Translations under genes and position numbers: made by a program | Shown here: positions 1-64,000 of the stretch, piece by piece | Position numbering within the stretch: position 1 is the first letter of the stretch | Layout: every line of letters starts with the position of its first letter | Notes under the pieces: generated by a model | What the model was told of the DNA's origin: nothing | Databases searched by the model: none | Seen by the model: the letters and a program-made list of their open reading frames with translations, nothing else | From: Vitrella brassicaformis CCMP3155 | Taxonomy: Eukaryota > Protista > Chromerida | Length of the DNA stretch: 64,000 nucleotides | Reading direction: 5' to 3' | NCBI GenBank assembly: GCA_001179505.1 | Contig: CDMY01000335.1 | Coordinates: 51,770-115,769 of the forward strand

Positions 1-18
1 TTGTTTCGTTGTCTCCAG

Positions 19-1434
19 GACACTTGACAAGTTTATGGGCAAGTTTGTGTTCATCGATTACGAGCGTGATGTGGAGCTGCCGCGGAGCTTCAGTGGATAC
101 GACAAAAACAAGGAAGTGGTAGAGTTTGAGACGGCAGACCACCACATCGTCGAGGAGGCCAGGGACTGGGAGATATCTCGTCACGGAAACCCTCATTACC
201 ATCCGTTTCCCTGGAAGGGCCTCGCAAACGTTCCCATCAAGCCCCATTACTGGCAGCTCGACCTCACTGATACTCAACAGATAACTGATACTGAAAAAAC
301 AGCACCCACTCGCTCACTGTGTATCTCTCTGTCATGAATGAATTCATGCATGCAGGTGTATTCAGCCCATTCGTCACTTGGGCTGCCACTCAACCACTTC
401 AAGGTTATCGTACTTGTGTATTACCCTCAGGTGAACCAATGAGGGGTACGAGACATTTGCACCAGTGTATTGTTCTTTTTTCTGCACTCGTATATTGTTG
501 CTAGACCATTTTGCAGCTGCCAGCCTGGCACTGCATTGAGGCGAGAGACATGCACATCGTATTTTCTGTATGTATGTCACTGCATTGAGGCGAGAGGCAT
601 GCACATTGCATTTTTTCTGTGTATATGTCACTGCATTGGCGAGAGGCATGCATATTGTATTTTTTCTGTGTGTATATCACTGCATTGAGGCGAGAGGCAT
701 GCACATTGTATTTCTGTGTGTATATCACTGCATTGCAAAGCATAGCTGCGTGTGTATATCACTGCATTGCAAAGCATAGCTGCATTGAGGCGAGAGGCAT
801 GCACATTGTATTTTTTCTGTGTGTATATCACTGCATTGCCTTGCATTGAGGCGAGAGGCATGCACATTGTATTTTTTCTGTGTGTATATCACTGCATTGA
901 GGCGAGAGGCATGCACATTGTATTTTTTCTGTGTGTATATCACTGCATTGCAAGGCATAGCTGCATTGAGGCGAGAGGCATGCACATTGTATTTTTTCTG
1001 TGTGTATGTCACTGCATTGCCTTGCATTGAGGCGAGAGGCATGCACATTGTATTTTTTCTGTGTGTATATCACTGCATTGAGGCGAGAGGTGGTTTGTGT
1101 CTTCAGGCTTTTTTCGGAGGCGAAGGATGCAGCTGCAGTGCGCCACTCGAGGACACGATCTGCTTGCGCCACACATTTGAGATGCTTGAGGCGGATATTT
1201 GCTGGGAAGATGACAAATTGGGCCTTCTTCTGCTATTCAAGTCCTTCACCAAGCTCGCTAAAGAGGCAGGACTCCAACTCAAACAGCCAGCATATTTCAA
1301 CAACCAAGGTATGACTCACGCTACGAAAAGTGTAAATATCGTAAGTCCAATTGAGACTGAGATATATTTGATGGCTTTTGCGCGTTTTGTTTGCTGCAGG
1401 AAAGATGGGCGTCGGATTGCAGCGGGTAAATTGA
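19..1434 (+). pseudogene. Disrupted copy of the putative class I SAM-dependent methyltransferase-like gene (paralog of 19739-21070 minus); 5' end lies outside the window
   Basis: Exons ..MGKFVFIDYERDVELPRSF..HYWQLDLTDTQQ (19-280), VYSAHSSLGLPLNHFKVIVLVYYPQ, GLCLQAFFGGEGCSC..YFNNQ and GKMGVGLQRVN* match the minus-strand copy near 20 kb. The donor at 281-282 reads AT (GT in the paralog), and the exon TIFWNIF..LLAP plus GGILIVNN..NHSA are replaced by a tandem array. Confidence 0.7.
529..1090 (+). repeat. Minisatellite, about 10 copies of a ~51 bp unit (cactgcattgaggcgagaggcatgcacattgtattttttctgtgtgtatat) with short variant inserts
   Basis: The core (g)aggcgagag recurs near 538, 587, 638, 687, 787, 848, 899, 968, 1029 and 1080; sub-units ctgcattgcaaagcatag and ctgcattgccttg are interspersed. 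Confidence 0.95.
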
Positions 1435-2510
1435 TTCCAAGGCAACACGCAAGGCAACACGCTCAAGCAGAGTCGCACGCATTCACCGGGGCCAAGACAC
1501 CCTATTTCCTTTTCCTTTCATAACGGTGGGCCCACGGGGAATGTCTGTCTCTTTGTCTGTCTGTCTGATCTCGCTGGCTGCCCAGTCTATTGGTGTGCCG
1601 CCAGTAGGCAGTGATAGATCTGCCGCACTGCAGGCTGGGCTGGTGGAGTGTAGGTGTTGGCGGTTTTGCCTACACTCCCACAATTGCACTCCCAGCACTC
1701 CCTTGCTCTTTCGACTGCCTGCCTGCCTGCCCGCCTGTCTGGCTGCATGCGTGGTCCGTCTGCACATGCATGGATGACGGATTCATGATGGAAGACCAGA
1801 CCGTGAGACAATACATGGACGGATCGAGAGACACATACCGAAGCGACCATCAACCAGTGAACAAACGCCATGCACGCATCTATGGAAACTCTCATTCACA
1901 CATGATCGGCCCATACAATGTATCGCCTTCTTGTTTGTCATTGCGTGGGCCCGGAAAGTCCACATCTATATTGTACAACACATGTACCCTCGTTCGCTGA
2001 GCACCGCCGCCATCAGTGCAGGGCTTTCCGTGCGCACCCGCAGCTGCTGCTGCACTGTCGACCGACAGCTGGCAGTGGCTGCCAGACGCATGCACCGGAC
2101 AACACACCTGCACATACACGCGCGCCCCACTGCACATGCAGCACAGCCAGTCGCCATGGTCGCACCTGTGTGTCATGGATCTACCATTGGTACGGCCAGG
2201 AACCCGTCCGTGTTGTGACGCTGTGCGGGACGCATGGCTTGTGTGACTACTTGTGACGACTGGAAGAGACAAACGAAAAGGACGGCTAACGTACTCTATG
2301 CCATTCTGCGATTCTGTCATTCCCTCGTGTGCCTGGGATCGTCTGGGTGTCTGCGCGTGTTGTTTGTTCCGTTGAGTATGCGATAGTTGTTTGTCCATCG
2401 TTCGCCAAGACTACGTGGCGCGTTCGTGTGCATGCGCCACTCGCCTCGCCAGCCAATCAATACAAATGCGCACACACAAACATGCACATACACACACAAC
2501 TGAATGGATA

Positions 2511-2602
2511 CTGCGAGGGTCGGATAAATGGGACAACGGATATATGGGAAAAACGGTATATGGGACACCCTGGGCCGTGTCCCATTTATCCGACCCTCAC
2601 AG
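2511..2602. mobile_element. Tiny MITE-like element with TA target duplication (IS630-Tc1/mariner-like non-autonomous remnant)
   Basis: 2508-2535 atactgcgagggtcggataaatgggaca is the reverse complement of 2578-2605 with 1 mismatch; TA flanks both ends; three internal direct copies of cgg(a)ta(a/t)atggga. Confidence 0.65.
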
Positions 2603-3117
2603 TATATGTACCAGTCGTATAAAGCTTATGTAAGCTACTCAGCACCGTACCGCACCGCACCACACGCATTTTGATGGACACAAACACAGATCGATGCGAA
2701 TGCACAAACGTCAGTCATATGAATGTCCTGTCTGCCCTTGCTGGCTGCAGGGGTCTTTCGATCGGGCAGGACAAACAAACCAGACAGACGTCACGCGCAA
2801 AACGAACGCCTGTGAACAATACGGACTCCCCTCCCATGTACATAAATATCAAAAACGCGCAAATGTACAGGCAGGCAGGCAGGCATCCTGATCCCATCCT
2901 TCTTGGCCCTCTAGATCTTCTCTTCTGCTGCTCATATATGTGTCGTCTACACTCGGTCTCTCTCACTAACTAACCCATGGCTGGCACCCACCCCGTCCTA
3001 ACGACAGCAAGTCAGTCGGATGGACAAGCCACACACACTAAGTCAAACCACACCCAATCCCATCCCTCCCTGTCCCCTGTGTGTGTCAGGATGGCCCATC
3101 CATCCCCCTCCCTCTAG

Positions 3118-6100
3118 CTAGCCGCCCCAGACGTCGGCCAGCCATCGGTAGCCACCATCGCCATTGAAGTATGGGGGCACGTTGTGGTGCAGGAGGCGTG
3201 TGCCAAGGCCTTGGTGAGGTCCGTCGATCATGCCGTGAGCCTGCAGGGCTGGGAGGAGGTAGTGCGTGACGGCCTGGCTGCACGTCTCGTACGCGGGCTC
3301 GGGGAAGACGAGAGAGAACAGATGCATGGTGACCTACACATACACACAGGTGTTTCTGTGTCTGTCTGTGTCTGTGTCTGTGTGTGTCTGTTGTTGGCCG
3401 ACTGGCTTACTTACCACGTCCTGCGACGTCATGGCAGGGTCGCGGTAGGCGGGCTGCTGCCGCCGCAGATGCTCAAACAATGCCACGGCCAGACGGAAAA
3501 CTGAACGATCCATCGACACACACACCATGACACACACACATACACACAAATGCATCCAAGTCTGTCTGCCTGGCTGGCTGACTGACCGAGGTCTTTGAGG
3601 TGATGTGGCGGTAGGGGTGTGACCGGCCGACCGGCAGCAACGGCACCGACATCACCATGGCCACCTGACCGGTTGATAAGGAACAACACACGACCAACAG
3701 AGGCCCCACCTGTGACTCCATCCATCTCCCTCCCTCTCTCCCTCCCTGTCCCACCCAGGAACAGATTCGCCGCAGTATTCTTGAGACCGCTGAACAGACC
3801 CACACCGCCGAACAGACCGCCCGCAGACGCCGGAGGGGGCGGGGGCTGGTACATCCCTCGGCCGCTGTGGATGTTGTCACTGGTGCTGTTGCCGGCGCTA
3901 TGGTTGTTGGCGTAGTACGCCCCTGGCTGTGCCGCCCAGTTGTAGCTGCCCCGTCCCGGCTGCTGCGTGTGCGTGTGCTTGGTGGTGTTGGGCGGCATGC
4001 GTGGCGGTTGAAAGAGCTGGGTGGCCCTGGCATTGGGTTTGATGATGCTCAGGCCGCGTGTGGTGTCGATGTGGATCATGTGGGCGGCCATGAGGGCGCG
4101 GATGACCTTCTGCGCGCGGCGGAGCGACACGGACTTGGGGCGCACCGCACCCTGCTCGACCAACATGTGGAGCAGCTGCACAGAACAGACAGCAGAGCAC
4201 AGAACAGAAAGAGAGAAAGGCCTTGAGTGGTGACGGTGTGGTGCTTGCCTTGACGATGGAGTTGATGGGCTTGTAGTTGCCATGAGGGAGAGCCATGATG
4301 GTCGACGCCAGCTGACACTTCTGGTCAATATCTGCACTCACTCAGACATGAGAGACAGAGAGAGAGAGAGAGAGGGGTGGATGGGTGGGTGTGTTTGTAT
4401 GGTGAATAGTACACATGTGCTGGTACCGTCCACATGGCCGTCGTCATCGTCTTGGTCGAATATGTTGTTCTCCTGGATGATCTTGACCATGAGCTTGGTG
4501 TCAGCCACCAACGCAGGCTCCAGCTCTATGCCGACAATGGCCACACCTGCACTCACACACACCATACCATATCACACCACACCACATAGATAGATATGTG
4601 GCCCGGCCCGCCGGGTGAGCGGCTGCCGCTGACTGACTGACGTGTGTTGTCGTCCCTGGCTCTGGAAATGACCAACTGTTCGCCTGACGCACCGGACCAC
4701 ACACACCCCACAGAATCATTCGCCATAAACACCACCCACCCTCCCGCACCATACAGAACCAACCCAAGCCAGCCCACCGACCTTTGTTGCGCGTCTTGAA
4801 GAAGAACTCGGCCATGTCGGCGTCCTTGCCCCGTCCCTCGTCGCGATCGCCATCGTCGTCATCCCACTCACCGTCCGACTCATCCACACGCACGGTGCGA
4901 CGACTGCCGGTGCCAGTGGCATTGCTGCCGGTGTTGGTGGCGGTGGCGGTGGCACGTCGCAGACGGCGGGTGGACCCCCCGGCCTTGGGCGTGGCGGTGA
5001 AGCGGCGGCGCTTCTTGGCCGTGGCCATGCTGGTGGTGTGGGGGTTGGTGTAGGGGCTGCTCATATTGGGCATGCCGCTGCTGTCGTTGTCATGGGTGTC
5101 ATGAGCAGACTTGACGGGGAAGACGTCCGTCGGCTGCTGTAGAGGAGGAGGAAGAGAGAGGGAGGGAAAGGTGCGTCTGGGCGTGCGTGTGTGTGTGTGG
5201 CTTACGCCTCCGTTGACGGTGAACTGTTTGTCGAGGAAGCCGAAGGACGACAGAATGTTGCCACTCAGGATGTGGGCGTCGACCTGCAGACAGACAGACA
5301 TCCACCCACAACATCCACACGTAAGTAACACACGAACAGACAGACATAGAGAGAAGATCTAGATTGCAATGCACCCACCCACCCACCCATCGCTCGGCTC
5401 GCTCACCGTGCGCATCTCTTTAGTACACAGACGGTCACTGCCAAAGGAGAGAGGGAGGGAGGCGGGCAGGCATCTGCGTCGGCTGTGGGTGCACTGCACA
5501 TATGTACTTGTTTTGCCCGCGGACGATGTGTCTTCCGTAGCTGTCGAGATCGAGAGTCTGCGGCCGAGTGGTATATTGGCTGCAGTATAGAACACACACG
5601 CCGTACTTGTGTGTGTGTGTGTGTGTGTGTGCCGATTTCGTGTGCAGAGAGAGAGAAAGAGAGAGAGAGAGGTGTGGGTTTACGCCCATACATGTGGCAG
5701 CAGCCGGTGTTGGCGAGATGATACCACCGCGTCCAGTGCTGCCGGATGTGCCTGAGGTCGTCCACCATCTTTCCGCCACCGTCATGATGCTTCTTGTTGA
5801 CAGCGATCTTCTGCACACACACAGGCATTCAGGTCCAACCAACGAAGAGATCTCATGCACTGCAAGTGGCTGGCAAGTGGATGTGGTGTGTGCGTCCGTA
5901 CGGTGTAGAGTCCCGAGCCGCGATGCCTCTTGAGCTGGGCGGAGGTCAGCGTCTGCTTGCGACACCCCTGATGCGATTGAGTCATCATCATGCCCACACA
6001 CACAACACTGCACCTGTCTGTCTCTCTGTCTGTCCGTCTGTCTGTCTGTCTGTGTGTCGTGCATACGATGTTGGGCTGGTAGACATGATGCTCGACAGTC

Positions 6101-6768
6101 GACTGAGAGGCAGACAGAGAGTGAGGGCCATCCATCCGTCCATTCGGTCACGCCTCTCTCTGTGCGCGCGAGTGCAGTGCAGTGCAGTGCAGTCTGGGTC
6201 TCCCGACCGACCGAGGCCAGACTTTCCCTAGCAGCGAGGATGAGGATCGGCAGACGGGCTGGGGCCTCAACCGAGCGAGGATTGTACCTGCACACACACA
6301 CACACACACACACATCCACAGAGGGAGGGAGAGAAGGGTGTGCGCGTGTGTGGCATGGCCCCTGCTGGCTGACCAGTAGAAGCCCTCCATCGTCCTCTCC
6401 TTGTGTGGCGCACGTCTGACGCCCTTGCGGTCCTTCTTCTTGCGCACGGTCAGATACAAACTCTTGGCCGCCTCGAAATCAATGCCTCGGTCGACCCTCC
6501 CGTGAGTGTACCACTGCACACAGAGGGAGGGAGAGAGGGGGGGGAGGGATGGAGCCATCCTTTGTGGAGCTCTGTTGTGTGTTGCGCGGTTGCTTACGGT
6601 CTCTGCCTGAGTGTCTGGGTCTCTGGCGATGACCTCGTGCGCGTGGAAGTTGACGCTCTGCGGGGCATTGGACGCGCCTCGAAACACGCGGTTGAGGTCC
6701 TGGATGGTGTCCCGGTCACGACAGGCGCCTCGGTTGGTCCGCTCCTTCTCAGCCAATATGACTGCACA

Positions 6769-6803
<35 letters not shown>

Positions 6804-9800
6804 GCTATAGGTGTGCAGCGGGGGGCTTGTCGCATGCAGTGAGGAGTGGCTTACACATGAGCCATTCAAAGATGCTGTTTTGGATCTTGGGGTCCATCAT
6901 CAGCAGTCGGTTCATGAAGCTCCGCAGGTTGACGGTCTTCTTGTTGACGCGCAGCAGAGGATCCTGGACGGACGAAGGCGGCTCACACGACGGACACCAT
7001 AATCAACAGACGCACGTGTGCCTCTCCCCTCCCTCCATCCGAGGTCAAGGCGTCTGTGTACCTCTGGTTCGATGAGCCCCGTGATGCCGACGTTCTCGAG
7101 CTCAGTCAGGGCCGCCCGGGCGAAGGACGCAAAGTCGTCGAAGTGCCTGTAGCGCACCACACCCAAGACCATGGTCGGATGGATGGATGGATGTGTGTGT
7201 GTGTCTTTGTGTGGTCCTCAGTCACTTCTGGTAGGCGTATTCGTGTTGCGGCATGGTGTCGTCCTCGTGCTCCTCGTCATCGCCATCGCCATCGCCGTCT
7301 CCCTCCTCCGCCTCCTCACCGCCACCGTTGCCCCCATCCTCACAGGGCACACCCACACCCACGCCGCTCGACTGCTCTCCCATGTCCTCGTTGTCATCGT
7401 CGTCGTCCACAATGATGGCGTCGTGCAGACCGCTGCCCCCCGACGCTGCAGCAGCTGCTGCTGGGGTGCCCTTGGTGTTGGTGTTGGTGTTGGCCCCGTC
7501 GTCGGAGCTTGGCACATCCGACATGATGTCGTCATCCGGCGCACGGGCCTGCCACACACAAGACACACAGAGAGAGGGAGAGTGAGGGTGTGCGTCGGTG
7601 GTGTGGTGCTGCGGGTGTGACTGACTGACTGACCATGGACTCATCCATGGCGTTGGCAAAGTCATCCTGATCAAGCGATGGCACACATGACATGGGGCTG
7701 GCTGGCTCTATCGCTGGCTCTTTGCGTGTCCTGGCTCGGCTGTTTTGTGGCTGTGTACGTCAGTCGAGCCCTTTTTGAGGTCGTCGAACAGCGTCTTGAG
7801 GGCCGCATTGCCACTCTTGGTCTGTTCAGTATTGGCAGACATATACAGACCACCACGTCCACATACAAAGACATTCATTCAGGTGTGCCCACCCCGTGGG
7901 CTGGGCACTGCACACCTGAATGTCGAAGTCAGCCAGTGTGGCGTCCTCCGCTTCCCCACAGGCACATCGACGATCGCCCCGCGTCAACGCACCTAATGTT
8001 TGGCCCATACACATACACACACAGACACAGACACGTGTGTGTGGGGGTCCATCCATGGCTGTCTCCCTGACCGAGCATCTTCATGCGCCTCGCGATGGTG
8101 GAGGTGAATCGGATCTCGCCGCCCATCTCGGTGACTATCACATGGAACTCGGGAAGGTGCAGCTGGTTGGAGCGGTGCACACGGCCGAACTGCTGGACGG
8201 CCTGGAAAAGAAAGACCCGCACACACACACGCGGAGCAACCCCACGCAACTTTAGATGGGCACGTGGTGTGTTGTGTGCGCGCGCGTGTGTGTGTGTGCC
8301 TTGTCGGCGGCCCAGGGTAGCTCCAGGGTGTACTATGGCACACACACACACACCCAGACAGGGATGGAGGGATGGATGGAATAGAATCATGCATGTCGAT
8401 ACATACCATGACTCTTGGACGCTTGTTGAGGCCTTCCATGGCTCTGTCGGCGTGAAGGGAAATCCCTGCAGAGGCCGCCTCAGTGATGACCGCCACACGC
8501 TTGCTTCCTTCCTGAAACGCACGCCGCTCCCTACACATACACACACACACACACACAGCTGTAAGTATTGACGTGTTTGTCTGTGTGTGTCTGTGTGTGG
8601 GTGTGGCTCAATGAGTGCGGTGCCAGACGAGTTGTTGATGGATTTGACGCCCTCGGTGCTGTTATCCTCGGCCACGTCGGCGGTGCGCCGCACATACTCC
8701 TGCACATACCATATCAGTACCCATGGGACAATGCCTGCTTGGTTGGGTGGATGGATGGATGGATAGATGTGCGTGTGTGTATCTGATCTGATGCGTACCA
8801 TCGCGCCCGTGTCGGGGTCTTCCTCGTAGCGATATGTGCGGCCTGTCAGCTCGGCGACGCGCGTGGGACCACCGAAACTAATAGGCACACACACACACAC
8901 ACACGTCGATGTGCGGATGAAGAGAAGCCTCGTGTGGAAGTGTGGGTGGAGAGGATCTGTCAGGTGGTTGGTGGCTTACCGTCGGATGAGCTCATCTAGC
9001 GGGTTGGCGGGCAGCTGGAGCTGCTTGATGCGCTCCACTGCACCAACGACGCTCATCCGCTGCCCCTTGGTGGCCGTGCGGTGTGTGATGTGAGGTCGTG
9101 CGCTTACTGAGTTGGTTCTTCCGCGCCAGATAGTCGCCAACTTCAGTGCCGTGCTCATCCTGGGTCTTGAACCACTGCTCACATGCATCCCCCCACACAC
9201 ACAGACAGCCGATACGATACAACCTCTCGCCAGCCCACCCACCCATCCCTACCGACCCGCTCGATGACTTTGAGCGGAATCAGCTCAAGCCCAGCGGTAT
9301 CCATGGCCTCCTGATTGGCGTCGCCCATCACATCCGCCAGCGAATTCTCGTTGTCCTTCTCGCGCTCGGCGGCGTCGCGCTCGGCGGCGTCGCGCTCGGC
9401 CTTCTCTCGCTGACGCGCCTCGCCTGTCGACCACCTGCACAAGGAGGGAGGGAGGGAGGGAGGGGTGGGCTGGTGGCTGGTGTGATGGTGTGTGTGTGGG
9501 TTATTACACACATACAGGGAGAAGACCACGGCTTTCCCGGCGTTGAGGTCTCTCCGCTGCAGCCATCCACCCAGCACAGCCATCCATCCATCCATCCATC
9601 GATCCATTGCCTCCACCCTGTGTGACGTGACGCGCCCCTTACTGCTCGTTTGGCTGCCGTGGGTATCTTGATGGCGACCAGCAGCACACGAAAGAAGCGC
9701 TGCTCGGCACCGAAGAAGTTCAGGTTTGCTACGCTGCATGTGCATGTGCATTGCAGTGACACACCACACCAACCCACCACACAACACACCACAGAACGAA

Positions 9801-12162
9801 CGAACATCTCTGCCATGTCTGTCTGCCGAAAGGTGCAATGCGGTGCGGCGCGGTGCTTACAGTTGTTCGTCGTTCTGTTCGGAGTATCGACAGTTGGGGT
9901 CGTCACACACCTCACTGCGCACACACAGACAGACAGACAGAATGAACAGACGGCTGATAATAGCTCACACACGTACCATCCCTCTGTCTGGCCGTCGTGC
10001 CAGTGGACGCCCGAGCTTGGATCCATCAGCTCCTGCAGCAGACGACTGCACACACGCACCCCACCCCACCGCAACACAACACAACACAAGACAACACATT
10101 GTCTGTGCGTGTGGTTTGTGGTGTGCGTGTGTGTATGTGTATGTGTGTGGCTGACAGCATGTCCTGCCAGATGTCGGTGGCCTGTTTGTAGAGGCGAGTG
10201 GCGTCAGTATTCACGCCAATCTGCGTGTCACACAGAGACAGAGAGGCCGTGTGTGTTGGGGATGGATGGCCATGGCCGTTAGTCACCTTGTGGATATCAA
10301 ACTTGACGCCGTGGTAAGACAGCGTACGAGATGAGAACTGGACACACACACACACACACACTACAGGCGTCTCGAAATGTGTGACGTGTGAATGTGGTGG
10401 GCCCACAACTGACTGACCAGGCCTTGAGATTTGAGGTTGATCGTGAGGCACTCCATACCTGACAGACAGACAGACAGAGAGACCCCGACCGACCACATCA
10501 AGTCATCTTGCGGTGCGGTGCGGTGTGATTCAGCCGTCCCTCCCTCACCCACCCACCCGACACGGCATTGTAGCTGATGCGCCTGTGCAGCGTGTTGAAG
10601 TCCACAAACGGCGTGTCCGGACCTGTAAGCAGACGCCCNNNNNNNNNNNNNNNNNNNNNNNNNNNNNNNNNNNNNNNNNNNNNNNNNNNNNNNNNNNNNN
10701 NNNNNNNNNNNNNNNNNNNNNNNNNNNNNNNNNNNNNNNNNNNNNNNNNNNNNNNNNNNNNNNNNNNNNNNNNNNNNNNNNNNNNNNNNNNNNNNNNNNN
10801 NNNNNNNNNNNNNNNNNNNNNNNNNNNNNNNNNNNNNNNNNNNNNNNNNNNNNNNNNNNNNNNNNNNNNNNNNNNNNNNNNNNNNNNNNNNNNNNNNNNN
10901 NNNNNNNNNNNNNNNNNNNNNNNNNNNNNNNNNNNNNNGGGGGGGGGGGGGGGGGGGGCTGCTTCCTTCGCTCCTCTGCCTTGCCTTGCCTTGCCCTGCC
11001 CTGCCCTGCTCACCAAAAACGCCCAGGCGCTCCATATAGCCCACATTTCGCAGTTCCGCAGCCGCGGTTGCCGAGCCGTAGATGACATGGGCCTTCGGAC
11101 ACATCCTCTGTCATGCATAGCCATGGCACACACACACACGTGCTGACAACAAAGCACCTCTCGCCCTCCCTCCCTCCCTCCCTCCTCCCTCCCTCTGTGG
11201 GCATGTGTGTGTAGGTGTGTGTGGCTTGCCTGCAGTGACACGGCGAGTATGGCCGAGAGCGATCCGCCGTTGGGTCTGTTCTCCTCGCTGTTTGGATTGA
11301 AGCGGCTGGGCCCACGCTCGAACTCGTTGCCCGTGGCCTGCTTCTTGAGATCTACACACACACACACACACACACAATGTGCTGCATGGCTTGGCTTGTG
11401 TGTCGTGCGGCCTGTGTGTGGCATACGTGGCGCGATGTTCTTGGCCTGACCAAAGCAGGCAGACAGGCAGACGAAGGACATTCCATTGGAGATGCATCGG
11501 CACGTCCAGCCCCTCCCTCAGTGTGTGTGAGGGACCTACCTTGTGTGACTCGTCGAACACGATGGCGCCCTCGGCTTCCGCGCCGCCCAGCCACTCGTAC
11601 AACGCACCGAAGCGACACTGCCTGACGTCCACACACACACGAACGAACGAACGAACGAACGAACGACCGATGCAATCCAATGCAATTCTGCGCTGCGCGT
11701 GGCGTAGTGAGATGTGTGGCCTGTAGATGGTGGCTTGGCTGGCTGACTGGCTCGCTGAGTTAGTTACTTTGGGTCGGTGAGGACGGTTTCGTCGCCTGCC
11801 CTGATGCGCTCGGCGACGCCCTTGTCTTTGGACTTGACGAGGTACGGGTAGGAGCAGAACAGCACGCCGTTGCCTGCATCGATTGATCCAGTGAGGTATG
11901 TGATGGATGACCACCCACCCACCCACCCACACACACACAGAGAGAGAGAGAGAGAATGAGAGAGAGAGAATGAGAGAGCGCACGCTGCGGGTGCAATGCG
12001 GGGGTTTTGCATTGCATTGTGTTAACACGCATACGCACATTGGTCGTTGCCGAGTTTGCCCTGCAGCATGGGTTTGTTGTCGCGGCCTGTGAAGAAGCCC
12101 CACTTGAGCCCGCGCACATCGGCGATCGGCAGACCCACACGCAGGTCGCCTGTGTCACCACC

Positions 12163-12193
<31 letters not shown>

Positions 12194-14361
12194 TTTCTGG
12201 GTGCGGTGCGAGCCTACGGTTGTCCCTTTGCAGGTCGATGAGCAGGTCGGGGTTGACAGAAATGTACGCGTGGCGCTTGTTTTTCGTGAGACCCTACACA
12301 CATTCGCGACCCACACAGACAGACAGACAGACACACATGGCATGGTGCCAAAGAGTGCGTGTGTGTGGTGCGTGCCTGCTTCTGGTTGATGTGGCCCACG
12401 AACGCAGTCAGCACCCGGCCCTGCCAACCCATGCGACACATACAGATGGATGGATGGATGGACGAGCATGGTTTCTGCCGGCTTGTCGCAGGTGTATGTG
12501 TGTGTGCGACCTTGCCACTGCCGGTTCCGTCGCCCAGACAGTACCCTCCTCGCATGCACGAGCCCAAGATCTACGTCGCAACAAGGGCATCTATATGGCT
12601 GCCTGCGTTGGTTGAATGTGGTCGTGTGTGGGAGCGGGGAGGGGGTACCTACCTTGTCTGAGCAGCGGGATGCCTGGATGAGGGACTCCAGTTGGATGCT
12701 CGACAACCTGATGCACACAAGGCAACAGTCACACACAAGATGGATGGATGGATGGATCGGTTTGTGTGTATGAGTATGTGTGTGTTACAGGCCGTGCTCG
12801 ATGACAAATCTGCAGACGATGCCACCACCACCACCGCCAGAAGCGTCAACGCATACACAACACCAACACAGCAGAGCACAGCGAGGGGTGGGTGGTTAAG
12901 AGCACGGTGCTGTACATCCCTCCCTCCCCCGGCCACACCGGCCACAAACTAACACCCTTTGGTATGTAGAGCTTCTGCCCGTGTCGGAGAGGTGGCAAAG
13001 ACACCGCATGGATCGTGGTCGACTGACAGACATGTCAGTCAGTCACAGTCACACACGCGTGGCGTGTGTATTCTGGATCGATACCTACGTCACGTGGGTG
13101 CGTGAGTGCGATAGATACCTCTGCAAGTGTCGCAGGGTGCGGGTGGGCCTCAAATTTGATGAGTGACGACCTTTTCACGGCCTTCATCACACCATTTGCA
13201 CCTGCACCTGCACCTGCACCACCATCGCCATCGCCATCATCCCCACCAACCTGACACAAACACAGCAGGTACGCCTACACTGCCCCATCTGACTGTGTGA
13301 GCGTATGTATGTGTGTGTGTGTGTGCGGGGCGGCGTGGTGTGGTTACGTGTGCGTCATTGTCGTCGTCTGAGCTCTGGTCGAGTGCGTGTGGCAGCAGGA
13401 AGGGCTGGATGGGGTTCTTGTGGGCCTCGTTCCAGTTCTTGGGCAGACCACTGAGCGGGTCGGGCACACGACCACCACGAGGACCACCACTAGGACCACC
13501 ACCAGCCGCTGAGTCGACGGGAACAGCACATAGCAACCAGCACACAACAGGTAACTAACACGCAGAGAGAGTGTGGGGTGCGTCCTGTGACTCGTGTGGT
13601 CACGTCGTATGCGCACCTGCCGCTGCAGCATAAGGGTGGGCGTCGTCATCGCCGACCAACTCTCTCCCTCCCTGCCTCCCCTCTCTGTGTCGTGGGTATC
13701 CCCCCTCCCCCCATCCCATCCCCCCAGCCCACCCGTCGTTGAGCCACTCGTCGTCATTATCGCCGTCGTCATCGTCATCGTCATCCTTCTCCACCACATA
13801 CCTGACACACACAAACACATGGATGGACGGATGGATGGATGGGTGGACAGACATGCATCAATCGCCACTCCCGCCCGCCTCAACTCACCGCTTCCTGCGT
13901 GCCTTCCGCACACTCTCGCGAGGCGAGCGACGCACGCTGCGCCCACGCCCACGTCCACGCCCACGTCCACCAGAACCGACACCCGCATCGCCCCCTCCGG
14001 CCGCTGCTACAGCTACAGCTACACCATGCCGATCCCTGCCGCACGTCATCTCGTCGTCATCCGACTCCCCCTGGTAGGTCGCCAACTCCGCCGCCCGCGC
14101 CACCTCCTCATCGGCCATCTCCCTCATCATGCCAGCCATCTCGAGCTCGTCGTCGGCATCGAACAAACCATTGTCGGCGGCGGCAGGTTCGCCCTTGACA
14201 ACGGGCTTCTTGACGGCCCATGCAGGGGGCGGCTTGGCTGCTGCGCCACGGCTGGTGAGCAGAACTGGTGTGGCTAGATCGTCAGCCGGCGAGAGCCCCC
14301 CCTCCTTGACTTGCTCCGCCCCGGGCGAGTCGCCAAGATCAGGTGGCCCGCTCCCCTCCAT
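3118..14361 (-). CDS. SBNO: Strawberry notch-like helicase-related protein (AAA_34 plus Helicase_C_4 type domains), many exons, with an extra C-terminal region
   Basis: Spliced motifs [12 protein letters not shown] (~12530), [10 protein letters not shown] (~11560), [17 protein letters not shown] (~9700), [10 protein letters not shown] (~9000), VAELTGR (~8850), [29 protein letters not shown] (~8180), FMNRLL (~6910), HILSG (~5270). ATG at 14361 opens an acidic N-terminal exon; last exon ends ..LADVWGG* at 3118. One N gap inside; exon boundaries approximate. Confidence 0.92.
10639..10938. other. Assembly gap (300 N) beside a G run; similar gaps at 14544-14843, 30445-30744 and 61522-61821
   Basis: All four gaps are exactly 300 N and abut G or C runs, so they are fixed-size placeholders. 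Confidence 0.97.
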
Positions 14362-15017
14362 CAGCTCTCACATTCGAGCAGGAGAGCAGATCCACTCCCA
14401 AATGACGACAGGACGGCTGAGGCGACAGAGAACGACAGAGGGAGTGCTGTTCAAGAGGGCACACACAAAACCAGAGCCTCGTGGAATCGGGGAGGCGCAA
14501 ATGACGTTCTGGAATTGAGCTCGAGCGCGAGCTTAGCTTGCAGNNNNNNNNNNNNNNNNNNNNNNNNNNNNNNNNNNNNNNNNNNNNNNNNNNNNNNNNN
14601 NNNNNNNNNNNNNNNNNNNNNNNNNNNNNNNNNNNNNNNNNNNNNNNNNNNNNNNNNNNNNNNNNNNNNNNNNNNNNNNNNNNNNNNNNNNNNNNNNNNN
14701 NNNNNNNNNNNNNNNNNNNNNNNNNNNNNNNNNNNNNNNNNNNNNNNNNNNNNNNNNNNNNNNNNNNNNNNNNNNNNNNNNNNNNNNNNNNNNNNNNNNN
14801 NNNNNNNNNNNNNNNNNNNNNNNNNNNNNNNNNNNNNNNNNNNCCCCCCTCCCCTGACGAGCCGCTATGTCTGGTCGCGACTACGTCGGAGTGCCGCCAA
14901 ACGTCCAAACCGACTCGTCACGCCTGTACGAGAACGGGAAAGAAGATTGAATTTCATGAATTATCAGAGCCACCATGATCATCTCACCATTGCTTTGTGA
15001 CCATCATGCGAATGCAG

Positions 15018-18000
15018 GCCTCCCGGCCTCCTGGGGAGCTCCAGAACGGGTTCGGCGAGGGAGTATTACGGCGGCTTGTCCTCTGAGCACGTGTGGCTGG
15101 ATGTCGTGGGCAAGGACGGCAAGGACACAAAGGAGGCAAAGGACGCAAAGGAGGCTGGGCTGGATGGAAAGGGGCAGGACAAGGATGCCAACACCGACAC
15201 CAAGGAGGTACGTAGGTGAGGTGCAAGCCAGATTGACATCCTCGTCCATACATCGTCGATTCACATGTGTGCATGGCATTGGCTGCAGCGTCGAGATTCC
15301 CTGCAGCTGTTGCTGCGTCTGCAGTCGCTGCTGCCGCACTTCTCGCCCAAGGACACCAGCGGTGCCGACGCACTCACGCCAGAGGCCCGCGAGGAGATCA
15401 TCCGGCAGCTGCTGCACGAGGCCTGCTGCGAGTTTGAAGTGGCTCTCAAGTCAGAGACGGTCTCAGGTACGGAATGATGAACAGGACACAGACGGACACT
15501 CTTGGTGCCTGCCTACCTTACCTGCTGCTGATGGTTGCGCGTGGACGTGCAGTGATTTTGTCGGTTCTGGACCGATACGTCGGGCAGATTAGCGTGCCCA
15601 GGGAGGAGGGAGACGCTGAAGGACGAGAGCAGGCACAAGACCAGGAGTGGGAGGGAGATGCCGATGTCGCCGATGACGAGTCGCCGACGGCCGACAGAAC
15701 CGAGGCCCTGCGGGAGCTGGGCAGCAATTTGCTGCAATTTCGCCACGGCGGCACCACCCCCAGCGCCCCGCAGCCGTCAAGCAGGCTCATCAGACAGCTT
15801 TCGATGCGGCAGCATTCGACGCTGAAGGGCGACATCGACAGCCCGCGTCGTCTGCCAACCATGTCGCCACTGGACGAGGGGAGGCAGGACGACAGCTGGC
15901 AAGAAAAACAGCAGCGGCGGGCCTCCCAGGCTCAGCAGCGTGCATCCGGGGAAGGCTCAAAGGTGTCCAAAGCAGGGGGCGGTGACGAGCTGACGGCCTG
16001 GGAACTGTCCTCGTGGGTCGGCCATAATCAGGTGCGTAGTGTCTCCAACCCACACCCACACCCACACCCACACACATTCATTTAAGCTTATATGCGCTTG
16101 TGTGTGTGCGTGTGTGTGTGTGTGTGTATCTGTGCATCTAGCGTGGTGAGGTGTTTGTGAAGCTCTCCCTGACCGTTCTCTCCACCGCAGCGTTGGTGGG
16201 GTACGGCCCCTACTTCCTGACCCAGCCGAAGAAGATGGAGATGTTCGGGCTGGGGCTCTTCTTCGCTCGCGGTGCCGCCATGGCCCTGATGATACTCTCA
16301 GGCATACTCGTCATCACCATGTGCAGGGGGGTCCTCACGGCATTTCGATGCACATGGCTCGGGCGGCGGTGTGCCGTGCTGCTCGATATGCACAGGGAGT
16401 TCCACATATTCGCAGGGGAGCTGATTGTGGTCTTCACCGTCATCCATGTGGCCGCACATACCGGGGGGACGGTGCCGAGTCTGTCGAGCACGACTGACAC
16501 GGATGGGCTGAATGAGGCCATCAACAATGGCAAGTTCGACGAGCCCCCGAGCTACCTTGACCTGGTTCTCAGCTTACCGGGGTGGACCGGTCAGCGTGTG
16601 GATTATCTGTGGGAGAGACAGAGACAGGAGCCTCCATTCATCGCTTGTTCGTTTGTGTGTCCCTCGCTTTGGGGGTGTAGGTGTGGTGCTCACCTTGATC
16701 ATTGTGGCGATGACGGTGACTTCCCTGCCATCGGTGCGGCACAAATATTTTGAAGTCTTCTGGTCAGATTTTTTCGAAGTGCGGCACAAGCGTTTTCGAC
16801 ACACACTGTCGCTCACGACATTTGATTCCTTCTTGGCCGCCAGGTACCCCCATGCCGTACTCATCTGGGTCTATGTAAGTCGCCTGCACACACACACGCA
16901 CACACACACGAATGGCGGTGCTACGCGGCGGCCAAGTGACCAGTCAGTCCTCCTGTGCGTGCCTTTGTGTGCGGCAGTTCATCTTCATGTGTCTCCATGG
17001 CATGATTGGGTTTCTGAACTGGGGGTGGCCACTTAGCTTAGTCATCATGGGGCCGGCCATGTGCTGCTACCTGGGGGAGAGGCTGTTGCGCCAGTGGCGC
17101 TACTTTACGTGGGACGTGCGAGTCAAGTGGGCACTGGTACGCACACACACAGAGAGGGGGGGAGAGAGATGGAGAGATTAGCCAAGAATGAGATCGACGG
17201 GCGGAGAAATGGCTGGCCGGATGGACTGAAATGGTGTGTGAGGTGTGTGGTGTGACAGGTGCCGAAGGATGAGACAGTGGTTTTCCTGACACTCTTCAAG
17301 CCAAGACAATTCTCCTACAAGTGCGGACAAGTATGGGACGAGGCAGGCCTACCCACATAAGGACACACACGGGAGAGATGGAGTGCGTGTGTGCGCGTGC
17401 GCGTCTGTGCGCAGGTGGTGTGGATGTCCTGCCCTGCGATCAGCTGGTTCGAGTGGCACCCCATGAGTATCTGCAGCCACCCACAGACACACGACAGCAT
17501 CAGACTCATGATAGGCAACGCGGGCGACTGGACTGACAGAGTACATAACACACAACACACAGCAAACCACCAACCAGCACACCTCTCTCTCTCTAGCCAA
17601 CAATCTGATCTGCACCCGAGAGACAATAAGTACACATATGCGCCCGTTGTCCGTCGTGTGTGTAGTTCATCTCTCTGTGCCACGAGGCCAACCTTGCGGT
17701 GACCGAGGAGCGAGGGCAGTTCGGTGCGCCCGTCCCCTTCTACCCCCCAGTGCGTCTCGACGGTCCATACGGTAGGGTTGCCTTTACGTCTCCCACGCAA
17801 GAAAGATCAAGAACAGCCTTGTTCTTACTTGTCCATGTCCATCAAGGCGCCCCCGCTCAGTTCAGTGTGTACCAGGTAAGCAGCCACATGTCTCAGCTAG
17901 TCAAGCGTCTCATCTGTATCAAATGTCTCACTCACAAACCAGGAGAACGTCGTCTTTGTGGGAGCCGGCACAGGCATCGCTGCTTTCCTCGGATTCTTGC

Positions 18001-19034
18001 ACGCCCAGGTGCTGCAGACATACACACACACACACGCACAGACATGCACTCGACTCGAGCTCGTGGATGGATGGATGGATGCAGTTCAGCCGCGAGTTGA
18101 GCGACCACTTCGAGATCACTGAGCACGGGACGCCGGTCCGGGCCGACCCACACAAACGCAAGTTTCGCAAAGCGCACTTCTTCTGGATCTCAAGGAAGCC
18201 CACGGGCATGGTAAGTAAGCTGGTGGTCGGATGTATGTGGACCACTCACATGGCTAGGGTGGCTGCGATGCAGGCGTGGATAGCCGAGGAGGCGGTCAAG
18301 TTGGTGGAGGACCCGCAGATCTCCTCACACGTGACCCTCCACATCTGCCTGACAGCCAAGAAGCCCCCGCCGCCCCCGCACATCAAGCTCTTCCTGCTCG
18401 GCATGCAAGCGGCCTCAAGGGAGATCACCGGCAATGGCAGAGGCAGCACGGCGTCGCTGCGGGGCAGCGGATCACCCCTCTTGCACGCCAAGAACAGCAA
18501 ACCGACAGGACCACCCGCACCAGCAGCAACGGGGAAGGAGACATCAGCTGCTGGTGGTGGGGGTGCAGAAAAGGGTCGTCGTCCGTCTCAGGATGAGGCT
18601 GCGACAAAGATACAGGCGCTCGTGAGGGCACACCGGGCGAGACGTGACGTGGTCAGTCAATCAGTAGAAGGACACATTCTTTCAGAATGCCCATTTGTCT
18701 ATGCCTGTCTGCCTGCCTGCCTGCCTGCCTGTCTGTTCAGCTTGCCGACCCGCCGCTGCACGTCAAGTTCGGCCGGCCACAGTTCGGTAAGTCAGAGAGA
18801 GCAGTCAGGGAGGGAGACAGACGTTCACCTCCCACGTCACACGGGCGGCCATCGATCCATGTGTGTCTTGCCCCAGACGTGGAGTTTAGGAAGGTTTGTC
18901 GCGCTGTGAGCCCCCAGGCGGTGAAGATATTCGCCTGTGCCGGCGAGTCGGTGTGTGAGGCCATGGCGGACACCTGCATTCGGCTCAGAAAGGAGGGTTT
19001 CACAATCGAGATGATTACCGAGAGCTTTGGGTGA
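15018..19034 (+). CDS. NOX: NADPH oxidase / ferric reductase family flavocytochrome with an IQ motif in the dehydrogenase domain; 5' end uncertain
   Basis: FARGAA in TM2; heme His pairs FHIFAGELIVVFTVIH and (spliced) FWYPHAVLIWVYFIFMCLHG; FAD site FEWHPMSICS; VRLDGPYG; NADPH site VVFVGAGTGIA; FFWISR; VKFGRPQF; IFACAG; terminal ITESFG*. Canonical GT-AG introns. No EF-hand seen in the N-terminal exons. Confidence 0.92.
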
Positions 19035-19283
19035 GTCCTTCCCCTCCTCTCCTGATGCATGTATGTGATTGCTGTGGGTTGAGTATGCGCTATGATATGG
19101 GTGTGTTTCTATATGTCAGTGTGTCCCTTTCTCTCTGTATGCTCGCTCATTAGTAGCTATAGGACCGAGTGAAGTGCTTTCCGGATGACGATGGATCGAC
19201 CACGTCGCTCAGCCAGCATCTCTCAGGGCAAATGGTGTCCGGGTGTCGGCATATGAAAAGACAATCAGCCACGCAACGGCAGC

Positions 19284-20930
19284 CGATCATGTATGAATGA
19301 GAATTTTCATAGATGCGTGCATGACATTTGTCACTCTTTGATGGTCGCTTCTATATGTGTCTCTCGATCCGTCCATGTATTGTCTCACTGTCTGGTCTTC
19401 CATCCATGAATCCGTCATCCATGCATGTGCAGACGGACCACGCATGCAGCCAGCCAGGCAGGTAGGTAGTCGAAAGAGAAGGCAGTCGAAAGAGCAAGGG
19501 AGTGCTGGGAGTGTAGGCAAAACCGCCAACACCTACACCCCACAGCCCAGCCTGTGGTGCGGCAGATCACTGCCTATTGGCGGCACACCAACAGACTGGG
19601 CAGCCAGCGAGATCAGACAGACAGACAAAGAGACAGACATTCCCCGTGGGCCCACCATTATGAAATGAAAAGGAAATAGGGTGTCTCGGCCGGTCCCGGT
19701 GGATGCGAGCGACTCTGCTTGAGCGTGTTGCCTTGGAATCAATTCACCCGCTGCAATCTGACGCCCATCTTTCCTGCAGCAAACAAAACGCGCAGAAGCC
19801 ATTATATATATTTCAGTCTCAGTTGGAGAGTGTAGTATGTATATTTTTCGAAGCGTGAGTCATACCGTAGATGTTGAAATACACTGCCTGCGTGAGTCGG
19901 AGTCCTGCCTCTTCAGTGAGCTTGATGAAATACTTGAATAGCTCAAATTTGCCCTTACTGTCCTCGTCCCAGCAGATACCCTGCCCTTGCAAGCACATCG
20001 TGTTCTCCAGTTGCGCACCGCAGCTGCATGCTTTGCCTTTGAAAAAACCCTGAAGACACAAACCACCGGCCGAATGATTACAAATAGAAAGACGTATCTC
20101 GTTCATCCAGTGCTCACATACCGGCACGTTGTTGACGATAAGTATACCGCCCTGATAACATTAGACATTGATGTTACACATATACACACACACACACAGA
20201 GACACACACACACAGAGCGAGAGAGAGATGGAGAAGCATGCTAAATGGAACCACTTGATGGAAAGAAAGGCAGATTATTGCCGGAAGGGCTATGGTAATT
20301 TACCGGCGCCAGCAGGGACTTTATGTTTTGCCAGAATGAGGTAATGATGTTCCACTGTGGTAGCACCTTTTTCTGCACTTCCGAGAGGGTCACGTTCCTG
20401 TTCACAAAGATGTTCCAAAAGATGGTCTACCAACAATATACGAGTGCAGAAAAAAGAACAAGTACACAAGTGCAATATCTTTTACCCCTCATTGGTTTCC
20501 CACCTGAGGGCAATACACGAGTACGATTGTCTTGAAGTGGTTGAGTGGCAGCCCGAGTGAAGAATGGGCAGAATACAGCTGCATGCATGAACTCATTCGT
20601 GACAGAGAGATACCTAGTGAGTGAGTGGGTGCTATTCCTAAGTATCCGTTACCTGTTGAGTATCAGTGAGGTCGAGCTGCCAGTAGTGGGGCTTGATGGG
20701 ACTTTTCGCGAGTTTAGACCAGGGAAACGGATGGTATCCCGCGCCGTATCGAGATATGTCCCAGTCCCGAGCCTCCTCGACGATGTGGTGGTCTGCTGTC
20801 TCAAACTCCACCACTTCCTCGTTGTTGCGGTATCCGCTGAAGCTACGCGGCAGCTCCACACCACGCTCGTAATCGATGAACGCAAACGAGCCCATAACCG
20901 CGTCAAGAGTCCTGTTAGACAACGCAACAA
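19284..20930. repeat. Inverted duplicate of 1-1910 (exons, introns and ~400 bp of 3' flank)
   Basis: The reverse complement matches 1-~508 and ~1090-1910 at roughly 80-90% by eye; homology ends at catgatcggc (1910 / 19284). Confidence 0.92.
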
Positions 20931-21070
20931 AAACGTGTGCAGTGCATGCATGCATATGTCAGAGGCACACTGGACGTGCACATGCAGACCATTCTGAGGG
21001 TGGCACCGACTCCTGGAAGAGGAAGGGCAGCTCCGCGTCCCTTTTGAGTCCGTGAGTAGGGGCGTGGCAT
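19739..21070 (-). CDS. Putative class I SAM-dependent methyltransferase-like protein (apparently intact copy); start not resolved
   Basis: Splice-consistent exons give GCHAPTHGLKRDAELPFLFQESVPPSEW-TLDAVMGSFAFIDYE..-LYSAHSSLGLPLNHFKTIVLVYCPQ-TIFWNIF..FWQNIKSLLAP-GGILIVNN..YFNIY-GKMGVRLQRVN*. FIDYE, FKTIVLVYCP and IKSLLAPGGILIV resemble Rossmann MTase motifs II, IV and VI. Confidence 0.55.
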
Positions 21071-21645
21071 CCTGCATTCATGATGGCCACCAAAAGCATT
21101 GCATGCATGCAACACGAAGATGATGCGATGCCTGGGCCGCCTGGCTGTTTGCTCGCCCACCGAGGAGAACATCAGGGACAGCAGTACGCCTCTGGAGGAA
21201 GCCGCGGCTGGCGTCGGCAACAGACATTGTGGCGCCAGCCCAGAGTCACCGGGAGGCAGCTCAGCAACGGCAGCAGATGGAAGGCAGCCAAAACAACACA
21301 CGGACGGGGCGACATGATGATAAAGGCTGTTTGACTGAAAGAGTGGGGGCTGGCTGTCGGATGTTTGCTTTTCACGGATTCCCTACACTTTTGACCCTGT
21401 CGTAGCGAGACTCTTTCGGACAGCCAGGCGGTCGGTTTTCGGCAGCGCCGAGCGCCTGCGTGAGCTCCTCAACTCGCCCAGCTGATCGAGCGGGAAGGTA
21501 CGATGAATCAAGGAAAAGAGCAGCAGAGATCTGCATCCATCCATCGTGTGTGTGCGGCTGGGCTGTCTATGTCCGTCGGGGTTCCCCTGTTCGTTTGTCA
21601 GCGGCTTCTCAGTGTCTGGTGCACGTTCATTCCCCGACGTGCAGA

Positions 21646-22327
21646 TGCTGGCCTACTCTGAGATGCTGGACGGCTGCCAAGCCATCACAGAGGCCGTCAC
21701 AAGTGTGTCGCTGATGGCGACACCAGATATGGTAAGCACTGCAGGCGGCCATCTGCACACACGACACGCACATTGTGTTGTGTCGGTCCAACAGGCAATG
21801 CGGTCAACGTCAAGAGGACGGTGCAGGTGGCACCCACGAAGTGCGGCTACACTGCCGGCAAGGAGGCCACCCCACTGAAGACGCCTGCGTGCGCGTCAAG
21901 GCCGCCATAGACGCGCGGTGCGCTCGGCCACACCGCAGCCATTGCGTGCAGTCTCTCACATGTCATGTCCTTGGTGTGGATGTCTGTGTGTGTCAGGAGT
22001 GAGGGCGCTGACATCTGCAGCCTGGCCCGCACCGACGCGCGGGCGTCCCTCGGGTGAGAGAGATGCGAGAGGGAGGAGAGAAGAGAGTCGACAAGCATTC
22101 AAGAAACAACTATCGTGTGGGTGTGGGTGGGTGTATGGGTGCAGGCTCGACGAGGCTATCCGCCGCTGCCAGGCTGTCCACGCAATGAATGGGTGCTGAC
22201 ATCGCATCGCATCGCATTCCTGGAGGCACCACGGACCGTCGAAGAGATGCGACGCTACTGCAGGTACCCCTCCACCCACCCACCAACCAACCCGCCCCCA
22301 AGCCCGCAGAGACGCATGTGTGTCCCT

Positions 22328-22358
<31 letters not shown>

Positions 22359-23260
22359 ATGTATGTGTGGATCACCCGGCCAGTGAGGTGGGCGGTCCGA
22401 AGAATGGAATAAACGGAATGTATGGCGTTCGTCGCCATTGTCATTCATCAATCCAAGGGTGCGGCGGTCCTCCGACACGACGCCGTTCCTGGCGGTGCGG
22501 TGCAGGAGCTCGAGGAGGTGGGGCAGTACAACCTGGTGTCATCTACTCGACGTCGCTCGTGTCGACCTCCATCAAGGCCGTCAAGGGCGTCCTCCCCCAC
22601 AATCTCCTTTTTCTCCGGCGGGTTCAACGAAGTACGCCGTGGCCTTCAAGCAGCACCACCAGCAGCAGCCTGAAGACGCCCACCGACTCTTGGTCCAACT
22701 CGCCCGACTCGAAGCACTTCGGCGCGACCAGTGCTCGTGTGGGCTCGATGGCCTCGACCATCGCCTCTGACGGGCAGCGTGCAATTCGACTGACTGAGCC
22801 ATTCCCACACATCCGCCACACACACGGATGGCGGGATGTGTGTTTAAGAAGAGTGGAGGGAGAGGAGGGATGGACTTTAGTCGATCGACTGACTGAACTG
22901 CACTTGCCGGTCGTATGTGTGCGTGTGTGCGTGTTTGTTCATTTTGCAAACGAAACGTGTGCTGTGTGTGCTGTGCCGTCGATCGAGACGGCCGCACGCA
23001 GGCAGGCAGGAAGGTCGTACCGTAGCACCGAACGTTGCAACAGCGTGCGCTCCTGTGATCGCTCTGCTCTGACTGGCCACGAGGTTGCCGGCCATATGTG
23101 TCTCACTCACATCACCCATACGTGGTCACCACAGCCGCCCACCGTCTCGTACGTGTTGTCCTTTACTTCCCGTGTCTCTGTAAATTGTACATCCGGGGGG
23201 GCATCCACAGCATCTCCCTGGTGCATGCGCGTGCGAGCGGTGAGAGGGAAGGTGGGCTAC
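21646..23260 (+). CDS. Probable multi-exon hypothetical protein gene; frame and extent unresolved
   Basis: Plus-strand donors and acceptors (gtaagc 21731, gtgaga 22053, gtaccc 22264) bound GC3-rich segments such as ARRGYPPLPGCPRNEW, APRTVEEMRRYC and KYAVAFKQHHQQQPEDAHRLLVQLARLE; no family recognised. Confidence 0.35.
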
Positions 23261-24378
23261 TCTGTCGGGTTGACGTTTGTATGTCCCGTGTGTGTGTCGA
23301 CGTCTGGGCACATGTGTGCGTATCACATGTGTCAGTGTGTGTTGATTGCCGCTGTCTGCCCTCTCCATCTCTCTCGGGTCGTGTTGGTTGACCATTGGCC
23401 ATGGCCATGGGTGTGAGGTAAGGATGAGTGAATCATCAGCTGGAGGACCATCAGAGCATTAACAAATGCACACGCACACACCGATGCATGGATGGATGCG
23501 CACACAGAGGGGAAGGCCTGCCTGCAGCTGCTGCAGCAAAAGGTCTATGTCCACACTCATCCAACCACACACACGTACATTGATCGATCGATCGGCTCAT
23601 CAAGGAAGGAATGAGTCAATGAGCGCATGAAAACGGGGCCGGGAGGATCAGACAGACGTCGAAAAGGCCGACAAGCCACTCAGCCACCCCCCCTCCCTCC
23701 CTCCCTCCCTCCCTCCCTCTAAGCAGACGGACATGGCCCATAGAGTACAAAGAAACAACAAAACAACCACCAAGCCGACCAATGACTGCCGTGTATGGCC
23801 AAATGCCCCGACTCTACAGTCCAATGATACTGAGTGAGTGAGTGACACAGCAGCCCACCCACCCACCCACAGACAGACAGACAGACCACCGTAGCGTATG
23901 AGATGGATGGGTGGGTGGATGATGGATGGGGGGATGATTGAGTGAATTGGTGGGCACGCCACGCACACCGCACGCACCGCATTGGGGGGAAGGATGGCAG
24001 CCACCCACAGAGAGGCCAAAAAACCATACACACAGACATGCATGCATGTCGTCGACCGACCGACGGACCGGCCCACCACCTCCGCTCTGCGGACGCTCTG
24101 CGCTCTCTCTTCCCTTTAGCTATCGGCACACACACCACACAGTCTCCGGTCCGTCGTAAAAGGGGGGAAAAGGCTCTATTCTCGCTACGACCTACCTCCG
24201 ATCTCCTCACTCGCTCATTACCCATCGATCGGCATTCATCCATTCATCCACCCATCGAGCCAGCAAATCCACCCATGCACACGCCACATGCGATAGATAG
24301 GAAACAAACATGACCCACCCACCCACCCACCCACACACGGCACAGCAAGAGCCCCAGCAGCAGGAGGCACCCACTCAG

Positions 24379-27300
24379 TCACTCGATGATGAAGGGATCA
24401 GACCCTCGAGGGCTCGTCTTGGCCGACCCTCCCCCGACCGAAGACGACGACAGCTGTCGCGCTGTCCCGCTGCCCTCACCCTCACTCGACGGAATCGACA
24501 CATCTCTCTGCACAGGCGGTGCCGAGGGTGCTGCACTTGGGGGGCGGGCAGCACCTGGCGGACGTCCAGGGGGCCTTGCTCCGGGTGGCCGAGCTACTGT
24601 CGGTCTTTTGGGCAGAGGGGACTGATTGTCGGAAGAGGGAGTCGGGGCGGCCACAGACTCCGACGGGGATGACGATGACTGCTCTTCTGGTTGCGATGGG
24701 GGTTGGGATGGCGGGGCACTTGGAGGTCGCCCTGGCGGTCGACCCGGGGGTCTCGCATTGGGGGGCCGCGCAGGAGGCATTGCGGGCGGCCGAGCACTAG
24801 GTGGTCGCATCGTGGCCGGGGACGCCACCGGCACCTCTGTTGGCACTTCTACTTGATCATCTGGACTGGGCTCGACTGTGGGCGGCCGTGCTGGCGGCCG
24901 CGCACCAGGGGGTCGAGATGGTGGCCGTGCGGGGGGTCTCCTAGTAGGGGGTGGCCGCTTGGGTGCCGATGCCCCGGCTGTCTCTGTTGCATGTGCCGGC
25001 CTCTTGGCGATCTCGGATGGGGATGGTGAGTCGCCGAGCAGCGGGGCGAATTTCTTCGGCGTGGCCTTGATCTCGCGTGTGATCTTGGTGAAGGCCTTGA
25101 GGAATGTGTCGAGCGTGCCGAAGATGGCCTCCATGTGCTTGGGGTGAGGCTCCTCCCCCAGGAAACGCGTCAGCTCCCCCACCGTCTTCTGCACCTCCCC
25201 GAAGCTCTCAGTCATCTTCTGGTGAAGCTCGTCAGCCTGCGCGCGGAGGGCACGCAGCTTGGCCGCCGGCTGAGCCCTCTTGCCCGACAAAGGAGACGAC
25301 TCACCGCCGCTGCCAGCAACCGATCCCTTCTCTTTGTCCTCCCTCCTGGCCGCCGTCATGTCGCTGGGCGACGGAGACGCGGCTGATGCAGCCGAAGAAG
25401 CCCTCTCCCCTTCTGCTGGTCCTGATGATGGTCCCGCTGGCTCGTTCTTGTCCTCTTGCGTCGATTCCTTGTTGTTGCCCCCCCTCTTGAGCTCATCGAT
25501 GACGTCGTCCTTCAGGAATAGCGTCGAGTGCAGCTCCTTGGGCGACACGTCAGCGAGGCCGAGTGGGGATGACTTGCTGGATCGTCGAGAGGAGGGCGAT
25601 TGGGAGTGGGCGGACTTGCCGAGGCGGCGGAGGTTGCCCGTCGACAGGGGGCGGGTGAGGGTCAGATGGATGAACGGACCCGCCTGGCCATCCGACGGCT
25701 CTGACATCACACAACAGACAGACAGACAGACAGGCAGACGACGCCGCCATGCGTGCGAGGAATGCGTGGATGGTATGGTCTCTGGCTGCCCTGTCTGTCC
25801 GTACCTTGTTTGGTGTCCTTGGTGGTCTCCTGTTTGGTGTCCGTCGGCTTGGATGACGGCAGTGGCGGAATGGTGAGGGCGGCAGGCCGACGCTCTTCCA
25901 TCTTGCTCTCACTCGCGGCACCATTCCCTCTTTTGGCCTCTGCCGCCGACTCTTTCGCTGCTGTGGCGTCAGTGGGCTGCTCTTGCGGTGGTGATGATGT
26001 CTTGTTGCCGTCCTCCACACCTGGCTCATCCTTGCTGGTGCCCTCTTGCCCATCCTTCTTGCCCACATCGGCAGCTGGAATTGAACCTCAAGAAGGAAAA
26101 ACGGAGAGCACTCACCCACGTCTTCGTGTTGTCTACATCTTGTGTCGCATGCGCCTACCTTCGGTCTCATCCGCGGCAGGCTTGCTGCGGCCCCCCTCCT
26201 TGTCTTCTCCTTCTGTCGATCCTTGTGTCGGCTCCTCCTTCTTGCCCTCTTTCTCCGCTACTGTCTTGCCCTCTTTCTTGTCATCGCCATCGGCCTTGCC
26301 GCCTCCCCTGTCGCCGTCGTCCACGGCGTACTCTTTGATGTTCTCATCCTTGAGTTCCTCGTCGAGTATCGCCACGCCCTTCTTGACGCTGTCGACCCCC
26401 TCCTGCAGGATCTCGGTCGACACGCGCGCCGCGACGGGGACGAGCGGCATCTCGCTCGGCAGCTCCGCGAGCTCTGGCGCACGGGCGATCATGTTGTAGA
26501 CGATGAAGTGCAGGGCCGACAGGGACGGGTCGACGGCCGTCTTGAAGTCGCTGAGCTTGAGGAGCGAGTTGAGGGTAAAGCCACGCGTGTGCAGCTGGAA
26601 GGACCCGTAGTTGATCCAGTTGCCCCACAGCAGCACCAGCTGCAGCACTCGTCGGAGCGACATGGACGACCGCACCTGGTGCGACGCATCGCGGAGGGTC
26701 ACCAGGTCCTTGTACACGTCCATCTCGACCACCGGCAGGGCCAAAGCGAACCGCAGGACAGCCACACGGGGATGCACACGGGGGACGAAACAGAAGGGCA
26801 GCACGTGCCGCTCGATCTCGCGGAGCTGGGCCTCCTCACCCTTGACGGCGATGAGCAGGGGTCTCTCTTCGTCGGTTGGCAGGATCTGCTCCACCTTCTC
26901 GAGTTCCTCGCTGCTGAGGTCGTCACCGTCGAGCCACTTGAGCTTCTCCGCCACGACCGACGTCGGAAGCGTCAGGCGCGCACAGATGATGCCCACGTTC
27001 TGCGCCCGCTTGGAGTCGAGGACGGCCTTCTTCTGCTCGACCTTCTTCTCCTTTGCCTCGGGTTTCTTGGCGCCCTCCTTGGCTTGCTGCATGAAGACCC
27101 GTGCGATGGTTTTGGTGTCGACGAGCAGCGACGTGACGGCCGGGTTGGCCACGATTTTGTCCTCCTTGAACTCGCTGAAGATGGTCCCGTGCAGCTTGGC
27201 GTCGCCCAGTTCCTTCCAGTGGATCTTCCGCCCCAGCGGCGGCTTGGCCGCCGGACCGCCCTTGCCACTCGCGTCCTTGGCCTTGGTTATCGGCGGGCCC

Positions 27301-30300
27301 TTGCCCTTGACAAGTGGCGGACCCTTGCCCTTCAAGGGGGGGCCCTTGCCGCTCGGGGGTGGCTTGGGTGGCGCCGCCTTGCCGTCCTTGCCTGGTGGCG
27401 GCCGTGGTGGAGTGCCCTTAGCTACCGGAGGCCGGGCGGGACCTGCGCCAGATGGCGGGGCTTTCCCGGGTGGAGGGCGGGGAGGCACGCCCTTGCCCAC
27501 CGGTGGCTTGACCGCCTTGGCTGCCACGTCGACTGACTCTGCCTCGCCTCCCTCCGTCTGGACGTCGGTGGATGTCGATGTGCCGGCAGCCTCGGAGCGT
27601 GGGCGAGGGGGAGGGGGAAGAGAGGGGGCTGAGGGACGGACTGGCCCGGCGGTTGCTCCAGACACCGACGCCTTCCGTGACGGCGGACGGCTGGTGCCTT
27701 CTGCGACTCCATCAGCTGGCGGCTCTTCCTCCACCCCGTCGAGCCCCGACGGCCCCGCCTGAATGGCCATCTCGGCCATCTCAGGCTTGGCTGCCTGAAT
27801 GGGTGGCGACCCGGCCGCGGACCCAGCAGCGCCGGGCGGCAGGTGCTTTTCGATGCGATTGACCACGCCCTTGACGAACCCAGATGGCAGAACCTCCTCA
27901 GCCTTGCCGTCGAGCGGTGACGGCAGAGGGGCCACACGCCCCTCGCGCACCACGCCCTCGTCTGACGTCGACCGGAGCCGCGAGTCGATCGACGTAAATG
28001 GCGGGGCGATGGCGGCACCGACTCCTTCTGAGGTGGCGGGAGGCGCGAGCGAGGTCTCCTCGACCATGGCTCCGCTGATGGACGAAGGCGGCATCTGAGT
28101 GACGGCCATGCCCTGCATCGAGTCCGCATGGGAGGAGACGACCCCGGCCAATGCGGCCGGGCTGCCGAACAGCAGATGCTGTGCGTGCAGGATGTTGGGG
28201 GACACGTGGACGATGGCCGGAGGGGTGAAGGGGTGCACCAGCGGCATGTTGGTGGGCGTGTCCAGCCGGTGCACGGCCGACTGCTGCGCCAGGCCCGACG
28301 AGACGGTCAGGGGGGCCGACGAAGACGTCAGGAATGACGCCGACTCGTCGCTGAAGCGCTCCACGGCGCCTGCGATAGAAGGGTGCTCGCCCGACACACT
28401 CAGCCTCAGATGCTCCCAAGTGCTGTCGGCCCTCGACTCGAGCTGCCTGGCCAGGAACGACAGCGAGTGCCAGCCGGAGGGGCTCCCGCTCCCAGCACTC
28501 GGCGACCCGCCCGCACCGCCACCAGGAACCACCGCACTGGAGAAGTTGCCATCGCCTGGTGGCTGTGGGAAGGACACTGCGTACGAGGGCGCCTTTGCGG
28601 TGGCACTGACCCCACTCCTGAAGGCCTCACTCATCTCTGCGATGGCCCGTGACCCTTGCCGTGACGGACTCGCAGCGTCATGCATCGACTCGTCCGGGAA
28701 AGTGATCATCGAGCCCGACGGCTGGATGGCCAGCGACGGCAGCCGCGGGGGCCACGGGACTGCAAATAAAACAATAAGAAGCAGGGATGAGTTGGTGGTC
28801 GTGGTCGGTGCGTCGATTTGTATGTGGTGTGCGTATTATACCTTGTGGTGTGCCTTCCACTTGCCGGCCTTCTTGCCGCCGCCACACGGGCACAATGGGT
28901 CTGGCGGGGTGCGTGGGGCCGGTGGTGGCCGAGACGGTCGTGTCAGTGGACTCGACTGATGCGAATGAGATGCCGTCAGAGTGTGTGGGGGTGGGGGAGC
29001 TGGGGGTGGGGCCGGCAGGAGCAGCGGCGGCTGGAGCAGGCCGCATCCACTTCTTGGGGACCTCTGAAACACGAGAGACGAAGGAACATCAATCAATCAC
29101 GGCATGAGACAAGGCATTGCATGACAGCACTCTCGTGCACATGTCTCCATCCATCCACCCATTCCACCTGTTCCAGATGGTCTTGCGGCTGCTGCATCTT
29201 GTTGGTCGACATTGAGGGGCACCAGCTCGGGCACCGGCTCCATCACCTCGACGCCCCTCTCGCCCCTCTCCTTCCCCCGATCGTCAGCAGCCATCTCCAC
29301 CTCTGACCAATCCATCGCCGGCCCACTCCCATGCATGTCACCGACGCCCGCATCGCCCGTGCCCTCGGTGATGCTGAACACTCCCTCACCCTCACCAATC
29401 TCACCAATCGGACCCAGAAACCCATTGCTGGCGCCTACCACTGGCTCGGGAAAAGCGCCCGTTGGGAGCAGTCGCACGCCTCCCGGCCGCTCAGAGGGGA
29501 GGGGCCGCTGGTGCTGGTGCCGCTGCGCCCTCTGATGGTGGTGGTGGTGGTGTGCATGGGATGGGCCCCTCACGCCCGCGAGGGCTGGCCGCGATGGGGC
29601 CGGGGCGATGGGTGAAGGTCGCTGGCGGGGGTGGTAGTGTGCCGGGCCGAAGATGGGCCCTTCCAGGCTGCCAGTGTCGTGCCGACTCCAGGAGCCACCA
29701 CCATCAGACATGACGCCGCTGCCGCAGCCACCATGGTCGGGAGGGCCTGATGTCGCCGACCTACTGGACAGCGACACAGGCGAGTCAGACCGGCTGATAG
29801 AGCCCTCCAGCAAGGCTCCATGGGATCGACGCGCCAGCCCCTGTGTTGTCACCTCTTCGCTGGGCGCCAGCGACCGGTGGGTCGGCGCACTCCCGTACTC
29901 CAGCGGGACGTCCTGCTGCAGAAAACCGGGAGCAGTGCCGAACAGGCGACCCACGGGCTTGCCGTTTGGTGCGATGAAGGCCGGTGGCGGCGAAGAGAAC
30001 AGGCGTTGGACCTGTGAGCGGCTGCCCACTGTGTCGGGGGGGCCGAAGTGCAGCGCCACAAAGTTGAGAGCGGGCACGAGCTCGTTCCTGCATATCTTCA
30101 GGGCCACTTCCGCGTCCTCCCTCCTGCAGCCCATCTCCATAAGGTCCTTCAGGATGCCCTCGTCGGCCGACAGCATGTGCCGACCCACAAACTCCCTCGC
30201 GTCAGCCACGGGACGCCTCACACGCTTCCGCGACGCACGGTCGTCCCGACGCACCTCCACTGTCGGCAGTCTGGGCGACGGCGACAGGCTCATCTCCTTC

Positions 30301-33221
30301 CTGCCGCCGCTCGGCCGACCAGCGGTGTCTCGTGGTGTAATCGGCCGACTGATGTCTCTTGGCGTGGTTGGGACGGAGGCTTCAGGCCCCTGTGGCTTGA
30401 CCGCTTCACGTGTCGGGGATGAGGGAGGGGCGGATGTGGCGGGGNNNNNNNNNNNNNNNNNNNNNNNNNNNNNNNNNNNNNNNNNNNNNNNNNNNNNNNN
30501 NNNNNNNNNNNNNNNNNNNNNNNNNNNNNNNNNNNNNNNNNNNNNNNNNNNNNNNNNNNNNNNNNNNNNNNNNNNNNNNNNNNNNNNNNNNNNNNNNNNN
30601 NNNNNNNNNNNNNNNNNNNNNNNNNNNNNNNNNNNNNNNNNNNNNNNNNNNNNNNNNNNNNNNNNNNNNNNNNNNNNNNNNNNNNNNNNNNNNNNNNNNN
30701 NNNNNNNNNNNNNNNNNNNNNNNNNNNNNNNNNNNNNNNNNNNNGGGGCTGGGGGGCACAGATGATGCTGGGGGTGCGTCAGCGAGGTGGGGAGGGGGCG
30801 GGATGAGCAAAGGCACCTCACGCTCCTCTTGCATGGTCTGGTCGGCGGGGCCCGGTGACACCTTGTGTGCCGCGTGCTGATGGAGGAAGATGAGCGACAT
30901 GCTTGGCTCGAGGGCGGCCGCCAGCTCCGGGTCGCCGTCCTTGTCAGTGTCTCCGAAGAGGTGCTGGTCGATGCCGATGTCGATGTCCATGTCGGGCCGC
31001 TTCACCTCCACCATGTCATGCACACCAGGATGCAGGAACCCCGTGTGGAAGGCGTACGCCGCCAAGATGCCGCCCGGCATGTCCAACGACGTCCTGTCGC
31101 CCCGGTCCTTGGTCGACGTGACCTTGCGTCTCTTGGAGTCGGGGCCCTCTGCCTCGGTCCTGAAGCCCTCCGACTCCTCGCCTCCGCTGCTCTCCTTGTC
31201 GCCCTCCACATCCATGTGCGCTGGAGGGGTCGAATCAGAGCGCCGCACAGACGACCGCGGGGGCGACAGGGACGGCGCACTGCTGCCCTCCTCGTGGTCT
31301 CGCTCCCGCCGTAGCCGCTCCTTCAGCTCTCGCTTCCGCTTGAGGTAGGCCGCTGGCTGTCGCAGCCGCACCGTCACCACTACGTCGCCCCGGATCTCCC
31401 ACTGCATGCGCTTCTCGCCCTCTCTCGGCCCACCCTGTCGAGATTCGTCGTCCCTGCCGCCGGCGTGCGTCAGATCCAGAAACACCAGCGCCGTGTCTTC
31501 CCGCTGGGGGTTCCACGCACACACCTGCGATGGCGGACCGGCCCTCTTGTTCCCCTGCGGCGCCGGAATGGTCTGGGACGTCATGATGCGGAAGTCGGGT
31601 TCGCCGATGTAAGGACACGCCTCGAAATCCCAGGTGGGCTCATCCTCTCGAACGCCGATGGGCACGTGTTCCTCGTCTTCGCTCTCTGTGTCGTCCTTCC
31701 TATGCCTCCCCTTCTTGGCGTCGCGGCCGTATTTGGCGTAGGGGGCGGGGCTGGAGGTGTGAGCCCGTGGCGGGCTTTTGGCTGCGAGGGGGAAGGGGGG
31801 ATAGGGGTCATACCTCTCTCCGCTCCCTCTCCTCCTGCCCTGGCCGTCGGCCGACCCCCTCCTGGTCTTCTTGGTCGGTGTCGCCTTGGACACACTGCTG
31901 CCGCCGCCGAAGCCCAGGAACCCAGTGAACCCCTGAAACATCGACGAGCCGCCAGAGGACCGGCGGGCCGGCGGCTGAGACGGGGCCACCGATTTGACGG
32001 ATGACGGGGAGGGTGACATGGCAGGGCTCTTGAGAGTGATTAGGCTGGGGGGCGTCGAGCAGGCCGTGCTCGAATCGGCCGACCGGACGGGACCAGTGGC
32101 GCGCAGGTGGTAGACCTCCACGACGAGGTCCTCTGGTGGCGCGGGGAAGTTGCGAAGCATGATGCTCTTCAGCATCAGCGGCTTGGCCTGCACCGCCGCA
32201 TGCACGTGGCGGTGGGGGTGGTCCTCATGGTGCTGCTGCTGATGCGCGTCGTGCGATGGCGACCCCTCCGGCCCCCTGCCGTCATGGTCGTGGTCGTCTG
32301 GCGGCCTTAATGGCCTTGGGTCCTTGTCAAGCACATGCTTGAAGTAGGTGAGGTACCGCCGGGTCGCTGAGGGCCACTGCCGCAGTGGTGGGCATGGGAT
32401 GACCTCAGGCCGCCTGCTGCCCGCCGCAGAGGACCGCACACCGCCCTCTCCTCCACTGGCGCTGCCCTCACTGCGGTCGCTCGCGTGTCTACTGTCGGGT
32501 GAACGACGTGACGAGGGCCGATGGTCAGACAGCTGGTGGCCATTGGCTGCGTCGGAGAGGAGCAGTGAGGTCTCCCTGATGGTCTGCACCACCTCTGCTG
32601 GGGTTGCGCGGGGGTGCAGGGTCAGCATCAAGCACGCCAGAGCCAGCAGCACACCGTCCGTAGCATTCTGAGACAACACAACACAAGCAGGGAGGGAGGG
32701 AGAGGGAGTCGCATTCTGTGTTCTTCTTCAACGGGTGCATTGTCGTATGTGTATCGCGGACGGACCTCGAAGTGCAGGACGGCGATGTGGTCTTTGGGCT
32801 CGAGCTGCATCCAGTAGAGCATGGAGCTGCAGAGGCTCACGAGCTCTGTCAGCGGCGGTGGCGTGAAGAACCACACGGGCATCGGGTAAGACAGAATTTG
32901 CTCGCGGAAGCTGGAGCGAAACATCAGCAGCCGGCCGAGGTCGTCGGCCTTGTGCAGGTTCCACACCACATAGTAGCTGCCGAGGCCGTCCAGGAAGCCC
33001 TTGAGCTGCTCCACGTTGTTGAGGGGCTTGAAGGGGCTCGTGTGGAACTCATAGGGCGACCGACACACCCACACGCGGCTGGCTATCTGCGCCACGTGCA
33101 GAGGGACCGGGGGAGGCGACACGACCGACTGACTGGGGGAGGGAAGGGGCGACGGCTGGTCCTCATATGCTCTGCTGCTGTGGCGGTCATCTCGGGGAGA
33201 CTTTCGGCTCCCGAACATCAT
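24379..33221 (-). CDS. Large PTEN-C2 type formin (apicomplexan FRM2 / plant class II-like): pseudophosphatase, C2, UBA-like, FH1, split FH2, C-terminal Pro/Arg tract
   Basis: PTEN-like YYVVWNL..HIAVLHFE|NATDG, RRYLTYF and KPLMLKSIMLRNFP; FH1 poly-Pro (~27250-27520); FH2 lasso KIHWKEL, KRAQNVGI (key Ile), GNWIN, GFTLNSLLKLSDFK (key Lys), and RFLGEE..IFGTLDTFLKAF. Phase-consistent introns at ~32767/32669, 29169/29064, 28841/28761, 26160/26087 and 25805/25701. Confidence 0.92.
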
Positions 33222-33666
33222 TATGGGGCACTCATGGGACACCTGGACTGTCCATCAAGATGGCATCAGCAGCCTGACACGACATCAACACACACACCAA
33301 GCGCACACACATAAACGTCGTTCTCTCTCCCCATGTCTGTGCGTCTTCCAAACTCTTCAGCATACATACGGTGTTGCTGACCTGTTCATGGCCGCCTGTC
33401 ATTTGCGATAAGCATCGGGATGGCCGCACAGTGGCAGCACATATATCAAGACGGCCCAAACACGACAACTCACCAAACCAACCGCTAGAATCTTGTGCTA
33501 TGGAGCAATGTGGACCACTCTGAGTTCCTTACCCTCAAAATGCTCAGCGCGCCCGCCTTGCGAGCTTAGCTTGCGGGATGGCGCGAGCGTGAAGATGAAG
33601 GAAAGAGAACGATTCCGATGCTGAGGAAGTGATTGGTGTGTGTGCGAGTGCTTCGCCAGCCTGCAG

Positions 33667-35351
33667 ATGTGCTGTCCAGAGGATGTGCTGGCTGATGACG
33701 ACATCAGTACGGATGTTTTCGCTGCTTTGGTTAGTTTGTGTGTTACCTCGGTGCCCTGTCAGAGCATCGTCTTTCATCCCCGTCCCAGCCGTGACCGTCA
33801 GCGGCTCACCTCGGCGCATCCGATCAACCATCACGCGACTCGGAGCGGCGAAAGGTTGGCCCATCCCATGGCTCTGCGCATTTGCAGCTAAGCGAGCTGC
33901 CCGTACCTGCGGATGGAGTTCTCCTTCGAAGCACAAAGCCGGCAAGGTGCGACCGTTCCTTGCAACAGGTGGGCTACCGTGGCGAAGGTGGAGCCGCTGC
34001 CGGCCACTCGGAGCCTCCTGTCCAGGCACCTGCTGCCGCACTGGATGAGGGGGAGGTAGGGAGATCTGACAACAGGCAATCGAGTGCACTGGATGTGACT
34101 GTCTGCATGCCGCTGTCTTCCACGTGGTGTGTGTGCGCTGATCGATCAGGTGCTGGATTGGACGCCCGAGTTCTACCCTGCACAGGAGAACATAGAGCAA
34201 ATGAAGCTGCAAGTTAGGATCAACAAACGACTTCCGCTGCCCAAAGTGACAGTGCCAGTTGAAATGCGCCGGTTCTTCTTCGATACCGCATACTCGGCCG
34301 GAATCAAGGGCATCTTGACAAAGTGAGTGAGCCAATACACACATACCTATGCACACACGAACACACTCCCCAGCCAACACCCCCGCAACACCGACCCGCC
34401 CACTGTTGTCTTTGTGTGTGTTTCATCAATAGGACCTTAAAAGTGAGCCGCCGGCCAAGGAACATTACCTACGGTGGCTATTACTTCTGGCTTCTGGTGC
34501 GTGGGAGGGTGGCACATCCACATCCAAACACACAGTCATACGAGTCGGTCGGTCGGTCGGTCGGTCTGTCTGTGGTGTGTCGATCAACCACCCACGTACC
34601 TAAATGCAGATGTATGAGCTGGTCCGTCAGACCGATTGGCGGGTGGTTGTGTCTGCCGTGGACGGGCCTAACGCCGACGACGGGCATGATTATGGCGATG
34701 GCGGCGATGACTACGATCCGGAGTGGGACGAGGACGAGGAGGAGGAGGTGGTGGTGGAGAAGGAGGACGTATTCACCCTCATCGTCATCGAAAAGGATGG
34801 CCTCAACCTCAAAATCAAGAGCGAAGAGTCAGCCAGTGTGTCGAGTGTGTGTGCTTGACAGACAGACAGACAGACAGGGATGGAGGGAGGCTGCGATGTT
34901 TGTGCGTATGCGTCCATTGACGGTGTGTGTGTGTGTGTGTGTTTGTATGTATGTGTGTGTGTGTGTGTGTGGATGTGTGTGCAGCGACGGGACGTTGTTT
35001 GCCGTGCTGATGGGCGTCCAGCTGAGCAACAAGGCGTACGACGACTTGATATGGCTCATGCGTGATCGGGGCATCACGCAGTGTGCAGCTGTCATCGAGA
35101 AGAGGTGGTACTGCAAGTACTTGGACCACGACACCAACAAGCTGGTGGACACCATGGATGAGCCCATCCATCTGGTTGATGAAAGCGGGATGGGCGCGCA
35201 GAAGGCAATTGACTACATTCTAGATCGCCTGCAGCACCCAGACAAGAAGGAAGAACCAGAGGGCTTTCAGGGGCCGACGTTGGGGGACATAATGGCGGAC
35301 TTCGCGGCGGCTACGGGGGGTAGAGAGACGCCGATAAGTGTGACTGGCTGA
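33667..35351 (+). CDS. Catalytically degenerate PD-(D/E)xK (HsdR-N-like) nuclease paralog, multi-exon; N-terminal exons uncertain
   Basis: Exons 34150-34322, 34433-34496, 34610-34827 and 34985-35351 splice in frame: ..KRLPLPKV..DVFTL..DDGTLFAVLMGVQ..WYCKYLDHDTNKLVDTMDEPIHLVD..AIDYILDRL. This aligns by eye with the convergent ORF but has M-G-V where that ORF has E-V-K. Confidence 0.7.
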
Positions 35352-35513
35352 CTGACTGACTGACTGACTGACTGAGATACATATGCTGGCTATCTAGTCA
35401 CTCACATGTATATAACTGGATGGACGGAGTGATCGTATGTATGATGCCGTCCAGCCAGGCAGCTGTTTGGACGGCTCGAATGAATGAGGAAGAAACGACA
35501 CAGACGCAAAGCG

Positions 35514-36479
35514 TTAGAGGCCAGCTTGTTTTTGTGCGTGGGCGATCTGTGTGCAATTAAAGTATGAGAAGGAAGGAGGGAGGGGGCGAAAAGTTTGCCG
35601 GCGCGATGCATAGATTATGCGTGACAGACTTTCCTCAAATCTCTGCGTCTCATTCAAGTGGTCGTTTCTTTGAAAAAATGTCATACAGCAAAGGGCAATA
35701 AGGCATGGAAGTCTTCTACATATATGACGCTCTCTTGTACATACGGACCCCTCCACGTGACGCACATGCCCGATTTCACTTGCCCTCACTGACCCCTGAA
35801 GCTGACGATTGCATCCTTCATTTCTCCGCAAACGCTGGAGTCTTGTCCTATCGCGATTAGACCGTAGCCCATTCGGTCTTCTTCCATCGGGCAGACAAGC
35901 CAGAATCCATTCCACCACAGCCTCCACGCTCTGCTGAGGATCAATGAGCTCGAGGGGCCTTCTGTTGTCCACCAGCTTATCGGTAATGGGATCCCTTCTA
36001 CAAAATTCCCACTTATTGCCATCGCTGCACGCATACCATTCGACTTGCAGTGCCCCTTTTTTTTCGTTTAGTTTCAGCCTCATGTTGTATCTCTCAAGCT
36101 GCCCAAACACCGTGTCGAGCTCATTTGGTATTTTGACCTCAATGATCAAGAAGGGAACATTGTCGCATGCAAGTAGATAATCTGGACGTAGGTCGTCTTT
36201 TCTTGTCAACTTGCTGGTCTTGGGATCGCGCAGCGTGAAAACAGGCCTGTTCAATGTCTTGGACCAAAGATGATCATCATAAAACGTTAGCCGCCCACTC
36301 GTCACCAAGTAAAGATACAGCAGCATCAAATTGATAGTCTTACTTTGATATTCCCTCTCGTTTGGCGGCTGGACGTAGTGAATGGCGTCCTTCTCGATTT
36401 CATTAATCGTCCGTCTTGTGATTTGATCGAGTAGGCGAGGGACTTTCAGTAGCGGCAGTGCAGGCCTATCAACTGTCAT
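35514..36479 (-). CDS. Intronless PD-(D/E)xK restriction-endonuclease-fold protein resembling type I restriction R-subunit N-terminal (HSDR_N-like) domains
   Basis: RPDYLLACDNVPFLIIEVK..FGQLERY..WYACSDGNKWEF matches the PD..ExK..Q..Y..(T/S)(N/D)G..W signature. First ATG of the domain at 36479; the true C-terminus may lie in another frame (stop at 35786). Confidence 0.8.
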   Translation of the reverse strand: MTVDRPALPLLKVPRLLDQITRRTINEIEKDAIHYVQPPNEREYQSKTINLMLLYLYLVTSGRLTFYDDHLWSKTLNRPVFTLRDPKTSKLTRKDDLRPDYLLACDNVPFLIIEVKIPNELDTVFGQLERYNMRLKLNEKKGALQVEWYACSDGNKWEFCRRDPITDKLVDNRRPLELIDPQQSVEAVVEWILACLPDGRRPNGLRSNRDRTRLQRLRRNEGCNRQLQGSVRASEIGHVRHVEGSVCTRERHICRRLPCLIALCCMTFFQRNDHLNETQRFEESLSRIIYASRRQTFRPLPPSFSYFNCTQIAHAQKQAGL

Positions 36480-36624
36480 CTTAGCCACAATAACCGACGG
36501 CAAACAGCGGCTGCGGAGCGCGTAGGGTGAAGGCCACGCAGCTGAAGGTCGATGAAAGCTGACGAATGCCTGAATAAAGAGACTAGCAGATGAGTCATTG
36601 AGGGGACAGGTGGCTGTCTTGCTC

Positions 36625-37309
36625 TCACCTTCTATAAAGCAGACGTGCCGATGACGGAAAGACAAATGCACACAAGCATAGAGAACACCACGATACATCA
36701 CATTCATCCCCCCCTCTATCCTTTCTGTCCACCAGTGTGTGGGCCATTCTATGTGAGTTGACTGGATTGTGGGAGAAGGGCAGAGAAAACGTACTGCTGC
36801 AGTGATTCACCAACCTGAACACATGCACACGTTCCTGTGTACGTGCATCGCTGTTATGTCCATAATGAGAGTGTACCATTCGTAGGGAGGGATGGTGCCG
36901 GTACGCGATGAAAATAGGCAGAGATGACACCCCCTGAACTCAGAAACCACGCACATGTGTTCCCTGTGTGTGTGTGTGTGTGTGTGTGTCTGTGTGTCCG
37001 TGTATGTGTGTGTGTCTGGGTCACCTGTCGAGCGAGTGATAGGTGGAAGTCGGCATACTCAGCTGTGCAAGGGACAGTCAAGATGATCCATTGCGTACAG
37101 CCTCGCGGCACATTAGCATCCCAACAGAGGGCCGCGGTTGACTCCTCTGAGACCGTGCTGAAACACAACTCAATGTATTTCGTAGTCTGCCATGGTGGCC
37201 GCATGGTCTCCCATGATCTATATTTCTGTTGATCCACCTGCCTACGTGGTCTGTACTTCATGCCCATCACAGCAAGGGGTAGATGAAGTACAAGGAGGAA
37301 AAAGATCAT
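36625..37309 (-). CDS. Signal-peptide-bearing exons of a hypothetical secreted protein, possibly the 5' part of the nuclease gene
   Basis: MIFFLLVLHLPLAVMG-MKYRPRR.. from ATG 37309; donor CAG|GTGACC at 37025/37024; next exon GVSSLPIFIAYRHHPSLRM in phase. Confidence 0.45.
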
Positions 37310-37449
37310 CGTGGATATGTGACCCAACTTCAGCTGCATCACCTACACACACAACACAACAGCATCGGTCAGTCAGGACTGAAGGACTGATGGCCTTTCC
37401 TTTGGTGTGTGCTCATGATTGACCTGAGAGAGTGCTGTGCTGTGGAATA

Positions 37450-40400
37450 TGGCCTCACCCGGCTGCTGTTTGCACTTCAGAGCCTTTTGCGAGCTTGCAA
37501 ATGCTGCAGATCCGGAAAGAGATGCATTGGATGTATGCGACGAGTGTGCTGTGCCATGTGGTGCATCTGACGAGAAGCGAGAAGTGAAGTCGGCTCTGAT
37601 CTTCATTCGTAAATTTCTGCTCTCGGGCTCCCTTTGCGCTGCCAGGAGCACAGTCGGCTGCCGTTGTCAGAAGAGCCTGATCGGAGCGTTGGTCTCTTCT
37701 GACTTCAGCTGGGCATCAACTTCGGAACCGCTTGCCAGCCTCACAGCACTGCAGATGCCGACAGAAGATGGTCGACGAATCTGATGCAGTAGTCATGAGA
37801 AGGACACGAAGAGATCCTCAAGTTTGAGCTCGCAACATTGGCCCGCTCCTGCCCCCAACTCGTCCTTCTCTCCCCTCCCCAAAAAAGAAGCGCTGAATGC
37901 GTCGCCATCAATCGCGAAGTTGAACCGAGTGGGCTTCCCATCCGTGATGTCGAGGCGTGAGCACCCCTGGTTCGCCTACGAGGCGTTTGCGGCGGAGGCC
38001 AGGGAGAAGGACGCGCAGACGGAGAGAATGACCAGACCTGATATGGTGCACATGAGAGTGAGGGTGGAGGTGAGTGCCGCACAAAAAACACACAGACGAA
38101 CGACAGAGTCTTGTTGGTGTTTTTCTTTCCTTGTGTAGTCGGAGCCCGTGCAGCGGCTGCTCCGCAGAATCAAGGCGCCCACGGCCAGCAGGACGCAAGA
38201 AGAGGGACGCACGACAACAGGAAAACGCCGTGCGGAGGGCGAGCAAGAGGACGATGGCCGCCCGCCGCTCACCGTGGTGACCCTTCTCCCCGACAAGGCG
38301 GCCCATTATCCCTACAAGTATCAGCGGCGGGCGACCAGGGCCCCGCCAAACCTGACACGAGTGGAGGCAATGGCGCGGAGCGCTGACAGGCCATCCCCGC
38401 CAGCTGCAGCCAAGCAGCGTCGTGACGAGCCAGCGCCCTCGCCGGTCCCACCCTTGCTTCTCCCTCGCCCTCGCCCTCCCCCTTCCTCCCCCACGACTCT
38501 CTCCGCTCGGCGGCTGTCAAAGCGTTCACAGCAGGGCGAAGAGGCTGATACTGGCCGGCCGGAAGAGCAGCAGGAGCGGGAGGACAGAGATGGAGATGAG
38601 CTGCTGCTGGAGCGCTATATCAAGAGAAAGACCCAACAGCAGCAAGAAGGGGTTGAGCAGCCCAGAACGCTCGAGACGCCCTCCACGTGCGCTCCGTCGC
38701 ATGTGGCTCCCTCACCGCCTTCCCAGCACTCTCCTCGGCCCCTGTGGTCTGCCTATCGGGCCCACCGCCGCCTTGAGACCTCTGCAGCAAGAGGTGCCGA
38801 GACCGATCGGCGGCCGATGACGGCGCCTGTCGGCAGTGCGAGGACAGGACAGGCGAGAGCAAAGGAAGGCAGTTTTGCCACTCCACGCGTCTCGCTCTCG
38901 ATTGCCCCGTCAAGCCGCCCGTCGACGAGACGGCGCCAGAGGCCGACTGGCAGACGAGGGGAGTCCCCTCCACCGTCCCGTCTCCTTCCCTCGCCAAAGC
39001 ACGCCAGCGTGTGGGTGCGCGAGACACTCACCGCCGGACAGAGTCCACGGGCGGCCGCACACGAGGATGCCAAGCGGCGGCTGGAGGCGGCGAGAGAGCG
39101 ATTCCGCTCTATGCAGCGGCGCCAGGCCGCTGACAGTGAAAGGGAAGAGGTCGTCTTGCTCGCGCTCACTTTCCTCGAGAAGATCAAAGTATGAGACAGC
39201 ACAGATTCATATGGCCGGTCCACACATATTTGTCCTGCACACGCACGTGTCTGTCCTGCATTCTCCTGTCAGGTGGACGAGCTGACAAACCTTACTGAGC
39301 TAAAGCGGTCCTTCTCGCGGACCAACCTGGGCCTTGGCGTGTTGGAGGGCGGGCTCGAGGAGGCCGATCACTTCGAAGACATCGACGCCCACCCCATCTC
39401 TCTACTCTCGATGACACAACCTGGCCTGTTGGGTAAGGATGAGTCGACCACGGTGGCCAAGGGCGACAAGCGGCCTGGGGGCCACCCCAGCAAGAAAGCC
39501 ACAGGGCCGCTGATGCGATCTTCGACAACTATGAGTCGGCGGACGGTGAGAGAGCGACACCTCATCCACCAGGTGCTCAAAGCTCTCAGGTCAGTGGGTA
39601 GGAGAGTCAGCCGAAATATACGTCAAGAGACCCTCGATCGCCAATCGATGTCCTTGACTGTGCGGATGTGTGTGTGTGTCCGTGCAGGCGGCTGGGAGAG
39701 AGGACACAGTCGCACAGACTGGCATCTACAACCGCTCTCGGCGACGGTAAGTAGGCAAGCAAACAACATCCGATCAGCATACATACAGTACACTACACGC
39801 CCCCTTCGATGGCTGTGTGCCTGCCGTCAGCTGAATTGGGCTGGGTGCGTCGGCGCATTTATCCCAAGGAGAAGAAACCCGAAAAGAAGTACAGCTCGGT
39901 GTGGGGCGAATCGTCGCCCATCGGTGGGTCTCCCGCACAGGTCACCCGCGGGCTCTCTCGCCGGTCGGTGTCCCCGTGGCGGCGGACACTCGTCGAGGAG
40001 GCCAAGAGACACATGACCGCTGCTGCTGGGACGACCAGCGCTATGAGTGACAACCTCCGGTCCGCATTCAAAAGCGTCATTCGCATGGCAAGCCACCGGC
40101 CCACACACTCACTCACTCATCGGCGACACATCCAAGGGACACGCGTATGGCTCTCTGCTTGTCTGCGTGTGTGATCATGCAGGTGAAGGCTGATGACGCT
40201 GAACGCACCACCACCCGCACCATTCTTGTGAGCGAGGAGGGCAGCCCGTCTCGCGGCGGCCTCAGCACCCCCGCCGCGTATACACATACACATTCTCACA
40301 CGCCGTCAGCGGCATCGTCTGCGGTCGGCGAAGAGGATGCCAGCCCACCCATACCGACCAAGTCCAAGCCCTCCCGCCTTGGCAGCAAGAGGCGCGTGAC

Positions 40401-42237
40401 CTTCTCATTTTATGATGCGAGCGGCAACAAGGTGCCGGTGGACATGTGGGGCGGCGGAGAGGGTGGTGACGACCTGTTGGAGGACGACAGCTGGACGCTC
40501 GACAGCATCTATAACTATCGGACGATGAAGCCCACCCACATGGAGCCCCTGAGTCGCGCTGAGATGGAGAGGGCCATGCTGTGCCTGAGGCTGGAGCAGT
40601 GGTGGTCTCAACATGTGACACACCTGCAGCGCCTCTTCCCGCGCCCACCACCACCACTGCCACCCGTATTCGGTAACAAGCCAACACATACATGTTTATA
40701 CAGCCGCATTTCGTGTCTCCTTGTGATTATGTGTCCCTGGCCGGCTTCGGATGGATGCATGGCAGACGGGGAAATGGCTGAGCTCCCACCAGCTCCCGTC
40801 TCTCCATCTGCTGCGATGTCAGACTCCCAGAGGGACAATGACAGCACATCACACACCGGTAGCAGCAGCAGCAGCAGCGCCAGCAGCAGCTCGGGTGAGA
40901 AGAGCGGAGGTCAGGCATCCCGCCGGGCTGCCGCCAACGGCAGGAAAGGCAGCACGAAGCGCCGGAAGTCGTCCCAAAACCAGGGAAGGCGAAAATCCAA
41001 CGCCAGAAACAGAGTCAAGCCACGTGAGCCACCCGCAATACACGACTACGAAAACCGAGCGAGCACCTGCCACACGGCTGTGTATGTCTGTCTGTCTGTC
41101 TGTTTGTGTGGTTGAGTAGTGCCTGTGAGTGGGATGCCGCTGAGTGGTGCGATGAAGGCGGCATTGTCTCCCCCGGCCGACGCCACGCCGGGAAGGGACG
41201 AGAGGCGGCGGTCATCGGTGGCGGGCCACGTGGGCGGCACTGCGGGTCTGTGGGGTAAGGACGGCGTGCCGAGCACGGCCGGCGAGCTCCTGCAGTGTCT
41301 GCTGCCGCACACCATGACGCGAGAGGAACTCATACACAGATGGCGCGGACAAGCACCCGCACAAGCAGAACTCAGGTGGGCAGCCACGCACAGAGAGATA
41401 GATAGATGGCAGGATGCTCGCATTGTGGGCCGGTTGGTTGTATCCACTCTCGGATCGTTGATCCATGTCCGTTCACCTAAGTGTGTGTATGTGAATGTGT
41501 GTACACGTGTCGTACACATGCGTACAGGGCCCGCCGTGTGCGTTTGGCGATGGAGAAGGTGCGGCAGCAGCTGGCACAGGCAGAAGACACGCACAGAAGG
41601 GTCAGACAGACGGACATCTTCGTTCGCGTGTTACGTTGTGCATGTCTGTCTGTCTGTCGGCATCGCTGCAGGTCCAGATATGCTACCAGCGTCTTTACAA
41701 GCAGAAGGACGAACGACGCATGTACGAAAGAGAACTCGAAGCTCTCACCAAGCGGAAACACTTCACGGTACACACGTAGGAGGGAAGCTTGACGCACTCG
41801 TGCGCACCCACCCACCCACAGTGTCATACACTCACCGTCCTGGCCCAGCTTCTCGGTCATATCCTGTATATGTTCGTCCAGGTGCAGCGAGGTCGTGATG
41901 CAGCTGGCAAGAGCCGCGTGTCTCAGCTGCAGGCAGCCAGGGCAGACTTGACCAAAGAGATCAACAAGGCCAGAGCTGACAGACACTGGTCCGTGGTCAT
42001 CTGTACTGCACGTCGTTCTCGCATTCCCACATTGTGTTCGTGCGCCTGTGTGCTTGTGTGTGTGTGTGTGTGTGTGTGTGTGAAGGTATGAGGTGCGGCG
42101 TGAGTTGTTTGACGTATGTGAGGACCTCTGCCATGCACTGGAGGAGCAGCGCAACCTCTCACACACACTGCAGACACGAACAGCCACTGCCTCTGCATCA
42201 ACACAGCAGGAAGGGTGCCCGGCACCGCACGATTGAT
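37450..42237 (+). CDS. Hypothetical low-complexity / coiled-coil protein, multi-exon
   Basis: Long GC-rich ORFs 38148-39194, 39273-39590, 40180-40670 and 41140-41375, and coiled-coil exons RLAMEKVRQQLAQAEDTHRR, YQRLYKQKDERRMYERELEALTKRK and VSQLQAARADLTKEINKAR, bounded by GT-AG sites; start and end approximate. Confidence 0.5.
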
Positions 42238-43055
42238 ATACAGTATGGCTGTGCGCACGACACGTGACGTGAAGTAGACGTCGGTGCTACTCTACACACA
42301 CACTGGACGTCCATTTCTCGTGTCGGATGATTAATATTCGGATGATGGCGTTCGATCCTGGAGTCACCGTGGCCCTTTCCTTATGGTGGCGGGACTGATG
42401 GCGGCGGTGCCAGGATGGAGTGTGTGTGGTGTGTGTGTGTTGTTTGTGTGTGTGTGTGCGTGTGCGTGTGCGTGTGTGTGTGTGTGTGACATCTCCGTCA
42501 TGAAGGAAAGATTCTCATCGTGTGTGAATATTGACATCAAACAAATACATGTGGCCGCACCAGTTGGACAGTCTGACTATGTATCTACAACGGCTGAGTC
42601 AACCCCCCATCAATCACCCGCCCTTTCGCCTTTATCAGTTCTTCCCTTTCATCGGCAGTGAGGTCTCTCGCCTGGCCGCAGGTCGATTTGCTTGGGTCGT
42701 TTTCCCGCCCTTCATGCTCCCTGGTGGAGGGCTGCTGAAAATCGGTTCGGTTGGGTTCGGTTTGCCCCGGCCACCTGGTGGAGGACAGCTCGAAATGGTG
42801 ATCTAGGCTAGGGCTAGGGTAGGGTCTCTTAGGTTCTCGGGAGCTGCGCACCCAGGCGGAGACGATCCATCGTCTCGGCCGTGGGAATTTACAAAGATTC
42901 AAGATTCACCAATTTACAATCCGTTGCACGGCCGCCCCCGAACCAACCAGAGCGAGGCTTAGGTACCAACGCGCTCCATCCAATCCATCTATTCCATCCA
43001 CGTGTGTGCGTGTGTGTGTTCGCGTGCTGCAGGCGAGTTCATTCTGCAACGGAAG

Positions 43056-43799
43056 ATGGCGTCGGCTAATCGGATGTTGACGGTGGGTTTGTTGGGTGTG
43101 TTGGTGATCTGGGTGCTGACCCTTCCGCTCACCGACGGCGAGAATCTCTACGCGGAGGACGAAAGTGAATGAGGGGATGGATGGATCTGTAGATCTGTGG
43201 AGGACGACGTGTCAGGGGAACCAATCATCCCGCCAGATGAGAGATCTCCATGTGTTGGCCGGTGTGCAATGCTGCAGAGGCCTGCATTGGAGCTGACTGC
43301 GCCATCAACCAGGAATTTCAACTCGAAACCGCAGCCACTACCGTCGCAGCGTAGGCAGAAGTGGGAGCCGCGCAGCTGGATGTCGGATGCTCTTCTGTAA
43401 TGCGTTTGCCATCCATCATGAAGGGTGTGCTATCTGTATGGCGGCGATAGTACGAAGGCCTGGCTGTCGAAAGACGAAAACAACGGCGGCGAGCTCGTAG
43501 TACGCACTCCTACACTCACTCACACACGCACGCACGCACACACCTTTGCCGTATGACTGTCTTTATGCATATCCACTTGTGTGCACCAAGGACGTCTTCT
43601 GCCCTGACACAGAGCCGAAGACGGGCTCAAAGGTGTGCATTTTCGATGCCGTGATGGCGTATGCTTCGTCCAACGACAGCACCTCCAAGAAAATGCGTCC
43701 AATCATCGTAGGAGATGGAGAGGACGAAGGATCCACGGAGATACGCTCACTTTCACACACACAGCAGTTGATCATTTGTGCCAAATGTTTGCGTACATA

Positions 43800-43872
<73 letters not shown>

Positions 43873-43966
43873 TCCCATGCAGACCAAGACGACCGTCAAG
43901 AGGCTGGTCACCGCCAAAGAGCTATCGGTTAAGAACGCCTGGCCTGCCGAATGCCTCAAAATGTAG
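43056..43966 (+). CDS. Possible small secreted Cys-rich protein
   Basis: MASANRMLTVGLLGVLVIWVLTLPLTDG looks like a signal peptide; downstream Cys-rich segments (MCWPVCNAAEACIGADC, CTKDVFCPDTEPKTGSKVC) could not be spliced unambiguously. Confidence 0.3.
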
Positions 43967-45168
43967 AGAGGCGAAACGACAGCAACTTTCCCACGCACGG
44001 TGAGCGCACGAGGGTACGCACATGGAGTGAATGCCGCCACACGCCAGTGCAATAAGTGTGTGCATGCCATTGGCGTGGTGCGATGCGGTGTGGCGTGATG
44101 TGTCTGGTGTGATGTGTGTGCAGGTTCGTAGCCCTCTTCTATCTCTTATATCTCTGATGAGCTGTCTGTGTTGGGCTCTCGTGGCGGCCGGCCAGAACCA
44201 ACGAACCACTTCCTTTTTTTCTCCTTTTCCACACACGCACACATTATTATTTTCATGCATCCCCACAGAATGTAATGTACAGCGAGGTTTTCGTTTCTGC
44301 TTGCGTAAGTTTTAACACACACTAGGTGGAGTTGGCCGGCTGTCCGTATGGTATGCATGTGGTCGACTGTCGGGCGGGTGGGCGGGCGGGGGACTGGTCA
44401 ACTAATTTAGCCACGATGAGCGTGCAGCTCCATGTTAAGTAAGTACGTATCGGGTGCAAATTTCCCGCCTCACACATGCACACAAGACACACAACACGTC
44501 ATGGCGGCGGCGTCATGGCAGGCGAGATAGAAACGGTTTCACCCTGCCAACGGAAAGGACACAATCACCCTTTGTGTCTCTTTCGACGCCTGCAGCCCTC
44601 AAGCTCTTTGAAGACAAGAATGTGTCAGATGAACAAGTACTGCAGTAACCAATTGCGAGACAACCCAGTCATGATTTTCCATCAAGCAGATGAATCCACA
44701 GAGAGACAGAAGGCAGACGGAGATGGACAACGAGACGGGCGGTTGACGACGATAAAGGCAAAGGTCCAGGAGAGAGAAGTGAGAGACCGACTTGCCTGAC
44801 TCCTGGCTCCAGCTCAGATCTGCATTGGCCATCGGGCCAGTGCAGACATAGCATAGGCACGCAGAGGCATTGCACTGATGTTCACGACTCAGTGTAGTGT
44901 ATCTATCGTCTTTTGTTTGTTCCGTGCAGCATAGCATGCCTATGCTTGAGAGTGTCACATTGCATTTTGCGGTGCAGACACGTATGAATCAATGTCATCG
45001 CATCGCACACCGACCCCACGTCACCTTATCCCTCACTGATTTGATAAAAGCGCCTGCTGTCCAGCGCGGCTAGACAGACAGACAGACAGACGGATGGACC
45101 GGCCTATGGAGAGCGGCCTTTGTCATCGCCACAGACACTTGCTGAGCCAGACAGAGGCAGACGACGAC

Positions 45169-46166
45169 ACACAAATTATCCACTCATCCATCCATCCCAT
45201 CAGCGCAGCAGACCACATATGGCTGACCTACATGACCTACCCTTGCCTTGCGGGGAACACAAGTGGGGTCAAAACAACGCATAGCCCAGTGGGAGTGTGT
45301 GCCCTGCAACGCTACGCTACGCAACGCGGCCAATGAAGTGTGCATCAGTCAAGGCCCTCGGGCAGGCAGGTCGTGTGTACATACGCCTCTCTTCCTCTCT
45401 CTGTCTGAGACAGCCCCCAAAAAAACTCAGCCATCCAGCCATCCACGAAGCACCAACACACGGTCAGACAGACAGACAGACAGCCAGACAGACAGCCAGG
45501 GCACCGCACCCCAAACACATGAATGTCACTCAGTCAGTCAGTCGCTCTATCACTGGTGGGGCTTGACGTTTGCCGCCGGTCTTGCTTTGCTGCACACCAG
45601 CCGGAAGCCGAGGGGCGATTCAGAGCACGGCGAAGTGCCTGCTCCTCTGCCCACACACATACACACATCACATTAATTACGCACATCAGACATAAGGAAT
45701 TTCACCTTGTGTCTTTTCTCTGCTTACTTGTTCCGACGAAGGCAGCTAGCGCAGTGAGTGGGCACCTGCGAGTAGTGGTGACCATGTAGATCGAGCATGT
45801 AGACGTGTGCTTCCCCTCTGGTGCCACTCACTCACGGCCCTCCGCCGTCTGACTCGCACACCATGTCCGTCTGCATGACACCGCCAGAGGCCTCAGGCCC
45901 CTGAACGACCACTTTCGGGTGACTGACGTGACGAAGTGCCGCTCGTCCTCGCGGCGGCTGCTGTGCTGCACGTGCGGCAGCTTCCGCTTAATTGCCGGAG
46001 GTTTTTCTGGTTGCTTGTGTCGGCGGGGATGCACAGGGCCTGCCAGACGGCCGAGGGAAGGGCGGTCGTTGAAGTGTTGTGGTCGTCAAGCAGTGTCGGA
46101 CGGATAGCTGCATGGGTGCCCCGAGCGGAGCGCCGAATGGCTGCGGCTGCCCCGACTCGCACTCCA
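45169..46166 (+). repeat. Left arm of a ~1 kb near-identical inverted repeat (partner 51484-52481)
   Basis: Direct reverse-complement match from acacaaattatcc to gactcgcactcca; the differences seen are mostly microsatellite and homopolymer indels. Confidence 0.97.
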
Positions 46167-46750
46167 TCGTAAAGCGAGCCTCGGGGTCTTGGCGCATCTA
46201 ACACGCCCATCTCTGACACACACAACACAGACAGACAGACAGACACAAAGGCGCATCAATCAGCGGCAGAGATTTGAGCGACCTTAGAGAGCTCTCCTGA
46301 CTGACTGAGTGTGTGGCCTTCCTGTGAGTCTCTCTGCAGAGATCTGCCGCGGTTTGTGCAGTCTGTGCCTTTCCCCCCATGCATCACGTCTAAGCTCGCA
46401 GGGCTTGAAACCCTGCAGGCGACCGCGGGGCTGGGAGGTTTTTCCCATTGCAATTAAGTGCCCATGAAGGCTGCTGCCGTGTTCATCTGAGTCCTAGTGA
46501 GTCGGGGGGTTTGCGAATTCCGTGAATGCGCGTGTGCAGCAGTGGGCGGCAGACGCACCCAGACATTCGCGCACACACAACTCGACGAGTGTCCAGCGCA
46601 GGGGGCTGGGAGGCCGGGAATGACTGTTGGTGTGATGGGCTGTCTGTGTGGTGAGTTTGAGCGGCTGGCCTTGCGTGTGTGAGAAGTGGGTATGCGGCAC
46701 GGGGGGTATCGATGGGGTGAGTGCGTTGAAGTGGTGAAAGGTGCAACCTG

Positions 46751-46832
46751 GTGGAAAGGAGGAATAGCGAGGCGATGGGCGTCCGCACTTTACAGAATCG
46801 GTTACGGTAAAGGTCTACAGTCAGTACTCAAG
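46751..46832 (+). repeat. 82 bp identical direct repeat (second copy 52745-52826) embedded in otherwise inverted homologous flanks
   Basis: gtggaaaggaggaatagcgaggc...acagtcagtactcaag is identical at both sites. Confidence 0.95.
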
Positions 46833-47138
46833 CCTACACGGCATCGCCAAGTTAGCAAAAAACCCATGGACACACACAGAGAGAGAGAGAATGAGAGAGA
46901 GAGAATCGAGTGAGTGCCGAGGGTGGAGGCGTGTGTGGGGGGGCCTATGGGATGCACACACATACTACAGACACCCACATGTACAGTACAGACACACAGC
47001 ATAATTTAGCTTAGTGTAATGTAGATGTGCAGCCAGACGGACAAATACATCTGAGACAGACAGTCAGATGACCTACTAGTGCTTCATCCGATGCGTGTGT
47101 GCACACAGCACGTCAACCAACACGCCCAGCTGAGCTCG

Positions 47139-50100
47139 CTACATGGTCTTTCGCTGCAGGAACTCTTCTATCTGTCCCACCCTCTTGCTGCCCAGCACGG
47201 CCTGCAGCCCCAGCCGCCCATTCTCTCCACCCAGCAGCCTCGCAAACTGGGCCGCCAGCCACTCATCGCTGTCCAGCGGTGGGGGGCCCGCACTCCCTAC
47301 CGACCTCTTGACCACCTTCCTCCTTCTCTTTCTTGTTGCCGTGTTGGCTGCCCCGCCAGCCTCCTCCCCCTTGCCTCTTTTCTCGCTGCTCTTGTTCCTC
47401 TTGTTTGCTGCTCTCTTGAGCTGTCGCCGCCGTCGGACGGCCTCCTCGCGCTTCAGCCGGCGCCGCGTCACGAAAGCGCCAGGGGGCACGCACACCTGAG
47501 AGATACATGGGTGCGGTATGGCCATCCCATCCACCCCAGCCGCAACACGAACCGATCGGTCAACAAAGCATCGATCGATCGATAGCGGGGCCACCTGCGT
47601 GCCTGCCTGCCTGTCTATCTGTCTGCTGTGAAGACCGTACCTTGGCCCATGCGAGCCCCCAGTTGCCGAATCCCGGCGGAAAAAACGCGCCATTCGTTAG
47701 AAGACCTGGCACTTTGGCGTACGGCTGCAGCCGTAGCGAACACAGCGACAGACAGACAGACAGACAGACAGAGATGGACACAAACGTGGCGTAGATGGCG
47801 CAGAGGAGTGTGTTCGTGTGTGTGTGTGTGTGCGTGCCTGGAGTGTCCAGAGGCACTGCAGGTCGAGGGGATCGTTGACAGTGGACGAACCGAACCCCCT
47901 GTAGACAGACGTGGGTGAGGGTGTGGGTTGGGTGGTGGGTGAACATGTCAGTCAGCCATCATTGAGCCGGTGTCGGCTACGTGCGTACGTACCATGATGA
48001 TACCCGCGGCTTGTCGGTCTTCTCATCCTGCTGCACTGGACGGAAGTAGGGCGCCTCACCAGCCTGCTTACACACAGACCAAAAGCCAGGCAGGCAAAGC
48101 GTGACGTGACCTCACCGACCCCCCTCCGGACCTTATAGATGACGGGAGTGTCAAAGTCTGGGCAGTCTGCTGGTTTAAAGACGTACGCGGCCGATGGGAA
48201 GCCCGCCCTGTCGAAGGCCTGGAACCCGATGAGCACATCACCCTGGGGCGTCGCTGCCACGGAGGGATATGAGAAGTCCCACCCCTTGGGCGGCTGCAAT
48301 GCATCCAATCAACCAAGGCGGATCGCACATACAAACATACAAACATACAAACATATATTCAGACAGAGAGAGACATACAGACCATGCGCACCAGTATAGC
48401 TCGTGTCAGTCGCGAAGGGACCACAATGGGGGTGAGGCTTTTCTGCGGTGGGGGGATGACCAGGGCGTCAAAGGCACGGGAGAAGAGGGTGAACACGTCG
48501 AGCTGCGCGTACGCTACGAACGCCTGCTGCCGACGCTTGTCTGTATGTATGTAGGTACCGGCGGACGGAGACACACATACACGTGACACAGACAGACAGA
48601 CAGACAGACTCGTGAGTACCGAGGCTTGCGTCTTTGATTGTTCTGAATCCTGTCCATGCGCACACCACCAGCTTCGCAGTCTGACGGCAGGACTGAGTGA
48701 GTCACACACACATATGAAGCAGAGCTGAGCATATATGTGTGTGTCTGCGATCGGTGCACCATCATACACGTATAGGTCTACCTCAAGGATGTCGTCTCCG
48801 AGATTGATCTGGAACCCCCCCAGCTGGCTGCCCGCTGTCTCCTCATCAGGCTCGTCAAACTGCACCGACTGCTCTCAACACACAACACACGACGAGCGAA
48901 GTCGGGCCAGACCCTCATGTATTACTGGGAAGTATGTGTCCGGTCCGAGGATCACTACGCCGCTCTGCAGTGAGCCCAGAAGCAGCTGCTTGAGCACGAA
49001 GAGCGCCTGCACGCCGTCAAACGCGTCGAAGTCTGTGGCAGCGGAGTTCTCCAAGCCTGCATGACCAGCCACACCAGTCACATCCATCCATCCATCCAAT
49101 GGCACAATCCTTCACCGAACGTCTGATTGGGGTCGGCGATGCGCTCGAAGGACCCCTGACGCGCGATGTTGTTATTATTATAGAACGTCTCCAGGCTGAA
49201 GGCCGTGATAGGCGTGAAGACGCCGTTCAGAGGCGTGTTGAACCCCACACCGCCAGAAGCTGTTTGTGTGGCGTGTTGGGGGAGGGGGGGATGGGGGGAG
49301 GGGGTAATACAATGCATGAGACCATGACTGTGCACCCCTCACCTGGCCCTCTGTTGGTGAAAGAGTGAAGGAATGATCCCGCGAGGTCGGCCGCAGACGT
49401 CTGTAGCAGCGATGGCTCGTCTTGCTCATCGCCCGACGTGTCGAAACTCGCGAACAGCTCGTTTCCGGAGGACCCCAGCAGCACCTCTGTGTCTTCTGGA
49501 GCTTGCACGTACGGGGCGAGCGCGATCGACGCGGCGGTGTCCACAATTTCAATGGCTTTGTCATCGAGGTCATCGAGACCGATCGGACCGGGCTCCGCGG
49601 CTATCCCGGGAGTGAGGATGTCGGATGGGGAGGCCTCGCCCGCTGCACACACATAGCCAGGCACGGTGTCCGTCCGTCCGTCCGTCCGGCATGTGGGCAG
49701 TGTAGAGCCCTGACCTGAGAAGAAGGCCTCAAACTCAGATACCTCGTCCACGTTTGAGAAGATGCTGCGGCTGCCGAGCAACACACTCGAGTCTGCACGG
49801 AAACACATACACACACAAGCACACACACGCAGAGAGAGAGGGAGCACGCACACGTACACATATGGTCGGGTCCACTGTGTATGTGGCACCAACCGAAGCT
49901 GGCGAAGGCATTGTAGGCGAATCCGATGAGTGTGGGCGAGACGCCGAGTGTGTTGTGCGAGAGGAAGAAAGTCGGGTTGCACTCGCCTGAGTCGTCTCCA
50001 AAGCCGAACACCGTCGCCAGGACCTGGGAGAGGACCTGACTCGTAATGGTGCGGTTCACCGGCGGTCTGAAAGCCTCTATCGCACTCTCGAAAATCGTGC

Positions 50101-51311
50101 TCGGCTCGCGGTCGTCGATCTGATTCACCACATCCATTCATTCAGACGAGACGCAAACAGACAGACAGACAGACAGACATTCCTGCCTGCCTGCCCGCCA
50201 TCGTGTGGGCTGTGTGGACTCACTCAAGCACGCACTGCGCTGACCGGGAATCTTGCAAAGGCCCAGTCCTTTGTCGTGAATGACTTTGGCGAAGACGTGC
50301 GAGAGATGGCGAAGACCTGCTCGCACTGGTTGAGTAGATACCCGACCAAGAAGCGGCTGCTACCGGTGTCATAGTGGGCGACGGGCGAGAAGAAAATGGC
50401 CACTTCCTCCAGCTCCCCTCGCACGTCTAAGGGGGACTTGCGGCCGTCACCCACTATCACCGGCAGGAAAAACTCACGCGGACGCTCAGCGGCTATCTGC
50501 ATCAATCCATAGCGATCATTCACATACATACATACATACATAGACCATCCATCCACAAGACACACACAGACTGACCAGTTTGCCGTGTTTGGGCGTTTGC
50601 AATACGAGTCCGGTGTTGGTGGCGGTGAGTATGCTCTTTGGCCCCACTGCGCCCGCTGGGCTGGCGGGTGTGGCCAGAATGCCGAACATGCGAATGGAGC
50701 TCTCCAGGTCAAGGCTGCTGACGATGGCCACCGGACCGGGGGATGGCTTGGCTGCACTCATGGGACAGGAATGAAAGGATAGATGGATGCGCAAGTCATG
50801 TGTGTGGTTGCTTATGCTGCTCTCTCTGTGCATGTGGTGCGCAGACGTACGTAAGACGTTCTCTGTGCCCCTGATTGGCGCCACTTTGAGCTCGTCTTTG
50901 AACAGGGTCCAGCCGTCATGACGATCTGAATCTCTGCCCGTCTTGTTCTTGTCCTTGGGATGATGCTCCCCCTCGCCGGCTGGCTCATCCTTGTCCAACT
51001 CAAGACCCAGATGCCTGTCAGATGGATGGATACGTACTTTGTACTCTGATGGATCCACTAGATGGATGTCATTTCAGTGGCTGGTGTTCACTCTGCCAAC
51101 TGTGTGAGATCGATAGACCGCCTTGCCCTTGCCTCCGTCGCGTTGTGCGGCACCCTCTTCACCGATGGAATGCGGGCACCTGAGCAAGAGAGAAAGGTCA
51201 GCACAAAATAGGGTCAGCAAGGGCAGCTTGAGTGCCTGTGTGTGTACCTTTGTGGGCCCGGATAGGCAGCGGCACCCACCAGCATGCCAACAACAAGGCG
51301 GTCTGCATCAT
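47139..51311 (-). CDS. Secreted, probably beta-propeller-like protein resembling a bacterial extracellular 'RWGDY'-motif family, with a basic C-terminal tail; multi-exon
   Basis: Signal peptide MMQTALLLACWWVPLPIRA (ATG 51311); spliced motifs IFFSPVAHYDTGSSRFLVGY, FFLSHNTLGVSPTLIGFAYNAF, WDFSYPSVAATPQGDVLIGF, GEAPY and SSWGFGSSTVNDPLDLQCLWTLQPYA; last exon Arg/Lys-rich, ending EEFLQRKTM*. Gene is well supported; family assignment is from memory. Confidence 0.7.
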
Positions 51312-51483
51312 TCCACACTGTACAAAACCGTTAGTAGGACATTTACGAGTTTGGAGGGCTGCTGGGAACCTCGGTGACCGGCTGACTTCGGTGGGTTCGC
51401 AGAGCAGCCGCTGCTTCCGCTCGATGTGGGAGGCGGGGCGGGCAGTCCGACCGACAATTTCGCCGCCGTCATGGCCGTTGACT

Positions 51484-52481
51484 TGGAGTGCGAGTCGGGG
51501 CAGCCGCAGCCATTCGGCGCTCCGCTCGGGGCACCCATGCCGCTATCCGTCCGACACTGCTTGACGACCACAACACTTCAACGACCGCCCTTCCCTCGGC
51601 CGTCTGGCAGGCCCTGTGCATCCCCGCCGACACAAGCAACCAGAAAAACCTCCGGCAATTAAGCGGAAGCTGCCGCACGTGCAGCACAGCAGCCGCCGCG
51701 AGGACGAGGGCACTTCGTCACGTCAGTCACCCGAAAGTGGTCGTTCAGGGGCCTGAGGCCTCTGGCGGTGTCATGCAGACGGACATGGTGTGCGAGTCAG
51801 ACGGCGGAGGGCCGTGAGTGAGTGGCACCAGAGGGGAAGCACACGTCTACATGCTCGATCTACATGGTCACCACTACTCGCAGGTGCCCACTCACTGCGC
51901 TAGCTGCCTTCGTCGGAACAAGTAAGCAGAGAAAAGACACAAGGTGAAATTCCTTATGTCTGATGTGCGTAATTAATGTGATGTGTGTATGTGTGTGGGC
52001 AGAGGAGCAGGCACTTCGCCGTGCTCTGAATCGCCCCTCGGCTTCCGGCTGGTGTGCAGCAAAGCAAGACCGGCGGCAAACGTCAAGCCCCACCAGTGAT
52101 AGAGCGACTGACTGACTGAGTGACATTCATGTTTGGGGTGCGGTGCCCTGGCTGTCTGTCTGGCTGTCTGTCTGTCTGTCTGTCTGACCGTGTGTTGGTG
52201 CTTCGTGGATGGCTGGATGGCTGAGTTTTTTGGGGGCTGTCTCAGACAGAGAGAGGAAGAGAGGCGTATGTACACACGACCTGCCTGCCCGAGGGCCTTG
52301 ACTGATGCACACTTCATTGGCCGCGTTGCGTAGCGTAGCGTTGCAGGGCACACACTCCCACTGGGCTATGCGTTGTTTTGACCCCACTTGTGTTCCCCGC
52401 AAGGCAAGGGTAGGTCATGTAGGTCAGCCATATGTGGTCTGCTGCGCTGCTGGGATGGATGGATGAGTGGATAATTTGTGT
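51484..52481 (-). repeat. Right arm of the ~1 kb inverted repeat (partner 45169-46166)
   Basis: Reverse complement of the left arm; its inner end is 173 bp upstream of the ATG at 51311. Confidence 0.97.
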
Positions 52482-53848
52482 TGCTGTTGATGGGAAGGCG
52501 AGGCCCGAAGGGCCGAGCCGAGCCGAGCCGAGCCGAACCAAGTCATGGTGTGTGTGTCTGTTTGTATGCTGTGCGAAGGCGAGGACCGAAGGGCCGAGCC
52601 GAGCCTGAGTGTGTCTGTCTGAGTCTGTGTGTGTTCTCTCTGTGTGTGCATCACACGCAACACCCCCACACACATCCATCCACCCCCTGCACTCATCGGT
52701 TGTCTCTCCCTCTCTCTCTGTGTCCATGGGTTTTTTGCTAACTTGTGGAAAGGAGGAATAGCGAGGCGATGGGCGTCCGCACTTTACAGAATCGGTTACG
52801 GTAAAGGTCTACAGTCAGTACTCAAGTCTTGATGAGGTTGCACCTTTCACCAGGTTGCACCTTGCACACGGTTTCTGATGACCTGGAAGGACGAATACTG
52901 ACTGTATACCTTATCTACTGGGCCAAGACTCCCCATTAGCTAAACTATGTTGTGTGTCTGTACTGTACATGTGGGTGTCTGTCTGTCTGTCTATCTCTAT
53001 ACTATACATCGGTCGGTCAATGAGTGCATCTCTAGCCATCTACTCGGTCGTTTCATTGCTGCGTAGGCCGGGATCAAGATTCATGCCTTTATTTGGTGAA
53101 TGATGAGTAGGTAGGAAGGTAGGTAGATGAGACATACATACGTACACGTACACAGACATCCGTCCGATCCGTGCAAACGTTGACTGACTAACGTGTGTGA
53201 GGGTCATCGATATCGATCTGTACACATATATATGCATACATCTGTACGTCTGTACCGTACGTCTAAGTATATACATGTATATCTGTCTGCTCGAGCGTTG
53301 CGTCTGTTGATCCGATCGACGTGACGTCTGTTCATGGTACGGTGAGTCGGTCGGATTTAATATCGATGCATGTGTGCAGTATACGTACGTACGTTGTGTG
53401 TGTCGTTGCATGTGTGGTCGATGTGAGCATGAGCGAGGCAAACAGACAGACAGACAAACTTGTGCCGCTGTCGATCGATGTATAGACAGCCCGGGAGAAG
53501 GGAAGAGGGAGGAAGAGACGGACGGATGGTTGAGAGGATGAGTCAATCAGTCGACTGATCGGTCGATCGTGTGTTTGTGATTGGTAAAGAACTCGGGATC
53601 GGCCGAACGATCCCATACACTCACACACCGTACTGTACGTACAGAACCGGTACCAACACACGTACCGTAACGATGTACTCTGTCTTTCAACCGAACAGAC
53701 AAAACAAAGCCCTGTATATCGCCTGTGCAATTACTAAATCGGCCGCGAGGCTGGAGCGACTTGGCATGTCTTTCATGTCACAGGGCCTCGCGTCTCCTGT
53801 CATGGAAGCCAACCGGTGAAATGACGTAGGCACTTAAGGACGCTTCGC

Positions 53849-54011
53849 ATGCACTCAGTGACTGTGTTGCTTCGTGTCTCTAACTTGATTTGGTCTGGGT
53901 CCGTCTTTAAGTGTGTCTCGTTGCTCGACAGTGTATCGTTGCAGCGAGACACGAGGCGTTTGTGCGCAATGTACAAATGGAAGCGCTCAATTTGATGTGG
54001 TACGTTTGTGG
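53849..54011 (+). repeat. Diverged ~160 bp direct repeat, copy 1 (copy 2 at 57129-57293), containing a conserved hairpin
   Basis: Shared blocks atgcactcagtgac, ttcgtgtctc, tttggtctg.gtccgtc, gaggcgtttgt.cgcaatg.acaaatg and cgctcaatttgatgt. Confidence 0.85.
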
Positions 54012-54544
54012 TCACGGCGGGCCAGCCAAGTGCATGCCGTCTGTCTGTTTATACCCTCCGACCGCCTCCTGTACCTTGGGGTCGGCAATTTTCAAATCGG
54101 CATTTCGGTGCACGGCACTCTTCTTGCGTGACTCGTTGGGCCAAATGATGCGTATACGGACAAACGATATTTTCCTTTTTTACATCAATTTGTGTACGTA
54201 TGTTCAATTGCGTATGTTTGACGCCGAACCATACCTGACACACCTAGGCTGACTGGTATGCTCTTCCTCTTGGTGTCTGTGGCGTGGAAGCAGACGAAGG
54301 TCCAAACTTCGGGTTGGACCTTCCTCGCATCTTGAGGGTCAATAATTGGTCTGTATATGCCTGTCTTGGTCCATCCATCCATCTATCCATCTATCCATCC
54401 ATCCCCCCAAAGAGCATGTACGACACGACAATTGTCGGTGTGAATTGTGAATCAAAAATCAACTTAGTGTCCCTTGATATTGATTTTTGATATCGTGTGT
54501 TCCTGTCTCCATCCGCAAATCAATCAATCGTCCACACAGATAGG

Positions 54545-56684
54545 TCATCGCACCTCAAACATACTTGAATGAAAAGGACAAAATTCGTATGTGCTTACTG
54601 ACTGATACTTGTTCTCATCAGCGTCGGTCAAGAGCATCAGTATAGGGACTGGCAGATTGCGAAGCATGTTAAGAGTGCCGCCGATGCCCAGTGCCAGCAA
54701 GTGCATCCTGATAACGCCGGGCTCGGTTATGCTCTTAATCAGGGGCAAGTTGGCAGAGCGCACGAGGCAGATGTAGAGCGCACCCTCGAAGAAGACTTCG
54801 ATCAGCACCATGATTCCCAGACCTACTGGCCTCTCTAGCAAGTGACGGACGAATGGAAAGAGGATCTGGCCGACAGTGATTTTGAGCAGGTTGCTGAAGA
54901 TGAGCACTGTTAACTCAATCAAGCTGTAGGCATGCATTTGCTGCAGCAGTGGAAGCAAAAAGTGAAGAATGGATGGATTTTCTTGTCTGTCGCTTTCCTT
55001 CCTCACATCGCTGAGACGCTGAAGGAATATCGGGTGATAGCCAAATTGAACAACCCGAGTGGGGACGTCCAGAAACGTGCTCAAAGATCTCATGGAACAG
55101 CGACCGGCCGACTTGAAACTCATCATGGTCGTAGAATGGCGGCTGAGTAGCATGACCGGCGTCTGTTTATCGCGCGTTTCCTGAGTATCTTCAGCAGTGA
55201 CAGTGTCGAAGTGCCGATCTCGTACCGGCCTGCATAGGAATCGCACCAGACTTCTTCTCGCGGCACCACCTATGAGAACGAAATACGGCATGGCTAGGTC
55301 GGTGACGAAGTCGAATGATGCAAAGACCAAGCTCCACAGAAGCTGATAAGGAGAGACATGTCCAGGAAGGACGAGGAATGGATCTGACGCGAGGACAGCG
55401 TCGATGTGCCCACCTACCTGAGAGGAGATATATTCCATCTCGGCCTGGACGATCCTTGCGAAGAGTGCGAAGCCGAACGCTACAAACGTGATTGCTGGAG
55501 ACGTTTGCAGGGCAGGGCCGTCCTTCAGAGAACGAACGATGGCTGTGACTGAAACACAGACCGAATACGCATGGAAACATGCGAATGTGTCCATCGATCG
55601 AGTCGCAATTCTTACGCGTCGCAACAACGGGCGACACCACGAGCAGGAAAATAAAGATGACGCCTGTCTTCTCGCGATCTGTTGTTGCAGTCCGGGCAAG
55701 AGGCATGAAGTAGAGGGGTACGGCAAACGAAAAACAGATGACCACTACACATATGCCCCATGTCTTGAGAATATACGCCCGCTTCCTGATGATTATCTTC
55801 GAAGATAGAGCCACTTGGCGAAAGACCCTGACAGGACAGGCACAACGACAGAGAATATTTGCTTACTGTCACAATTCTTTTCTCACATGAGGGGTACGAG
55901 CAGCGTGCAGGGGTAATGCATGAGCGGCGCATATTTGTGGCGTTTCCGCAGGGCCTCGACGTGGTGGAAAAGTGCAAAATCCACGTATGGGGCAAGCCCA
56001 GGAAGGAAGAAATACCAGGTCGTCCTCAAGCGGCGGACAGCCCCAATTGTGCTGCCCTCAGCCAGAAGTAGTATCATAGCCATATAGCATAGGGCAACGA
56101 TGATGCGGCGAGTTATATCGAGGACTATCCCTGCTGCTCTCGCGCTCATCTTCTCGCACGCCGACCAGTACGCCAGCCACACCGGGGCCCAACAGACTGC
56201 AAAGCCGACGGCTGCAATTACGTGGTATAAGAGTACCTGGAAAGTGACAGACGTGGAAGGACTGCGACATTCTGCGAATGATTACCTTTGTGACTCTTCT
56301 TGCAGTCGTGCAGAGCGGCTCAGGAGTGAAGACCGCACCAACAAATGAGCCTCCTTCATATCGCAAGTCAGTTTGGAACTCCTGAAAGGAGGCTGCATGT
56401 CCCGCGCATGCTCGAAATTCATTCACCTTTTCTTCGAGCTCGAGCTCCTCTTTGCGCAGCGCTCTCTCGTCTTTTTCTCCGTCCCCATGATAGACAACCC
56501 CCTCTTCTGAGTAGGTTTCTGTAGGCAGGCCGCAGGTCACGTCGTTGGTCCCAGTGGCGCCTGTGCTCTCTGGGTCAATGACATGCGCCTCGCCGCTGAG
56601 AATATCTGCTGGTTCATCGCTAACTTTCATGACGTGTTCAACGTCGTGTTGCGGTTGGGCGGCGGTGAGCTCCGTGGTCAGCAT
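54545..56684 (-). CDS. Multi-pass membrane protein of unknown family with an acidic N-terminus and short introns
   Basis: Three short GT-AG introns join the ORFs in phase: ..TTARRVTK|VLLYHVIAAVGFAVCWAPVWLAYW..LLVPL|MVFRQVALSSK..SPVVAT|LTAIVRSLK..; many hydrophobic segments through ..MFEVR*. Confidence 0.65.
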
Positions 56685-57128
56685 CTTCGAAGAATTCGAC
56701 TGGGGGCTTCCTGGGGGTTCAGTCTCCACGGCGGAGCAACTTGACAAGGTTGAACTTCAAACTTGAACTCTCCCCACGCGCAGGATGACGCATCGGTTCA
56801 GAGCCCGTTACATTCCAATCGGACTGAGGTCCCGAGGAACTGGTCCTCAGTACGGATGACGACAGCCCTCGGCGACAAACAGCCGCGACCACCGCTGAGG
56901 GCTGGATGAAGGGGGGTGACGCATGGGCACGCCAAAACTGCACGAGGATCTTGACTGGCTCATGCCTGTCTGCATTGACGTCTCTGTCCGCGTCTTTTCC
57001 CTCTGCAGCTGCTGCGCCAAATTGGAGCAGCGGTGTGGATGTTGATCTGGCGGTGCAGATGCTCGCGAAGCAGAAGGCCCCCGGCACGGCAAGGCTGTTC
57101 ACAAAGGCATGCAGGATGAGCAGTCACA

Positions 57129-57293
57129 ATGCACTCAGTGACAATGTGCCTTCGTGTCTCAATAGTGCTTTGGTCTGAGTCCGTCATTGTTCTGTGTCTC
57201 GTTGCGCCAGTGCAGCGAGACAAAGAGGCGTTTGTACGCAATGCACAAATGCGGGAATTTCGCAGAACCGCTCAATTTGATGTACGTATGTGG
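57129..57293 (+). repeat. Diverged direct repeat, copy 2 (copy 1 at 53849-54011)
   Basis: Same shared blocks and hairpin stem as copy 1. Confidence 0.85.
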
Positions 57294-59258
57294 CGATTGA
57301 GGATCCTCAGAACGCAGCTGCTGTGCTTTCAACGACGCGCGCACATTCGGAAAATGCCCAATCCGCAGTGGTTGGCAATCATGTGTGTGATGCACACTGA
57401 CCAGGTCCATCCATCCACTGTCTCCGCTCATACCATCAAACAGCGGCTGGCTGCCTCTCCTCTCTCCTTCCTCCCACACACCCCTCTCATGATCACCCCT
57501 CCCACCGCCGCCCTCCCGCCCTCGCTCGCTTATTTACAAACAAATCAGAGGACAGCCGGCCAGCCAGCCAGAGATGCGCAGTGAGAAGCAATCGGTGCAC
57601 AAGGAGGAGGCCCAAAAGGCGAATTCGAACCTTACAGTCGGACAGGGCGTGTGCGTGTACGGTCGTGCAGTGCAAGGTCACAACAATCGGAACGAATAAT
57701 CGGACAGCCAGGCAGTACGCACATCCGCACTTAGAACACGCTTTGTGTCCGTCCGTATGCCTGCCTGCCATGTTAACCCACGAGAGCCATCGGTCAACGC
57801 CATCACATCAAACCAGCAGCAATAAGATAACAATGCGGCACCACATGTCTGTGTACCAGGTCGGAATAGATTATAGCAGGTTAGGTTGTGTTGCCCCCAA
57901 GTCATGAGCGTTAGGAGTGACTGACCTTTCTAAAACATCTCATCCCCATCCCCACCACTCATTCACGTCCTTTCTGTTCAGCCAGACCGCCAAGCCAAAG
58001 CCGAGACAAGTGTGTTGTTTCTCCGGTGGCGGTCTGGCTGCAGACAGGACGGAAGCTCCCCAACACGCAGGCATCACACACACGAAGAGAGAGGGAGACA
58101 AGGAAGGCAAGCTGAGAAAAATGCGGCACCCTAGCGGGCGGCAGCAGTCCAGTACCAGCTTGTCTTTGTGCAGTGACCCACCCCAGCCCCCAAGCAATAG
58201 ACCTCCTCCGCTCTCCCCTCTCCCCTCTCTAGTCGCTTAGTTGCGTGTGTGTACGTGTGGATATGCCCCTCCGACATGCATCCCTAGTCGGTGTGCGCGG
58301 CCATATATTGAAACCTCACTCGCGCACACACACCCATCCGTCACCCACACAGACACCGCCGCAGCGCCACACATCCATCCATCCACTCACTCACTCAGCA
58401 GCCAGCCAGCCTTCAAAGCCGGACCCTCAAGCAGCTCACTGAGACACACACACACACACACACACACAGGCTTGCTTATGAGCACGCGGCTCGCTCTCTG
58501 TTCGTATGTAAGCACCAAGGCACCGTGGCTGCCTCTGTGCGGTTAAAACGACATCGTTCAAAGGCACGCACCGATCAAGGAGCCGCCCTGCCACCCCCCA
58601 CCACTCATGCACCCGCACGATACCCATCGCCTTGGCAGCCTCTCAACACCGCCCACGAGACCATCCTCTGCGAGCCTGTCTGTCGGCGGGCAGAGAAGGG
58701 TCGCGGACCCGTTCGAAAAGGCTGCCGAAGGCAGCGGTAAAGCGAGTGAGGGTGTGTACCGTGCTCGTATATATCACTCTCATGGACGTATCCAGGCAGG
58801 CAGGCAGGCAGGCAGACGGGGTCACTTGCGTGCTTTTCATACCAAGCCAAAAGAGTGCTCTCTTCGTTCAAACAGCATGCATCCACGGGCAGCCAGCCTT
58901 GACTCGACAAGAGAGTGAGGGCGGCACATAGCAGCACTGCCACCATATGGAGTGTGCGGCCGCTTTCTAGCTGCCTTCCTAGATGGGGACGGGACACTCG
59001 CAGCACAGGACAAGTACGAGAAACAATCGGCGTCCCCTCCCCTCCATCACCCAGCTCCCATGGTGATGCCTTCTGCTCATCGAAACGACCACAGCAGAGG
59101 CACTCGCTCACACCCGGACACCCGCGCCATAGGTGCATGCTCGCTCACTGACGTGGACAGGGCCCCTCACATCACACGCAGCCATCCATCCATCCATCAG
59201 ACAGTGAAGGAAAAACCTTTACAAAGTCGCTGGAAAGCACTCGTTCCTCCCTCTCTTT

Positions 59259-59289
<31 letters not shown>

Positions 59290-60392
59290 GTCTCCATGCA
59301 GCGGGCATCGGGTGGGTGAGTGGGAAAAGTGCCCTTGGTTGTGTCGGCCAGTGATGCCTCTCGCCCACCAATTCGACCGACCGTTGAGTGACCAGAATAT
59401 ACACCGCGCCGCAACACACATCACAACGGGAAAAGTCCCCCATCTGCAATGTCGCCTCGCTGACGAGGGGACACCACACGATGGGCCAGAGAGACCGACC
59501 GGCCGACCGGTCTGTCTTCCGTCCCTCCCTCCCATGATTAGTCAATCAACGGCACTAGGAAAAGGCTAGGAAAGCAACCATGGTGCAATCGATGCAATAG
59601 TGCGCAACAAGCGATACCCAACAGACGCAGCGCACCGGCACACAACCGGTGGGAGAAAACATCACGAGCCAGTCATTCACTCAGTCAGGCAGTCGAGTCG
59701 AAGGTAAGGCAGTGAGTGAATGGGGCGTGTCTATGTTACATTGCCTGAGGAGTGGGTGATGTGATCAGATCAATATGATAAACGAGTGGCATGTGTTTGC
59801 ACATCGATCGTGTGATAGACAGACAAGTACACTCACAAGATAAGCTTACATGGAATGGAAAGGGACAGTGACGCCCACGCACACGAGAAGAGAAAAATGC
59901 CCCGGCTGAGTCAGCACAGCCATGCACGCCCGGATGTCGTGTCATTTCAATTGCCCGTTGCATCCCCCCCGCCCAGGGACTCGCGCGACCAGTCTGCAGG
60001 AGAGCGAAACACCGCTCGGCCGGAAGATTGGCCCGTGAACTCGAGCCGCTGGGTGGACGACACACATCGATAGACACGGGAAAACAGAAGGACGGGCATG
60101 CAGGCTCACTGAACCGACACACCCACTGGTCTGTGCGAGAAAGGGCAATTCTCTCTCCTGAAAGAGTGCGCTATGACGTGCTGTGCTGTGCTGTGTTGCG
60201 TTGGGGCAGGGTGCAGGTAGCGGCAGCAAGCGAGGGACGGGACATCCCTCAATTCTTTCCTCCACACAGGACAGGACATCTGTGGTTATCTCTCTCTTGG
60301 CTGTCCTGTCAAGCAAGTGCTCTGCCTGCCTCCCTGCCTGTCCGTCTGCCTGTCTGTCTGTCTGTCACGTAAACAAGTGGATCAGCCAGTAG

Positions 60393-61243
60393 TCGTCTCA
60401 CCGTCGAATTCGTTCACGAGTCATTCATATGGCAGCACGTCCGTCCCTCCTCCATCATCGAGTCGGTGCACTCTTTCAACGATGCGTTCGTGTCCGAAAA
60501 ATGTCCCGGCCGACAGACACCTCAACAACTCGTTTGCGAATGCATGTACCGCCCGAAGTGGCGTGCCGAAGGCAGTGATCTCACTTGGCACGCACCGAGT
60601 CAGTAGGGAAAATGGAATGGAATGGAATCAATGCCGTAAAGATGAAAGGCATGGATGATGTCTTTAACACAAGACCGTTGTGCGTGCAATGCAGGAGCAT
60701 GTAGACGAGTTGAGGTGAGTTGAGTTGAGGTGAGACGGAAAAGTATACATGTACAGAAAGGTCGGAAGGTCGAGAGGGAGGAAGGAAGAAAGGAAGATGG
60801 TATCATCATGATCTCTATATACAAACTCAGCAGGTAGCAGATAGCAGCGGGTCATGCAGGTCATCGATTCGTCGGTCGTTGGTGCCATGTGCCATTGGCA
60901 GGCCGACACACACCCACCCACTCAGACACACACTCATGATGGATGGATGGATGGATGGGTACATCATGACTGTGGGTGGTGGTGCCTCAAAAATACCCAA
61001 ATATACCTCGCAGGCAGGCAGGCACGTAGAGAAAGCCACACACGCTCTCTCACACACACACACACACGCACGCAGAGCGGCCATCCACATGCACCCGAAG
61101 CCCCCTCACCACCCCTCCCCTTTCTGTCCGTCCGTCAGCGAGCAATGCACCATTGCCGTGCCGTGACTACCGCACTGCGCGGCCAATCCCCACACACTTG
61201 TGAGCGATAGCTGACCCATCCCCCCGGCCCCCTCTCGCGTCTT

Positions 61244-61275
<32 letters not shown>

Positions 61276-61483
61276 AATACAGGCTCTCTCTCTTGTCTCT
61301 CTCTCTCTTGCTCTGGTTTAGTCGGTCTGTCTGTCACAAACGGCAGCCCTCGTCTCAGCCAATGCGCGAGTGACACAAGCAAAGCTCACGCACAAGACGC
61401 GCGACACGCAACACACCAGACAGTAGCATTATAGCAGCATCAGCAGCAGCAATACATGTACAGCGGCATCCATCCAGGCATCC

Positions 61484-61519
<36 letters not shown>

Positions 61520-63420
61520 TCNNNNNNNNNNNNNNNNNNNNNNNNNNNNNNNNNNNNNNNNNNNNNNNNNNNNNNNNNNNNNNNNNNNNNNNNNNNNNNN
61601 NNNNNNNNNNNNNNNNNNNNNNNNNNNNNNNNNNNNNNNNNNNNNNNNNNNNNNNNNNNNNNNNNNNNNNNNNNNNNNNNNNNNNNNNNNNNNNNNNNNN
61701 NNNNNNNNNNNNNNNNNNNNNNNNNNNNNNNNNNNNNNNNNNNNNNNNNNNNNNNNNNNNNNNNNNNNNNNNNNNNNNNNNNNNNNNNNNNNNNNNNNNN
61801 NNNNNNNNNNNNNNNNNNNNNCCCCCCCTGCCCCTCCTCGCCATGCCCATGAGTACGTGGGGCGGACGGACAACCATTGGTCGGTCCAGCCGCCCCAAAC
61901 CCATCTCTATCACCAAAGTTCGCCACCGTGTGTGAGGTGCGCTTCTGCGAATTCTCCACCGCTCGACAGGCGAGGGGAGGGGAGAGGGCGAAGGAGGGTT
62001 GAAGGAGGGGTGGAAAACGGGAACAAGCGGATGCCGAGCCGTCGTGCCGAGTCACCAGCCAGCAGGAGCAATAGTGGGTCGATCAGTGGGCGGGGAAGGT
62101 GTGTGGGTGTGGGGGTCGATCAAGCGTTTGGGTCGACCTCGACCTCGACCGTGACGCGTCCGCCGCCGAGTTGGCTGATCTTGGCCGCCCACTCGTCGCG
62201 CTGAACCAACACACGGAACCCCAAACTCGACTGAACCACAGCAGATATGATGGAGACGAGAAGCATGGGTTCGTGTCGCGTGTGCGCTTCCCTCCCACCC
62301 TCCTTCCCTCTCGTACCCATAGGGCCATGGTCTGCCGGTTGAACTGTCCGATGAGCTGGCTCCGAATGGGGTACCGCAGGGCGAATCGGTCGCAGCGGTA
62401 GAGCGGGCTGAGAAACTCGTCGATCGATATAGTGCTCACCGACGTCTCGTCAACCAGCATCGCGTACGCCAGCCAGCACAGCGGCAGGAAGCGCCACAGA
62501 AAATCCTCGTCGTTCCGGGCGTACTCAAGCGAGAAGCGCTTCTCGGTCGCTGACGACGGGGCGTGGGCGAGTGGGGGAGAGGGAGAGGGGGACGGGTGGC
62601 TGCTGCTGCTGCTGGTGATTGTGTCACTTGCGTGGTGGGATGGCGAGAGTCGCTCGTTGAGGCAGAAGCATATGGCGACGATGGACGGCAGGAGGCCGTC
62701 ACCGCCGCCCCGCCGCACCAACCGGTCCAACAGGTGTGCGATGCATGAGCAACGGGACGACTTGGCAGAGATGTTCGCCTGCAGGCAAACACGACACAGC
62801 ACAACACCAACAGACAGGCTCTCCACTTGTTTGCCCGAGAGTGAGGAGGGTATCTCACAGCGTGCGTACCTGTCGGCATACGAATGACAGGGCGAGAGTC
62901 ACCTCGGCGGAGAACTCTGACGGGTCGGCCGTCAAGCTGTCCCGGTCATCAGCATGGCACCGCAGCCCGCAGCCGACATCCACTGACTGGCCGTGGTCGA
63001 GCGCAGGGTGAGGAGTCGTCTGAGGCGTCCGCCACCTGAATCAGAAGCAGAGAGATGTGCACGGAGAGGAGACATGACGCCAGTGACGCGTAGACACCCC
63101 TCATCCCTTCCTTCCCTCCCCACGTGTATCCTGACGTACCTGACAGGCGTGTCGGCAGGTGGGGAGTTGAGAGGCGTGAAGTAGGACACTGAGTCACCCG
63201 CATCTGGCGAGCTCGGCACGTCGCTGAGCTCCCGGCTCACGTGGGAATGGGACGAGCAAGTGGTGCTCGCGTCAGAGGTGGTGCGTGACCGACAGACGGA
63301 GGCGTCGTCACGATGGTGCTGCACGAAGAGCGTGCAGCGGTCGCTGACGGCGGGTGCATCCTTGCCGCCGTAGAGGTCACAAGCGGGAATGCACGCGTGT
63401 GGGAGAGGCATTGTGGGTGG
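60393..63420 (-). CDS. Probable multi-exon hypothetical protein gene, interrupted by a gap; extent uncertain
   Basis: Protein-like GC3-rich exons: HLLDRLVRRGGGDGLLPSIVAICFCLNERL, EDFLWRFLPLCWLAYAMLVDE..FLSPLYRCDRF and EITAFGTPLRAVHAFANELLRCL; no family recognised. Confidence 0.45.
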
Positions 63421-64000
63421 TCTTTCTGGCTATCAAGAAGGGTCCTGGTTGCTCCTCGCTCTCGAGGGCATACTTCTCGAGTGTGACCGTTCGTGCGCTG
63501 GCTCCACTGTCTTCCGGTCAACACGATACGTTTCATACGCTCCCTAACCGAGATGAGCGCGACAAAACCCGCCGGAGCCGAATGGGACGAATTTCACTCG
63601 TTGTTGGCTGCAATGTGCCGACCGGGAGGCTTGCACAGCCTCAGGCGGCCAGATCGCAGCAACAACCATGCACAAGGAGGTACGCGCACAGATGGACAGA
63701 TCATCCCCTATATGAACTTTAGGACACAAGACAAGCTTGTGTGAGTGCACCCACTCGGTCAGGCTGCAAGGGGGGGTGAGCGTGGGCGAAAGTTTTCGGG
63801 CGAAGCTCTGGTGAAGGCTCAAGATGACGGTGCGTGTCTGCACGCATTCATATCCTGCGCAGGACGGTGCGAAGGTGAGCGCCGGACGGATGAGCATGCT
63901 GCCAAGATGGAACATTCGGTGATGTGTGTGTGTCAGTGTGTGTATAACGTACGCATGTGTGAATGCAGATGAGGTCCAAGATGACAGAGCGAAGGGACGG

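Follow-up and report, generated by a model that had tools for sequence, protein, structure and literature searches.

An EF-hand-less NADPH oxidase of Vitrella brassicaformis with an IQ motif in its NADPH-binding lobe

To our knowledge, NADPH oxidases (NOX) are switched in three ways: by fused EF-hands in NOX5, DUOX and RBOH, by the phox and Rac subunits in NOX1-3, and constitutively in NOX4. A segment of NOX5 named the 'regulatory EF-binding domain' (REFBD) comprises residues 638-661 of the human protein (hNOX5) and residues 611-634 of the Cylindrospermum stagnale protein (csNOX5); the crystal shows it as exposed and disordered, and Ca2+ activation is abolished when its aspartates are mutated (PMC7317449). 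In human NOX5 as resolved by cryo-EM, where D638 and D658 lie within REFBD, the segment at rest is a helix that links EF-hands 3-4 to the Rossmann fold and is displaced upon Ca2+ binding, and a peptide of REFBD inhibits the enzyme (PMC11088703). The aspartates have counterparts in NOX2, where Asp484 and Asp500 correspond to csNOX5 Asp611 and Asp631 (PMC7317449). A calmodulin site has also been placed in NOX5, at residues about 674-699, by Tirone and Cox 2007, as cited in PMC3591440 and PMC8777244. Residues 674-685 were later described as buried, and their interaction with calmodulin as fortuitous and unlikely to be physiological (PMC7317449).

The stretch of DNA analysed here, a window of 64,000 nucleotides, contains a NOX-family gene of Vitrella brassicaformis CCMP3155 on the plus strand. 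Vitrella is an alga and a relative of the malaria parasites. The coding sequence (14867-19034) specifies 910 amino acids in 17 exons, located at 14867-14925, 15018-15207, 15289-15466, 15553-16031, 16142-16589, 16681-16762, 16844-16874, 16978-17136, 17259-17330, 17415-17540, 17666-17771, 17847-17875, 17943-18008, 18085-18210, 18274-18651, 18741-18786, and 18877-19034. In this model, rebuilt from the sequence, all introns are of the GT-AG type and 910 codons are followed by a stop. When the transmembrane exon (16142-16588) served as query in an exhaustive phmmer search, the encoded protein was retrieved at 100% identity as CEM02763.1 / A0A0G4EWD1 (910 aa; hereafter P0001). The exon peptides of the model map onto it in the expected succession, and the only gaps, each of one residue, fall at split codons. 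The database name of P0001 is generic, 'FAD-binding FR-type domain-containing protein'.

The transcript structure was deduced from assembled contigs. Four of the seven runs that contain the locus were compared over positions 15000-19100 (4,101 letters), and spliced contigs of the gene were present in runs X1, X6, and X7, which belong to different studies. A single 3,185-nt contig (record 14 of X6) covers every exon. For 11 of the 16 introns, the contigs contain GT..AG joints at the exact boundaries of the model; the other five flank simple repeats, which the contig comparison skipped. In X1, X6, and X7, the exon carrying the IQ motif (18273-18651 in this comparison) was unbroken: no joint fell inside it, and every letter agreed. 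Positions 18651 and 18876 were separated in each of the three runs by exactly 45 contig letters, which are those of exon 18741-18785. The runs are not recorded as RNA, and such contigs can arise only from spliced RNA; the mature mRNA therefore includes both the insertion and the IQ motif, as seen by contigs that are blind to rare or minor alternative isoforms of exon 18274-18651. The exon on which the initial annotation had built its proposal is thus kept in transcripts. Except in a possible minor isoform, a retained intron, a mis-joined exon, and removal of the insertion by splicing are all refuted by the intact exon in the spliced contigs of the three runs.

The X6 contig also revealed the first exon, as a 75-nt loose end upstream of 15018 that corresponds to 14852-14926, with the donor at 14926 and the acceptor at 15017. 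This bears on an assembly gap of 300 N (14544-14843) that lies between two divergent start codons, at 14867 on the plus strand and at 14361 on the minus strand, the latter opening a neighbouring ORF of 158 codons. The gap had been named as a place where EF-hands might be hidden. On the plus strand at 14855-14869, an in-frame TGA (14855-14857) is followed by the ATG (14867-14869), and this TGA lies inside the X6 transcript contig. Because an in-frame stop within the transcript precedes the start codon, the gap does not code for any part of the NOX ORF, and EF-hands in the gap are refuted by this stop, together with the divergent neighbour that begins at 14361.

The remaining N-terminal sequence was likewise free of recognizable EF-hands, in agreement with the initial annotation. 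No EF-hand family of Pfam matched any N-terminal exon at E ≤ 10 or the full-length P0001 and its paralog at E ≤ 1, and the canonical loop pattern was absent from both proteins. A search for a cryptic EF-hand fold in the first 300 residues gave nothing in the PDB by profile search, no Pfam family, and no usable Atlas match. Four conserved helices are predicted in residues 79-204 of this region; when residues 78-212 were modelled by AF2, the mean pLDDT was as low as 49.

P0001 is an expressed NOX-type NADPH oxidase, whose six transmembrane helices and two hemes are joined to domains for FAD and NADPH. Pfam matched Ferric_reduct (48.9 bits), FAD_binding_8 (53.1 bits), and NAD_binding_6 (30.6 bits), all above their cut-offs; the last match spans residues 654-886 for just 156 model positions, which indicates a large insertion. 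The nearest solved structures by sequence were NOX2 (E 6e-32), DUOX1, and NOX5 (range to 9.5e-26), and NOX2, DUOX1, and NOX5 were also the top hits of Foldseek (TM 0.73 by target length) with an AF2 model that was built on 45 relatives and has a confident core of 362 residues with pLDDT of at least 90. The exon for TM1-TM3 (16142-16589, plus strand) contains the Ferric_reduct match and encodes Arg364, the heme ligands His390 and His404, His408, and Thr451. The hemes are ligated by two pairs of histidines in TM3 and TM5, H390, H404, H482, and H496, all four of which are unchanged in the 45 relatives and align with H101, H115, H209, and H222 of NOX2.

TM5 of P0001 has a one-residue insertion relative to NOX2, and its 13-residue histidine spacing resembles that of ferric reductases (FRE). 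His119 and Thr178, in NOX2 numbering, constitute the signature of Zhang et al. that separates oxidases from ferric reductases (PMC3591440). When P0001 was aligned to NOX2, His119 corresponded to H408, Thr178 to T451, and Arg54 to R364. A ferric reductase identity is disfavoured by these three equivalents, despite the spacing in TM5. Of the two outcomes first proposed, ROS production or metal reduction, the His119 and Thr178 equivalents thus favour O2 reduction and disfavour the other, and we file P0001 as a NOX, not an FRE, with a predicted oxidase activity.

The cofactor-binding exons, all on the plus strand, are those of an ordinary NOX with one deviation. The FAD-binding motif WHPMSICS is encoded at 17415-17540 (FAD_binding_8, 32.5 bits for the exon as against 53.1 for the protein), and the glycine motif for NADPH binding, GAGTGIAAF, at 17943-18008. 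In this GxGxxP motif, G660, G662, and G664 are present, and Ala667 stands in place of a Pro that is found in 44 of the 45 relatives, Ala occurring only in P0001; the replacement could weaken NADPH binding. Downstream of the IQ motif, the exon for LADPPLHVKFGRPQF (18741-18786) supplies the GRP motif, in which R855 and P856 are invariant, and resumes the NADPH-binding fold.

Between these elements lies the exon of interest (18274-18651, plus strand; residues 718-843). Its frame 1 is open for 126 codons while the other two frames are closed, and it is bordered by an AG acceptor (...gcag) and a GT donor (gtcagt...), in phase 0 at both ends. The exon starts with AWIAEE...LTAKK (AWIAEEAVKLVEDPQISSHVTLHICLTAKK), the end of a core strand (HICLTAKK), passes through the expanded regulatory loop with its Pro/Gly/Ser/Ala-rich stretch, and closes with DEAATKIQALVRAHRARRDV. 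From LTAKK to D842 there are about 93 residues, compared with 16 in NOX2, so that the loop is about 75 residues longer. The loop opens with a conserved block, PPPPPHIKLFLLGMQAAS (18364-18417, plus strand), that begins a predicted helix (residues 752-774, AF2 pLDDT about 75) and is common to the Vitrella paralog and Chromera in our alignments, being looser in the dinoflagellate relatives. The low-complexity linker that follows (18418-18582, plus strand) is predicted to be disordered, residues 775-823 having a pLDDT under 50. The sequence RRPS (18577-18588, plus strand), located upstream of the IQ motif by a few residues, is an RRxS site of the basophilic-kinase type that reads RRYS in the paralog; this conserved sequence may serve as a kinase site through which phosphorylation tunes partner binding. 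In the AF2 model, the loop thus appears as a helix (752-774), a tether (775-823), and an IQ helix (823-839) at a low pLDDT of about 50, a picture consistent with a segment that folds on a partner.

The IQ motif occupies 18592-18651 on the plus strand, and translation confirmed both its position and its sequence as originally read, including Ala for Gly. Its strict core is I830-V843 (18610-18651), where IQALVRAHRARRDV has Ala instead of the Gly of the consensus [FILV]Qxxx[RK]Gxxx[RK]xx[FILVWY]. The Pfam scan was positive: IQ (PF00612) matched exon residues 108-125 with 23.3 bits against a cut-off of 20.3 (E 4.5e-5) and was the sole family found on the exon. In full-length P0001 the score was 20.5 bits, borderline with respect to the same cut-off. 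A strict pattern, [FILV]Qxxx[RK][GA]xxx[RK]xx[FILVWY], arose in 0.5% of the sequences when the whole protein was shuffled, and in 0.035% when only the loop was. Among solved structures, the segment was best matched by the IQ repeats of Chlamydomonas RSP23. The last two positions of the motif, D842 and V843, belong to a NOX-wide D-V/I-x-T-G-L element, which means that part of the IQ match is inherited from the fold. We regard the presence of an IQ motif in the NADPH-binding lobe of an EF-hand-less NOX as confirmed.

We then located the motif relative to the regulatory segment of NOX5 and NOX2. HMMER aligned residues 836-858 of P0001 (AHRARRDVLADPPLHVKFGRPQF) with residues 494-516 of NOX2, so that D842, at IQ position 13, corresponds to NOX2 Asp500 and, through it, to hNOX5 Asp658. 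Therefore the IQ motif lies in the REFBD-equivalent segment, and not at the disputed calmodulin site of NOX5. The first conserved aspartate (NOX2 D484) is apparently Lys in P0001, as counted from T744 rather than aligned. The initial annotation had invoked the calmodulin site in the NOX5 dehydrogenase domain as a precedent. That site is downstream of GRP and was judged to be buried (PMC7317449); the Vitrella motif instead aligns with REFBD. By sequence comparison, the REFBD segment (hNOX5 638-661) is the closer and stronger analogy.

A second copy of the gene allowed us to ask how the motif has been maintained. P0002 (CEM16473.1, 1,011 aa) is a Vitrella paralog encoded on another contig (G000:C477). 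At the IQ site it reads DEAVKKIQALIRGHRARKDV, whose core IQALIRGHRARKDV meets the full consensus with Gly at position 7, and its Pfam IQ score is 20.0 bits, just under the cut-off of 20.3. The intron right after the IQ motif is common to both paralogs; the intron at 18211-18273 is absent from P0002. A third FRD gene, at G000:C243, is distant and alignable in its FAD exon alone.

Codon comparison of P0001 and P0002 gave pS 0.75 and pN/pS 0.16 in the core flank, and pS 0.73 and pN/pS 0.04 in the block PPPPHIKLFLLG.QAAS at the start of the loop. Synonymous divergence in these flanks is saturated, which indicates that the duplication is old. In the linker, pS was 0.56 and pN/pS 1.0 over the aligned codons, with indels besides. 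In the IQ block (23 codons), pS was 0.41 and pN/pS 0.52. Both paralogs keep I1, Q2, R6, G/A7, R11, and the hydrophobic residue 14, and the replacements between them are V/I, A/G, R/K, T/K, and A/V. The linker drifts neutrally, while the IQ motif is held. The lower pS of the IQ block, taken over few codons, may reflect partial gene conversion between the paralogs.

The motif has a narrow distribution. Relatives were taken from the transmembrane-exon search, run exhaustively against representative sequences (the best 150 of 159 matches), and among the matches listed, none of the 148 relatives other than the Vitrella pair has an IQ motif. The strict pattern was found in P0001 and P0002 only, among 155 family proteins with 81,803 residues. 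The only close relative, both among the listed matches of the transmembrane-exon search and in a word search with the DH domain, was the Vitrella paralog. Among 45 aligned full-length relatives, five have EF-hands and two, the Vitrella pair, have the IQ motif. FastTree placed this pair in an EF-hand-less clade of 31 proteins that includes the dinoflagellates Togula and Biecheleria, with the EF-hand bearers in the other clade. The sister of the pair was Chromera velia Cvel_2153 (P0092), in what is a long-branch join. Its protein model shares the first loop helix and also the GRGS...RGSG with which the linker starts, and the IQ segment is absent, which may be due to a mis-called intron. Among the relatives, the loop comprises between 28 and 245 residues. 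As far as current data show, the IQ motif is a feature of the Vitrella lineage. Conservation, which the initial annotation had named as a check, is shallow: the motif is kept in an old paralog, but it is limited to two paralogs, with a Chromera model that does not have the segment.

How might the motif act? The reading that we favour, at slightly better than even chances, is that the fused EF-domain is replaced by calmodulin, or by a protein resembling it, which would act in trans on the IQ helix. Complete IQ motifs typically bind at resting Ca2+. A calmodulin or calmodulin-like EF-hand protein would accordingly be a detachable subunit seated on the IQ helix, and would probably be bound there even at resting Ca2+. 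On a rise in Ca2+, the bound sensor would change its grip and shift the helix against the Rossmann fold; the NADPH pocket would then relax and hydride would pass to FAD, with electron flow onward to the hemes and O2. Such a mechanism would be a NOX5-like switch whose sensor is supplied in trans, the fused EF3-4 of NOX5 doing likewise with the REFBD helix. The Vitrella genome encodes candidate partners, namely a canonical calmodulin, with its last exon at G000:C319:71740-71886, and a centrin. A more far-reaching version, a 'split NOX5' in which an EF-hand-less NOX lineage independently regained Ca2+ control through a tethered IQ helix at the REFBD site, is plausible, though we give it rather less than an even chance. 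Overall, the interpretation offered in the initial annotation is partly supported, calmodulin binding being predicted from the motif.

The foremost competing explanation, to which we assign perhaps one chance in four by judgement, keeps the helix and dispenses with calmodulin. The segment would be a conserved, basic amphipathic helix of the REFBD type, either autoinhibitory on the NADPH lobe or a dock for the N-terminal helices (79-204) or a cytosolic partner, and its IQ likeness would be incidental. In all NOX enzymes studied, partners dock at this loop (PMC7317449, PMC11088703), the D-V pair belongs to an element ancestral to NOX, the IQ score is marginal in the full-length proteins, and the N-terminal region offers its four conserved predicted helices. 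Yet all six IQ consensus positions are kept in both paralogs while the non-consensus positions vary, a DEAxxK prefix upstream of the core also matches bona fide IQ repeats of RSP23, and for the N-terminal region no match to any family, EF-hand or otherwise, was obtained.

An unlikely account, with clearly poorer prospects than an autoinhibitory or docking helix, is that the loop expanded neutrally as low-complexity sequence and that the resemblance of its end to an IQ motif arose by chance, with only descent or gene conversion between the paralogs preserving it. The neutral evolution of the linker, the Chromera model without the segment, the variable loop length among relatives (28-245 residues), and several IQ-core codons that are identical between the paralogs would all fit. 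Against it, the pattern appears in only 0.035% of loop shuffles, the flanking pS of 0.73-0.75 speaks for an old duplication, none of the replacements in the block (V/I, A/G, R/K) departs from the consensus, and the block sits at the known regulatory hot spot of the NOX family. That the mature protein lacks the segment, which would then be an artefact of annotation or assembly, or that EF-hands are hidden in the gap, is very improbable, given that the spliced contigs of three runs have the exon intact with neighbouring introns removed, and that an in-frame stop lies within the transcript upstream of the ATG.

Our literature search found no description of an IQ motif in a NOX. If calmodulin recruitment through the IQ helix is true, it would constitute a fourth arrangement for NOX activation. 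An IQ motif in the very loop used by NOX5 and NOX2 would then be natural, independent evidence for a common control point of hydride transfer, and the independent regain of Ca2+ control at the REFBD site, if it took place, would point to this loop as the universal on-switch of NOX enzymes. The question would also touch the dispute over whether calmodulin regulates any NOX dehydrogenase domain. The feature comes from one species and is based on prediction, which limits its reach; as a study system it is simple, consisting of one peptide and calmodulin, with two paralogs as replicates.

Compared with known systems, the catalytic core of P0001 is that of an ordinary NOX, and the combination of an EF-hand-less protein with an IQ motif in the REFBD-equivalent loop is not described in the literature searched. 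NOX5 of human and Cylindrospermum stagnale shares with the Vitrella protein the same catalytic core, the same loop of the NADPH lobe, and the second aspartate. In contrast to NOX5, a fused EF-domain is missing from the Vitrella protein, whose loop is longer by about 75 residues and whose helix bears an IQ signature, which implies a separate EF-hand protein. For the calmodulin site reported in NOX5, too, the claim is that a NOX dehydrogenase domain is acted on by calmodulin; however, this site is a hydrophobic 1-5-8-16 one within the fold, downstream of GRP, whereas the Vitrella motif is of the IQ type and located elsewhere. The NOX2 loop 484-504, with Asp484 and Asp500, is the same aligned segment as that of Vitrella, but it is short, serves activation dependent on p47phox and p67phox, and is devoid of an IQ motif. 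Togula (P0012), Biecheleria (P0021), and Chromera (P0092) have in common with Vitrella the EF-hand-less clade and the helix that starts the loop; their proteins are without the IQ motif, and the dinoflagellates have another conserved insertion in the same loop. Among solved structures, the closest likeness of the motif itself is with the IQ repeats of RSP23/NDK in the Chlamydomonas radial spoke, where DEAATKVQAAFRGYQARKEV resembles the Vitrella sequence. Unlike these repeats, the Vitrella motif is single rather than tandem, and it is a predicted binder embedded in the loop of an oxidoreductase.

The paralogous gene (L006), which encodes the 1,011-aa protein P0002 (CEM16473.1), lies on the minus strand at G000:C477:275240-278866, and shares with the window gene, encoding P0001 (CEM02763.1), an intron placed immediately behind the IQ motif (KDV followed by gtgagt in L006). 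The window intron at 18211-18273 is absent from L006, in which the exon runs unbroken from QFNRHL to RARKDV. Directly upstream of the IQ motif, at window positions 18577-18588, an RRxS sequence (RRPS in P0001 and RRYS in the paralog) was kept between the paralogs within a linker that is otherwise neutral. RRxS is a candidate basophilic-kinase (CDPK/PKA-type) phosphosite, through which partner binding could be tuned.

Inspection of the NADPH-binding glycine motif revealed GAGTGIAAF (window 17943-18008), with alanine at residue 667 of P0001 occupying the proline position of GxGxxP. The other 44 aligned relatives, the paralog and the Chromera protein among them, all have this proline. The NOX2 counterpart of residue 667 is P415, a site of disease mutation. 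NADPH binding may be different in P0001.

Upstream of the NOX gene and opposite to it in strand, a 158-codon minus-strand ORF (13885-14361), encoding an acidic, Gly/Arg-rich sequence, begins roughly 500 bp away from the NOX start codon. This ORF probably represents exon 1 of a neighbouring gene that is transcribed divergently; the 300-N gap (14544-14843) would then fall within a promoter region common to both genes. Introns and intergenic stretches of the window repeatedly contain short microsatellites of the (GGAT)n, (CA)n, and (TGCC)n types (for example, at 12740-12760, 13820-13845, 18066-18082, and 18700-18735), and because of them four intron junctions were skipped in contig mapping. Elsewhere in the Vitrella genome, a third, distant ferric-reductase-family gene (G000:C243:387394-388013; L001, L017) could be aligned with P0001 only in the FAD-binding exon, and no EF-hand matches were found near it.

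The loop preceding the GRP motif was compared among relatives. The sister protein P0092 (Chromera velia Cvel_2153) has in common with Vitrella the initial helix of the loop and the opening of the linker (GRGS..RGSG), but its protein model then passes directly to PLLSINFGRP with no IQ segment (alignment A5); this reflects either a genuine difference between the lineages or an intron mis-called in the model. P0005, P0012 (Togula), P0021 (Biecheleria), and about 17 more dinoflagellate-type relatives carry in the same loop a distinct conserved insertion of 97-245 residues (alignment A2), with the pattern …FLFREAVRRQSxVDR … LPWCWV..DVLWVS …. The dinoflagellate-type insertion is a putative, uncharacterised module at the regulatory hot spot of NOX enzymes, the loop that corresponds to the NOX5 REFBD and to NOX2 484-504.

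Follow-up and report, generated by a model that had tools for sequence, protein, structure and literature searches.

The DNA analysed here is a stretch of 64,000 nucleotides (64 kb, referred to below as the window) of nuclear DNA of Vitrella brassicaformis CCMP3155, a free-living chromerid alga, from which a pair of genes was chosen post hoc. The two genes are neighbours and lie convergently, tail to tail, and both are real, transcribed genes, as evidenced by three transcript assemblies that match at 100%. The assembly L001 spans both genes without a break, while two independent assemblies of the minus-strand mRNA end at positions 35346 and 35348, adjoining the stop codon of the plus-strand gene. 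Since L001 runs through both genes, the two mRNAs probably overlap at their 3' ends. The neighbouring genes are a formin and unannotated genes without Pfam matches; we found no mobile-element or selfish-element context among them, and given these ordinary neighbours a mobile-element or viral context was ruled out. An Rfam search of positions 32000-39000 returned no matches. The features discussed in the following are:

33667..35351, plus strand: plus gene according to NCBI model CEM02767.1, 350 aa, referred to as P0006 (stop codon 35349-35351)
33589 (or earlier)-34055, 34150-34322, 34433-34496, 34610-34827 and 34985-35351, plus strand: exons of the plus gene, from transcript contig L001
33683..33850, plus strand: signal-peptide-like leader with a hydrophobic core, V-R-A/S-S-F and an S/R-rich stretch, from tblastn homology
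34231..34248, plus strand: L-P-L-P-K-V, the N-terminal motif in the plus protein that corresponds to L-P-L-L-K-V of the minus protein
34787..34807, plus strand: I-E-K-D-G-L-N, invariant in 5/5 members of the plus family
35079..35234, plus strand: C-terminal block of P0006 (residues 261-312); no other stretch of the plus protein has a statistically supported alignment to the minus protein
35346..37482, minus strand: minus gene as transcribed, from three assemblies in three data sets at 100% identity
37482 (or further)-37424, 37342-37246, 37157-37025, 36933-36877, 36814-~36733 and ~36571-35346, minus strand: exons of the minus gene, from transcript assemblies
36441..36458, minus strand: L-P-L-L-K-V, N-terminal motif of the minus protein
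36087..36182, minus strand: catalytic-type signature D100 (R-P-D), E114-V-K116 (I-I-E-V-K) and Q127-L-E-R-Y131, a sequence motif
35889..36038, minus strand: residues 148-197 of the minus protein, its C-terminal block, which aligns with the plus family
35514..36479, minus strand: ORF of the minus gene that encodes the domain, 321 aa (ATG at 36479, stop codon 35514-35516)
35346..35513, minus strand: 3' UTR of the minus mRNA, from assembly ends

The plus-strand gene had been described as intron-containing, and the natural transcript L001 bears this out, with all four splice junctions being of the GT-AG type; the first intron of the NCBI model (33730-33887) is unspliced in this transcript. The product contains all the plus-strand strings quoted in the initial annotation and belongs to a group of at least five paralogs found only in Vitrella. 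Single-sequence and profile searches as well as a metagenome scan yielded no relatives outside this organism, the family profile produced a single chance-level match amongst PDB sequences (E 2.2), and Pfam gave nothing meaningful. A RAP/FASTK-type or Vsr-type domain, considered because of a D-G-P motif, was rejected, as there is no Pfam match at E <= 1. Comparison with the closest paralog gives a dN/dS of 0.43-0.46, which points to purifying selection acting on the plus gene. Two motifs, E-L-V-R-Q-T and I-E-K-D-G-L-N, are invariant within the family. The AlphaFold2 model of the plus protein, built from four sequences, is unusable (mean pLDDT 42.8). REase-fold entries are scattered amongst its non-significant Foldseek matches (Hjc 2eo0, 3ijm, Cas4 4r5q, HsdR 4beb/7bst, CidB 7fiv), which may be taken as a soft hint only.

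The minus-strand gene is absent from the NCBI gene set, where a 174-aa model has been placed on its upstream exons (36749-37606). We rejected the idea that the minus mRNA encodes this 174-aa product and regard the model as the weaker one, because the real transcript has a stop within the 174-aa frame. The minus gene had been called intronless; its domain ORF does fit into a single exon (36571-35346), but upstream of this exon the mRNA contains five introns. With these introns the premise is gone for the suggestion that the gene is a retrocopy. A separate history of the minus gene is nevertheless possible, judging from the single-exon domain and the lower GC3. The full ORF extends over positions 35514-36707, with the conserved part starting at the ATG at 36479 and the globular part comprising residues 1-205 (35865-36479). 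It is not a chance ORF: it has 397 codons, whereas 2000 shuffles of the region never exceeded 206. Its GC content at the three codon positions is coding-like (GC1/2/3 of 0.54/0.36/0.55); the last ~110 codons lack a coding-type GC pattern, and the GC3 of 0.55 is low for this genome, compared to 0.67-0.76 in three of four plus-gene exons. The ORF is preceded by a spliced leader of ~520 nt with upstream ATGs, the first uORF having ~57 codons, and in view of this leader and of the tail without coding signature it can be considered translated only putatively.

The minus protein contains R-P-D, I-I-E-V-K, G-Q-L-E-R-Y and S-D-G-N-K-W as originally quoted. Its aspartate and the E-x-K element form a catalytic-type D...(D/E)-x-K in hydrophobic strand context, and Q127, 11 residues past K116, begins the Q-x3-Y of the RecB-family nuclease motif; the composite motif D..hh-E-x-K..Q-x3-Y is present in 0.15% of shuffles. 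The only Pfam matches are HSDR_N (PF04313; 13.9 bits, cut-off 25.1, E 0.048) and HSDR_N_2 (PF13588; 14.1 bits, cut-off 25, E 0.051), both of which lie below the gathering threshold and centre on the motif. Amongst PHROGs there are only matches with E > 0.005, including phrog_4225 'endonuclease' on the motif (E 0.043), and NCBIfam and PADLOC gave no matches, so that no family match of the minus protein reaches a curated cut-off. A word-indexed search of 5.8 billion proteins retrieved only the domain itself, and no relatives were found by exhaustive phmmer search of 1.84 billion representative proteins, amongst PDB sequences or in JGI metagenome contigs. By these searches, the minus protein is an orphan singleton domain of ~205 aa.

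With the N-terminal nuclease of HsdR and the RecB motif, the minus protein shares the same ordered residues: a hydrophobic strand opens with an aspartate, hh-E-x-K follows at a distance of ~14 residues, and Q-x3-Y comes ~10 residues behind the lysine. In contrast to HsdR, the minus domain of ~205 aa stands alone and is encoded in the nucleus of a eukaryote, by a gene whose leader exons are spliced. Type I restriction-modification systems feature a fusion to an SF2 helicase together with HsdM and HsdS, whereas the minus domain lacks a helicase, a methylase and a specificity partner alike, and it also differs from the HSDR_N families in its sub-threshold scores and in its lack of any relative amongst the 1.84 billion representatives. 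The AlphaFold2 model of the minus protein, computed from the single sequence, is likewise unusable (mean pLDDT 36.7), and Foldseek gave no match at E <= 0.001 with either model; the alpha-beta-beta-beta-alpha-beta fold is putative for both proteins for this reason. The initial annotation had assigned the minus protein to the HsdR-N-like nucleases. A PD-(D/E)xK nuclease of the HsdR-N/RecB type does appear to be the best reading, with the motif and the sub-threshold matches as its basis.

To what extent the two proteins resemble one another depends on the part of the domain. They had been reported to align along the whole domain; this holds solely for the last ~50 residues and there at the profile level, while BLASTP of the pair is not significant (E 0.11, or 0.016 for the last exon alone). 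In the hhalign comparison the C-terminal blocks align (146-197 of 204 versus 148-197 of 205) with an E of 4.5e-4 and a probability of 33%, the hhalign probabilities ranging from 6-33%. The hhalign score of 30.9 stands against a mean of 13.2 (sd 2.4, maximum 22.7) in 274 shuffles, corresponding to a z of about 7, and Smith-Waterman alignment gives a z of 5.0-5.4 for P0006 and P0012 (gap penalties -8/-1). In an hmmsearch, the real sequence ranks 20th of 5001. The weak similarity to the minus protein recurs with three different paralogs. Both proteins share P-L-x-K-V at the same offset near the N-terminus, a match that 0.1% of shuffles show within the first 20 residues, and their domains have matching lengths (204 aa in the plus and 205 aa in the minus protein). 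The secondary-structure elements follow a similar order in the two low-confidence models. At the DNA level no inverted duplication was found between the genes, the only match being one of 22 nt at 86% over the common T-x-K-L-V-D codons. Overall, these comparisons indicate that the two genes are probable distant paralogs.

The middle of the domain can be aligned in three mutually exclusive ways, and the mid-domain pairs quoted previously (V-F-T-L; D-G-T-L-F/D-N-V-P-F) represent just one of them. This bears on the claim that the plus protein lacks E-x-K and is catalytically dead. Q-x3-Y and the canonical E-x-K are absent from the plus family, and none of its members has the composite motif. However, the invariant L-I-E-K-D-G-L-N comes close to I-I-E-V-K: hhalign aligns the two opposite each other, and MAFFT places them side by side. 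As the verdict hinges on which of the three alignments is chosen, catalytic death of the plus protein is no more than putative.

The plus family is also distinguished by its N-terminal leaders. The leader in the window is 56% identical to that of P0010 over 41 aa (tblastn, E 4e-12), and it is conserved at three loci; the P0009 locus has no leader. In P0010 and P0014 the leader is in frame with the protein (for P0010 via transcript L004), and inspection by eye shows a basic n-region followed by ~12 residues of hydrophobic core and by a small-x-small site, either V-Q-A or V-R-A; a phenylalanine is nearby, and a stretch rich in S, R and H comes next. Plastid proteins of chromerids carry a signal peptide followed by a transit peptide, often with a phenylalanine after the cleavage site (PMC6668581). 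The P0010 and P0014 leaders resemble this bipartite arrangement in the signal core, the cleavage-type site, the phenylalanine and the S/R/H-rich stretch, but their phenylalanine follows two to four residues after the site instead of directly. Judged by eye, they would be leaders of secretory or plastid type. In the window plus gene, on the other hand, the leader lies in an ORF at 33629..34048 whose reading frame, in the one transcript of this gene, is neither that of the annotated start nor that of the domain exons, which limits an argument from different compartments to the other family members. The minus protein has no hydrophobic secretion signal at its N-terminus.

For the pair as a whole we favour, at roughly even odds, the reading that the two genes arose long ago by local duplication within a Vitrella-only family and have since diverged strongly; they now lie tail to tail, and their adjacency would be a relic. 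Several other readings compete with this one. The two genes could be unrelated orphan neighbours, with a similarity that is due to chance or composition and was noticed post hoc, and the BLASTP E of 0.11, the rank in the hmmsearch, the low hhalign probabilities and the lack of a stable alignment in the domain middle would all be expected under such an explanation. It is nonetheless unlikely, as composition-preserving shuffles never came near the real hhalign score, the two domains are equally long and have the C-terminal block in the same place, an independent N-terminal motif recurs at the same offset and the similarity is repeated with three paralogs. Homology might also be confined to the aligned parts, such that domain shuffling left only a C-terminal module of two strands and a helix (~50 aa) and the N-terminal motif in common between cores that are not homologous. 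Only those two stretches align reproducibly, and E-L-V-R-Q-T and I-E-K-D-G-L-N have no clear counterpart in the minus protein; the equal total length of the domains and the similar predicted order of secondary-structure elements argue against shuffling, which we hold to be quite improbable. A further concern is the minus ORF itself, which might not, or no longer, be translated and constitute a decaying or non-coding downstream ORF with the motif as a relic. Its omission from the NCBI set in favour of the 174-aa model, the upstream ATGs and the uORF, the composition of the C-terminal tail, the low GC3 and its singleton status would be in line with decay. Set against this are a length far beyond chance, the coding-type GC pattern of the domain part, catalytic-type residues that are all intact, the stop within the competing frame and the presence of the transcript in three data sets, so that we regard loss of translation, too, as rather unlikely.

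The initial annotation had gone further and proposed a toxin-antidote, nuclease-inhibitor or effector-decoy module, naming as grounds for refuting it that the paralogs be unlinked elsewhere. This is what was found: at three other loci with plus-type paralogs, no minus-type relative lies closer than 10 kb in either direction (tblastn E > 1). Without a nuclease-like neighbour at these loci, the toxin-antidote reading fails on linkage. That the inactive plus paralog binds, inhibits or decoys an active nuclease would suit the adjacent and convergent arrangement with mRNAs probably overlapping, the probable homology of the proteins and the missing full motif in the plus family; moreover, the plus gene in the window may have lost its leader, which would bring both products into one compartment. 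Yet the pair occurs a single time, the minus protein has no relatives anywhere searched, the surroundings (a formin and unannotated genes) show no mobile or selfish element, PADLOC finds nothing, and the other family members P0010 and P0014 bear secretory or plastid-type leaders. We therefore consider a linked module very unlikely. Its most specific form, an active stand-alone PD-(D/E)xK nuclease held in check by an adjacent leader-less paralog in a free-living alveolate alga, with mRNA overlap coupling their expression, must be deemed more improbable still.

Comparison with known pairs leads in the same direction. Nuclease-immunity or toxin-antidote pairs such as CidA/CidB (CidB being one of the non-significant Foldseek matches) likewise consist of two neighbouring genes of which one bears a nuclease-type signature, but the binder in such pairs is unrelated to the toxin, whereas the partner here is a probable paralog, and the Vitrella pairing is neither repeated at other loci of the family nor set in a selfish-element context. 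Crinkler/CR-type eukaryotic effectors carry restriction-endonuclease-fold toxin domains, and a link to them had been suggested as well. The likeness is that a eukaryotic protein probably has a REase-type domain and belongs to a lineage-specific family, some copies of which may have an altered active site. The link falls away on closer comparison, as there is no Crinkler Pfam match and the minus protein has neither a header domain nor a secretion signal. Crinkler effectors belong to pathogens, in contrast to the free-living Vitrella, and a literature search gave no paper connecting Vitrella with Crinklers. A new kind of genetic system is not revealed by the present evidence, the toxin-antidote idea having failed the test of repeated linkage.

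Under the favoured reading of diverged local duplicates, the minus protein would be a putative metal-dependent nuclease that acts in the cytosol or nucleus, with nucleic acid as its substrate, and the plus family would form a derived branch in which the active site was changed or lost. At least two of its members, P0010 and P0014, would be routed by their N-terminal leader to the secretory pathway or the plastid, and the adjacency of the plus and minus genes would persist as a duplication relic without functional coupling. If this is true, Vitrella possesses an unannotated, lineage-restricted gene of nuclease type together with a small family that stems from the same fold and in which some members enter the secretory or plastid route. 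It would add one more case to the reuse of PD-(D/E)xK domains in eukaryotes, and the public annotation at this Vitrella locus would be corrected.

The window comes from the nuclear genome of Vitrella brassicaformis CCMP3155, a chromerid alga, and three transcript assemblies drawn from as many data sets (MMETSP data re-assembled by JGI, SRR646408 and ERR558152) agree with it at 100%. The product of the plus-strand gene, P0006, is identical to CEM02767.1 (CDMY01000335.1, GCA_001179505.1). The gene structures were read from transcripts as follows:

33589 (or earlier)-34055, 34150-34322, 34433-34496, 34610-34827 and 34985-35351, plus strand: exons of the plus gene in transcript contig L001
37482-37424, 37342-37246, 37157-37025, 36933-36877, 36814-~36733 and ~36571-35346, minus strand: exons of the minus mRNA

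The minus-strand ORF at 35514-36707 is real; it spans 397 codons, while the longest ORF in 2000 shuffled versions of the region reached 206, and the first 205 residues from ATG 36479 show a coding-type GC pattern (0.54/0.36/0.55). The gene had initially been described as intronless, which the six exons of its mRNA contradict: the domain ORF lies entirely within the last exon, preceded by a spliced leader of ~520 nt with upstream ATGs. In P0001, the transcript-derived ORF of 409 aa, the start lies further upstream in exon 3, and its initial 88 residues resemble leader sequence that has been translated. The locus looks mis-annotated in GCA_001179505.1, where the NCBI gene set leaves the nuclease-like ORF (35514-36479, minus strand) unmodelled and instead places on the upstream exons (36749-37606) a 174-aa model whose frame is interrupted by a stop in the real transcript. 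At the fifth junction (~36733/~36571) one base present in all three assemblies fits neither flank under a GT-AG split, which may reflect non-standard splicing at this site, a very small exon or divergence between strains.

The minus protein carries D100 (in R-P-D), I-I-E114-V-K116 and Q127-x3-Y131, numbered from ATG 36479; these residues, in this order, are the set characteristic of PD-(D/E)xK nucleases of the RecB family and the HsdR-N type. This composite motif in its hydrophobic context arises in 0.15% of shuffles, and the family matches to Pfam HSDR_N (E 0.048), HSDR_N_2 (E 0.051) and phrog_4225 'endonuclease' (E 0.043), each below threshold, all fall on it. The protein retrieved only itself among 5.8 billion clustered proteins and by exhaustive phmmer over 1.84 billion representatives, and no relative was found in PDB sequences or metagenome contigs. 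Single-sequence AlphaFold2 gave a mean pLDDT of 36.7, and Foldseek with this low-confidence model returned no meaningful match. The motif and the concordant sub-threshold matches are thus the basis for predicting a PD-(D/E)xK-type nuclease, which is likely; the restriction-fold reading of the initial annotation is plausible but under-powered.

All junctions of the plus gene in L001 are GT-AG. In the NCBI model, which begins at 33667, 33730-33887 is spliced out as an intron, whereas L001 retains it. The plus family has at least five members (P0006, P0009, P0010, P0012 and P0014), all Vitrella sequences, with 45-84% domain identity; searches of Pfam, NCBIfam and PADLOC gave no match, and PHROG matches were at noise level. 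Compared with its closest paralog, the plus gene has a dN/dS of 0.43-0.46 at a dS of ~0.17, so some purifying selection is acting on it. A further transcript product, P0008 (MMETSP Transcript_13387), joins the N-terminus of P0009 to the body of P0006 and is probably a chimeric assembly of these two 79%-identical paralogs.

The initial annotation had presented the two proteins as paralogs. All the plus-strand strings it quoted are found in the plus-gene product, and the relationship is plausible, if under-powered. Plain BLASTP between the two was not significant (E 0.11 with the complete proteins, 0.016 with just the last exon), whereas hhalign of a domain-only profile of five paralogs against the minus protein gave E 4.5e-4 at a probability of 33%, aligning residues 146-197 of 204 with 148-197 of 205, a matching place in domains of near-equal length. 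Its score of 30.9 compares with a mean of 13.2 (sd 2.4, maximum 22.7) for 274 composition-preserving shuffles. With an HMM of four plus paralogs the real minus domain ranked 20th of 5001 against shuffles, and Smith-Waterman comparison (gap penalties -8/-1) yielded z 5.0-5.4 with P0006 and P0012 but 2.5 with P0010. Independently of these scores, P-L-x-K-V starts both domains at the same offset, and just 0.1% of shuffled sequences show this motif among their first 20 residues. Allowing for the post hoc choice of the pair, distant homology appears quite likely.

The plus protein had further been called catalytically dead. Neither the composite motif nor Q-x3-Y was found in any plus-family member; the family has invariant charged motifs of its own, E-L-V-R-Q-T-D/E-W-R and I-E-K-D-G-L-N. 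An active site that is variant or lost is defensible, but deadness is not established, since three mutually incompatible alignments exist for the central part of the domain. The original alignment sets D-G-T-L-F opposite D-N-V-P-F and is supported by the secondary-structure order in the two low-confidence models; MAFFT sets T-D-W-R-V-V-V opposite R-P-D-Y-L-L; and the hhalign maximum-accuracy alignment sets L-Y-L-I-E-K opposite F-L-I-I-E-V-K and D-G-T-L-F-A opposite L-D-T-V-F-G.

A linked two-gene module, proposed as toxin-antidote, inhibitor or decoy, is unsupported. The minus protein is a singleton, and tblastn with it found nothing (E > 1) at the P0009, P0010 and P0012 loci including 10 kb on either side, where the gene immediately downstream is tubulin-tyrosine-ligase-like, trypsin-like and an OTU protease, respectively; the paralogs are thus unlinked at three other loci, which the proposal itself had named as evidence against it. 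With the observation partly confirmed, the pair would most likely descend from an old local duplication inside a family specific to the free-living Vitrella and derived from the PD-(D/E)xK fold, in which one copy would keep the canonical residues and the others would have a changed site, at least two of the latter (P0010 and P0014) also bearing a targeting leader.

This signal-peptide-like leader was located at three loci:

33683-33850, plus strand: leader in the plus gene of the window
10001-10189 of DNA locus L007: leader
9851-9967 of DNA locus L008: leader

At the N-termini of P0010 and P0014 it comprises a basic n-region, a ~12-residue hydrophobic core and a V-Q-A/V-R-A site followed by S-S-F and then a stretch rich in S, R and H. 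Leader and domain share one frame in transcript contig L004 (P0010) and in a transcript-derived complete ORF (P0014). The leader is also conserved at the P0012 DNA locus and at that of the plus gene in the window (56-62% identity); the NCBI gene models for P0006 and P0012 both miss it. Chromerid plastid proteins use a signal peptide plus transit peptide route, in which Phe frequently follows the cleavage site (PMC6668581), and leader-bearing members are probably directed into the secretory pathway or the plastid. In the plus gene of the window one frame change separates leader and domain in its only transcript, and no leader was found at the P0009 locus; targeting may have been lost in this subfamily, or a splice may be missing from the assemblies. 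The minus protein lacks a leader of this kind.

Two minus-mRNA assemblies end at 35346 and 35348, adjoining the plus stop codon (35349-35351), and L001 reads through both genes, so a tail-to-tail overlap of the two mRNAs is probable. A 3' end within 3 bases of the plus stop, together with one merged assembly, suggests a natural antisense 3' overlap (35346-35513). No repeat structure bracketing the pair and no Rfam match at the locus were found. The neighbourhood is ordinary, with downstream genes lacking a Pfam match and, immediately upstream and head to head with the plus gene, a large formin gene (24379-33218, minus strand; FH2 domain E 5e-53) with long low-complexity S/P/R-rich stretches. 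Four scaffold gaps of exactly 300 N occur (10639-10938, 14544-14843, 30445-30744 and 61522-61821), one of which breaks the formin ORF at 30406-32679. Introns of both genes (34900-34980, 36947-37027 and others) contain long (TG)n/(CA)n-type microsatellites, and (GACT)n and (GTCG)n runs lie near 35340-35375 and 34545-34570.
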